Assembly (NCBI RefSeq): GCF_009914755.1
Contig: NC_060927.1
Reading direction: 5' to 3' (one strand)
Origin: the human T2T-CHM13v2.0 reference genome, Homo sapiens
DNA: 64,000 bases
Each line of letters starts with the position of its first letter. Positions within the stretch are counted from its first letter, which is position 1. This document shows positions 1 to 64,000 of this stretch, in pieces. The notes under the pieces are model-generated. The model was not told the DNA's origin. It saw only the letters and a program-made list of their open reading frames with translations, and did no database searches. Position numbers and translations under genes: made by a program.

Positions 1-1125
1 GTGTCTTTTTTCTTCTTAGGCTGGCTAAAGATTTGTCAATTTTGTTTATCTTTTCAAAAAACCAACTTTTTGTTTTACTGATCTTTTATATTGGTTTCTT
101 AATTTCAAATTCATTTATTTCTGCTCTGATCGTTATTATTTCTTTTCTTATACTAATTTTGGGTTTGGTTTTCTCTTGCTCTTTTAGTTCTTTAAGATGC
201 ATTGTTATTTGATGTTTTTCTGCTTTTTTGATGTAGGCAGTTATTGCTACTAACTTACCTCTTAGTAGTGTTTTTGCTATATTCCATAGGTTTTGGTATG
301 TGCTGTTTCCATTTTCATTTGGTTCAAGAAAGCTTTTAATTTCCTTCTTAATTTTGTCATTGACCCACTAGTCATTCAGGAGCATATTGTTTAATTCCAT
401 GCGTTTGTATAATTTCCAAAGCTCCTCTCGTTATTAATTTCTAGTTTTATTCAATTGTAGTCAGAGAAGGTACTTGATATAATTTCCATTAAAAAAAATT
501 TAAGACTTGATTTGTGGCCTAACATATGATCCATCCTTGACAATGATCCATGTGCTGAGGAGAAGAGTATGTATTCTGCAGCCATTGGATGAAATGTTCG
601 GTAGTTATCTATTAGATCCATTTGGTCCATAGTACAAATTAAGTATGACATTTCTTTGTTGATCTTCTGTTGGCATGATCTGTCCAAGTGGGATGTTGAA
701 GTCTCCAGCTATTATGGTATTTGGGTCTGTCTCTCTCTTTGGCTTGAATACTTGCTTTACATATCTGAATGTTTCAGTGTTGGGTTATACATGGATTTAT
801 AATTGTTAAATCCTCTTGCTGAATTGACTGTTTTATCATTATATAATTTCGTTATCTCTTTTTATAGTTTTTGTCTTGAAATTAATTTCATCTGATATAA
901 GTATAGCTACTCCTTCCCTTTTTTTTGGTTTCCATTAGCATGGAATATCTTTTTCCATACCTTTATTTTCAGTCTATGTGTGTCTTTTTAGGTAAAGTGT
1001 GTTTCTCGTAGCCATCAGATTGTTGGATTTTTAAAAACCCATTTAGCCTTTTGTCATTTGATTAGAGAGTTACTCTATTTACATTCAATGTTATTATTGA
1101 TAAGTAAGGACTTACTCTTGCCTCC
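1..1125 (-). pseudogene. Degenerate L1 ORF2 (APE endonuclease domain)
   Basis: ORF track 451..687 and the end of 1062..1325 match L1 EN motifs; stops and frameshifts present. Confidence 0.88.
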
Positions 1126-1161
1126 TTGTTATTTGGTTTCTGGTTGTTTTTTGGTATTCTA

Positions 1162-1263
1162 TTCCTTCCTTCCTTCCTTCCTTCCTTCCTTCCTTCCTTC
1201 CTTCCTTCCTTCCTTCCTTCTTTCCTGCCTACCTGCCTTCCTGCCTTACGTTTTTCTTCCTTC
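1162..1263. repeat. (TTCC)n microsatellite in the L1 inter-ORF region
   Basis: Visible TTCC array that degenerates towards its 3' end. Confidence 0.95.
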
Positions 1264-1729
1264 CTATCTTTTTTAGTGTGAAGTGATTTTTTTCTGGTGG
1301 TATGACTTAATTTCTTGCTTTTCATTTTTTTGTGGTCTGCTGAAAGTTTTCTGATTTTAGGTTACCCTGAGGTTTGCAAATAACATCTTGCTACCCATTA
1401 TTTTAAACTGATGAAAACTTAACTCTAATTAGAAAACCAACCAACCAAACAAACAAAGAAACAAGCAAAGCCAAAGCTAATAAACGCTCTACACTTTAAC
1501 TTCATCTCCCCTACTTTTTAACTTTTTGCTATTTCTATTTCTATCTTATTACACTGTTACGTCTTAAGAAGCTGTTATAATTATCATTTTTGATAGGTTT
1601 GTCTTTTTGTCTTCCTACTCATGATATGGGTAGTTTATATACCACAATTATAGTGTTATAACATTCTGTATTTGTCTGTATACTTAGTATTATTAGTTAG
1701 TTTTGTACCTTCAGTTGATTTTTTTATTA

Positions 1730-2635
1730 CTCATTAATGTTCTTTTCTTTCAGATTGAAAAACTCGCTTTAGCCTTTCTTGTAGAACAGGCCTGGTGTTG
1801 ACAAAATCCCTCAGCTTTTGTTTATCTGGGAAAGTCTTTATTTCTCCTTTATCTTTGAAGGATATTTTTGCCAGGTATGATATTCTAGGATAATTTTTTT
1901 TTTCCTCCAGCACTTTAAAATACATAATGACCCTCTTTCTTCGCCTGAAAGATTTTCACTGAGAAGTCAGCTGCCACATGTATTGAAGCTCCTTTATATG
2001 TTATTTATTTCTTTTTTCTTGCTGTTTTTAGGATGCTTTCTTTATCCTTGACCTTTGGGAGTTTGATTATTAAGTGTCTTATTTGGGCTTAATCTGTTTG
2101 GTGTTCTATAACCTTCTTGTATTTGAATATTGATATATTTCTCTAGGTTTGGAAAGTTCTCTATGATTATCTCTGAATAATCATTCTACTTTAATCTCTC
2201 CCTCTACCTCCTCTTTAAGGCCAATTACTCTTAGATTTGCTCTTTTGAGGCTGTTTTCTAAATCTTTTAGGCACACTTTATTCTTTTTAATTCTTTTTTC
2301 TTTTGTCTCCTCTGACTGTGTATTTTCAAATAGTCTCTCTTCAAACTCAGTAATTCTTTCTTTTGCTTGATCAGCTCTAATGAGACTCTGATGCATTCTT
2401 CAATTGGCCAAGTGAATTTTTCAGCTCCAGAATTTCTGCTTGATTTTTAAAAATTATTTCAATCTCTTCTTAAAATTTATTTTATAGAGTTCTGCATTTC
2501 TTTTCTGTGTTATCTTGAATTTTCTTGGAGCTTCCTTGAAACCACTACTTTGAATCCTCTGTCTGAAAGTTCACATGTCTCTGTCACTCAAGGATTGGTC
2601 ACTAGTTCCTTATTTGGTGCATTTGGTGAAGTCAT
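1730..2635 (-). pseudogene. Degenerate L1 ORF1
   Basis: ORFs 2181..2396 (coiled-coil/RRM start) and 1734..1925 (CTD) match L1 ORF1p. Confidence 0.88.
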
Positions 2636-2978
2636 GTTTTCCTAGCTGATCTTGATTCTTATGGATGTTCATTAATGTTAGGGCTTGAGGAGTTAGGTAT
2701 TTATTTTCATCTTCACAGTTTGGGCTTGTTTATACCCATCCTTCTTGAGAAGGCTTTCCAAGTATTCAAAGGGAAGTGAGTGTTGTGATCTAAGTCTTAA
2801 GACTTTGGTCACTGCAGCCATATTTGCATTAGGGGGCCCTCAAGCCTAGTGACACTGTGACTCTTGCAGACTCATAGGTGTAATGCATTGTTGGTCCCAC
2901 TAAGATCCAGGAGAATTCCTTGGATTACCAGGCAGAGTCTCTTCTCCTCTTTCCTTACTTTCCACCAAACAAATAAAG

Positions 2979-2983
2979 TCTCT

Positions 2984-3022
<39 letters not shown>
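2979..3022. repeat. (TC)n(TG)n microsatellite in the L1 5' region
   Basis: Directly visible. Confidence 0.95.
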
Positions 3023-3024
<2 letters not shown>

Positions 3025-4097
3025 GAGCTGCCTAGAATTGGGGGAAGGGTGACACAAGCACTCATGTGACCACCACCACTGGGAATGTGCTGGGTCACAC
3101 TTGAAGCCAGCATGGTACTGGGTCTTGCTTAAGGCCTGTGGTGACTATTGCCTGGCTACTGCTGTTGTTTATTCAAGGCCCAAGGACTCCTTGGTCAGCA
3201 GGTAGTGAATCTTGTCAGGCCTGGATCTTTCCTTTCTGGGAAATGGGTTCTCTTCTGGCCCAGAGTGGGTCTAGAACTGCCATGTGAAAGCTTAGGCCTG
3301 GAATCATGGATTTTATGAGTCTGCTTGGTGCTTTATTTTACTGTGGCTGAGCTGGTACCCAAGTTGCAAGACAAAATCCTTTTTACTTTTCCATTTCCTT
3401 TTCCCAAGCAGAAGGAGTCTCTCCACAAGTTACAAGCTGCCCTCTCTGCAGTTGGAGAAAGGGTGATACAAGCACTTCTTGGTGGCCCCAGCTGGTGTCT
3501 CACTGGGTTGTGTGCACCGCAAGTCCATTGGCCCTAGCACAGCCTTCCACAGCACCAGGCCTTATTTACCCAGGAATTGCAGTCCTTGTGGTCTAGACTG
3601 CCTTTCAAATTTATTTAGGACTCCAGAGCCCTTTAGCCCACAGTGATGGGGCTAGCCAGAATTCAAGTTCTGAACTTGGGGATGGATGATTCCCTTCTGG
3701 CTAGGGCTGGTCTAAATACTCCCTTCACACGTGCTGGCTGAATTCCGCCCTGTGTTGCTTTCCAGTATGACAGAGCAGCACTGACTTCCAATGTAGAGTA
3801 CCACAATCATTTTGCTATCCTTCCCCAAGCACACAGATTCTCTCTCCATGCTGCACGATGCTGCAGGGGGTGAGGATGGGGTGGGGAGGGGCAGTGTAGA
3901 TAATTCAGGACTGTCTTTTGTACCCTCTATGTGCCTCTTTGCTTGCTATGATATCAAAGCCAGGTACTGTGATTGCTCACCTGATGTGTGGTTCTTATGA
4001 ATGTAATTTCTTGTGTGGATAATTGTTCATTTTGGTGTTCCTGCAAGGAGGATGATCATTGGAGGGTTCTCTTCATCCATCTTGTTTCACCACCTCA

Positions 4098-5625
4098 TCG
4101 ATGTTCTTAATGGTATCTAGAATGGTGAATTCTTTTCAGAAGGTTTTCAGTTTACTTTGCCAAGATCCATCAGATGAATTACTATCTATGGTACTTATAG
4201 CTTTACAAGTTGTATTTCTTAAATAAGACTTGAAAGTCAAAATTATTCCTTAATCCATGGGCTACAGAACGGTTGTTGTGTTAGTAGACATGAAAAGAAC
4301 ATTAATCTTGTACATTTCCATCAAGGATCTTGGGTGACTAGGTGCATTGTCACTGTGCATTAGTATTTTGAACGGAATCTCTTTTTTTTGAGCAGTAGGT
4401 CTCGACGGTGGGCTTAATGTGTTCGGTAAACCACATTGTAAACAGCTGTGCTGCCATTCAAGTTTTGTTTCATTTATAGAGCACAGGTAGAGTAGGTTTA
4501 GCATATTTGTTAAGGGCCTTTGGATTTTCAGAATGGTCAGTGAGCAATGGGCTCAACTTGAAGTCACCAGCTGCATTACCCCCTATCAAAAGAGTCAGTC
4601 TGCCCTTCTGAGCTTTGAAGCCAGGCGTTGACTTCTATGAGCTATGAAAGTCCTATATGGCATCTTCTTTGAATATAAGGCTGTTTTTATGGACACTGAA
4701 AACCTGTTGTTTTGTGTAGCCATGTTCATCGATAATATTAACTAGATCTTCTTGATAACTTGCTACAGCTTCTACATCAGCAATTCCTGCTTCACCTTCC
4801 ATTTTTACATTATGGAGACAACTGCTTTTTTAAACCTCCTGAACCAACCTCTGCTAGCTTCAAACTTTTCTTCTGTAGCTTTCTCACCTCTACCAGCCTT
4901 CATAGAATTGAAGAGAGTTAGGGCCTTCCTCTGGATTGGGTTTTGGCTTAAGAGAATGTTGTAGCTCTATCCAGACCACTCAAACCTTCTTTATATCAGC
5001 AATAAGGCTGTTTTGTTTTCTTATCATTCATGTGTTCACTGCAGTGGTACTTTTAATTTCCTTCAAGAACTTTTTCTTTGCACTGGTATCTTGGCTAACT
5101 GGTGAAAGAGGCCTATCTTGGCTCTCAACATGCCTTTTTCACTAAGCTTAATCATTTCTAGCTCTTGATTTAAAGTGAGAGATGTGTGACTCTTCCTTTC
5201 ACTTGAATAGTTAGAGGCCATTGTAGGGTCATTAACTGGCCTCCTTTCAATATTGTTGTCTCAGGAAATAGGGAAGCCTGAAGAGAGGGAGAGAGATGGG
5301 GCAATGGCCAGTTGCTGGAGCAGTCAGAACACACACAACATTTATCAATTAAGTTTGCCATCTTATGTTGGGCAGTTTGTGGTGCCTAAAACAATTACAA
5401 TAATAACGTCAAATATCACTGATCACAAATCATTATATCAGATATGGTAATAATAGAAAAGTTTGAAATATTGAGAGAGTTACCAAAATGTGACACAGAG
5501 ATCTGAAGTGAGCACATGCTGTTAGAAAAATGTCACTGATAGATTTGCTCGACTCAGGGTGTCCACAAACCTTCAATTTGTAAAAAATGCAGTATCTGTG
5601 AAATGTAATAAAATGAGGTCTCCTA
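4098..5625 (-). mobile_element. Tigger1 (TcMar-Tigger) DNA transposon, 5' ~1.5 kb; interrupted by the L1
   Basis: Reverse complement matches Tigger1 (ATGGCCTCTAA...CAAGTGAAAGGAAGAGTC). A DDE fragment (FKILMHSDNAPSHP) is in ORF 4262..4504. It is homologous to the plus-strand copy at 37288. Confidence 0.92.
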
Positions 5626-6554
5626 TATCATGATAGGCATATAAGAAAGCAACAGGGCCTACTTATCACTTGTACCAAATTGGGTAATCCCAATTCAGCT
5701 TTATCTGATGCCTGCATGTAGCATGTTGAGCATTAGTATAAGTAAAAATAAAATAGTAGGTTGCTTCTTACTTAGTTTCTATTCTTCAGGTAAAAATCTT
5801 CCTTGGAGAATCCGGCCCCACAGTCTGTCATAATAAAATCCTACATGGAAGCCAATATCAATTAATTGAAATTAGCATGGAGGCACAATCTATTTTCCAC
5901 ACTTGCTCTGCAGCCATTCTGCCTGGAAGCATATGTGCTCATTACCGTTATGTTGAACATATTAGCCATGTATTTATCTCATGCATCTGTGGGCTTTCTA
6001 CTGGCGCTGCTTTGAAGCTGTGGGAGGTCACCACAGAACATCATTAAACCACTGGGGAGGAAAGACTCAGTAGGAAAATTCAAATAGCAAGAAAAAGGTC
6101 ATGAATCACAAAAAATTCAAAGGGAAACATGCTTTGAATTCACTAGAAGTTTCTTGAAACATTCTTAGTTGTATGTAGGGGAATATCTTTGGAATGAATC
6201 AGTCATCGTTTCTTCCTCAGTACCATAGAAAGTTGTATAAAACAGAGAGTCTTCTTAGAAACCAGTCAAAGAAGCTTGGCTTAATTTTCTTGATCTGGAA
6301 ATGCAAGCACATCAGCAAGGATGTAAAAAAGTACTGAGAAACGAATCACTTGCTTTTGGATGAGGCAGCTATGATTTTCATTGAATCTGGGAGAAAACAC
6401 TAGCTTTTTATTACCTTAAATACAAATATTCTTGAACTTCAGCAGTCTTAGTATTCAGCTACCAGGTGTTTTGTGCTATTACGTCAGAGTTACTGAAGAG
6501 AGATGTGCCTTCTCTTCTGACACTGGTTTATAAATGGCTGATACACACTTTAAT

Positions 6555-6745
6555 CAGTTGCTCAAACTGTGGTTCGTCAATTACCGGTAGCAGGATCATC
6601 ACCTGGAGTACTCGTTAAGAATGCAGATACCTGCTTGTCGCCCCAGACTTCCTGAATAAAAATATCAATGTGGGATGCAATGCATGAAAATCTGAAATTT
6701 GTAACAAGCATAATTGATAGTAATATTGAGAACAAGTGTTTAGAC
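6555..6745. mobile_element. MER5A-like hAT-Charlie MITE
   Basis: Contains the cagttgctcaaactgtgg...atcacctggag...aatgcaga...ccccagac motif set. Confidence 0.7.
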
Positions 6746-7225
6746 CTGTGCCTAAACTTCACCCAGTTTAGTTACACCAAATATGCTTGTCAAATCATTG
6801 GAATACAGGTTAATGTATTAGGCTTGAACTAAGAGACGTGGTGTCATAGCTCATTGGAATCTAAAGAAAATTAGTCTGAGTTTTTTCTTTCTCCTAATGT
6901 ATCCCCTTTAATTCTAGTTTCTCTAGGTTCAAAAGAAAGAGGAGTGAAGAGGAGTAAAACACACATCTATTAAAAAGCAAGAAGATTAAATAAATTGAAG
7001 CTTTTTATTTCTCTTTCTCTGCCTAAGGTAAGTCCAACAGTGTTTAAAAACCTAAGTTTGTGTTTTGTTGCAATGTAAAATAGGTCTCTTGTATAGCCTG
7101 CTTGTTTTAATATCAAAAAATATCCGTGTGAAGCCCCAAGCAAGCAGGGAGGGAGGGTGCAGCACAATCTGCAAAAAGATGACTATTTTACAAATTTAAG
7201 CATCTCACATACAGGCATCCATCAA

Positions 7226-7300
7226 TAAGACTGTAGTGATATCATTGCTCGCTGCAATGTTGTTATAAATATGTTGCAGTGAGCATTGCTGCAGGTCTTA
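7226..7300 (+). other. Imperfect stem-loop (pre-miRNA-like), candidate structured RNA or decayed ancient palindrome
   Basis: Stems TAAGAC/GTCTTA, TGTAGTGA/TTGCTGCA and TGCTCGCTGCAATGT/ATGTTGCAGTGAGCA surround a 10-nt loop; six G-U pairs. Confidence 0.6.
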
Positions 7301-7704
7301 AGGCTCTGTATGACTCTGTTTGGGGAGAATAAAATAGGATTTTACAACATCTGATCTCAATGCATTTTGATTCTAGTGACGCATTTGTGAGCATGACTGT
7401 CAAAGAAGCAAATAAGCATGTAGAAGGTGACTTTATGGCGGCATCCATAAAGAAAATTGAAGTGGGGGAAGTGGCAACGTTTTGGGTAATTCAGGAAAGT
7501 GAGGGAAATATATAGTTTGGATTCTGAATTATTTATTCAGGCTTTCTATGTTAATCCAATCCATCTTAGTTGTTACTCAATTTTACATTTCCTGTGTAGC
7601 TGTAGGCTGTAATATGTTCCTTTTAGTGTGATCCTAGTAGATTCACAGTCAGTGGGCTGAATGGGCTTTCCTTGTCTTCTCATTTGTATGCAATGATAAT
7701 TATG

Positions 7705-7900
7705 GTTGTAGTAAACATTTATTGAACATTTATGTGCCAATCACAGCTCTAATTACTCTACTGCTCATTCATCCTTTATAATGGCTCTATGAGGTAGATA
7801 TTAACATTTCCATTTTATAGATGAAGAAAACAAGACTCAGACGACTCAAAAAATTTGCACAACTACAAGTAGCACATCTAGAGTTCAAAATTGCTTGACT
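7705..7900 (-). mobile_element. MIR SINE
   Basis: MIR core: ctatgaggtagatatt...ccattttatagatgaagaaaacaagactcaga. Confidence 0.75.
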
Positions 7901-8529
7901 AATTTTAAGGCTCTGCTTTTTATCTGCTACACTATGCTGAGAGCTGTGAAAATGAGGTTTGATTCAAAGGCAACCTTAGTGTTGTTTTCGGTCCTCATTC
8001 TATAGCTTAATTCATAGCAAGTAGCATATAAGAAAAAACTGTGAGGATGAAACACAACGGCACCGAGTGTGGGATCTAGTTTTCTGAAAAGCCTCAGAGG
8101 AGTCAGGTATTGCAACTTGCAAAGATGTGAGGGATGAGGATTGCTCAATGGAATATGAAAGGTGGAAGAGACCTGGGCAGATTAATTTCTCCACCTTCCT
8201 CTCTCTAACAGACTGCCCCAAGATGTGATTCTTCTTTGCAGTCTTTCTGGAGAAGTTGTATGTGACAAGCAAACATATCTCCTGAGTGTCCTGTTGGTCT
8301 CGTGGCAGCTTGTTGTAAAGTGGAGAAACATCATTTCACATCACTTTTTCTTTGCCTCACTTCTCTCTCTCTTTTTTTTTTTTTTTTTTTTTTTTTATCT
8401 CACCCTCACTCTTTTGGGCTTACACCTTCCAAATAAAAGGTATGCTACCATAATGGGGTGCTCGATGGGGTGCCTCATGTAATACTTCTTAAAGTTCTGA
8501 GGCTGAAACAGTAATCAATATATGCATAG

Positions 8530-8660
8530 GCCTTGTGTGCCAGACCCATTGTGTCAGACACATTAACTCACTTACTCCTGGCAAAAAACTTAATGAAATA
8601 CTATCATTATTATCATTCCCATTTTACAGATAAGGAAATTAAAGTACAGAGATGTTAAGT
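8530..8660 (-). mobile_element. MIR SINE fragment
   Basis: cattcccattttacagataaggaaatt...cagagatgttaagt. Confidence 0.7.
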
Positions 8661-9844
8661 CCTTCTGTGGAATCCAGCATAAAAAGAGGATTTTGTACAT
8701 GGTGACTGCACATGGACACGTGAATGAATGAATGAATGAATGCAAGCTTGCTCAATGGAATAAAATGGTCGGGAAAATTTCAACTTCTAACATTCACTGG
8801 ACGCTACCACTTACATTATTCCATTTTCTGAAGAAAAATCAATCCAGCATCTAGCAAAATACATTGCACAGATTAGATAATCAACATTTACTTGTTAAAA
8901 TAATGCATACAATATTTTCTAAGCTCCATTTTTGGGGGTGAGACAACAGATACAAAATATTTTTCTAAATATTAATGGTTGCACAGACATACAAGGGATT
9001 GAATAACATGGCTCAAGGAGCTCAGACTATGAGGGAAGATACTAACTTGAAAGATACTTTGCTACACCTTTGCTTTGTTTACCTGAAATAGAGCTTAGCT
9101 GCTGAAATTCAAAGTTCCTTAGGATTATAACACCAACAACGAATAAAACAAATAAAAGATACTGCTATGAAAATCAATGTGGTATCCAGAAAAATAAATA
9201 GCCAAGAAATGAAGCATTTTTTGTGCTCTATAAATTTTTCTTAGCATCATTTGTAGTTGGTCCTTTGCCAATGGTCTTTGTTTCCTGTTTGATGTGACTG
9301 CTAGTGGTATACTGGCCCATGTTCAAGTATTGATGAGAGCTTTGAGGGACTTGAGAAGGCTTAAAGATTCAGCAAGGATTGGAAACAAATGACTGGAGAG
9401 TAAAAATGATACAAGGGTGCCAAAGCTTAACCTAAAGCTTCAGTTTTCTGATATGGTTGATGATTCCTATTTCCTTAGATATTTCTGCATTTTTTCCTTT
9501 TTTTCCCAAATTCTTCCATCTGGTTTTTAAATGAGTTGATTTTGTGTAAAAAATGGAATATCAGAACTTGGAGTAAAATTTCAGTTAAGCCCAGTTTATT
9601 TTTACCATATTATAGATGATTTCCTGAAAAGTCTTTACAGCCTTAGAGCCAAGTTTTTAAAGCCTGTCATTTTCCATTGCACTGTAATCAGGCATCTACC
9701 TGACAAACTATTTCTATACCTCTGTGTAAGGAAAGTTGTGGATGTGGTCATTTCACCTTTGGGGAACTCTTATAGACATTGTCAGATGCTAGTTGAATCT
9801 TACCATCAGTAAAGCTAGAATATCCATGTTGATTTTTAAGATCC

Positions 9845-11140
9845 AGTCAAATCCTAAGCTCCAAAGTGGTCTCCTTTGACTCCATGTCTCACATCCAGGT
9901 CATGCTGATGCAAGAAGCGGGCTCCCATGGTCTTTGGCGGCTCCACCCCTATGGCTTTGCAGAGTACAGCCCCTCTCCTGGCTGTTTTCATGGGCTGGTG
10001 TTGAGTGTCTGCAGCTTTTCCAGGTGCACAGTGAAAGCTATCAGTAGATCTACAATTCTGGGGTCTGGAGGACAGTGGTCTTCTCATAGCTCCACTAGGC
10101 AATGCCTCAGTGGGGACTCTGTGTGGGGGCTTGTACCCACATTTCCTGCCCACACTGCCCTAGCTGAGGTTGTCCATGAGGGCTCCACCCCTGTAGCACA
10201 CCTCTGTCTAGACATCAGGCATTTCCATACCTCTTCTGAAATCTAGGCAGAGGTTCCCGAAGCTCAATTCTTGACTTTATGCACCTGCAGGCCCAACACC
10301 ACATGTAAGCCACCAAGGCTTGGAGTTCGCATCCTCTGAAGCAACAGCCTGAGCTCCACATTGTCCACTTTTAACCCATGGCTGGGTTGTAGGGCACCAA
10401 GTCCTAAGACTGCACAAAGCAGCAAGGCCCTGGGCCCAGCCCACGCAACCATTTTTCCCTCCTAGGCCTCCTCACTTGTGATGGGAGGGACTGCTGTGAA
10501 GACCTCTGACGTGCCCTGGAGACATTTTCCCCATTGTCTTGGTGATTAACATTTGGTTTCTCATTATTTATACGAATTTCTGCAGCAGGGAATTTCTCCT
10601 CAGGAAATGAGTTTTTCTTTTCTATCACATCATCAGGCTGCAAATTTTCTGAACTTTTATGCTCTGCTTCCCTTTTAAACATAAGTTCCAGTTCCAAACC
10701 ATATCTTTGTGAATACATAAAGCTGAATGCTTTTAATGGCACCCAAGTCAACTCTTGGACACTTTGCTGCTTAGAAATTTCTTCCCCCAGATACCCTAAA
10801 TCATCTCTCTCAAGTTCAAAGTTCCACTGATCTCTAGGGCAGGGGAAAAATGCCACCAGTCTCTTTGCTAAAACATAGAAAGAGTCACCTTTATTTTAGT
10901 TCCCAACAAGTTCCTCATCTCCGTCTGGGACTACCTCAACCTGGACTTCATTTTCCATATCACTATCAGCATTCTGGTCAAAGCCATTCCACAAGTCTGT
11001 AGGAAGTTCCAAACTTTCCCACATCTCCCTGTCTTCTTCTGAGCCCTCCAAACAGCTCCAACTTTGCCTGTTACCCAGTTCCAAAGTTGCTTCCACATTT
11101 TCGAGTATCTTTATAGCAGCAGCCCACTCTTGGTACTAGT
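9845..11140 (-). mobile_element. THE1 (MaLR) internal sequence, 3'-truncated
   Basis: ORFs such as WNFELERDDLGYLGEEISKQQSVQ and MEATLELGNRQSWSCLEGSEEDREMWESLELP are typical of the THE1/MST internal ORF. Confidence 0.92.
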
Positions 11141-11142
11141 AA

Positions 11143-11493
11143 GCTGGTACATTCTCATGCTTCCAATAAAGACATACCCAAGACTGGGTAATTTATAAAG
11201 GAAGTAGGTTTAATGGACTCATAGTACCATATGGCTGGGGAGGCCTCACAATGATGGTGGAAGATGAAGGAAGAACAAAGGGACTTCTTACATGGTGGTG
11301 GGCCGGAGGGATTTTGCAGGGGAACACTCATTTATAAAGCTATCAGATCTCGTGAGACTTATTCACTATCGCAAGAACAGCATGAGAAAGACCCACCCAA
11401 GAACTCCCACTGGGTCCTTCCCAAGACACGTGGGAATTATGGCAGCTGCAATTCAAAATGAGATTTGGGTCTGGACATAGCCATACATTGTCA
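11143..11493 (-). mobile_element. THE1 5' LTR
   Basis: aataaagacatacccaagactgggtaatttataaag...tgagatttgggt; abuts the start of the internal sequence. Confidence 0.9.
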
Positions 11494-11524
11494 CCCACTA
11501 TGATGGTGGATTTATCTAATTTAT

Positions 11525-12538
11525 TTTTAACTTCTTATTTTAAAATAATAGAGTGACAGGAGTTGCAAAAACAGTACAGAGATTCTGCCTATGCTTCGCC
11601 CAGTTTTCCCCTATGGTTATATTTTTATATAACTATAGTATATAATCTCTACCAGGAAATTGACATTGGTACAACGTGTGTGCCTAGACCTGTGTCATTT
11701 AATTGCATGTGTAGATTCCTCAACACTGCTTCCACTGCAATTAAGATACAGATCTATTTAGGGGAATAGAAGATTAAGGTCTTCTATTCTCTTTTATAAT
11801 CATATTCAAATCCTGCCTACTGCCATCCCCTAACCCCTGGCTACCACCAGGCTCTTTTCCATCACTATAATTTTGTCATTTTGAGAATGTTATATAACCT
11901 GAACCTCAAAGTATGCAGCCTTTTGAGACTGGCTTTTTAATTCCAGCATAATACTTTTGGGACACATCCAAATTTGTTGTATTAATAGTTTACTGTTTTT
12001 TGTTGCTGATAGTGGTGTATGGTATGGATGTACCACATTTTGTTTAACCATTTAGCTATTGAGCAACATGCTGTCAGTTTTTGGCTATTGAAAATGAAGC
12101 TGTTACTAATATTTGTTACAGGTTTTTATATGGGCATACGGTTTATTTTTTCTGGATACATGTCCAGAAGTACAATTACTGGGTCCTCTAGTAAGTGTAT
12201 GCTTAGTTTTTTAAGAAACTGTCAAACTATTTTCCAGAGCAGCTGTACCATTTGGCATTCTGCCAGCAATGTATAACAGATCCACTTTCTCTGCATCCTT
12301 GCCAGCATTTTCTATTGTAAATATTTTTTATTTTACCTGTTGTAATAGAAATTTTTAACAGAATAGATCATCATTTCTTATTATGGTCTTTATGTACATT
12401 TCCCTAATGAATAGTGAAGTTGAACATCTTTTTATGTGCTTATTTGCCATCTGTATATCCTCTTTGCTAAAATGTCTCTTCATGTCCTTTGCCCATGTTC
12501 TAACGGATTTCTTCATTTTTACTGTTGAGTTTTGGGAC
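11525..12538 (-). mobile_element. Old L1 (L1MC-like) 3' end, split by the provirus
   Basis: ORF 12355..12600 contains [34 protein letters not shown] (L1 ORF2 C-terminus). The sequence resumes at 20068. Confidence 0.88.
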
Positions 12539-13012
12539 TGTTTCAACTTCCCTAATCTGCACCCGGAGTCACCCCAAAGGGGCAGCAGAAGAGTTTCCAC
12601 AAAGGAGTGCCCAAGCCTTCCAGAGATGAAGCTGGTTGAGATTCCAAAAAAGGAAGCACTGAATGCTGGGGTGATAAGTCCAAAGCATTTATTAAGGGAA
12701 CTTACAGCATGCTGCAGAAGTCCTCACTACTGACAGCAAGAGAAAAAGGGTGTTCTATCTGAGATGTCCACAGTGAGGAGTTCAGGGTATGGACTTTATA
12801 TGAGGGTTTAAAGAATTTGGCTTGGGACCACATTAATTTCTTTCAGTGATTTGAGCAACAACCTAGATACCTTTATTAGTACCTGAAAATGTTCAAGGCT
12901 CCAGTTTGCATTCAAGCCAGCTAGGAAAAACCTGCAGCTCTCTGGGTCACAGAGCTGTCAATGCACTCTGTGATCTTTGGTCAGGACATGGGAAGAAATT
13001 TGGGGGACTACA
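12539..13012 (-). repeat. 3' LTR of the provirus
   Basis: Aligns by eye along its length with 19593-20067 (shared cagcaagagaaaa, ttgagcaacaac, aatgttcaaggc, ggtcacagagc). Confidence 0.9.
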
Positions 13013-13124
13013 ATTTACACCCCTGACTGGCTCTTATTATTTCACACACCCATCTCTTCTGAGATGTTCCCTGAGCTGGCAGGAAAGGGTGGAATTGCTT
13101 GTCAGGTCCTTTTCCCTAACTTTA

Positions 13125-14350
13125 TGACACATTGCCAACAAAACAGCAACAGTAAATACAGGTGCATGTGACGAGACCTAAAATCACAGTTCCCAAAAGG
13201 CTTACTAGCAGTGCTTTTCACTGAGGCTCCAATTCTGAAAACTATGATTTTATTGTAGACCACCAAGAGTCAAACCCCTGTGGTCAATTAGCTGTAATTG
13301 CTTTTAAAAATGAAGAGGGATTGATTAATATCAGTTTCTTTGTCTGGCATATATACACAATGCTCAGTTTTAAAAAGGGCACAGATTCCTCCCTGCTCAG
13401 CTGTCAGCATTTCTAGAGCTATTCAGTTCTGTAGGACACTTTCCTCATTGTGGCTGTTTCAATGTTGAAGGACTCCAAACCATGCTCAGTGTCATTCAGA
13501 GCTCTGGAGACACATCTGAAGGGCTTCCACCTTCTGCACAATATCAACAGAGCTTTCCAGGGGTACAAATACTGTCAATCAGTCATCCCACCAAAAAACA
13601 AACAAACAAACAAACAAAAACAGACCCACTTCACCAACCCCTACAGATGGGCTCAGTGAGGGGGACAGGGATAGGGTCAGAGATCCTGCAGGGTACCTAC
13701 ATGAAGCCAAGGGCATATCATCCAAGCCATCTTAGGAGAACCCAGGGTCAGAGGTGAGTACTACTGAGCTACTGGTCACCAATCAAGGCAGTCCAATATG
13801 TTGCTGCCCTACAAAACCAGTCTGTGGCAAACCAGTCTGTGTCCCTAAGTATAACAATGTGTTTTCATCCAGCAGTTGGGAGGAGCCCTAGTATCTGGTA
13901 TTGTTTACCTGAGTGTCCTTGGAGTGATTACTTTGTTCCTGACAGATCTCTGTAACCCCAGAGAGCATCCCTGCTGTAGGGGTGAGCCACACAAAGCCAT
14001 CCCCCATTTGCCAGTACGATCCCTATTGCAGGGATGTGGTGCTCTTCAGGGAAGTCCTGGCTTTGGTTGTTGCCTCCCTGTGGGACATGTTCAGGGAAGA
14101 AGTTACATTGTGTTCAGGGTTGCTGGATGTCGCATCCCTATCGTATTTGCATGCATGTCAGAGGTATCTAGAGTACCCATTTCCATGTGTTGTTCAGTTA
14201 CATGGGTTTGTACATAGTGGCTCAGTCTACCAGAGCATTCCTCCTTAGCTACTCAGGGGCATAAGGCCGTGTATCTGCCAATTAGATCAGCCTTGGCTAT
14301 GGGCTGTGTGATGGGTCCAGGCCAGGAAAACATTTTCAGAGGATATCCGA
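13125..14350 (-). pseudogene. Degenerate retroviral env (SU+TM)
   Basis: Hand translation of the minus strand: ENVFLAWTHHTAHSQG*SNWQIHGLMPLSS (SU N-terminus), DTDWFATDW, ALNDTEHGLESFNIETATMRK/VLQN*IALEMLTAEQGGICALFKTEHCVYMPD (ISD and CX6CC-like motif), ALLVSLLGTVILGLVTCTCIYCCCF (TM). Confidence 0.85.
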
Positions 14351-14439
14351 GCTCTGGAGGGGATGATATAACCGCAAAGAAGAAGGCAGCTCAAGCAAAC
14401 AGCAAAAAGACAAAAAAAAAAAAAAGAAGATTAGGAATA

Positions 14440-17400
14440 CAGGCTAGGACCTCCTGCCCTAACTGTGTAATAAAACTTGTACTAGAATCCCCCTCTGCAA
14501 TAATCTCAGAAGCCTTGGGAACATTTCCAGGAGGGATATACAGACCTTCTGTCCCAGTGCGAGAGGTGTTGTAGACTCCACAGTGATAGTCTGGGTGAAA
14601 TCTACTGTACTAGTGCCACTTTGGTGCCCAGCGGTATGGGGGCACTGCCTGCCCACTGTCAGTGTGTCTCCCCAGGCCCTTCATGGAAAAGGAAAGTGGG
14701 GGTCAAGTCCAGGGCAGTGGCGGCCTCCCACCTCATGGGAAGAAGGATTACTAGTCCAGTGCAGTGGTACTTTCTACCCCAGATCTCACTTCAGGATTCC
14801 CTGCCCAGGGGTTATGGGACAAGGAGAGCACAAAATCAGTCCAGTCCATGTGGGACTGAATTCCAGGCTTAGTTTTTTTCCATACCCCTGTGGCTTGCAC
14901 CTGGCTGTATATATCCATTACATGTTCATAAGCCAACTTTCCTCCCATAATGGGAGCTTCATTCAAGGCACATATGACTTCCATTTAAACCACAGTCCAA
15001 TTTCTCAATGAGGGGAGTCCTGTCAAGAGCTTAATTTGTTCTTTGAAGAGGTCATTTTTTCCTCTGTAACAGTCCTGCTTCCTGTGGGCTGTAGGGCAGA
15101 TGAAATCGTCATGTCATGCCCTCCTTCTCTGCCCAATCTTGGATGAGGGAGCCTGGGAAATGGTTCCCTTGGTCACTGATGATTGTTTTTAGGGTACTAG
15201 ACATTAGTTGCAAGCATTGCAGACTCTATATAGTCAAGGTCTGATTTGCTTTTCAGTGGAGGAAAGCTTGCAAAGGGCCACTCAGTGTTTATGCATGTCA
15301 ATGTATATTGGTATCCCTTACCATTTAGGGAATGGGCCAATAGAATCTAGTTGCCATGTGTCAATGGCTCTCTCCCTTCTTTTTACATTTCCAGTGGTGG
15401 CCTCTGGTGCTTGCTGAGGAGGGGTCTGGCAACAGTTGGGCCAATTTTGTATTGTCTTTTCTCTGTCTTGTTTGGACACTAGTAAGCCAGAGTGCTTGGC
15501 CAATTTCCAAATAGTATGCAGAACCCCTGTGAGCTCCCTTCTGATGTATTCAATATGCTATACCTGCTTCTTCAGGTGACCACTGACCAGGTTTGGGACA
15601 GAGTTTCTGCTTTCATATTTCTACAAGGGGTGACTGTTGGTGAGCTACTATGTAGAACACTGTGACTTTAGCCTTGGTTGTTGTAATCGGTCCTAAATGT
15701 CTGTTCATAGTTCTGCCCCCAAAGTGGCCTTCCATTTATGGACCATTGATCCTTTTCCTATAGAGTTATCCACAGTGTCAACCCTTTCACAGATGCTCAG
15801 GAATCAGTACACAGAGCTACTGGGTGTGGCTCTTTCATAATCACTATCCAGACAGCTCAGGGCTCTGCCCACTGGCTGCTATACCCTGTTCCAGACTGCA
15901 CCCATATGGTGTGGATAGTTGGTTGCGTAGCCACGGAAGTCCATCTGTGTCGCTGACCCACATTGGAGTCATCTGTGTACCAAGCACCCTTGGGTGGGTT
16001 TTTTTCTCCTTCCTTTATTTGGTAAGATTTCTCTGGGGGTGGTGTTGGGACTGATTTTAAATCTATAGTTTATTGTCTAGGTCCCATCAGGGCCTATAGT
16101 TTTATAGACAGAGGGCTGGATGTAAGATGCCTGCTCTGCTGGAGATCTGTATGACCCCTAACCAGAGTACCATTTTGTGCTACAGCTGATGTGGACATGG
16201 CAAATAGGCCAGCCACTCAACGCTTAATAGGGTAAGCTGTTTTTAATTCCACCGATGTATCTCCAGTTAGTGACACTGTTTGCAAGATGGCCTGGTTAAC
16301 TGCAAGGAACTATTTTTCCAACAGGAGATAGCATTGTTCAGGCCCGCTGAACAATCGCGAGCAGAAGCTAAAGGGCATTTGCTGGTTGCTCTCCCTCTGC
16401 CAGAGGGCCCAACCTATTCCTTCCTCAGTCACAGAAATATCTAATTCAAATGTTTTTGCAGGGGTGAACATTTGTAGGGCTTGTGGTTACATCACTAAGG
16501 CCTTTGCCTGAGTAAACACTTCTTCTTTTTTAATGCTCCAGTCCCAATGTACCCCCATCTTTATCAGGCAGTATAAAGGCCTGAGACATTCGGCCAAGGG
16601 GAAATGAAGGTCCTTCAATATCCTAGCAGACAAAGGGTTGTAGTTCTTTAACTGTTTGGGGCCATGGGTATACCTGAATCTACTCAATCGCAGCTGTTAG
16701 CAAACCTAAGTCTTACTCAACAAACCATGCGCAGGAATTTTATGATGCCCCTGGCCTCTGGACTTTCTGTGGGTTGATGGCCCATCCTCTGGACCACAGG
16801 TGCTCTAGAAGCTTTTGGGTAGCCTGTGCAAAATATTTAAATCTGTATAAATTAGCAAAATCTTTATGTAATGTTCCTGGTGAATGCTGAGCATATCACC
16901 TATTATGATTTGGATATGGTTTGTTTGGCCCTGCAAAGTCCGTGTTGAAATTGTATCCCTCATTTTGGAGTGGAGCCTGGTGGGAGGTGTTTGGATCGTG
17001 GCGGGGGATACTTTGTGAATGACTTGGTACCATTCTTGGGGGGGTGCATAACTTCTTGTAGTTCACATGAGAACTGGTAATTGAGAAGAGCATGGCACTT
17101 TCCCTCTCCTCTCTCTTCCTTCCTCTCTTGCCATGTGATGTCTGCCCCCCTTCACCTTCTGTCATGAGTGGAAGCAGCCTGAAGCCCTTACCAGAAGCAG
17201 ATGATGGCGCCATAATTCTTGTACAACCTGCAGAACCATGAGCCAAATAAACCTCTTTTCTTTATAAATTACCCACCCTCAGATATTCCCTTTATGGCAA
17301 CACAAATGGACTAAGATATCACCCAAAACCTCCAGGTCACCAGCCATCAAACCAGGCACAGTAAGGCAATAAAAGCACCCCAGGAGAGCACTTTAAAAAT

Positions 17401-17810
17401 TCATTGTTGGCCCTCCTAGATGAAGGCAGGCATGTCCTGGGACTTTGGATCTAAAGGTGTGCTAAAGAAAGTGTTTGCTAAATCCAGGACAGTACACATA
17501 TACCTAAACAAGGAGTCAGCCTGTCCACTATATGAGCCACATTTGATACAGCAGCATGTAGAGATGGAGTCCCCTTATGCATTCCCAGTAATCAGCTGTC
17601 ATCCTCCAGGTGCCATCAGGATTTCACACCAGCCATATAGGGCTGTTGTATGGGCTCTGTGCTGGATGCACAATCTCCACCCTCTCCAGTTTCTGAATAG
17701 TCACTATTATCTCTCTGTGCCTTCCTGGGAGATGACAGTGTTTGATACATACCACCTGTCTTGGGCAGAATAATACCACCAGCTCCCATCTAGCCTCCTT
17801 TTGGAGCATG
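14440..17810 (-). pseudogene. Degenerate ERV pol (RT, RNase H, integrase), interrupted by an MST LTR
   Basis: SPYNSPIWLV (17624..17809), LDLANTFFS, LCTDS*ASVKGLTLW (RNase H), TWQLDSIGPFP and DQGNHF (integrase core). Confidence 0.87.
16901..17318 (+). mobile_element. MSTB-like MaLR solo LTR inserted in the ERV RT
   Basis: Starts tattatgatttggatatggtttgtttgg and ends ggactaagata; 5-bp TSD TCACC on both sides. Confidence 0.9.
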
Positions 17811-17849
17811 ACTCTTAGTATCCTTACCTAGAGATGGAATTAACCTTTA

Positions 17850-18130
17850 GTTGTTTCAAGGGCGGCTCCTAGGAGAGTATCTATCCTCACAATGTTCTCA
17901 GGGGTTGGGGAGATACAGAACCACCATGGGGTTGGTGTAAGATGCCTAATTTGTAACAGTAGATGTGCTCATCTCACAGAGATGCATGTATCTCTGTATC
18001 CATCTCTATACATTAGGAGCAGTGCATTCAGCTCCTGTATCTGCCAGAACTGAAATTCTTTGTTTTAAGGGGACCAGTGAATCACTATTTCTATGTGGGG
18101 CCTTTGGTCCCCCTAAACGGCTCTATGTTG
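17850..18130 (-). pseudogene. ERV aspartic protease remnant
   Basis: RISVLADTGAECTAP read from the reverse complement of 18011-18060. Confidence 0.8.
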
Positions 18131-18149
18131 AGAAGAACTTTGGCCGTCC

Positions 18150-19530
18150 TGTCACGGTAGGGGCTGTGGTGCTCACTACCCTTTTACCTTGGATTCTTCT
18201 TCCAGAGGTAGTGCTGAGGGTTTAGGATTAATCTTAGGCACACTGCTGCTTGGGCTTTAGGACTTGTCAAAGTCTAAGGAAAACTGCATTGAGTTGTTTG
18301 TCTATTTTCTCTCTCTCCATACCTGTCTTCAGAAGGTCTTGCCATATTTTACTCCTTGACATCCATTTTGCTGTATCTCTATCTTTTCCCTTTCCTTGTC
18401 TCCTTAAGTTCCCCCCATCATTACAGCACTCCTCACTTAAGCTGCACTGCCGTAGTTTCGAATTCCCTTATTTCAACCAGAGCTCCTGCTAAGGGACTTA
18501 AGATGGGAAGAAGTGTTTGCTACCACCCAGGCAGAGCGGCCTTTAGGAACATATTGCACATACTGGCCATGAATGTGGCATTATTATGCCCCTGGAAAGC
18601 AGGGGCATAGATGGCTACCTGCATTGCCAACTCGTGAAACAAAGCCTGTGTCTCCTCAGTTGTCTTCCAAGGTGCTGGATCCCCAGGTGTATACCCCTTG
18701 GATGGCCAGGCTTCCCTACAGGTTAGGGTGTGTCCGTCTATCCCAGGAATAGCAGAGGAGCCATGTAGGCATTGCCCAATAGAAGGATGAGCTGTAACAC
18801 TGATAATCTTGATGGCATCATTTCCAGACAGAACCACCCCATCGGTGCCACTATCCCATAATCTTCCCATCCAAGTGGCTAAGAACTCCTTCGGGTTCTG
18901 CCAAAAGTGGCTAGCCAGATCCATTAACTCTATAGGAGTATATTCGCTCAGGGGGTATGTTTGATTGGCAAGTAGTGGAGGGCCTCAGGCTCCTGCCTGG
19001 TGGGCTTACTTTAATTTACTTTGTGTGATGGAGTGAGTCCTCAGACATTCCCCTCCATTATCTGGATCTGTCAGACACTTTCACTGTCTAAGGGTTACCA
19101 TTTTTTGGCATCCCAACTGGGGGACTGGATAATGGCAGGGCTTTAGGTATTTTCTCACCACATCACTTGGCATAGCAGCATGCCATTGTGTTCATCCTCC
19201 CCTTCTTCCACTTTATCCAGCCTGTTGGGAACTGACAGAGTGGAGCGTACATCCCTTTCCAGTTGTAATTTCTCCTCTAACTTGCCCACCTTCCTTTCTG
19301 CTGCCAGTGAAGCCTCTGTTGCTAGGTGGATGGCCACAACAGAAGTCAGACTTTCCCAGTTGCTAGGAACCTGGCCTCCTTGCTGGCCATTTGCAATTTT
19401 AAACCCTCCATAAGGCTAATCAAGCAAGCTGGAATTTTTGGAGCACCTTGGTATTCCTAGGGAGGCCTGCAAGTATGGAGCAAGCTGGCCACAGAAGCCT
19501 CACATAGAACCTTGCACCATTACAGGACGT
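18150..19530 (-). pseudogene. ERVL-type gag remnant
   Basis: ORF 18520..18924 (FWQNPKEFLATWMGRLWDSG) resembles the ERV-L gag capsid motif; ORF 19155..19337 is coiled-coil-like. Confidence 0.75.
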
Positions 19531-19569
19531 CCCCGGTCAGTTCCTCTTTGCCCCAGCCCATTTCTTTGG

Positions 19570-19591
19570 GGTCCTGTTGACCAAATGTCAA
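19570..19591 (-). other. Degenerate primer-binding site, tRNA-Ser-like
   Basis: The minus strand reads TGACATTTGGTCAACAGGAC just after the 5' LTR, resembling TGGCGTAGTCGGCAGGAT with several transitions and a small indel. Confidence 0.45.
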
Positions 19592-19592
19592 T

Positions 19593-20067
19593 TGTTTCAT
19601 CCTGCCTAACTGCTTTTGGGACTCTCCCCAAAAGCAGAAGCAGGGGAATTTCCACAAGAGAGTGCCCCAAACTGTGCTGAGATCGGGCTAGTTGGGATTC
19701 CAACAAAGAAACACTAAATGCCAAAGTGATCAGTCCAAAACATTCACTAGGGGAACTTAGAGTGCTGCAGTGGTCCTCATGATGAACAGCAAGAGAAAAG
19801 GGGTGTTCTACCTAGGATGTTTGCAGCCAGGGCTTGGGGTATGTACTTTATGTGAAAGTTTAAGGAATTTGGCCCAGGGCTGAGACCACTTTCTTTCAGT
19901 GCTTTGAGCAACAACATAGATATCTTTATCAGTGCCTGGGAATGTTCAAGGCCCTGGTTTTCCCCCTGGGAAAAAATCTGAAGCTGGCTGGTCACAGAGC
20001 AGTAAAGGCACTTCATGATTTTTGACCAGGACACAGAATAAAGGTGGGAGGAACTGGAGACTCTGCA
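19593..20067 (-). repeat. 5' LTR of the provirus
   Basis: Homologous to 12539-13012; TG...CA termini. Confidence 0.9.
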
Positions 20068-20590
20068 GACTTCTTTATGTATTCCAGATAATAAGAGTGC
20101 TTTACCAGATACATGGATTGCGAATATTTTCTCCCAGTCTATAGCTTGTCTTTTCATCCCCTTAATAGGGTCTTTGGCAGAGCAAACATTTTAAATTTTG
20201 ATTAAATTCAATTTATTGATTTTTTTTTTCTTTTATGAAATGTGCTTTTGTTGTGGAGCCTAAGAATGCTTCACAGAAATGTAGGTCCTAAAGATTTTCC
20301 CTTATGTTTTCCTTTAAATGTGGAAAAGCGTTACAGTTTTAAGCTTTACATTTAGGTCACCTGTCCATTTTGAAATAACTTTTCTGTAAGGTGTGAGTTT
20401 TAGTTTGAATTCATTTTTTTATCTGTAAATAAGTACTTGCTCCAGTAACAATTGTTGAAAAGATGATTTTTTCCTCCACAGAACAGATTTTGGACCTTTG
20501 TGAAAAATCAATTGGCTATACTTTCGTGGGTCTATTTCTGGGTTTTATTTTTATAATTCCGTTAATTTCTGTACCTACATTTACAGGTAC
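20068..20590 (-). mobile_element. Continuation of the L1 split by the provirus
   Basis: ORF 19777..20157 begins MKRQAIDWEKIFAIHVSGK (L1 ORF2), colinear with the 12538 junction. Confidence 0.85.
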
Positions 20591-20599
20591 ACACACATT

Positions 20600-22450
20600 T
20601 GGAATTATGTCTTCATTTGTGTTAAGCTTTTTATTCATAGTGTGGTTACCCTCTTAGTTTCTGGTAGTTTATTTTGACCTAATGTCCATTATGTTTTATA
20701 TTAATATAGACATTATAGATGTTTCAGCTTTTTAAAATTAATATTTGCTCAATAAATCTTTTCAATTCTCCTTCTTTTGACCCTCCTGTGTCTTAATGTT
20801 TTGATTTGCCTCTTATAAACAGCATGTGGCTAGAATTTTATTAATTTACTTTGACAATTTATTTTATTTTATGAGACAGGGTCTCACTCTGTTGCCCAGG
20901 CTGGGGTGCAGTGACACAATCTCCACTCCCTGCAACCTCTGCCTCCCAGGCTCAGGTGATCCTACCACTTCGGCCTTCCCAGTAGCTGGGACTACAGATG
21001 TACACCACCAGGCCTGGCTAAATTTTGCATTTTTTGTAGCGACAGGGTTTTGCCATGTTGCTCAGGCTGGTCTCAAACTCCAGACATCAACTGATCCTCT
21101 CGCTTCAGCCTCCCAAAGTTCTGGGATTACAGGTGCCAGCCACCCTGCCCAGCCAATTTATGTTTTTTATCTAAAGCATTTAATCCATTAAAAAAAAACT
21201 ACTTGTATTTTGGGATGTGCTTCCATCATCTTATTTTGTGTTTTTTTATTTGTCTTACCTTTTCTGTTGCTCATTCTTTTCTTGCCTTCTTTTATATTTT
21301 CTTTTCTCATTCAATTTTTCCCTATACTGTTTTAGAAGTTAATTTTATTTTTATTCTGTTATTGTCACTCTAGTATCTTAACATGCACACTTAATTATTA
21401 AACATAAAACTAATCAACACCTTTACCCTTCTTTGCAACAGAAAGACGTTGGAACACTGCAAGTACAATTTATACAATATTATTTTCTATTTGTGATTTC
21501 TTAATCTTATAGGATATTGTTATATATGATCAATGTTTATACTTCCCATCATATTTTCAACATTTATTGCTCATTATTTTTCCTTATATTTTTCACCTTT
21601 CATCTGGAATCATTTTCCTCCTGTCTACAGTACACTTTTCCAAAGTCCCTTGAATACAAATCTGTTGGTGGCAAACTCTTGGTTTTTATTCATTTCAATA
21701 GGTCTTGATTTTACCTACGTTTCAAAAAGATATTTTTTGATTAGTATACAATTCTAAGTGGAGTTAATTACTCTAAGCACATTGAAGACATTATTACAGT
21801 CCTAATGGCTTCTACTGTTTCTTTTGAGATGCCAGCTGCCGTTTCAGTTTCATTCATTTGAAAATAGTACACCTTTCCTGTCTAACTGATTTTAGGATCT
21901 TCTCTTTGTCTTTGTGTTCTGCCTAGTCAGTATCATGTATACAGGTGTGTATTATTTTGTTTCTTTCCTTTTTATTGGCATTGTGAAATGAATAAATTGC
22001 CTTTCCTCGATTCCAAAAAGTTTTTTCTGTAATCTCTTCGAATATTATCTTTTTATTCTTTCTTTCCTCCTTTTGGAATTCTGATTAAATGTAATTTGTA
22101 TATTTCAATTCCATTTTGTCCTATTTTTATCACATTTTCTATTGCTGTGAGCTTGTCCTGGTTCTTCTTTGCAAAAAATGCTTAATCCTTTTGTCATTGT
22201 TTGTTCTGACTCATATTTTCAATTTCTTATTTCATTCATCATAGTCATCATTTTATAATCTGTATTTTATAATTCTAATACACAATATCTTTATCAATCT
22301 ATTTCTGCTTGTTCTTCCTCTGGTGATTTATTTCCTGTGTGTTTCATGATTTATATTATTTTAGTTAACTTTGTGGAAATTTTTGAGGCCTCAGTTGAAA
22401 ATGAATTCTCCCGGAAAGAATTCGCATTTGTTTTATCCAGGAACCTGGGT
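20600..22450 (-). mobile_element. Highly decayed older L1 (ORF1/ORF2 junction region)
   Basis: T-rich antisense L1 character with L1M-like motifs (ctcttataaacagcat; tctaagcacattgaagacattatt). Confidence 0.55.
20858..21154 (-). mobile_element. AluJ-type SINE
   Basis: tgagacagggtctcactctgttgcccagg...; CAATTTAT flanks both sides. Confidence 0.93.
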
Positions 22451-22899
22451 GGTACTATGAAAACTAATCAAAATTTTAGACTTGAGGTTTTTAGGATCAA
22501 CTAGGGGGTATAAATTGGGCTTCAAACCCATAGGGTCTGATTTGAGGACATAGACTTTCAGAATGGATTTCTTATACTTCTGTACTTTGTACTACATTTT
22601 AAGATGGGTTGGTTTTCTGCAACCTCCTGCAGAGCTAGGCTTATTTATCATTACCCTAAAACTCATTTTAGCTTAATGCGGGGAGTTCCTAGAAAAATCC
22701 TTTTCCTCTGGCTAAATGGATGAGAATTGTTCTATCCTATGCAGCCTGAGAGGTAGTGACAATTAAAGTTGAAGTTCACCAGGATCAGCAAATACTCCAA
22801 AGTTAAAAGCCAGCTTTAGTCTTTTTTAATTTACTTTTTGGTCTTTTGAGTATTCCTTACTTTGTTTCAACTTATTTGTACCTTTAAAAAGTTTTATTT

Positions 22900-23095
<196 letters not shown>

Positions 23096-23129
23096 TTAAG
23101 ATTTTTTTTCTCTTTTTTTAGTGACAACT

Positions 23130-23522
23130 TTTTGATTTTATTTTATTTTTTAAGTTCAGGGGTACATGTGCAGGTTTGTTACATAGGTAGACTTGTAACA
23201 TGAGGGTCTGTTGTACAGATTATCTCATCACTCAGGTATTAAGCCTAGTACCCATTAGTTATTTTTCCTGATCCTCTCCCTCCTCCCAACCTCCACCTTC
23301 TGATAGGCCCCAGTGTGTGTTGTCCTCCTCTATGTGTCCATGTGTTCCCATGATTTAGCTCCCACTTACAAGTGAGAACATGCAGAGTTTGGCTTTCTGA
23401 TCCTGTGTTAGTCTGCTAAGGATAATAGCTTCCAGCTCCATCCATGTCCCTGCAAAAATCTCGTTCTTTTTTATGGTTGTGGTGTTCCATGGTGTATATG
23501 TACCACATTTTCTTTATCCAGT
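23130..23522 (-). mobile_element. L1PA (older PA-type) 3' end fragment
   Basis: ggggtacatgtgcaggtttgttacatagg...tagctcccacttacaagtgagaacatg. Confidence 0.9.
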
Positions 23523-23544
23523 AAGACTTTTTTTTTTCACGTAA

Positions 23545-24010
23545 TACACAAAAACTGGAAACAACTCAAATATCAATCAGCAGAAGAATGAATAAATTAT
23601 CATATTGTATCCATACTATATAATACGATATAGCAATAATTTAAAAAGAACTAACTACACACAACAGCCAATTACACACAACAAGATAGATGAATCTCTC
23701 ATTTTGTTGAGTGAAAAAAAACCTAGAAGCTAAAAAGAGCATATTGCATAATTCCACTCAGATGATGTCTAAGAGTAGACAAAAACAATCATTGTTAATA
23801 GCAGCCATATTACTGGTTATCCTGAGTTGGGGGAATGTTGGTTATTGACTGAGGGGGACATGGAGGAAATGTATGGGGCTCTAGAAATAGTCTAGGTCTT
23901 GATCTGGGTGGTGGTTATATAGGTATACAAGCTTACCTAGCTGTACACTCAGGATTAGTGCACTTTACACACTTTAATGTGTGTATCTTGTACCTCAATA
24001 AGATAAAAAA
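23545..24010 (+). mobile_element. L1ME-like 3' end
   Basis: aaaaactggaaacaactcaaatatc...gatctgggtggtggttat...tacctcaataa. Confidence 0.75.
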
Positions 24011-25829
24011 TATGTAATGCTCCAGTTTTCATTGGTTTGGCCAAAGTACCTCATCTGTCTTACTACTGCATATAGAAATCCAAGTGCTCTACAAATATAA
24101 AGCATTTATATTCGTTACCTATATTGCCAGTGTGAAGTAAAAGATTGGACAGTTATTTAAAGAAGGCAATGAGAATATAAAACTACCACCTCTCCTTTTT
24201 TAGCAATAGGGTTTTTAAAATCATAACTTAAACTCCACACTTCATTTTGCTTTTATAGTCAGTATCTGAATGAGCAGAAACATTTCCTAGAGAAAATGTG
24301 TTAAAACAAAGTATTAAGTAATATAATTGCAGATATAATTTCTAAAGGTATAGTAAAGCTATGATTTTTGTAACAAAAGTCTTGAAAATAAGTATACTTT
24401 TAATTCTTTAATAAATGTTGCTAGGAAGACCACAGGCAGTTAGACTTGAAGGAATGTGATTAATTTTTCTAGTGTCTCCTATTTCTAGAAACCTATATAA
24501 TTTCTACTGCTGCACACTCAGGGCATTTTTTCATGTCTAAATGCAATTTATCTATAAACTATTTTTGTGTATAGCCATTTATTAATAGAGAAGAGAAGAT
24601 TTATTTTATTGGCAAAAGGAAATATGTAGCTAAATGGGTATATTTATGTATTTAATAGCCATTGTTTACACATTTGCTAACAGGATCATTAATTGCTTTT
24701 GCAAATGAGACTCATGAAGTGGGTAACAAATTGTAGATGAGACAAGATGCTTATCCTCAGCATACTGAAGCTTGAAACCAACATTTATTAGCAGGATTAT
24801 CCACATGTCCTTATACATCTTTGTCTTCCTCAGCATGTTCAGCAAAGTGCCTAGCACATAACAGGCTCTCACAATGTTTGTCAAATAAATAAACAATAAT
24901 GATAACATGCCCCTCCTTTTAAATCATCTTATTAAAAAAATCATGTTCCTGTTATTTAATAGCTCTCAAATAAGTTTTACAGTAATGGAATGGGAAAAGA
25001 AGAATATGATAACCAATATTTTCATGGATCAAAAATAACCATGTACTGCTACCATTTTTTCTAAAGCGAAAAACGCCTCGGGGGTATGAAAGAATACTTT
25101 TGTCAATGGAAACTAATTGTTAACTACTTGACACCTGAGCATCAAAAATTGCAAGCAACAAATGTTTACTAAGTACAGTATTTGTGAGACATTCTGCTAG
25201 GTGCTGGGATCCTAAAACACATGGATCATTACCTCAGTTTACCTGGAAGCTGGGGCCCTTGAAACGAAGTCATCTCAACCAACTTTTGGTGTGAATCTCT
25301 AAGGGCAACATCAGACAAAACAGATCTAGCTCTTTGACTTAATTAAATGACAATGACATTCCCCAAAGAGTTCTATAATAGTGTTAGTAGAAGAAGTTAT
25401 GATTTTTGTATTTAGTTTGCTTGTATTTGGTTATTTCCCAAATTACTGCAAGCAAACAGGGCTATTCATTGTGTTTTGCTATATAATTTCTTCCTATTCC
25501 TTTGATTCATCAGAAGCCAGACTAGTGCAGTACCTGCTGGATGACATTTAGAAGTACTGGTTTTGCCACAGCAGAGAGACCCACCTTGTTCATTGAGACT
25601 GCACTGAATGATCTTTCATAAAGCATAATTTCCAAACACCTTAATTTTAATCATCTAATAATCAAGGGTGGCAGCATGGTTAACCTTGCATGATGATTGT
25701 TCTAATGGAACAAGATTATAATCTATGTCAAGTGCCTTGCACTTTACCGGAAACATAAAAAGTTGCTCAATAAATATTAACTGTCATTATTATCTTCTTC
25801 GTTGTCATTTATATTATTAAGTAGCAGCT

Positions 25830-26065
25830 AAGAGTCTAGAGTTTGGAGTTAGACCTGAGATCTTGTCCTGGATCTCTCCCTCAAGAGGCATACAACCTTG
25901 AAAGATTCTTCATATCTCTTACCTTCAGTTTTGCCACTTTAAAATTGGGAATAAAAATAGCCCTAATATATTCAATTGTTGTGATAATCAATTGAGATGA
26001 TGGATACCAACCAAGCCTTTAGTGTGGAGCCTGATACACTGTACGTGCCCAATCTATGAAAGTAA
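25830..26065 (+). mobile_element. MIR SINE
   Basis: ttggagttagacctg...ccttcagttttgccactttaaaattgggaataa. Confidence 0.65.
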
Positions 26066-29000
26066 TAATGACAATGAGAGCAGATTATTCATCTCTATTA
26101 TATGGTTCATCTCTGAATTCACAGGGCAAGGCCTGGAGTAGATTCCACCACCCGAATACAATGATGGTTGAATTAAACTAAATTGAGGAACAGACATGGA
26201 GGAGAGGTACAATGTGAGATACCCTTATGTGGCATGGGAGCAGACCCATTTAGATCAAGGAACAAGAGAAAAGGAGAGTGATAATCTGACTTGATTAAAA
26301 TAACTTGTACAGGACTATTTACTACTCCAAGAAAGCCTTGGAAAGTCCTTTACTGAGAACTTCAGCAAATCACATAGGCTTGCAAAACATTAGTGGTAGA
26401 ATAATTTATTTCCAGTAACTCATTGGAAAAACACACCTAAGAATCAAGACATCTATAAAGCTATTTCAGATTCAAGATTAACTTGGCTTGAGTTACCTGG
26501 ATATTTGACCCAGTATCTCATTTAAAATCCATGTATTCTTAATGACAACCCGGTGAACTGTCTGAGCATAAACGTACTTAGCTGCGAAAATGAAGACACT
26601 GAGAACTCTGTCAAAAGATAGCAGAAAAAAAAAAAATAGCAAAGAACAATGACCTAAATTTGTGCCCTGGTTGTTTTCCTTCCAGTCCTGAGATTTTCAT
26701 GATCCTAGCAAAAGGCTGTTTACATAACTTCATAGTTGTCTTTTCACTTACATTCTTAGCTTGGAAGTATTTTCCAACAAGAAATGCATCTGGGTCTTTG
26801 GCTTGATGGCCATTGTCACATCCTGCCCCTTATTCCTTCAAATCTTTTTTCTACGGTCCACTTACATTTTTGATAGCAAACAGCCTTGTGGACAACTTCA
26901 AGTGGTGATGCATATCATATATACCCTGCCTTCTACTTAAACATGCATTAATAAACTATATGATACTGAGAAATGCGGGGAGAGCTTTGCTGTCAGAGGG
27001 CTGAATTCTTACCCTTGTCAATATCTTACCCTGAATTAGAGGTTTTTTTCCCCTTACTGCTGTCACTTATAGTTTCTCACATCACAAAGGCAAACCTGGG
27101 AAAACACACACACACGAAGATTTCTCACGATCCTGTGGTGGCTGATCTTATTGAGCAAATGAAATCACTTGGAAAATGAGTGGAGAGGGGCACCAGTCAG
27201 AATGCAACTCCTGAGTTCATTGTTCATCCTAGGAATTTTGTTGTTGGAGAAAAATAAGTTACTCAAATAAGTAAAACCATTTTTTTCTTTTTATTACTTG
27301 ACTGCTGAATGTTTTACAGCTTTGTAATTTGGAGAGTGGTTCAACTCCTTTTGTGCCTTACTTTGTCATGCTATATAATTACATCTGCTAAAGCCCAGCA
27401 TTAAATTCTGCTTTTTGTGCATGCATACTGTTCATCATCATAAATGACATTTCTTTTGGATGATGCCGGTTGCTTAGCACTTTTGTTTTGTATTTTTTTC
27501 CATCAGTACCAATCCCAGCAATCAGTTTTACAAGGCATCTTTTTATTGAAATTTGCCTTACTTCCATAAAGAAAAGTTCATTGCAAATGGTACATTATAA
27601 AGTCTGTACATGGGGGTTTCAAAGCAACTGTTCATTTCTTTTTCTTTCTTTTCCTTCCTCCTTTCTTACCTCCTTTCTTCCCTCCTTTCCCTCCTTTCTT
27701 GTCTGATAAGTATTGATATGTTTCATATACATTGAATTTGAATGAGTGGCCCACATTTTGAAACTGGGACAACTCAGCTGAAGCTGAGTAGAGGCAGCTC
27801 TTTAGAGGGGCAGATGGAGCACACATCCTCATTTTTCCATAGTTTTCGTCTTTTCCTCCAGGCTCCCTAACACCTTGCTTGATTAATTCACACTCCCTGC
27901 CAGAACCAAGAGGACATTTAGGTTTGTGATCCCCACTCTATGATGAAGTGAGAGTGGCCATTCCTTTATTTTTTTTTTTTCAAGTTAAGAAACCTTCATA
28001 CATGTATGTTGGATATCCTCAAGAGGTTAAACCCATGCCAGGGTCCATTACTTCCTTAACACCCTGTAGTGTCAACCTTGTGTTGAAACCATTGTACTCC
28101 TACACTGTGTCTGAGAGAGTGAATTACCCAGCACTTTTGGAAGACAATATATTGTTTCAGAGACACAATTCTATGGTGTTTTGGTCTGTGTGGCACAGAT
28201 ATGCAACTCCTAGGGACTTAAAGCATCATTTCAAAACTAAAAATAGATAAGCAGAAAAACATTCATTGAAATATTATCTATAACAGCTAAGATTTGAAAC
28301 AACCCGGAAGGTTCTTAAATGTTAATTAGAAAGACTGTGTTGAAACTTGTAAAGCATGTTAAGTGAAAAGAACAAATGCAAAAATAGCACCCACATTATT
28401 ACAACTAAGCCTCTAGAGATGTATCAAAATATAGAGTAGCCATGTTAAACATCAGACAAACATCAATTTGTCTTTTTAAAACAAATTGCCCTTAATTTTA
28501 TTGATTAGTTTACCTAGTAACACATCCTGGGTGAATGCATTTCATCAAGCACGAAACATACCTCCTAGAGGAATTTCCATCCTAGAAAGTTTGGCCTAAG
28601 TACCATTTAGGATTTTGCTGAGAAATTCAGACCTCAGGCACTTGAATTCACTCGGAACTAGAGACCTCTTTTCTAGTGCCTATTCTCTATTCTCTCCGCA
28701 GACATATAAAGTCCTGTGTGCAAATGAAATCTTGCAATGATTACCAATTTCACAGATTCTTCTCCCTGAACTTGTTTTATCTTGTCACCCTCTTGAACGG
28801 GGAGATGCCATTGCCTTTCATCAAGAAAACATGTCAGGACATCTAAATGTAACAAATACTCCCCCAAAGAATTGGAACTTCAGCAATGGGAAGAAGCAGA
28901 AGCTCTGTGAAACTTACTCAGCAGATCCCAACAGGCAGATTGCTGAGTGTGAGCTCTCTCATCCAGTAGGCCTTGGTGCCCCTGAGGATATTGTGTGGAT

Positions 29001-29479
29001 TGGCATTTTTGAATTATGAATGATAAAATCTTTGTTTCCTTAAGGTTGCAACATAAGAAAAGGAAGAAACTTAAGGAAAGTCAGATCTCAGATGGAAGAG
29101 GGTGGAATCTTTGTTTATAAATAAAAACAGCAAGCGTCTATTTTTTTTTTTTTTTTTGGTAGAGCTATGTTATTTGATAAATCAGGGATTGAAATTATTA
29201 TCAGAAGGGGGGTGTTTGGCCTACACAGAGAAGAACTTGGAGTTGAAATCATGCTAATGAAGCAATACAATGTAATCAGTGAGTAGGTATTTTGTCTTAG
29301 ATATCTAAGAAAACTTGTCCACAAAAAACATATAAACAAAAGAGTTGTTTTTCTTGGTTCCCTAGTAGAAACCTAAATCTATATTTTAAATCTACCCAAA
29401 ATCCACTCCCCGTGATTCTCTTGATGATGTTCTCATTTTCTTTTGGGAAACTGTCTGTCAACCATGATCTATTTTGGTA

Positions 29480-29830
29480 TTTCGGATGCTTGCTGTGTGG
29501 TAGAAGCTTGGCTCATCAGAAAGTTCCAGCGTCCAACCACAGTTGAAATGGCCCACATCCATTGGAACAAAGAAAAGGTCAAGAATTTGTTAGAATTTTG
29601 AGAAAAGAGAGGGTTTCTTTCCACTGGGATTGTGGAATTTAGTAGGAATACCATGGTTTGGGAGAAAGGTACTTGAGATAGAAAAACTCCATAGAAGAAA
29701 GAGAAGCCCAGAGATGGGAAAAGAGCCCCAAGTCCCAGCCAGGCCTAAAACCAACCAACTGTGCACATTTGTTTCATTTTAGCTTAATTCAGTTGGAGTT
29801 TTTATTAAAAAAAAAACCTGATTAATATGG
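29480..29830 (+). mobile_element. Decayed MLT1-type LTR
   Basis: gaagcccagagatggg...ttcattttagcttaattcagttggagtt resembles an MLT1 3' end. Confidence 0.45.
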
Positions 29831-31269
29831 GATTTTATACACTGTCAAACTGAAAGGAAGCTCAGAAACTGACTTTGTGCATCCATTTTTCTGCTCTGAA
29901 ATTTTTAATTATACTCAACCAAGAGGGAAATACTATTTTCAAAGTAGAAATCTTAACAGATAATACACATTTTTTTTCTGGTATAGTTTTACTTATCAAG
30001 TATGGAGTTACTTGAAGACCGTTTGTGAGTAATTTTCAAGACCCTTTAGATGTATCTCAAAGTTCCTTAATATAGTCTCAAAAAGATGTCATATAAGACT
30101 TTCTTTTAAAACAGTCTGTGTGTCTATTTTACATCTACTTATTACTGAGGATGGTTTTAATTTTCTGAAACTAAATTACACCGATGGGGTAAAAATGATT
30201 ATTCATATAAATATTAGGAAGCAAGTGGGAAGCAGCCTACCTTTTAAAACTCAAATCTGCACATATAATCCTTATTTTGATAGTGAAAATGGCATTAGTC
30301 AGTGTGAAAAGGATAAGGACAATAAAAAATAAAGGCCTGCAAATTGTATTTGCCAGTCTATAAATTTAGTACGTTTCTGGGGGGAAGAAAGGGAAAAGTT
30401 TTATGACTTATTCTTCTCTAGGTATCTAGAAGTCATAAGAGATGGGCTAAGTCTACTGAGATAAAACAAAATGGAGGCCTGAGAGAGTTATTTAATTAGT
30501 GCAAAAGAAAGTTATTATAGAGAAAGGACATTCATTTTTAGAGGGAATTATACTAGCCGTGCAAGTTGATTAAATTATTTGGATAATATAGTTAAGCTTG
30601 CCAGAAAAGCTCATGATTCATAAATTTTCCAACACAGAACCTGATGTAGTATAGGCTTAAAAATTCGTGACTATAGTCATTGTCATTGTTGTATTGCTGA
30701 CATATCGATTGGGTGAGAAAAAAAGCTAAGAGCTATATCTCTTTAGGTAACTCTCCCCATGTCTATATCTATATCTAATCGATATTAAAATAAATATACA
30801 GCAATAATATATATATATATTTATTTAGCTTTCCAGGTAAATGTTATGTGGTCACAATTCACAGGTTAGTGCAGATGGCAGTGAGAACTGGGGCACTGGG
30901 CAATTGGTAGTAGAGGGTACAGAGTTTAAGTAGAGATGAAAAGTTTGGACCAACAACCATGAAATGCTTTCTTCTTGGGAATATATGTGTCAGCTCTATC
31001 TCTTTGTGATGTACACAAACTCTCTGCCCAGAGATCTTTTTCCTGCATGCAGGGTCCATTACTCAGGGCTGACTAGTCTCTAAGGAAAATGATCATTTAT
31101 CATTCTTGGATTTTTTTTTTAATCCTTCAAACTCCAGGAAATCAATGGCATATTCCTTCATCCCCTTTAAAGGCCCATTGGTGTGCTCTCTCCCTGAGGC
31201 TTATATGTTGGATCCATCTCATCTGCAAAACAGCCAGCCTCCGTTTAAGGGGTTAGCAGTAAGAACTAC

Positions 31270-32330
31270 AAGTGTTTCCCATTCTTGAGGATATTATCAT
31301 TCGGCTTTAAGGATACCATATTTTCTGCTGTTCTTTTTTCCCCATACCTCACTGATTGTTTTCTCTTTGTCTCATTTTCTGTGTCTGTGCTCAACTTTTA
31401 ACACTGGAGTGCTCTGGGGTTCAATCTTTTAACTTACTGTTCTTTTTCAAAGTGAGCTGATTTTGTCCCATGGCTATAAAGTCATCTATGGGTAGACTCA
31501 CAAACTATATCTCTGGTCTTGACTGTTCTCCAACTCAGGATTCAACCACCCACATGACATTACCACTTGCCTGTGTAACATGTATCTGAACAAATACAGT
31601 ATAGAACTATTGATTCCCCTGCCCCAGCTCCTGAATCTATGTCCTCCCTGGACTTCCCCATTTTGGAAAATGGCACCAACAGTACTCGGGCCAAACAACC
31701 AAGGATTTTTGAGTACTTTAGTGCACCTTTTTGCACCTTTGTCATCCACCATGAAGTTCAGTTGATTAAATTTCCAAAATATATTACCAATTCCCGAGCT
31801 TCCTTTCATGTATACTGCTGTCACCCTAACTGAAGTCATTATTTCTTGACTTGGCTGATGAATTTACCACCTAGTTGGTTTTTCTTTTCTGCTTCTTGCC
31901 CTTGCTGCAATGCTCTCAGCAGCCAACAGCTTCTTAAAATGTGCATAAAATTTATGAACATACTACTTAAAACCCTCCACTGACTTTCTATCACTACCAA
32001 CTCCTTTACACTTCCAACGAATCACATGTAATCTGGCTCAGCCTTCCCTCCAAACTCCCATATTTGCTTCTCCATCTCTATTAGCCTCATCTTTTTTTCT
32101 CTGACTCAGTCATAATACCTTTACTCCTACGTGAGCCTTTGAACCTTTATTTTTCACTCCTGGAACAATTACACAATTCTTCCCATTGCTGAATTCTCAC
32201 AGTTCGGGTTCCAAACAGCTGGGGAGCTTTCTCTGTGCCTCCATCTAAAATAGGGATATTTAGTAATGCCCAATCACATTACCCTATTTTACTTTATTCA
32301 TTTTATTTAACATCAGTTGAACCACAAAAA
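31270..32330 (+). mobile_element. L2 LINE fragment
   Basis: tcccatggctataaagtcatctatg...actcacaaactatatctct; cttaaaaccctccactgactt are L2 3'-half motifs. Confidence 0.75.
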
Positions 32331-32353
32331 ATTACTTTTTTAAGAAATAATTG

Positions 32354-32645
32354 GGCCGGGTGCGGTGGCTCATGCCTGGAATCCCAGAACTTTCGGAGGC
32401 TGAGGCAGGCAGATTACTTGGTCGGGAGATCGAGACCATCCTGGCTAACACGGTGAAACCCCGTCTCTACTAAAAATACAAAAAATTAGCCGGGCATGGT
32501 GGCACGCACCTGCAATCCCAGCCACTCAGGAGGCTGAGGCAGGAGAATCATTTGAACCTGGGAGGTGGAGGTTGCAGTGACCGGTTTGCACCACTGCACT
32601 CCAGCCTGGGAGACAGAGGAAAACTCCATCTAAAAAAATAAAAAT
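32354..32645 (+). mobile_element. AluS (Sc-like) SINE
   Basis: Full dimeric Alu with imperfect TSD aaataattg/aaattattg. Confidence 0.95.
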
Positions 32646-33147
32646 TATTGATTTCTCATGATTCAGCCTAGTACATCTAAAATGTTTTTATTTGTTAAGA
32701 GCAGAGACCTGGTTTGTCATATATTATATGTTCCCCAATGCCAAGAACAATGCCAACAGAAGAAGCTTAAAAAGCATATTCCCCAAGTTGAATGAATGAA
32801 TGAATGGAGACTATGAGCTAATTGTAGGGGGATTTGGGCATAGTTAGAGAAGTTAGGAGAGCTTCCCTGTGAAAGGGAAAATTGAATAATGGCTTGACTT
32901 TGTAGGCATAATGTGGTTTTCTTTCTAAGAGTAAGTGGTGGGGAGCAGAAAGTTGAGGATGGAGTTAGTATTTCTGGAAAGAGCAATGGTCTATGCAAAG
33001 ACCCAGAAGCAGAAGGAAACTTGTTGCACTGAAGGAACAAACAGAATGCTCACAATGCAGGAGCTAACAGAGTAAGAGGACTGGTAGTATAGGAGGTGAT
33101 CTGTTTCGAAATTATTTCTCAGGGAAATACTTTTCCTTAAACAAAAC

Positions 33148-33403
33148 TTTTTTTTTTTTCTCTCTGTCACGCAGGCTGGAGTGCAGTGGCACGACCATGG
33201 CTCACTCTAGCCTCCCTCCCAGCTCAGCCTCCCGAATAGCTGAGAACGCAGGCATGTGGTACCAAACCCAGCGAATCTCTTTATTTTTTTGGAGAGATGG
33301 GGTTCTCACTATACTGCCTACACTGGTCTCAACCTCCTGGATTCAAGCAATCTGCCTGCCTTAGCCTCCCAGAGTGCTGGGATTATAGGTGTGAGCTACC
33401 GTG
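33148..33403 (-). mobile_element. AluJ-type SINE, decayed
   Basis: poly-T, caggctggagtgcagtggc...gtgctgggattataggtgtgagc. Confidence 0.9.
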
Positions 33404-34115
33404 GGGAGTCTTAAACAAAACTATGTGGAATTCTAATGCGTTTTCAAGACCCACCCATGCCCCCTGGACATTTGGTTCCTTCAGGGTCCTAAGAAATAAG
33501 TATAGTTGACCAATTAAAAACGTCCAGTTTGAGAAAGCATAATTTCCTACTAGGGTAGACCAACTTTCTGGGATTTGTTTATTGGGCCGTACTCCTTTGG
33601 AAGGGAGGAGCCCACCTCATGTACAGTGCCAACCCCAGCCCTGGTGCACCCGGAATTTGTTTTACAGTGTTCTCACAGTGTGCTGGGATGGCAGCTGTCA
33701 CCTGGGTATTGAACACATGGGCTTTTATGCCAGGGTTTTTATGTAAGACCGGGACTCACCTGCCATAATATTAAAACAGATTGAAACCCGTTGGTCTGGT
33801 CTATCCCTGCGGCTCACGCGTATCTTATCTCTTAGAATTCCAGCTTTCTAAAAAAGAAAAAAAAAAAGAGTCCCAGAGGATGATGAACTTGAAATTGAAT
33901 CCTCACTCTGTGATTACCACTGTGACCATGAATAAATAATCTCATTTCTCTGAGTTGTGGGAATTAAATGGAATTATATACACACAATCTTGGTGCATTG
34001 CTTAGTACATAGTGATGTGATAATTAAAGTTATTGCTGTTGTTGTTATTAATATTAACTCTTCACAATAATGTCTCCTAAACTGGTCAAGCCTTAATTCT
34101 GTGGTCACTCTACAA

Positions 34116-34335
34116 CAGTGGTTCTCAAGCAGGGGTAATCTTGCTCCCCCGAGAGACATTTGGCAAGGCCTGGAGAGATTTTTGTTGAGACTTTGATTGG
34201 GGGGGTGTGCTACTGGCATTTAGCGGATAGAGATCAGAAATGCTGCTAGCATATACAGTGCACAGGACACCTCCAAACCCCAACACGGAAGTATCTTGCC
34301 CCAAATGTCAATAGTGCTGAAGTTGAGAAACATTA
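34116..34335. mobile_element. MER20 hAT-Charlie MITE
   Basis: cagtggttctcaa...ccaaatgtcaatagtgctgaagttgagaaac; 8-bp TSD ctctacaa/ccctacaa. Confidence 0.88.
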
Positions 34336-35002
34336 CCCTACAAAATCAGTCTCTGTAACTTTCCCATGGGAGCATACGGCTTGAATATTTGTGTTTCTTT
34401 CCTACTTTTGCTTACCTCTCTTGGCTCCCACTAACTCCAGCAGTTGCACTTTGCCTGGAACACAGTAGGCAGTCAATAATATTCTGATTAATTGAATGCA
34501 GCAACAGAAATGATTTGTCTCCTCCCGCCCCACCCCAGTTAACCTTTGCAAGGAATATTTGGTAAATAGGAAATGCATCTGTAATTAGAACTCAGAATTC
34601 AGTGTCTCAAATTTGAATTAAATTAGCCTCCCAGGTGCTTTCTCTTAATTTACTATTTAGAAGCAGTAGTAAATTCTAATAACTGCAAATCTCTTAGACA
34701 AAAAAATTTCACTTCTAGTGTATGTCATCAATTTAGCTACATGGTTAAATTGGTTTACTTTATTTGCTCTGCTCAGATCCCTGCAAAAAGACATATTTGG
34801 AAGATAATTTCTTCTTGAGAGACTGTTACAAAAGTGGCCTGTCATATTGTTGAAGGGGAGGATGTTGAGTTAAGGGAAATGAGAAGTTCATATACTGTTC
34901 CTGAGGTTTAAGAAACTCACCTGAAGTCAACCAAGAAGCCTATTTCCAGGAGCCAGAGAGAAGCACTTATGTTCTAATGAGGCTATAACAAGCTGAGGTC
35001 TG

Positions 35003-35172
35003 TGCTTCTCACCCCTGATTGCACATAAGAATCACCTAAGGAGATTTGAAACATACAGATGCCTGGGCTGCCTGCCCACACAATTTAAACAGAATCTCTA
35101 AGCCAAGCCTGGATAGCAGAGCAATACAAAGTTCCCATGTCATTTGTACATCCTGCCAGGGTTGAGAACTGC
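35003..35172. mobile_element. MER5B-like MITE
   Basis: gtgcttctcaccc...agaatcacct...cagatgcctggg...gccagggttgagaactg. Confidence 0.7.
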
Positions 35173-35919
35173 CAGCTTAGGTGAAGAATTCGATGAGCAG
35201 TCATAACAGTCGAGCTGTTCTGACAGAGGTAAATCAGGCAACATCGCTAGGTTTCTATTTTGCAATGTTAGTAGGTACCTTGGTCACTGCTATGCTGAAA
35301 ACCAACAAATCTTACACAGCATTGTTAATAATAGTACCTTGCATTTGTATTTTTATTGTCAATTTTCAGAGGCACATTTTCATTATATTTAATTCTCAAA
35401 TCCACCCTCAAGAGTAATCAGAAAATATATTCTGGCTTTGTTTTGTTTTTAGGTGAGCAAATGGGTTCAGAAAGCTCACTTGACCTACCCAGGTTCAACT
35501 TGGTGTGTCTATTCCTTCTTTCTTCTGATCATTTATTTAATAACATATATTGAGTGTCTGCCGTGTTACAGAGACTTAACTGGTTTGGAAATAGCAGTGG
35601 CAGAATGTAGAATTCCAGGTAGCAGAAGTGGTGGTAGTGACAGGAATGTGGTATCATCAAGCAACTGAAAGAGTAGGCTTCCTATTAAAAGTTTTCTGTT
35701 GTAGGGTGATGTGGCAAGGATGAGCTTACAGTTTTGAATTCACTGGAACTGGGGTTGCCTGCTCTATTATTCCCGGTTCCCTGTCTTCAGCATTTCTACT
35801 GTTCTCTCCATTCTTAGAGGTCATTCTCTATTTTCAAAGCATGGTCCTCTTTGTTAGATTTTTTTCTTTCCTGACTGTGGAATTGGCTACCACTATACAG
35901 TTGCCCCTGCCACACACCT

Positions 35920-36385
35920 CAAAGTGTTGAGTGTTTCTCCAGCCATCATATGGGTCATGTAACGAAGTGCTAGCCAATCATGGTACTTGTTTCCTCTGTT
36001 TTTAGTGATTGGTCTAAAATGTGGGTATGTGTTTCCATTAGGGCCAATCATAGATCTATGAGATATCACTTGAGGATACCAGGAGACATTGTAGCTCTCT
36101 TCCTTATAGATTGTGCGCTGTGAGATGCCTTCTATCTTTCCTGTTGAAGAGAGCGCTGTCAGTGGCAACAGGTGCTAAGGTCAGCTCACAAAGAGAAGGG
36201 CTGAGAAGCAGAAGAAGAGAGATGGAGAGAGTGGGAGCTCGGGTCATATTGTATTGTCCTCTGGATACAGCAGTGCCTCAAACTTCCCAATTACACAAGC
36301 CAATAAATTCCTCTTACTGCATCAAGGAGTATAGATTGTATGCGTTTTTTTTTTTTTTTAACAGAAAATGATCTGATTATAATAC
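35920..36385 (+). mobile_element. Decayed MLT1-type LTR
   Basis: tagtgattggtcta...ggccaatca...ctggatacagcagtgcct...agccaataaattcc. Confidence 0.6.
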
Positions 36386-36562
36386 CACACATTCTAAAGC
36401 TTGGGACATTTGAAAATGCTTTTGACTAACCAGTTTCAACTCAGGAGAGGGTTATTACAAGTCCCTGAACATTTTACAGACAATACTCCTCCAAATATAG
36501 TAGTCGGGCTTGGCCACACAGTATACCCCTCTGGGCATCACGGAGTGTGAGGCTTGCTCTAG

Positions 36563-37010
36563 TGTAGTGATTCTCAGCATGGAGTCCCCCGCCTGGCAGC
36601 GTCAGTGTTACTGGGGAACTTATCAGAAATGCACATTCTTGGGCCCTTCCCCAGACCTATTGAATCAGAGACTCTGGGGCCGGACTCAGCAATCTGTTTT
36701 TTTTCTTTTCTTTTGTTTTTTTTAGTTTGGATTTCATTTATTTTCACTTTTTCTGGTCTTGGCGCTCATCTAGGATATCACATTTAGTCCTCATGTCTCC
36801 TAGGCAGGCTGTGACAGCTTCTCTGGCTTTCCTTGATTTTTATGACCTTGAGAGTTTTGGAGATTGTTTTTATTTTTAACAGAGGTATAATTTACATATA
36901 ATGAAATGCAAAGACCTCAACTTATGGTTGTAAGAGTTTCAACCACAATCTATGTTTTAACTAGACCTCCAACATATCCTGATACACACTAAATTTAGAG
37001 AACCACTATT
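36563..37010. mobile_element. MER5A split by old L1 3' fragment(s)
   Basis: 5' half (tagtgattctcagc...ccagacctattgaatcagagactctggg) and 3' half (ttagagaaccact) flank T-rich L1MC-like sequence. Confidence 0.6.
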
Positions 37011-39464
37011 TTAGGGTTCTCAGGATTTTCTCTATTTTATTTTTGAAGAGAGCTAATCAAGGAATATCTTAAATGCTGATTATGGAACACTAACACATAA
37101 AAATTTTTCATGTGATAATTTTCATTATCATATGAAAAGTTGTGTAAACAACTTTCCAGACCTAGACAACCTGGGAGTGTCTCAACCTATTTCTGTTAAT
37201 AATATGACAATAAACAATATTGCTAATGATAGCTAACCTTCATTGTGCACTTATATGTCAGGAACCTTACCACTTTCTTTACATGTACAGGTATACCTCA
37301 TTTAATTGTGCTTCACAGATGCGTGTTTTACAAAACCACATGTTGAGCAAATCTATCAGTGCCATTTTTCCAACAGCGTGGGTTCACTTCTTATCTCTGT
37401 CACATTTTTGTAATACTCTCAGTATGTCAAACTTTTTTATTATTAGTGTATCTGTTATGGTGTTCTGTGAGATCTCTGATCTTTGATGTTACTATTGTAA
37501 TTGTTTTGGGGTACCACAAACCGTGCCCATGTAAGATGGTGAACCTGCTTCATAAATGTTCTATGTGTTCTGACTGCTCCACTAATAGGTAGATCCCTGT
37601 CTCTTTCCCTTTTCTCAGGCTTCCCTATTCCTTGAGGCACAACAATATTGAAATAAGGCCAATTGTTAACCCTACAAAGGCCTCTTAGTGTTCAAGTGAA
37701 AGGAAGAGTTGTGCATCTCACTTTAAATCATAAACTACCAATGATTAAGTTTAGTAAGGAAGGCATAAGCAGAGATAGGCTGAAAGCTAGGTTTCTTGTG
37801 CCGGTTCGCCAAGTTGTAAATGCAAAAGAAAAGTGCTTGAAGGAAATGAGCAGTGCTACTCCAGTGAACACACAAATGATAAGAAAGCAAAATAGCCTTT
37901 ATTGCTGGTATGGAGAAAATTGTAATGGTCTGGATACATCAAACCAGCCACAATATTCCCTTAAGCTGAAGCGTAATCCAGAACAACACCCTAACTCTCT
38001 TCAATTCTATGAAGGCTGAGAGAGGTGAGGAAGCTGCAGAATAAAAGTAGAAAGTTTGTAGAAGTTGGTTCATGAGGTTTAAGGAAAGAAGCCACCTCTA
38101 TAACATAAAAGTGCAAGGTGAAGCAGCAATTGCTGATGCAGAAGCTGCAGCAAGTTATCCAGAAGATTTAAGTAATATTATCGATGAGGGTGGCTACACT
38201 AAACAACACATTTTCAATGTAGACAAAGTTGCTCTATATTGAAAGATGCCTAGGAGAAATCTCTAAGACTTTCATAGCTAGAGAGGAGAAGTCAATAACT
38301 GGCTTCAAGGCTTCAAAGCTTCAAAGGACAGTCAGACTCTCTTGTTAGCGAGTCTGGTGACTTTAAATTGAAGCCAGTGCCCATTGACCATTTCAAAAAC
38401 CCCAGGGCCCTTAAGAAATACACTAAATTCACCCTGCCTATGCTCTATAAATGGAACAACAAATCCTGGATGACAGTACATCCAGCTTGGTTTACTGAAT
38501 GTTTAAGCCTTCTGTTGAGAACCACTCTTCAGAAAATATTTATTTCAAAATATTACTGGTTATTGACAATGCACCTAGTCACCCAAGATCTCTGTTAGAG
38601 ATGTACAAGGAAATGAATGTTGCTTTTGTTTGCTAACACAACTTCCATTCTATAGCCCATAAATTAAGGAGTAATTTTGACTTTCAAGTCTTATTTAAGA
38701 AAACATTTCTGTAAGGCTGCCACACATAGTGATTCCTATGATGGATCTGAGCAAAGTAAATCAAAAAGCTTCTGGAAAGGATTCACCATTCTAGATGTCA
38801 TTAAAAACATCCATGATTCACAGGAAGAGGTCAAAATGTCTATATCAACAGGAGTTTGAAAGAAGTTAATTGAAAGTTCATGGATGACCTTGAGGAGTTG
38901 AAGACTTCAGTGGAGAAAGCAACTGAAGATATGGTAGAAATAGCAATAGAACTAGAATTAGAATAGGGTCTGAAGATGTGACTGAATTGCTGCAACCTCA
39001 TGATAAAACTTGAGCAGATGAGGAGCTACTTCTTATGGACAAGCAAAGAAAACGGTTTCTTGAGATGGAATCTACTTCTGGTGAAGATGGTGTGAATATT
39101 GTTGAAAAGACAACAAATTATTTAGGATATTACATAAACTTAGTTGATAAAGTAGTGGCAGATTTTGTGAGGATTGATTCTAACTCTGAAGGAAGTTGTG
39201 CTGTTGGTAAGATGCTATCAAACAGCACTGCATGCTACAGAGAAATCTCTTGTGAAAGAAAAAGTCAGAGATGCAGCAAACTTCATTGTTGTCTTATTTT
39301 AAGAAATTGCCACAGCCACTCCAATCTTCAGCAGCCACCACCTTGATGAGTCAGCAGTCATCGACATCGAGGCAAAGCCTTTCACCAACAAAAGGATTAT
39401 GACTTGATGAAGTCTCAGATGATCATGAACATTTTTTAGTAACTAAGTATTTTTAAATTAAGGA

Positions 39465-39609
39465 TATATATATATACATGGAGGATATATATAATATATT
39501 TTATATATATATTATAAAAATTATGTATATCCTCTCTATATAATACAAATTATATATAATATATATATATCTCCTTATGTATATAATATATCCTCCATAT
39601 ATATATGTC

Positions 39610-39658
<49 letters not shown>
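39465..39658. repeat. AT-rich/(TA)n expansion
   Basis: Degenerate TA array ending in a pure (TA)n run at about 39616-39658. Confidence 0.92.
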
Positions 39659-39661
<3 letters not shown>

Positions 39662-39702
39662 GGATGTATTATGTACGTATTAGAGATAAGGCTACTGTAT
39701 GC

Positions 39703-40277
39703 TGTAGAGTAAATGCACCTGAGAGCAGTATAACCTTAGAAAGATCCTGTATGATAGACACACCTGAGTGTGTGCTCTGAGCAAGGGAATCCAGGAGTGG
39801 CCAACCCAGAGATTCGTTCCTCATTGACTATGAGGAACATCTGAGCCTCTGGCCTTTCCTGTGGAATACAGACTGTACAGGGAATCATGGCCCTGAGTTT
39901 GGGGATAAATGAAGTTTGCTGGGTGAAGGTCATTAAGGAAAGAGTGTTAAGTAAAAATGGTATGTAAACTGCATGCTGTTAATAAGGGGTTGCAGTTTTC
40001 CTTCCCAGCCCACTGCCACTGGGACATGCAGATATGTTGTCTAGCCTACGGCCACTGGACTATAGGTAAGGCAGGTGTCTTGTCCAGCCCACAGCCACTG
40101 AAATGTTTCTGTATATAAGATTGTTTTCCTTTCTAGACTGCCACTACTATGCTCTCTCCCTTGTTTGTAGGCTCCTAATAAAAAATCTCACGACTTGTTT
40201 GCTGGCTCTGGGTCTCTTCTTCAGTCCCTTAAACCTGTTGTCTTCCCTATTGAGGTTAATAGGGGTTCGGCACAACA
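39703..40277 (+). mobile_element. Solo ERV LTR (family uncertain) in the Tigger1 3' end
   Basis: TG...CA termini, TATA-like motif and AATAAA at ~40177; Tigger1 sequence resumes after it. Confidence 0.8.
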
Positions 40278-42311
40278 CACTCTTCATAGACTACAGTATA
40301 GTGTAAACATAACTTTTATATGCACTGGGAAACAAACCAAAGAAACTTGTGTGACTTGCTTTATTGCAATATTCACTTGATTGCAGTGGTCTGGAACCAA
40401 ATTTGCAGTATCTCAGAGGTATACCTGTATTACCTCCGTGTTGAAAGTTGGCAGTGTAAAATTTGTTTTGATTAGAATGTCTCTGTGGAATGAGTTTTCA
40501 ATACCTTGGTAACCAGTCCTGGAAATAGTGTCTCAATGTCCTCATCTGAGAGTCTAGACCCCCTGCAGTGCATCTCATGTATTTGTGGGATGCATTTTCA
40601 AGGGGTATTTGTGGCCCCTTTTATTCTCTCAGAAAAGATAGCATCCTTTGAAAGAACCAGTGGAAAAGGAGAAACTTTTGAGAAGAGGATAGGAATGGAA
40701 AATCCTTGCAAGTAATTCCATGATTTGCCTCTTATTGCTTAAGCACATCTAACCCAGGTGGAATGATGGTGCAATTTGCAAGCCATCTGTTTTTAATATG
40801 GTAACTTGAAGCTAATAAAAATAATATGATACTGTGAAGAAGGAATCATATGTTATTTATTTGGTAGTGGTTGTCTTTTTGAACACTTGAAAAAAATATT
40901 AGAGCGGTTCTACTGTAGTAATTCCAAACACCGGTTCATAGCAGACAGCTGAGCACCTTAAGAATTCCCAGGGAGCTTGCTGAAAGTGGAATTTTCTGTG
41001 TTCAGCCCTTTGAGACTCTAAGTCAGTAGACCTGGAGTGGAGCCCAGGAATTCATATTATATAAAAAGGCTTTTCAGTTAGGTTGGAATACTCTCTAAAT
41101 GAAGCTCATTGGTTTGCATACTGTGTACTAATTGCTTAAGGGAAGCACATTAAGGGCTACCAGCAATCCATCAAGTGCCTGGCACTTTCATCCCTTTATA
41201 TTCTAAATTTTGGTGTAAGGCTTCATTTTTAAAAAAAGGAATGTGCTACAATTTTTTTAAGGTATTATTTTTATTTATCCCTTTGTGTTCATTTATAGGG
41301 GAATTGGGACTGAAGTCCGGGCCTTGTGACTTCCATGATAGTGTTTCTTCTGCCTGCACCACAGAGCCAAGGAGACCCCAGGACCCTGGAGGTCTGAGAG
41401 CTTTCTCAGAACTGTCTAACTTTTCAGCCATAACACAGGTTTATGGAGATATGATAATGTGGGCAGCTCCTTGGTGGCTTCTAACCTGTGATATTCATCA
41501 CTTAAAGCCTGACCCTTTCTGAAGCTGGCTCATTCATTCACAGAAATCTGTTGAAGGGCAGCTTTCCTGTGTTCACAGCTTTGGGTGACAGCTAGAGGGA
41601 GAATTGGTAAGGCTGTGATAGGCCTAGGGCTTAGAGGAGAGAAACATTAACTGTCCTGTCTTCCTCTTTTGGGGCATCCACTTGGATCTAATTTTGTTTC
41701 TTTATGAGGAGCTGTACTAGGATACAGGTTTTAAGATTCCTGTTCTGAAAATAAAAATCCTATTTTATAAATCTCCAGGAGAGTCAGTTTATAGTTAAGA
41801 AATTTCAATGTTAATTCTGGAGAACTGAAAAGTATAAATTGACAAATACAGGTATAAAAATATAGAAGGCAGAGGTTCATTAACTGGGATTCAGGGGGAA
41901 TCAAGAAAGAGATTGTGCCAATATGTGCATGGAACCCCTGTGACACTACCCATCCTCCACATTGCCACACATTTTCTGCTCCAAGTTTTTATGTAAATGT
42001 GAAGCAGACAAAATAAAAATAATTGTTATGTCTCCTCTTAACTGGAATACCTTTTGCTGGTATCGACCTATATCCCAGTAATTTGTAAAGAACTCATTTT
42101 GTGCCCAACAGACGAACACAGAGCAATGTTATCCTCCTTGTAGAGCACTGTTTTTTTTTTAAGTGAGAAAATACTTTGACTTAATAAATCATTAAAATGG
42201 TTTTTTATTGAGGAAATGTTCAAAAACTTGCCCCAAGCAGTACCAAGTCAGGATGTTAAGAACTGTGCTTCTTACTCAGATAACATGTTCCATTATTATT
42301 TTAAGGGAAGG

Positions 42312-42805
42312 GTATTAATTGGGATTCTTCTGAGAAACAAGAAAAACCGATAAGGTGTATGTGTGTGTGAGTGTGTGTGTGTGTGTGTGTAATAAGTATG
42401 TATATTTATAAAGAAATGTATTCTAAGAAATTGGCTCACATAAGTAAGAAGGCAAGTAAGTCCAAATCAGCAGAATGATTCAACAAGCAGGAGACGCAGG
42501 AGAGCTGACAGTGTTAAGTTCCAGTGCTAAGACTGGCAGTATCAAGACCTAGGAAGCATTGCTATTTCAGTGTAAACTCAAAGGTAGGAAAAGACCAATG
42601 TCCTGCCTCAAGACAGTCAGGCAGGAGGAGTTCCTGTTGCTTCTAGGCCCCACATTAGAGCGCACAATGTGCTTTACTCAGTCTATCAATTTAAATGTCA
42701 AACTCACTCCAAAACATCCTCATGGAAATGCTCAGAATAATGTGTGGCCAAATATTTGGGCACTCCATGACCCAGTCAAGTTGACACATGAAATTAGCCA
42801 TCACA
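42312..42805 (-). mobile_element. MLT2 (ERVL) solo LTR with internal (TG)n
   Basis: taagaaattggctcaca...cccagtcaagttgacacatgaaattagccatcaca. Confidence 0.85.
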
Positions 42806-43230
42806 CGAGGGCAAGACCATAAAGAAGGATGCCTTCAGAGGAAATTCCAAGAGGCCTCTGTTCAATTTTCTAAGTCCTCTTTCTCACCTGTTTCCATTCC
42901 AGCCTCTAGTTAAGTTCAGTGTCTTTGGAACCTTTCTTAGGACCCATCTCCCTTCCCACAGAATTAGAAGATGCCAGGTACTTCTTGTGTTTTGCAGAGT
43001 TTCTTTAGGCTTCCCCTGGCAGAGGGATAGAGCAGGTAATTCGAATTTGATTTCTCTGTATCCTGAAGCTATAGTTTCCTTCTGAAATAATTTGAATGAA
43101 AACATAGCCTAATACCATAAAGATTAATTTTCTCTTAAATATATCTGCTATATTCTATGAGTGGGATGATTACCCCATTCAGTCTGGGAAGAGTGCATAT
43201 CTCTTCTCTGGAGACTACTTTGACACTACC

Positions 43231-43964
43231 TGAGATTGCCTTTGCAAAAATTTATAACTGAGGAAATTATGACAATGAAAGAGATCAGACCTAACCAACT
43301 CCATCTTGCTTCTAACCTTTAAGCTGTGCTTATTCATTCCTGAGCATAGGCCTAACTAACCTTGGGAAGGAATTTAGCTTATAGTTTAACTATGAAACAA
43401 AATTGATAATAGCCCTTTCCCCAAAAAATCCCCTTCTTGCCTGGGGACCAGTCTGCCTTTGTAGGACTAACAAATTAGCTACAAGATTAGAAATTATGGT
43501 TTAGGGGCCATGCAGCCTATGGCTGTAAGAATCGGAACATCCCCACATTGTTCCTGGGAATAATATCACTATTGTAAAACCTAAAATCAGTGCTTGAGAT
43601 ACTTTGCAGACCCTGCACTTGATGCACCAGCTGACACCACCCAGACTGGTAATCTGGCTCAACCAGTTCTGTGATCCCACCCAGGAACAGAAGACAGCAA
43701 GAAAAACTCATCTTGACCAGCTACGATAGTATCTCCAACCTGATCAATCAGCGCTCGCCACTTCCTTAGCCTCTAAACCACCAATTTATCCTTAAAAACT
43801 CCAATCCCTGAATGCTGGCAGAGACTGATTTGAGTAATAATAAAACTCCAGTCCCCTGCACAGTCAGCTCCGTGTGAATTACTCTTTCTCCCTTGCAATT
43901 CCCCTGTCTTGATAAATCAGCTCTGTCTAGGCAGTGGGCAAGGTGAACCCATTGGGTGGTGACA
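43231..43964 (+). mobile_element. LTR8-like ERV1 solo LTR
   Basis: gcctttgcaaaaatttataactgaggaaattatgac...ctccatcttgcttctaacc...ggtgaacccattgggtggtgaca. Confidence 0.85.
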
Positions 43965-44350
43965 TTCTTATACGAAATTATCTCTGGTTTTATTACTTGT
44001 ACATATTTCCCATCTGCTAGAGCCGCTCTGGAGGAATGGAACCAGCCTTAAACACTTTTTTTTTTCAAATCCCTGGAGGGGTATGGAAATACTTTAAAGA
44101 TCATTCTCCTAAAAACATGATTTTTTTTGAGTGGGGGGTACATATTAGGTATTTGAACATCAAAGGGGTCTATGACCCCAAGATGTTTTTAAACAATGTT
44201 GATGGGTTTCAAAAGTGAAACTTCACAATTCCCTAAATAAAAGACTATACAGAAAAATGTTCTGCTTTTGCCTTTATTGATATACGTGTTCTACCCAGAA
44301 TATGGTGTTTGATTAAACAGGGCAATAAAAATAATTCTGCAGTGGAATTC

Positions 44351-44868
44351 TACTGTAGAACCAAGTCCTCTTCTTTCTGCCCATCATCTCTCTTTGCTAT
44401 GGGACAATTGACGGACAATTGTGATTACTTTTGATTCCATAAAGTTATTTGGAAAGCTGTGTTAAACTATATAAGTCCTAATGTGTACATGCCAAAGGTT
44501 AAAAGTCACACAAAAAATAATGTAAATACTACTGTGATTTTAATTTCCTAACTCTGGGGATTGAAAGACTCAGTGTAACTTAGAATGCTTTCTACAATTT
44601 CACTTAACCTTTGAGTCTACATGTTAAGACCTGATTGTTTCCTATGTAGATGGAGGCCCATAAAAGCTCTGCATCCCTCTCTTGGTAAGGATGCCATAAA
44701 GATTTAGATTTGAGCCTATAGTCAACTGGCGTAAACCCGAAAAAAAGGCCCATATGGTACACCCTTTTGTGTGACTTTATGGAATCAAAAGTAATCACAT
44801 TTGTCTGTCAATTGTCCCATAGCAAAGAGAGATGACGGGCAGGAGGAAGAGGACTTGGTTGTATAGTA
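44351..44868. repeat. 95-bp inverted repeat (arms 44351-44445 and 44774-44868)
   Basis: Hand alignment: 7 mismatches in 95 nt; 328-bp spacer. Confidence 0.95.
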
Positions 44869-46317
44869 AAACTGTAATTCAGTTTTACATAGACCTGTAA
44901 TATATTGTTCCTTCTACTACCTCCCATTTCGAACTTCTAGTATGGACCCTGGAATGTAGTGCCTGAACCTGACCCTAGAGATTATCTTTAAACAATTTTT
45001 TTGAACTTCCTCCATAAATTATTCCTTCTAGACTTTGAATGGGGTGTAGGTGTCAACCCCTAAGTAAGAAAGCAGGTTCTGATACAGGTATATAATCAAA
45101 AGTAATTTTCCTTTTGCAACATTCCACAAAGAAAAATAGAACATTTGAAGTTGTTGAGATACTTTCATTGTCTTACATTGGTATTTTTTCTGTGTGTGTT
45201 TGAGTTGTCATATAAAGCTAGAACAGAGCTACAATAATATCCTGTATCATTTCGTTTTTCATTTTTGTGTTTTTCCCCCTGCCTGTCTCTTTTCAATATT
45301 CCCACCATCCTTTCATATTGCCTGCTGGGCCAATCTTTTCTGAAATCAAACAGCAGAATTTTCTTATTATGTTTCAAGTATTTTAAAGATGCTGCTGAAT
45401 TTCCAGAGCCCCTTGCAACTAGGCAACAGTCCCCTGAGTTCCAGCCCACATGGAGAGAAAAAGAGTGTATAGCTCTGGGTCTTTGGAAATGATTCAAAGG
45501 CTGGAGCCCTAGGATCTCCCCTTTGCGGACTTTGGCTTTAGGGATGAGTGAGCCCAAGGTGAGGTAAAGAAATGTCACAGCAGAAGAGTCTGGAGTTTGT
45601 TTTCAGAGAATGTGGTGCAAATATGTCTTCCAATGAAAACGAAGGGAAAATAGAAATATCGGCTTAAAAAATAAGCATTTGGGAAGGCAAATTTCTTACT
45701 CCCAGTTTCTGATTTGGGAATCAGAGCACAGCACGTTTTAAATTCAGAGCAGAGGGGCAAATGTTATGCTTTCGAAAGTCGGCAGAGAGATGTAATGAGT
45801 CAGGGCAGCAGTGAGAGTTGTGGGTTCGTTTGGCTGAGAATGTGGGTGCCTGTGCTACTGGGAAGTTGAGGAAGAAGGCCTAGAACGTATTTTATGGATG
45901 GGGAGTTCAGAAAGCCTGCAGACACATTTTCCATAGAGCAAGAGCGATTGGCCTTGTGGCCTGGATCATATTTTCCATATACTGCTGTCATTATTCCTTG
46001 AGCTGGGATGATACAGCTATAAGAATAGATGCAATGTGCCTGCCTGACCCTCCAGGTAGTTGGTGGCATTCTCCTGTGCCTCACTATCCAATATAACCTG
46101 TAATAATGAAGACAAAGGCCAACCTTTATTATGGACTTAATATTCGTCAGGCACATCGGTAAGCACTTTGCATGCATTATCTCACTGAATCTTCCCAGGA
46201 GTCTGATGAGCTAGATACTACCACTATCACCACTTCACACATGAGGAGATTAGGTTGAAAAATATTAAGTAACTTGTCCATTCAGGTGCAGAATATAGAA
46301 AATAGATATGATTTCAG

Positions 46318-46458
46318 CAGGACCAGCTACATTTGCAAGGCCCCTTGTTAGAAAATTATTTCAAGATGGTAGTAGAAACATTATGGCAAGCATGAGGACC
46401 ATCTTAAGTGCAGGCCCTGTGCAGTTGTGCAGGTTGTACACCTATGAAGCTGGCCCTG
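46318..46458 (-). mobile_element. MER45-like hAT-Tip100 MITE
   Basis: TIR-like ends caggaccagct...agctggccctg and internal gtgcaggccctgtgcagttgtgcagg. Confidence 0.65.
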
Positions 46459-46608
46459 GTTCCCAATCATGGCTATTAACCATATTTCTGTTCATTTTTC
46501 TCCTTACCATAATTAATTCTCTTCATTATGCATCCTCTGTTCTTTTTTTTTTTTTTTCCTTTTTTGTACCTTTTGATTTTTGTTTTCCTCATTTCTAGCA
46601 TATTCATT

Positions 46609-46906
46609 TGATATGGTTTGGCTGTGTCCCCATTCAAATCTCAACTTGAATTATATCTCCCAGAACTCCCACATGTTGTGGGAGGGACCCAGGGGGAAGC
46701 AATTGAATCATGGGAGCTGATCTTTCCCATGCTATTCTCATGATCGTGAATAGGCCTCTTGCCACCACCATGTAAGAAGTGCCTTTCACCTCTCGCTATG
46801 ATTCTGTGGCCTCCCCAGCCATGTGGAAATGTAAGTCCAATTAAACCTCTTTTTCTCCACAGTCTCAGTTATGTTTTTATCAGCAGTGTGAAAACAGACT
46901 AATACA
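46609..46906 (+). mobile_element. THE1 solo LTR with internal deletion
   Basis: tgatatggtttggctgtgtcccc...aaaacagactaataca; TSD TCATT on both sides. Confidence 0.92.
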
Positions 46907-47432
46907 TCATTCGTCATTTATCTACTTTTTTGTTAATGTTTCTGTGGCCCAGTATCTGTGACTCTTAAATGTTCGGTTATAACATAGAAGAGACAGAAAT
47001 CTTTGAAGTAAAATAACTCAGTTTTTAGTTTATCAGTCACAAGGCATGCATTAAACCTTGGGAGTGAGCGATGTCCTGCTCAAAACCTAAGTCAGAGGTG
47101 GACACTTGTGAAACTTCCAGTTTTATTCTAATCTTCCTTCCCTCATGAAAGGAACCCACCTGAGAAGGGTTTAGAAGAAGAGCTTTCTGATGCCTACTTC
47201 TCAAGGGAAACTTTGTCCTCCAATTTGCCATGAATTTAAGTCCTTTAAAACAGACTATGCCAGACCCTGAAGCACCTTGGACCATGAAACCAAAACTCAA
47301 AGTTACTAATCCTTTGCATACTTGGGAGAAGAAATATATATCTCTGTCCTTTTCTAACTATACTATGGTAAGTAACAGTTGCAGTGGTCTGCAACCAGCC
47401 TCAAACACAGAAACCCTCAGAAGTTAGCAGTT

Positions 47433-47600
47433 CTAAAGCAGCTACCAGAACCCAGTAGAAAATCAACTATGAAACTACCTGGTCATTGTCATTTATGACT
47501 GTTCCTGATTGAGGAGCTAAAGCAGCTACCAGAACCCATTAGAAAATTATCTATGAAACTACCTGGTCATTATCATTTATGACTGTTCCTCATTAAGAAG
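47433..47600. repeat. 84-bp tandem duplication (2 copies)
   Basis: ctaaagcagctaccagaaccc...; 7 mismatches in 84 nt. Confidence 0.95.
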
Positions 47601-50594
47601 GGAATGTCAGAGCAATTAGAAAACAGAGTCTTGGTGGATGCCAAAGCTAGCTAGTCTTCTAAATTTGCTCCAATTTAACTGACTAATTCTCCACAATATA
47701 TTCTTCTCTCTCTTTCTTATCCTCTATCTTATTCTTCTCTTCTATTCATGCCTAATCCAACCCTTGGCTCTCTCTTGCCCATCTACTCTGTATATCTATA
47801 TGGCAACTTCATTTCTGAAAAAAGCCATCTTCCTCCTTCTCTTTCCTCTGAGTTATTGCTTCCTTCACTACCAGTTTGTCATTTTTAGGGAAACTGTTAG
47901 TTCCTAAGAGAAGACATTTGCCTCCAAATCGAGTTTTACACTTGAAGCAATTTTGTTCTGATAGTCTTGGAATTTTCCAGTATAAAAATGGTGGGGTGAA
48001 ATGAGATATATCAATGTGTACATGCCCTTTGAGCTTTCAGGAAGAGAGGCCCTGAATAAATCAAATCGGGTATTTCCATCCTCACAACTTTAATAGCAGT
48101 AACCAGCAACAGTCTGTCCTTGAAGTGTTTATTCTCATCTAGACCTGACCATGCATTTATGAGTTCATACTTAAATGTTACAAGGCTTGTATTTTACTTT
48201 ATTTGAAAATAGCAAAGTCATTTTTGTCTTTTTCTTTCCATTACAGGGGTACCTTAGGTGGTACCTTCTGTGGCCCAGACATGCATATTACTGGAAGATG
48301 TCTGCTATTTTTATAACTTGTGGCTTGGAGTGCTCAGACACTGCTAATGGGATGAAGTGATATACTTTCCTATAGTTTCTGATGTATAGTGGTTTTCACA
48401 TCAGTTTCAGGATCTATAAGAACTTGCAGAAAGACATCACTGAACAGTTATTCCAGGCAGCTTGGCATGTTTTTTTTTTTTTTCATTTTAATGTATTTAT
48501 TTTGAGCCTCTGTGGGTTATAAATTTCTCAGTGGAGTTAGGTTTGCTCCAAGGAAGGTCAAAATGATTACCCTCAAATTTTAGAGGTGGAGGGCAGACAG
48601 AGAGAGACACTAGGAAGAAAAGGAGTGTGATGATTGCATAAATGAATTAGCAGGAGATAAGGAAGATTTCAGAAGAGACATGAGATCAGTCAATCAATAT
48701 TCTCCCCCTTTGAAAAGCATATAAATGTGATTTAATGTCTTTAAAACTGGTTCTAAACAGTTTTCTTCTAAATTAAAAACTTGAAAAAATAAAGAAAAAA
48801 GAAACAAACTAGCTTTTGCATTAAACACACCTTAGTAATGAGATGACCCTGGGTGGGAGGAAGAAAGAGGAGGAGCAGGTTTTAAAAAGTAATATTTTTA
48901 GTTTTGTTTTATAATTGAGCCACAAGTTAACATTTTTGAATCAGTTACTAGTTTCTTAAGCTTTTGAAAGTGAAAGGGATCTATTTAACTGGCTTTATGA
49001 TCATGATCAAATATTCTAGGCATCCTTATGCTTGAGACTTCAGCTTTACACGAGGCACTTTCAATTGCAATTGCTGGAAGAGATTGGTTTATGAGATGTG
49101 AGCAAACTCATTTTGAAAAAAAAGAAATCTTTGAGCTCTTATTCTGTGCATAGCACTGGGTGTCGTGGAGCCTACAAAAAAAAAGGAGACATCATGATGG
49201 GGCACACAATCGGTATATGCAGAACATTTCAGAGCAGGACAGAGAGGGACACAAATGTGGCACCACTCTAAGGCACTTAGGGTGATTGGAGGGAAGAGGG
49301 ATTAGGTCAGGTGGGGTGGAGCTTGAACAAATGTTATAAAATAGAATATTTCTAATAAGTACCAAGAGAAAAAAAGAATTATAGGTGCAGAAGGCCCCTA
49401 GGATCGATGGGTAAACCCTACCTGTAAGCTACAGTGGAGATTTCTGCTGGATGACTTAGATAGTGTGAGCTACAGAGTAGGCAACAATAAGATTGTACTA
49501 TATTGAACATTTATTAAACGCCAACTGTATGCTGGATACCACTTTAAGAATTATGGTTATAAAAATAAATAGAATTTGGTACTCAGTAATCTCACTGCCT
49601 GCTGAAAGAATCCAACAAGTAACTTAGTCATTAAATAAGTAACTCACACAATAACAGAGATGTTCAGATCTCTTAGTGGGAATAAGAAAGGATAAAGGAT
49701 ATCATCTAGGTCGGGGTTCCTGGACATACATATAATCTCTTCCCCATTATAGTGCTCAGATCAGAAAACTGGCTTCAGGCAAATGTGTGTAAATGTTATG
49801 GGAAAAATTCTAAATGGCCAAGCTGTCAATTGTCTTTCCTGCAAATCAAGTTCTACCGTGCTCTGATTCAAAAGTCGTGGTTCTTTTATGTGCACTATTT
49901 AGCCTTGCCATTGTAGCTGACGATTTGGAGGTTTGAGAAACTTAGGAGAGAAAAAAAAAGAAAGATCCAGAATCAAAGAGTGTTTAAACTCTTTGGGAAA
50001 CATTCATCATAGTACACACCTCCGTTTTGAGCAATGTAAGCACTGCAGACTCCAGCTTCTGTAGTTTGAAAGCCAAATGGATTGAGGGAATCTGGTTTCT
50101 GCTGATAATTGGAAGAAGGATAAGAAGGTTATAAGCAAACAATGGGCTGAAAAGTAAACAACATTTCGAGAACAATTCTATTTGGTATTCCTAGTTCTTA
50201 TAATTAAGTCTCAGCTCAGTAATTTGTTTGGAACTTAATTTTCAATAATTATTTGCAAGTCATAAAATGCTGGGCCTATGGATACACTAACAACTGTGTT
50301 AAACTGACCTATTTGAAGGTAAAGCTGTAGAAATTCAGACAGGTGAAATTTTGACTATCATGTGCTATTTACGTTGGAAAATTGTTGTCATATGGAGATG
50401 AGGGGAGATAGGTTGCCTTATTTGCAGCCATTAAAGAAAAAAACAACATTCAATCTTTCACTTCATTCATTGATTCGCTAAATATTTGAGTGTCTTCCAT
50501 CAGCTAGACATTAAGTTTTTTGTCAAGATTTTAGGATCAAGCAAGTTTTGTCTTTGAAACCCAGCTAAGCAGTTTGCATTACTTTATTGTAGTG

Positions 50595-50815
50595 ATAACA
50601 ATGCTGGCTAACATTTCTTGTATACTTACTATGTTCTAATGGGTATATAAGTATTAACTCATTTAATAATCTTACATATTTTATGAGGTACTGTTATTAA
50701 TTTTTCTTTTACAGTTGACCCAACTGAACCTCAGAGGTAGTAAAAAACTCACCAAGGCAATACAGTCAGATAGTATCCAATTCAAGTAGCCTGATTCCAG
50801 GCTGTAGACTCTGAA
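50595..50815 (-). mobile_element. MIR SINE
   Basis: tattaactcatttaa...tatgaggtactgttatt...ttttacag...actgaacctcagagg. Confidence 0.65.
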
Positions 50816-51629
50816 ATACTTTAACAAATATAGTGTGTATCTTGTCCATCAATCAACAAGAATGTATTGAGTATATCCACCTATCTGTGAATCTTTCAAG
50901 AGCAGAGATCTTTTCTTCCTTCTCTTCTTATGCCCAGAACTTAACATGGAAACCTATAATAGATATTTATTAAATGATGTTGAATAAATACTGCAAGAAA
51001 TATTCAAAATATAGAAGATGAAATCCCTACTTCAAGCTGTTCATAACCTAATTACCACTATAAATTTATTTGTTAAAAAATTTTGAAACTTAAAGCAAAA
51101 GTGTGTATGGTATGTTCATTCAATGTCACACTGGTGCATTGTTTAACAGGCCCACCCAAGAATGATTTATTACTTTAGGAAAATTTACTGATTGACTAGA
51201 CCTGGACACTATGAAATTACATGTTTACTTATAGATTTGTGTATAGTAGAAAAGATGACTTCAAGAGCTATGGTTTTATTGTCCTGTAGAGCATTAACTA
51301 ATTTTTTTTTTTGGCAATCTGATTATGACATTGATTATTAAAGTGCTTATTTATTTTTAATATTTTTCTTTGTCGTAAATTATCTTTTCACGATCTTGGG
51401 ACCAGTTTACCACTTTATTGATTTCTTCATTAATGAGTTAATAAATCTCTGTCGTGTATTTATTCTATGTTTGTATAAGAGTCATGGTGCAAGTTTTAAA
51501 CTTATACTTGGACACCTTCCTCATCAGAATTTGATATAAAATATAATATATATTAACTAGACATTTGTTAACATAATGATAATCTTAGCTAACAATTATG
51601 AAGACATTCTGAATGCATTCTATGAATTA

Positions 51630-52170
51630 TCTAATTAAATTTCTACAACCACCTATGAAGACAGTCTCACTGCTTAAAAGTTGAGGAAACTGAGGAAGAG
51701 AGAGGTTATGTGAGCTGCTTAAGGTCATTCACCTGATATTGGTGAAGACTGGAGTGATCTGATGTCAAACAGCCTGATTCCAGAGACTACTTTATTAAGC
51801 ACTACACAAACCCCTTCAAATACCTGATGCTTACCATCCCAATACATTAGCTACATTAACATGAATTAATATATTAACATTCAGGCAACAGGCTAAATAA
51901 TGGTAACAAACAGACAAGGGGCTAAATAATGATAACTATAATACCACTCCTTGAATGTTTGCTGTGTGTCAGACACTGTGACAGGTGCTTTACATATAAG
52001 ATCTCATTTAATCCTCATATAACATTACGGTGTAGTTATTCTCATCTTAATTTGATAGATAAGGAAACTAGGGCTTAGAGAAATTAAGAGTCTTATCTAA
52101 GGTCACATAGTGAGGACTCAAAGTTGGAATCCCATCTGCATGACACCAAGACCGTCTTCTTGAACACTTT
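51630..52170 (-). mobile_element. Two MIR SINEs
   Basis: gaggaaactgagg...agaggttatgtga; tgtcagacactgtg...atctcatttaatcctca...ggaaactagggcttagag. Confidence 0.7.
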
Positions 52171-52689
52171 ATCGTGACTTTTATTCTCAGAAGACTATCC
52201 ACTGGTAGAATATCTTTTTAAATACTTCATATTATTAGAGCTGGTTACAGCAAGAGGAGAAATTTACCTAAACATCTTCACTGTAGCAGAACATGGTTAA
52301 TGTCAAGTTAGTGGTTCACATTCTTACGTAAGCTTAGCACAAAATCTGGATAAATTAAAACATGGGTGGAGATGATTAAACTAGAATTTTAGTCATTCTC
52401 TATATATGAGAAACTAAAAGCAAACATTTGAAGATTGTTAGCAAGCAATGACAAAGACACTGAAAACAGGAATAATTTTCTGAGTTGTGGTAGGGGAGTT
52501 GAAGATAAACATTCAGAGTCTGAAAGACATTGGACACTTAGGAAGCCATAAAGATTTCTTTCAGTTATGGAGAACTCATCTCTCTCTCTCCCCACCGCCC
52601 CCCCATACACACACGCTCTCTCACTCCTCATGTAATTTATATAAATTATAACTATCACATTCCTCTCTGTTTCATGTATTTCCCTGGAA

Positions 52690-52997
52690 CGGTAGTCCCC
52701 AACCTTTTTGGCACCAGGGACTGGTTTTGTGGAAGACAATTTTTTCCACGGCTGTGGGGCTGGAGGGGATGGTTTCCAGATGAAACTATTCCACCTCAGA
52801 TCATCGGGCTTTAGTTTCTCATAAGGAGTACACAACCTAGATCCCTCACATGCACAGTTCACAATAGGGTTTCAGCTCCTATGAGAATCTAATGCTCAGG
52901 CCGTAATGCTGGCTCGCCTGCCACTCACCTCCTGCTATACAGCCTGGTTCCTAACAGGCCACAGACCCTGATAAAGGTCCATGGCCCAGGGGTCCTG
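52690..52997. mobile_element. MER1B-like hAT-Charlie MITE
   Basis: gtccccaacctttttggcaccagggactggttttgtggaagacaa; 8-bp TSD ccctggaa/ccctggat. Confidence 0.9.
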
Positions 52998-53804
52998 CCC
53001 TGGATTACCTTTGTACTTCCTTTATATCTTCCACTTATCTAAATCCTACTCACTCTTCCAGACTTGACCGAAAAGCATTGTCTTCCACGCAGACTTCCTT
53101 GGAAACTGCAGCTCTCAATCATCTCCTTACCCCTTCCTGTTTACATAGCAGAGATTCTCAGATGGTTTAAATACCCTTCTGGGTGCTTACTAAAATGCAG
53201 ATGGTTGAGCTCCTTACCCAGAGATTTTTGAATCAATAGGGCTGAGGTGGGATTTTGAACCAAAAGACTTGGGTAATATTCACTTTTAGCTATCCCTCCA
53301 AATAATTCTGATTTAGGGAGTCTAAAGATCAGATTTTGAGAAGTACTGCCCTGAGCTTTTAGAATTCAGAGAGGAGATCAAAGTGTAAACATCCCCAGGC
53401 CATTTCTCCTTACTCTTATCTGTATTTCCATGCCCGATTCCCAGAAATTTTATGAAACAGAATCGGGAGACTAGGTGGATAGAGAAAGAAAAGACAAAAA
53501 AGGTAAGAGAGAAAGGAAGGGTTCCTTGCTTGAATCCCGAAGAAAGCCAGAGAAAGAAAAGAAATAGAAAACTAAGTCAATGTATATAAGGAAAAAATGA
53601 GGAAGAGATGAGAGAGAGAGAAAGGTGGGACAGAGAGAGTAGAGGGAAGGAAATGAACTGGACTGGAGGAATATTTTTGGCAACAGGACAGTGGTGAAAT
53701 GTGAGACCATTGGGGAGGTAAGAGAAATTTGGAGATGTATTGCTGTGAGTTGTGGCTGGGCCCTTTTTCGTGATCTTAGAAAGACTCAAATAAAGAATGG
53801 AATT

Positions 53805-54442
<638 letters not shown>

Positions 54443-57344
54443 TTTCATTTAAGTTACTTTTGCTCTTCTACTATTTAATACTAAGAGTTTCTCAAATGTA
54501 ATCTATACAGTGAGCCACGTGAGAGCTCCTAAATGTATTACAGTTACACAAGAAACTAAACTGTTCTCAAGATGTTCATATCTGGTTACAGGAATGGAAC
54601 GAGTACAACTGTACCCAAAGGTGCAGAAACTGGCCTCAAATTCCACCCTTGGTGCTAACTAGCAGCAAAACGGAGAGAGAAGCGCTCTCCAACCACTAGT
54701 CGGTCTTGCTATTCTTTGACCTTGTCAGGGTGATATTGTCAGATTTATCAAGTGAGGCTATAATTGCTCTTGAGTATAGGGACTATGTCTTATTCATCTT
54801 TTCATCCCTTGGGCCCAAGAGGGTGCCTTGATGTCTAGGCTTTCAGGAAATGACTGCTGAATCAATGTTTCAATTAATGTCAAGTTGAGCTTCCTGTGAA
54901 TCCTGTAACCCTAGTTTTACTCATCTCACAAAAAAGGAGATATGGAACTGGTTTTGCATACTGATGAAAGCTTTTTAATGTCATAAAGAATGAAACAGAG
55001 ACTCGCTTAAGGTATCTGTTAAAATACCATGGATTCCATGAGAAGGCAGGGGAGAGATTCTAATGGTAGGTGTAAGAAAGACCCCCATAATAAATAGATT
55101 CTTTTTGAAAGTGTGGTAATACTCTCCCTTGTAAGAAGAGTGCTTTTTAGATAAAGAAAAGGAACATCACAGCAACAGAAAAGATACATTGAATGACACA
55201 TCATTGCAATTAAGAAAGCCGATTTCTAAAGAAACATGAGAGAGGGAGAGACAGAGAAATGAAAAGATGAAAACATTCCCCAGGATTAATTCTTACCCAA
55301 GGCACATAATATACGCAGCCTCTGAATCGCCTTAATTCATCTCTGTCTGTTGTCCTGATTCAGAAGATAGAGTGGCTCAGTTAAATTGAAATTGAGTTAA
55401 CCTGACAACCAAAGAGTGGCATTGTTACTGGCTGAAAATCATTAATTTTGATGTGATAAATTCCTTTCTAATGGGGGCATTTTTATTATCTTTGGTGTTT
55501 TTGTTTTGGTGGCTTTTTCCAATAATGTCAATATTTCAAGTAAGCCAGAGGAGAAACAAAACAGCCTTGCACTCCTTTTCTCATTATGATTAGATTTTAA
55601 AAACTCCTTGCTGTCCTGGTCTGCTTAAGGTAAAATGAAAAATTAATAGGATCAAGAATACATCAAAATTGTGATTGTAATGCAGTGATTAATTCTGCGG
55701 TTTTATCAGCATATAACTATGGATGCAATTGTGAAGCATACTACACTTGGAGATTAGTTGGACATTTAAACCTATTGGATATAAAACCCAGTCATCTGAC
55801 AAAACCTTAATCAGCAGATGTTCCCCTTTGGTAGCCTGCTATAAAAATCAGTGTCTTTTCTTCCCGGAAATTCAAATATGCATTTCTTGTTTAGGCACAA
55901 TCGTTCCCAACCTTGACTTAATATTGTCATCTCTTAGGGAGCTTTTAAAAAAAATACTGTTGCTCTCTAGTGATTTGTACTTAATTGGTCTGTGGTGCAG
56001 CTGGGCGATGGGATTTTTTTTTAAGAGCCCCGGGTAGGTGATTTTACTACTTACCCTAACTTCACAGGGACTTCTTTAGATGTGTACGGTTGTCAGATCA
56101 GAAGATTAAAATCAAAAGCGTTAACTGAGAAATCCCTCACAACAACATGATGGCAAGTTGATTTCCTCTTGTATGGCAACTTCATAGACTGGGAGTGGCT
56201 TCTTGGAGCACAATATTGAAAAAGATATTAAAGCCATATGTGGTCTCGGTGGCATATGGTGCTGTGATCTACTAAGGATGGGGAAGAATGCATGGTGCTC
56301 TAAATGCTATGTGTTGCTCCACTCAGAATTAGCAAATATGTAAGTATTTAAATTTTGTTTAATTCAGGCAAAATTTATATTTAATAAATAATCCCAATTC
56401 ACCAAGGAATCAGCAAACTTGTTTTCTAATCCAGGTGTTTTGAAGCGAAAATTCTCTTTGTCTTGATTTTTTTTTTTTTTGCTTTCTCTTTTCTTTAACT
56501 TACACAATTTCAACCTTGATCAGGTGTCGGTAGAGAATATGAATATTGATTAAAAGGTCTTAAAACACTCCCTTTGGACTTCGAACTTCTAGAAGTCAGG
56601 AATTGTGTTTTAAAATCTTTGTATCCCTAGCATGTAAAACTGGGTCTGGCATGTGAGTGCCAATATAAATAGTCATTGCATTCAAATGGCTCAAGTCCAC
56701 TTTCTGAAGTACTTGTCTTCTTACTTTTTTAAAAAAGTCACTTCGGCTTTGTAAATTTCCTTTTTTTATTGCTTTACGTTTGTGTTTGCTTATTTGGACA
56801 TTGTCTTGGCACTGCTGATTACTGGCCCAACTAAAGAGCTGTGCCTCATGCACTGCTCCATCTTCATCCTAATTCCTCTGTGAGATTCATATTCTTAGAA
56901 TTTGGAAATACCTTGCTCTCTTTGTAATTTCAGCCCACGATGGTTCCTTAGTGACAACTCAGCATGGCTCCCTGGTCCCATCATGTTGGGTAAGAAGAAA
57001 AAGTTTCCAAGGGAATTGTCTTTGGTTAAGTCTTCCCTAAGCAAACAGCAGATTCTCTCCTCCACGTATTTTTTTTTTCTTCTTTATCATTTCATAGAAT
57101 GTCCTCTTCTCTTACAGCTGTGGGACTAGGGAGTAAATGGTGGCATTTAATATGCAAAAGTTATGGGTGGTATTTAAGTTTATAATTACTGTTGTATATG
57201 GAAACTGTAGGAAAAAATCAAGTGTGGCCAAGTGTTTATAGTCAGGGAAACTTTTGCTTTCAGTCTGATAACCTTCCTGTACTGTCCTGGTTTCCTTTTG
57301 GTCCTGCTGCACTGACTCCTGGGCTGTCAGTCTGTGGGGTAGGT

Positions 57345-57880
57345 TGTCTTTTCCAAGGTGGGCCTCATGGTCACCCACTTTTCATTCTCTTCTGCAGTGT
57401 GACCTGACCACTCCCTTAACAAGACGCCAGGTCTATTTCTCCACTTTCTTGAATCCAGGCAGCTTCTGTACTGCTTTGACTAACAGATCTGGTGGAAGTA
57501 ATGCTGTGTCTGTTTTGAGCATAGCCTTAGCTGTCTTGGCAGCTTCATGTTTCTCCCCCTTGGAAGCCAGCAATCTGATATGAATCATGTCTATCTTGAG
57601 GCTCCCATGCTGTGAAAGGCCTGAGCTAGTGTGGAGATGCAATGTAGTGAGAAAGAGAGAGACAGAAGTCCAGGTGCACCAATGTGTCAGAGTGTGAGTA
57701 AAGAGTCCTTGACAGTGAATTCTTCAGCCCCAGCCACCCCAGCTGATGCCACGTGATTCAAATTCAAACAGCTTAGCTGAGACCTTGTTGAATTCCTGGC
57801 GCAAAGATTCTGAGCAAGATAAACGTGAACAAATTAAATCACAACGTTTAGAATAGTTGTGCAGGAATAGCTAACAGGAA
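57345..57880 (+). mobile_element. MLT1-type LTR
   Basis: tctatttctccac...tgctttgactaacaga...ccagctgatgccacgtg...tgaattcctg...gctaacaggaat. Confidence 0.7.
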
Positions 57881-57994
57881 TGGGCTCTGGGCAATTCTTT
57901 TGAGCTTGTGTATTCTGTCTGCAATGCTGTGCTCACTGCCTAATGACCTTTATAAAAATACAAGTTTCGAATCTCCAATGATTGACCATATGGC

Positions 57995-58215
57995 CACAGT
58001 ATTTCTGGAGTCACAGAGATTGCCTTGACTCTCTGCTTCACCTTGTACTAGGTGTGTGAACTTGGACATATCATTTCCCTTTTCTGAAACTCAATTTTCT
58101 TGTTTTGTAAAATAGAGTAATTAATACATAGTAACAGTGTTGGGGTTAAACATAAAATATTGCATATAAAGCACTGAGCACAATGCTTAGCTCATCTTGA
58201 GTGCTCAGTAAGTGG
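57995..58215 (+). mobile_element. MIR SINE
   Basis: ctggagtcacag...tctgaaactcaattttcttgttttgtaaaat...gtgctcagtaa. Confidence 0.7.
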
Positions 58216-58882
58216 GAGTTGTTTAAAAAAAAAAAAAAAAAAAACCCTGCAAAATCATGGCAGTTTTCTCCTTTTTGTTCTGCTGATTATTGGCCCAAAT
58301 AACAGCTGTGTCTCACGCACTGCTCCATCTTAATCCTAGTTCCTCTGTGAGACTCATATTCTTAGATTTTGGAAATACCTTGTTCTCTTTGGAATTTCAG
58401 CCCGTGATGGTTCCTTAGTGACAACTCAGCATGGCTCCCTGGTCCCATCAAGTTGGGTAAGAGGAAAAAGTTTCCAAGGCAATTGTCTTTGGATAAGTCT
58501 TCCCTAAGCAAACAGCAGATTCTCTCCTCCACGCTTTTTTTTTCTTTATCATTTCATGGAATGTCCTCTTCTATTACAAATGTGGGACTAGGGAGTAAAT
58601 GGTGGCATTTAATATGCAAAAGTTGTGGGTGGTATTTAAGTTTATAATTACTGTTGTATATGGAAACTGTAGGAAAAAATCAAGTGTGGCATTTGAAGGC
58701 AAGAGTTGGCTGAATTCCATACGATGTCATTGGCTTTTATTTTAAGCATCTTATTTCCTCAATTATCTGTGAGCGCCTTAAGTTCAGAGACAATGTTATC
58801 TACTGTGTGTGTTTGCAGCCTTTTCATAATTCTGAATACATGAAACATTTATTTGAATAAAATATACACTCAAATAAATAGA

Positions 58883-59650
<768 letters not shown>

Positions 59651-59770
59651 CAGGTTGAACATCCCTAATCCAAAAATCCAAAATCTGGATACCACAAGTG
59701 GAAAATTCCACACTTGACCTCATGTTAGATTGCAATCAAAACACAGTTTACTCTGTGTCTCCAACGGAAA
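59651..59770 (+). mobile_element. Tigger4/MER46-like fragment
   Basis: TA|caggttgaacatccctaatccaaaaatccaaaatc TIR; ccacaagtggaaaattccacac. Confidence 0.7.
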
Positions 59771-59779
59771 AAAAATAAA

Positions 59780-60960
59780 AGACTTCATTTGGCTGTCTGG
59801 GAGGCACTCCCTCTAGGATGTTCCTCCTTGTCTGTTTCTCCCTTGGCCACTTCTAAAGTGCTTATAGGTGCTCATTCTGCACTTTTCCAGCCTGCTTGCT
59901 GCTAGTGCAGGTTTTGAGCCCTTGGGATATTTTATAACTTGAGCTGTTAAAGACATCTTAAGGCCAGGCCAATAGTTTCATTGACAATACAATTCTCTGA
60001 AAAACTTAGTGGGCTTTGGATCTATCTGCTTCTAGGAAGCTCTGGGTGGCAGCAACTATGCCCTAAGTTTTTGCCTAGATATGTCTCCCATGTTTCTTTT
60101 CTTCCTTGTCCTCATGTTTCTTTCTGTCAGATTAATGGCATTTATCATGAGGCTATCTGAAACAAAAGAGTTGGGTAAAAATATAACAACCTTAATCTAT
60201 ATTTCTCACAAGGCTTAGTTCCTATGTTTCTTTTAACTGAGAAGTCTTAATGGGCCTTCTTTAAATTGTCTCCTATTCTTTGTAGTCCAGAAGAATGAAA
60301 ACTGTTTCTTCAACCCTATAAATTTCTTTGATTTCTGCCTGCAAATGGTTGCTTGTGATTTCTTGCTGTAAGCGGCAAGAAACAATCAACAAGCACTAAT
60401 ATTCTAGCTCATTCAATCTGCTGCTTCCAGAACAGTATGTTCAGTATGTACTCAATCTTCCTTTGAAGTGATTTTAGGTGATGGTTTTACCACACATTTC
60501 TCCATCTTTCTAAACTGTGAAATCTATTCCTATGCTACCTGTTGCAAATCCAAAGAGTTCTACATTGCTATGCATTTTATCAGTTTGTTAAAGCAGTACT
60601 TCACTGGAAAGTGCTAATTCCCATATTAGACAGGATAGATGGGACGACTTTAACATACAGATCTAAAAATATAAAATGGTTCAAACACACACACAGTTTA
60701 TTTCTTGATTATATATCTATCCCAGACAGGCATAATTTGAGTGGCTTTGCTCGTTAGAGTGATTATAAGATATTGGCTCTCCTTCCACCCTAAGGTTACA
60801 CCACCTCTGAGGCCTCAAGAAGAAAAACGAAACTGGAGAAGTCATAAGATTTTCACTCACATATTATTGGCTAGAGCTTAGTTACATGATTATTATTTAG
60901 CTGCAAGGCTGGCCGGGACACGTGGTCCAGCCATGTGGGCAGGCACAGAGGGATGAGAAT
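59780..60960 (-). mobile_element. Decayed MLT1 internal plus LTR remnant
   Basis: cttagtgggctttggatctat, ctatctgaaacaa, tagttacatg...tagctgcaaggctgg resemble old MaLR sequence. Confidence 0.45.
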
Positions 60961-61179
60961 TGGAGCAGTGGTAGCTTCTCCTCCATGCCATCTTTACCCA
61001 GGTGAGCCCCAGTTTCACCCTGAGTTTCTCACTTGTCCACTTGGTTGTTTCATACTCCTCAGAACAAAATCTTCTATCTCAGCAAATGGCATAATTATCC
61101 ACTGAATTGCTCCAGCCGGAAACTTGAGAGTCCCTTCCCTAACTCTCCCGTCCAGTTCATTACATCTCCTGTCTTTTGT

Positions 61180-62620
61180 TCATTTATTTCAAACACAGGT
61201 AAGCAGAATTTAATGAATTATAATGCTTGGTTTATGACACCCTCTGTGGCCTTCCCGATACCATCCTCCTACTTCCCCATCTGAAGATAACTAGCTTTAA
61301 TCTTTTCTTTGCTTTTTCTTATTACATTTTATCACATATATATGTATTCCCAAAAGCAGGTTATTTAATTTTTTGAATATTTGTAAAAAGAGAGACTACT
61401 TGTAATCTTCTGGGGCTTTTTTTTTTTTTTTTTTTCCTGAGACAGGGTCTTTCTGTATCAGCCAGGCTTTGGAGTGCAGTGGTATGATCATGGCTCATTG
61501 CAGCCTCATACTCCTGGACTCAAGTGATCCTCACACCGCAGTCTCCCAAGTGTAGGCACATGCCACCCCACCACGACCAGATCATTTAATTTAATTGTTT
61601 GTTTGTTCGTTTGTTTGTATTTTGGTAGAGGCATGGTCTCACTATGTTGCTCAAGCTGTCCTTGAACTCCTGACTCAAGTGATCTTCCTGCCTTGGCTTC
61701 CCAAAGTGCTGGGATTACAGGCATGAGCCAGCACACCCAACCAGGACTTTGAACTTCATATTGCAATGTTAATATCTCTCCATGATAATGAATGTCCCTA
61801 TGGTTTTTAAAAAATATCGACAGTCACACAATATTTCAAATACATCACATTTTATTCATTCTTTCATCAGGCATTTAGGTTGCTGTTACAAACATTACAA
61901 TTTTTTTACATTCGTGTGTTTATTTACCACGTGCATTTACAAATCTCTCTTGTGTATGTACCTAGAGGAAATTTCCTTGCTTTTAGGATATGTAAATGTT
62001 TCAGTTTACAAAATTGTTCTAAATTGTTTTCCAAAGTGAAGGTCTCAGTTTATGCTTTTGTCAGCAAGGTTTAAAAAATATTGATGCTTTATGTTTCTTC
62101 CAACATTTGGTATTGTTATATTTCCTAATTATCGTCAATAGATTTTTAAAAAAATAATGCTCCCTTACCATAGTTTCAGTTTGTATTCACCTGATAGTAT
62201 TTATATGAACACCTACTCATATGTTTACTAGCATATATGTTTGTTTGAAGAATGCCTCTTCACGATTTATCTGGAGTTTCATTTGAATTTTCCATGAAGA
62301 TTATTATGTTATCTGCAAATAGTGAACATTTTATTTCTTCTTTTTCAATTGTTATGCCTTAAATGTCTTTTTCTATCTTATTTTGCCAGCTAGAACATCC
62401 AGTGCAATGTTGAGTTGAATGGTACAAAATCTTATTCTAATTCTGACTTTAAAGAAAGTGCTTTAAACACTTCTCCATTTAGGTTGTTATTTGTTATTGC
62501 TGTTGTTTGATAGAAACCCTTTATCAGGTTGAAGACTTTTTTTTATTTCAAATTTACTAGGAATTTTTGAATTGTGAAATTATTTTCAATTTTATTAAGT
62601 GATTCTTCTGCATATTTTGA
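61180..62620 (-). mobile_element. Old L1ME-like 3' region
   Basis: T-rich antisense L1 motifs (ccaacatttggtattgt; ttatctgcaaatagtga; ccctttatcaggttgaag). Confidence 0.65.
61417..61745 (-). mobile_element. AluJ-type SINE
   Basis: poly-T, gagacagggtct...tcccaaagtgctgggattacaggcatgagcc. Confidence 0.92.
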
Positions 62621-64000
62621 AATTACATTACGGATGCAAAAATAAGTAATATATTTTTCAGGTCCTCAGAGAGATTGGAATTAACAGTAGGGGGAAAGTA
62701 CACAAATGCACATGCAGTTGCATATACCCAGTAAACCTGTAAAACAAATGAACAGGGTTGTTAATTTTTCCAAAAATTTCCTTTGAAAAATTATCTTGTA
62801 GAAGGTGGCGCTTAATATGGGCCTTGAAGGATGAATACATTTTAACAGAAAGTTAAGACATGGGATGAAGGGAAAGAAGGAAAGGTCTTTGTTGAAAGGT
62901 CTGTTCTAGGTAAAGATATACAGTTACGAAAATGAATGATGAATGCTAACTGATCATTTGGCTGAATCAAAGAATGCAAAGAAAAATATCAGCTACATCT
63001 GTTGATACCATATTTTAGAAAACAACACATTTAAGAATAATAATTCTAAAAAGAAATGTCACTGAAACTGTATTTTAAAAGTTAGATATTTTAGGTAGAT
63101 AAATCTAGCATCATACTGTGTGTTCCAGAAAACACATGCTGCTCTTAAAAAGGGGTTTCATTGTCAAGAAATTTGGTAAATACTGCATATTGCACTCTAT
63201 AATCTATATTATGATATTAAAAGCTCTAAGATTTCCTGCAATTTAATATACTTTTTAGTCTACATTTTTCAAACACATTTGATACCGAAAATCTGAATAC
63301 ACCTTGGGTAATGTATCGAAGGATTTTCTTTTGAAAGTCAGTAGTACTGGGTAGCAAATTGGTTTATTAGGGAAGGAAGAAAAGTAGAAAAGGAGGGAAG
63401 AAAGATGCAAAGATTATACTAGGTTTTGTAAAGTGGTAAATGGAAAAATGAAGACATTAAGCAAAAATAGAGAAAATAGAGTGGGAGGTTTAATTCAGTT
63501 TGAGCTAGTACACTTTGGCGTTACTTCTGAGAATTTCAAGTGATTTTCAGCAAGCAGCTGAACATATATGTCTCTGAGGGACAGAATAGAGATTTGGAGT
63601 CACACATATGAAGCTAATGATGAGAGGGAATATGAATCCGCAATGAGAAAATGATACGAAATCAAACATCCACTTCAGAAAAAAGTTATTAGGGAACAGT
63701 TACAATTACAGGAACAAGAAGAAGAAAATAAGCGAGTAAAGTGGGTGAATAAAAACAAAAATAAGCCAAAACAAAAAATCCAAACAGCCCAGGAGAAAAA
63801 TCTATAGGTCAGTGTCCTGGAACACATAGGAATATTGCGGAATAGTTGTGGATGAAGAATAGTCTTTATCATTTTCTTAGAATTCATTTTCATTTTCTTT
63901 AGAATAACTGCAGATTTCAGAATATTCTATTTTTATTAAGCTTGGGTTTTGAAGTCTGGCTTTATCTAAAGACGTCTGTTCATTGTGGGTTATGAACTAA

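What the first reader, a model, noticed from the sequence alone, without database searches (positions are those of the whole stretch)
13125..14350. Class III (ERVL-like) provirus retaining a gamma-type env remnant
Seen: between integrase and the 3' LTR the minus strand encodes, with frameshifts, a series of env motifs. These are an SU motif (NVFLAW...SNW.....MPLSS), DWFATDW, a WLG*YALG motif, a fusion-peptide-like FWWDD*LTVFVP, a heptad ALNDTEHG...MRK, an immunosuppressive domain VLQN*IALEMLTAEQGGIC, a CX6CC-like C-ALFKTE-HC and a TM with a Cys-rich tail. The ISD stop TGA is a plausible CpG-decayed CGA (Arg). None of this appears in the supplied ORF track. Known: ERV-L and MaLR generally lack env, while HERV-S-related class III lineages carry a gamma-type env. 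Inference: this is an ancient env-bearing class III lineage whose env may be poorly annotated, possibly a pol/env recombinant.
Basis: partly seen in the sequence, partly recalled or inferred. Interest (0 to 1): 0.8.

Follow-up and report, generated by a model that had tools for sequence, protein, structure and literature searches.

The report
Decayed class III provirus with gamma-type env
This is the dead remnant of a very old human endogenous retrovirus whose polymerase genes are foamy-virus-like but whose envelope gene is of the murine-leukaemia-virus type, a combination already described for a few related human families, so it is real but ordinary.

Summary
Window 12549-20067 (minus strand) is a roughly 7.5 kb provirus with two LTRs (K2P 0.354). 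Between integrase and the 3' LTR lies a heavily broken env.

- **Env:** the immunosuppressive-domain stretch hits Pfam TLV_coat (E 0.0011, below the cut-off). Nine of 12 PDB hits are gamma-type TM subunits.
- **Pol:** it is foamy-like, not MLV-like. The best RT hits are foamy PR-RT and the best eight integrase hits are PFV integrase. No dUTPase was found.
- **Relatives:** the provirus is collinear at protein level, from gag to TM, with verified HERVS, HERVL32 and HERVL66 loci. The literature already describes these as class III elements with a class I env and no dUTPase.
- **Family:** three paralogous copies carry the same env in the same place, so env belongs to the family and is not a local mosaic.
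- **Distinctness:** by DNA the family differs from HERVS, HERVL32 and HERVL66. Its repeat-library name could not be checked.

Some reader details fail. The "fusion peptide" is partly a copy-specific (GTTT)n microsatellite. This copy's CX6CC is degenerate. No SU CXXC motif survives. Novelty is low: another member of a known kind.

The parts
12549..13019 (-). 3' LTR (starts TG, ends GA where the 5' LTR has CA)
   Evidence: blastn against the 5' LTR gives 73.8% over 455 columns. The MAFFT pair gives p 0.274 and K2P 0.354 over 482 columns. Ends were read.
13125..14367 (-). env remnant (SU plus TM), broken by many stops and frame changes
   Evidence: The same region is present in 3 paralogs at 71-77% DNA identity.
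13125..13217 (-). TM membrane anchor and Cys-rich cytoplasmic tail (KALLVSLLGTVILGLVTCTCIYCCCF...)
   Evidence: Frame 2 translation. Short tblastx pieces at 13143-13187 match HERVL32 and a HERVS-like locus.
13339..13443 (-). TM immunosuppressive domain and degenerate CX6CC (VLQNxIALEMLTAEQGGICALFKTEHCV), with one in-frame stop
   Evidence: TLV_coat E 0.0011. PDB gamma-type TM hits. Paralog comparison. 149 TM-like matches genome-wide.
13440..13511 (-). Candidate heptad-repeat stretch just upstream of the ISD, in another frame
   Evidence: Frame 2 translation. Position relative to the ISD only; not separately supported by any search.
13593..13622 (-). Copy-specific (GTTT)n microsatellite inside env; source of part of the 'fusion-peptide-like' string
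   Evidence: Absent from all 3 paralogs, which show 16-20 base gaps there. It attracts 14 spurious short genome hits.
14230..14367 (-). N-terminal SU piece (ENVFLAWTHHTAHSQG...MPLSS)
   Evidence: tblastx gives 33% over 46 aa against the env of the verified HERVL32 locus L024.
14916..16015 (-). Integrase (core with SDQGNHF...PYSPQEAG)
   Evidence: The top 8 PDB hits are PFV integrase, E 1.3e-6 to 2.6e-5. tblastx matches HERVS, HERVL32 and HERVL66.
16079..16811 (-). RT connection and RNase H
   Evidence: Pfam RT_RNaseH_2 E 1.6e-10, RT_RNaseH 2.3e-5, RNase_H 2.2e-4. tblastx.
16900..17400 (-). Secondary insertion of a high-copy solo LTR (MaLR/THE1-MST-like by recall) that splits RT
   Evidence: Query part 682-1101 (window 16900-17319) drew 6394 candidates at 75-78% identity. 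Alignments to the paralogs break at about 17400 and about 16900.
17377..18112 (-). Reverse transcriptase, N-terminal part (…SPYNSPIWLVxNPDGTWRMTADYWE…)
   Evidence: The best PDB hits are foamy-type PR-RT 7kse/7ksf, E 9.5e-6. tblastx. This is the only stretch that aligns by DNA with HERVS and HERVL32.
18243..18383 (-). Protease remnant
   Evidence: tblastx against HERVS and the HERVS-like locus gives 43-45% over 23-47 aa.
18520..18984 (-). gag remnant (154-aa open stretch)
   Evidence: ORF list. tblastx gives 33-37% over 51-81 aa against HERVS, the HERVS-like locus and HERVL32. No Pfam hit.
19603..20067 (-). 5' LTR (TG...CA)
20068..20071 (-). Candidate target-site duplication AGTC, paired with AGTT at 12545-12548. 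An exact 5-base GAAGT is the alternative reading.
   Evidence: Read. Ambiguous.

Best explanation
Window 12549-20067 (minus strand) is a dead provirus, probably more than 80 million years old. It belongs to a low-copy family of the dUTPase-less 'ERVS' branch of class III (ERV3) endogenous retroviruses.

Like its relatives HERVS (HERV18), HERVL32 and HERVL66, the family carried gag-pro-pol of the ERV3 type together with an env of the gamma (class I, TLV_coat) type.

Inferred from the family, not shown here: when alive, env would have worked like other gamma-type envelopes. SU bound a receptor. TM drove membrane fusion through a heptad-repeat coiled coil. The ISD lay next to a CX6CC loop that links to SU.

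Today the env of this copy is non-coding debris. It has many stops and frame changes, a microsatellite expansion, and a degenerate CX6CC. Nothing suggests that the host uses it.
For: **Provirus anatomy**
- Paired LTRs are 73.8% alike, with K2P 0.354.

**Env**
- TLV_coat hits the ISD.
- Nine of 12 PDB hits are gamma-type TM/Env chains.
- The family TM motif reads LQNQMALEMLT.VQGG.CAL.K(T/S)E(C/H)C. The CX6CC is intact in 2 of 4 copies.
- TM open frames of verified relatives pass the TLV_coat cut-off: HERVL66 35.6 and 29.3 bits, HERVS 34.0, HERVS-like 22.9. In all, 5 of 7 relatives hit and 4 are above the cut-off.

**Pol**
- The best RT hits are foamy-type PR-RT (E 9.5e-6). MLV-type RT reaches only E 0.22-0.25.
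- The top 8 integrase hits are PFV integrase (1.3e-6 to 2.6e-5). The next best, HIV and HTLV, are at 0.0097 or weaker.
- No dUTPase appears in any frame at E<=1.

**Relatives**
- tblastx is collinear from gag to TM with HERVS (summed E 5e-105), a HERVS-like locus (2e-116), HERVL32 (2e-57 and 2e-48) and HERVL66 (4e-36).
- The loci were verified by their published ISD strings.
- Genome-wide, 15 other loci carry both a pol match and a TM match 1.6-3.7 kb downstream on the same strand.

**Env belongs to the family**
- Single blastn alignments run from pol through env into the 3' LTR in the chr2 copy (3647 columns) and the chr6:27.95 Mb copy (2319 columns).

**Literature**
- Vargiu 2016 (passages and supplements).
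- Kojima 2018 (passages).
Against: - The Pfam hit for this copy is below the gathering score (18.3 against 22.5). The paralog L029 scores only 15.0. The TM frames of L028 and of HERVL32 L024 gave no TLV_coat hit.
- One of the three pol frames (P0006) gave no PDB hit at all.
- Pfam found no RVT_1, rve or gag model in any frame.
- No gammaretroviral integrase appeared among the 60 PDB hits listed (of 82). The integrase result therefore separates foamy from lenti, delta and other genera, not from gamma.
- No tree was built, so 'ERVS branch' rests on best-hit ranking, collinearity and absence of dUTPase.
- SU is supported outside the family by only one 46-aa tblastx piece.
- The target-site duplication is ambiguous between 4 and 5 bases.
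- The rate behind the age estimate (2.2e-9 per site per year) is recalled.
Confidence: 0.85

Rival explanations
1. The element is simply a copy of one of the three named env-bearing class III families (HERVS/HERV18-LTR18, HERVL32-LTR32 or HERVL66-LTR66).
For: It has the same gene order and the same type of ISD.
Against: Sensitive blastn aligns only 79-186 bases of RT with HERVS and HERVL32, and nothing with HERVL66. It aligns no LTR sequence with any of them. The four paralogs align along the whole element at 67-77%. In the RNase H segment the verified HERVS locus is 35% identical at protein level and a match near the HERVL32 chr5 locus 37%.
Confidence: 0.05
2. The env is not part of the provirus. 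It is a fragment of an unrelated class I provirus that landed in, or recombined with, this one class III copy, making a locus-specific mosaic.
For: Vargiu 2016 report that mosaics from secondary integration are common. This very copy carries one secondary LTR insertion in RT.
Against: The same env, in the same place and orientation, is contiguous with integrase and the 3' LTR in 3 other loci. All 19 first-look candidates of the env DNA search were scored and none lay elsewhere.
Confidence: 0.03
3. It is a class I (gamma-like) provirus throughout, and the class III call for pol is a misreading.
For: The env is gamma-type. The closest TM matches outside the family (49-62% identity) sit in loci without class III pol.
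Against: RT ranks foamy-type PR-RT four orders of magnitude above MLV-type RT. The integrase core matches PFV integrase best. The best genome-wide pol matches are HERVS-type loci. Nine of 10 loci holding the closest outside TMs show no similarity to this pol.
Confidence: 0.04
4. The env-like motifs are chance strings in non-coding DNA.
For: Each single hit for this copy is weak (E about 1e-3). Part of one motif is a microsatellite artefact.
Against: All hits are concordant in kind and position. The TM stretch is conserved across 4 copies, and 2 keep CX6CC. The TM segment has 149 genome matches, including verified HERVS, HERVL32 and HERVL66 env.
Confidence: 0.01

Closest known systems
HERVS (HERV18 / HERVL18-int with LTR18)
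   Same: - Class III pol without dUTPase, with a class I-type env.
- Collinear from gag to TM. tblastx summed E is 5e-105 for the verified chr5 locus and 2e-116 for a HERVS-like chr1 locus.
- Similar ISD type: LQNRMALDIVTAAQGG.C.LLGT.CC.
   Different: - By DNA, only 186 bases of RT align at 68%, and no LTR sequence aligns.
- TM identity is 49% and RNase H segment identity 35-43%.
HERVL66 (LTR66) and HERVL32 (LTR32)
   Same: - Both are described as class III with class I-like env and no dUTPase (Vargiu 2016; Kojima 2018).
- TM identity to this copy is 59% (HERVL66) and 53% (HERVL32).
- HERVL32 also shares an SU piece and the Cys-rich tail.
   Different: - HERVL66 shows no DNA-level alignment. 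HERVL32 aligns over 79-111 bases only.
- The LTRs are unrelated by blastn.
HERV-L / ERV-L proper (MLT2 LTRs)
   Same: Class III (ERV3) pol type.
   Different: HERV-L encodes a dUTPase at the end of pol and has no recognised env (Vargiu 2016; Kojima 2018). Here no dUTPase was found and an env is present.
Class I gamma-type envelopes (PRIMA41, PABL/EnvP(b), syncytins, MLV p15E)
   Same: - ISD followed by the CX6CC loop, which are the features cited as consistent with a gamma-type env in PMC9604959.
- 49-62% identity over 35-46 aa to TMs at loci without class III pol.
- PDB hits to syncytin-1, syncytin-2 and MLV TM.
   Different: Those envelopes sit behind class I pol. Here pol is class III.
Foamy viruses (Spumaretrovirinae)
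   Same: They give the best solved-structure matches for both RT and integrase.
   Different: Kojima 2018 states that ERV3 and true foamy viruses are independent lineages. The env here is gamma-type and not a foamy env. That difference comes from recalled knowledge of foamy env.

Membership tests
Gamma-type retroviral Env (Pfam TLV_coat) | Immunosuppressive-domain sequence in TM recognised by the family profile | tested here: inconclusive
   TLV_coat E 0.0011, 18.3 bits, below the 22.5 cut-off. It is backed by 9 gamma-type TM chains among 12 PDB hits. Relatives also pass the cut-off.
Gamma-type retroviral Env (Pfam TLV_coat) | CX6CC motif directly after the ISD | tested here: not met
   This copy and the chr6:27.95 Mb copy read C-x6-HC. 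The chr6:52.57 Mb and chr2:51.09 Mb copies keep C-x6-CC. The feature is therefore met for the family and lost in this copy.
Gamma-type retroviral Env (Pfam TLV_coat) | CXXC motif in SU, the partner of CX6CC | tested here: not met
   The only C-x2-C strings lie in the leader-like poly-T region, in the cytoplasmic tail, or upstream in integrase. Decay may have removed the motif.
Gamma-type retroviral Env (Pfam TLV_coat) | Membrane anchor after the ectodomain | tested here: met
   A hydrophobic stretch with a Cys-rich tail lies at 13125-13217. Short tblastx matches to the HERVL32 and HERVS-like tails support it.
Gamma-type retroviral Env (Pfam TLV_coat) | Furin cleavage site and fusion peptide at the SU/TM junction | tested here: inconclusive
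No cleavage site was recognised.
Class III / ERV3 (pol-based) | RT closest to the foamy/ERV3 type rather than gamma or beta | tested here: met
   7kse and 7ksf score E 9.5e-6. MLV-type p80 RT scores 0.22-0.25. This is a ranking only; no tree was built.
Class III / ERV3 (pol-based) | Integrase closest to the foamy/ERV3 type | tested here: met
   The top 8 of 82 PDB sequences are PFV-type integrase, 1.3e-6 to 2.6e-5. The next best is 0.0097.
ERVS lineage of ERV3 (Kojima 2018) | No dUTPase domain in pol | tested here: met
   No dUTPase hit at E<=1 in any of three frames over 14300-19600. Decay could hide one, but the spacing from RNase H to the ISD (about 2.95 kb) equals that of HERVS (about 2.87 kb).
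ERVS lineage of ERV3 (Kojima 2018) | Closest pol relatives are HERVS-type elements with an ERV1-like env | tested here: met
ERV-L proper (HERV-L/MLT2) | dUTPase at the pol C-terminus and no env | tested here: not met
   No dUTPase. An env is present.
HERVS, HERVL32 or HERVL66 as named families | LTR and internal sequence alignable by DNA with members of the family | tested here: not met
   only 79-186 bases of RT align, and no LTR sequence aligns.
Named Dfam/Repbase family of this LTR | Match to a library consensus | not testable with these tools
   No repeat library was available. Look-ups in Vargiu 2016 Table S1 did not find this locus or the one paralog tried there by coordinates, chr6:52.57 Mb.

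The most novel reading that the evidence does not exclude
The provirus and its roughly 10 internal paralogs could be the so far uncharacterised internal sequence, env included, of one of the many orphan ERV3 LTR families that Kojima 2018 lists without an internal portion.

That would add a fourth, deeply diverged family to the dUTPase-less ERVS lineage. All four families would share one TM type (LQN.MAL..L.A.QGG.CAL..T.CC).

This would favour a single ancient presence of a gamma-type env at the base of the whole ERVS lineage, more than 80 million years ago, over repeated 'env snatching'. It would also bear on what the lost env of ERV-L-type viruses looked like.
Probability: 0.3. Interest if true: 0.4.

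Novelty: new member of a known kind. Interest (0 to 1): 0.2.

Why it matters
It matters little on its own. Class III proviruses with a class I (gamma-type) env and no dUTPase are already in print for HERVS, HERVL32 and HERVL66 (Vargiu 2016; Kojima 2018).

The modest value is that this low-copy family is distinct from those three by DNA. It has about 10 internal remnants, 4 of them with env, and at least 158 LTR candidates. It shows the same gene order and the same TM type as the named families.

It therefore adds one data point to an open question: was the gamma-type env acquired once at the root of the ERVS lineage, or several times? It may also flag an internal sequence that repeat libraries do not model. 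This copy shows no sign of coding capacity or host use.

Tried and rejected
- **Direct Pfam scan of the DNA reference.** It failed on stop codons. I repeated it with stops read as X.
- **Naming the family through Vargiu 2016 Table S1.**
  - Searching for this copy's ISD string found nothing.
  - Searching coordinate prefixes for the chr6:52.57 Mb paralog found no chr6 row.
  - The rows for HERVL66 and HERVL32 lie at other loci.
  - Supplement 6 does not hold these names.
  - Supplement 2 does not mention HERVL40, LTR52, LTR53, MER76, HERVL74 or MER68.
- **Naming through locus-style names.** A paper search for names ending in 3p26.1 found only HERVP71A_3p26.1 and MER31_3p26.1, which could not be tied to this site.
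- **MER70-int as the family.** I considered it because Vargiu list an AEQGGIC-type ISD for it. I rejected it for two reasons. The family's other copies read AVQGG or SVQGG followed by CAL..TECC, not the HERV1-like pattern. No chr3:14x Mb locus appeared among the 149 TM matches.
- **Pfam on the flanks.** It gave no L1 family, so the L1 reading rests on recall.
- **The third pol frame (P0006).** It gave no PDB hit.
- **Not attempted.** RT and TM trees, because labelled reference sequences were not at hand and the TM overlap is only about 40 aa. Structure prediction. Orthologue searches, because no other mammalian genomes are held.

Full report
**What is there**

On the minus strand, direct repeats about 7.05 kb apart resolve into two LTRs, at 12549-13019 and 19603-20067. 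blastn aligns them at 73.8% over 455 columns. A global alignment gives p = 0.274 and K2P = 0.354 over 482 columns. With a recalled neutral rate of 2.2e-9 per site per year, that is about 80 million years, and older at slower rates.

The 5' LTR runs TG...CA. The 3' LTR starts TG and ends GA. The flanks carry AGTC and AGTT, which is a 4-base duplication with one mismatch. An exact 5-base GAAGT is an alternative reading. By recall, the flanking sequence on both sides reads like the 3' part of an old L1 ORF2. Pfam did not confirm this.

**The env observation**

- The frame holding VLQNxIALEMLTAEQGGICALFKTEHCV hits Pfam TLV_coat at profile positions 455-488. The hit has E 0.0011 and 18.3 bits, below the 22.5 cut-off. 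The other two frames hit nothing.
- Against PDB sequences, the same frame returns 12 sequences at E<=10, and 9 of them are retroviral TM/Env chains:
  - 4jf3 (E 0.0016; by recall the MPMV TM);
  - syncytin-1 (5ha6, 6rx1, 8ouh);
  - syncytin-2 (1y4m, 6rx3);
  - an MLV-related env (4jgs);
  - MLV p15E (1mof);
  - the HERV-T env (7s94).
- The remaining three PDB hits are a GP2 ectodomain, a Fab chain and Ebony.
- The interval is debris. Its frames carry 31, 16 and 19 stops per 408 codons, and the longest open stretch is 61 aa.

**Reader details that do not hold**

- The 'fusion-peptide-like' FLFVCLFVFWW string is partly the translation of a (GTTT)n run at 13593-13622. All three paralogs lack this run, showing gaps of 16-20 bases there. 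The same run produced the 14 short spurious hits.
- This copy's 'CX6CC-like' motif reads C-x6-HC.
- No SU CXXC motif survives in a credible place.
- DWFATDW and WLG*YALG found no support outside the family.
- I did not work out the origin of the stop inside the ISD. I note only that the other three copies have a sense codon at that position.

**Env belongs to the family**

A DNA search of the whole assembly with 13125-14350 scored all 19 first-look candidates. Besides the window itself, it found three loci at 71-77% identity: chr6:27.95 Mb, chr6:52.57 Mb (in two pieces) and chr2:51.09 Mb.

In the chr2 copy, one blastn alignment of 3647 columns runs from RNase H through integrase and env into the 3' LTR. 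In the chr6:27.95 Mb copy, one alignment of 2319 columns runs from the end of integrase through env into the LTR. The chr6:52.57 Mb copy is full length with both LTRs.

The TM stretch reads as follows in the paralogs:

| Copy | TM stretch |
|---|---|
| chr6:27.95 Mb | QNQMALEMLTSVQGGTCALYKSEHCVY |
| chr6:52.57 Mb | QRGVALDMLTAVQGGICA followed by CALLKTECCVC |
| chr2:51.09 Mb | QSQMALAMVIAVQGRAFCFFV*TECCMY |

The canonical CX6CC is therefore kept in 2 of 4 copies.

Searches with the two pol halves, leaving out a secondary insertion, scored all candidates (10 and 15). They found internal remnants at about 10-12 loci. The LTR drew 158 candidates. Of these, 40 were scored, and all 40 matched; apart from the query itself these were 72-78% identical.

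**Pol is class III**

- Pfam sees only RT_RNaseH_2 (E 1.6e-10), RT_RNaseH (2.3e-5) and RNase_H (2.2e-4, below its cut-off). It sees no dUTPase, RVT_1, rve or gag model at E<=1.
- Against PDB, the RT frame is best matched by 7kse and 7ksf, named 'Peptidase A9/Reverse transcriptase/RNase H', at E 9.5e-6. By recall these are foamy virus PR-RT.
  - Next come three 'Pr125Pol' chains (0.021-0.039; simian foamy virus by recall) and Ty3.
  - MLV-type 'p80' RT scores only 0.22-0.25.
- The integrase-core frame returns 82 sequences at E<=1. The top eight score 1.3e-6 to 2.6e-5.
  - Four of them are named PFV integrase.
  - The other four are labelled only 'Integrase' and match the same part of the query.
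  - The next best hit scores 0.0097, and the hits from there on include HIV and HTLV integrase.
- The third frame gave no PDB hit.
- RT is split at about 16900-17400 by a high-copy solo LTR. That part drew 6394 candidates, and the paralog alignments break there. By recall it is of the MaLR THE1/MST type.

**Relation to named families**

Vargiu et al. 2016 (PMC4724089; I read passages and parts of supplements 1, 2 and 4) state that the class III groups HERVS, HERVL32 and HERVL66 carry class I envelopes and lack dUTPase. They also report one odd HERVL chain with a class I envelope. They call this 'env snatching'. Kojima 2018 (PMC5753468; passages) says the same. Kojima separates a dUTPase-bearing ERVL lineage from a dUTPase-less ERVS lineage.

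I located their HERVL66 chain 4649, HERVL32 chain 1946 and HERVS chain 2031 in this assembly through TM and pol protein searches. I then checked the loci by their ISD strings. The HERVL66 chain and the HERVL32 chain carry exactly the published strings. The HERVS chain carries a string close to the published HERVS consensus ISD.

tblastx of the provirus against these loci gives collinear matches through gag, protease, RT, RNase H, integrase and TM:

| Locus | Summed E |
|---|---|
| HERVS-like (chr1:167.6 Mb) | 2e-116 |
| HERVS | 5e-105 |
| HERVL32 (chr1 locus, L023) | 2e-57 |
| HERVL32 (chr5 locus, L024; includes a 46-aa SU piece and the Cys-rich tail) | 2e-48 |
| HERVL66 (chr1 locus, L022) | 4e-36 |

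- The TM open frames of these relatives hit TLV_coat in 5 of 7 cases, and 4 are above the cut-off.
- Across the genome, 15 other loci hold both a pol match and a TM match 1.6-3.7 kb downstream on the same strand.
- By DNA, however, only 79-186 bases of RT align with HERVS and HERVL32, nothing aligns with HERVL66, and no LTR aligns. This is a separate family.
- The closest TM matches outside the group (49-62% identity) lie in 10 loci. Nine show no similarity to this pol and one shows 59 bits. The ERVS-group loci show 219-656 bits. This agrees with the published view that these envelopes cluster with class I envelopes.

**How it worked and what it is now**

By inference from the family and from what defines gamma-type envelopes (ISD plus CX6CC and a covalent SU-TM link; PMC9604959 passages), the ancestral virus used an MLV-like fusion machine on a class III replication core. 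This copy is inert. No annotated gene or functional element overlaps it, according to the annotation supplied with the finding.

**What stays open**

The repeat-library name of the LTR and whether a library internal model covers env could not be checked. Kojima lists many ERV3 LTRs without a characterised internal portion, so the family may or may not be modelled.

**Verdict**

- The kind is already described, and the locus shows no sign of function.
- Interest is low.

Noticed in passing
window 16900-17400: A high-copy solo LTR is inserted in the RT of this copy only. By recall it is of the MaLR THE1/MST type. It drew 6394 first-look candidates at 75-78% identity. The chr6:52.57 Mb paralog carries its own matches to the same repeat at a different place.
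   Followed up: partly
window 12358-12548 and 20068-20190: Both flanks of the provirus read as one interrupted older repeat. By recall it is the 3' part of L1 ORF2 (…SGIHKE | …[20 protein letters not shown]…). Pfam gave no supporting hit.
   Followed up: partly
window 13339-13443 and L029:6703-6951: The window copy and the chr6:27.95 Mb copy share the same departure from CX6CC (HC in place of CC). The two other copies keep CC. This hints at a sub-lineage or a shared source copy.
   Followed up: no
G000:C3:16772663-16772782 (locus L035): A TM match of 53% identity lies inside a 452-aa open frame. By recall this is the EnvP(b)/ERVPABLB-1 locus. Only weak cross-class pol similarity lies upstream.
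   Followed up: partly
G000:C7:56.71 Mb, 64.27 Mb and 65.09 Mb: Three nearby chr7 loci match the same gag-RT part of the provirus with similar piece patterns. They may be segmental duplicates of one old copy.
   Followed up: no
G000:C6:126455942-126459440: At this locus the TM match lies about 3.2 kb upstream of the pol match on the same strand. This is the reverse of the order seen at the 15 other paired loci.
   Followed up: no
G000:C19:20.10-20.91 Mb: Six TM matches of 56-61% identity cluster within about 0.8 Mb of chr19 around the verified HERVL66 locus. This suggests locally duplicated HERVL66-type env remnants.
   Followed up: no
L027 (G000:C6:52567500-52577499): This paralog is full length with both LTRs. 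Its TM is split by about 1.9 kb of extra sequence between the ISD and the CX6CC pieces.
   Followed up: partly
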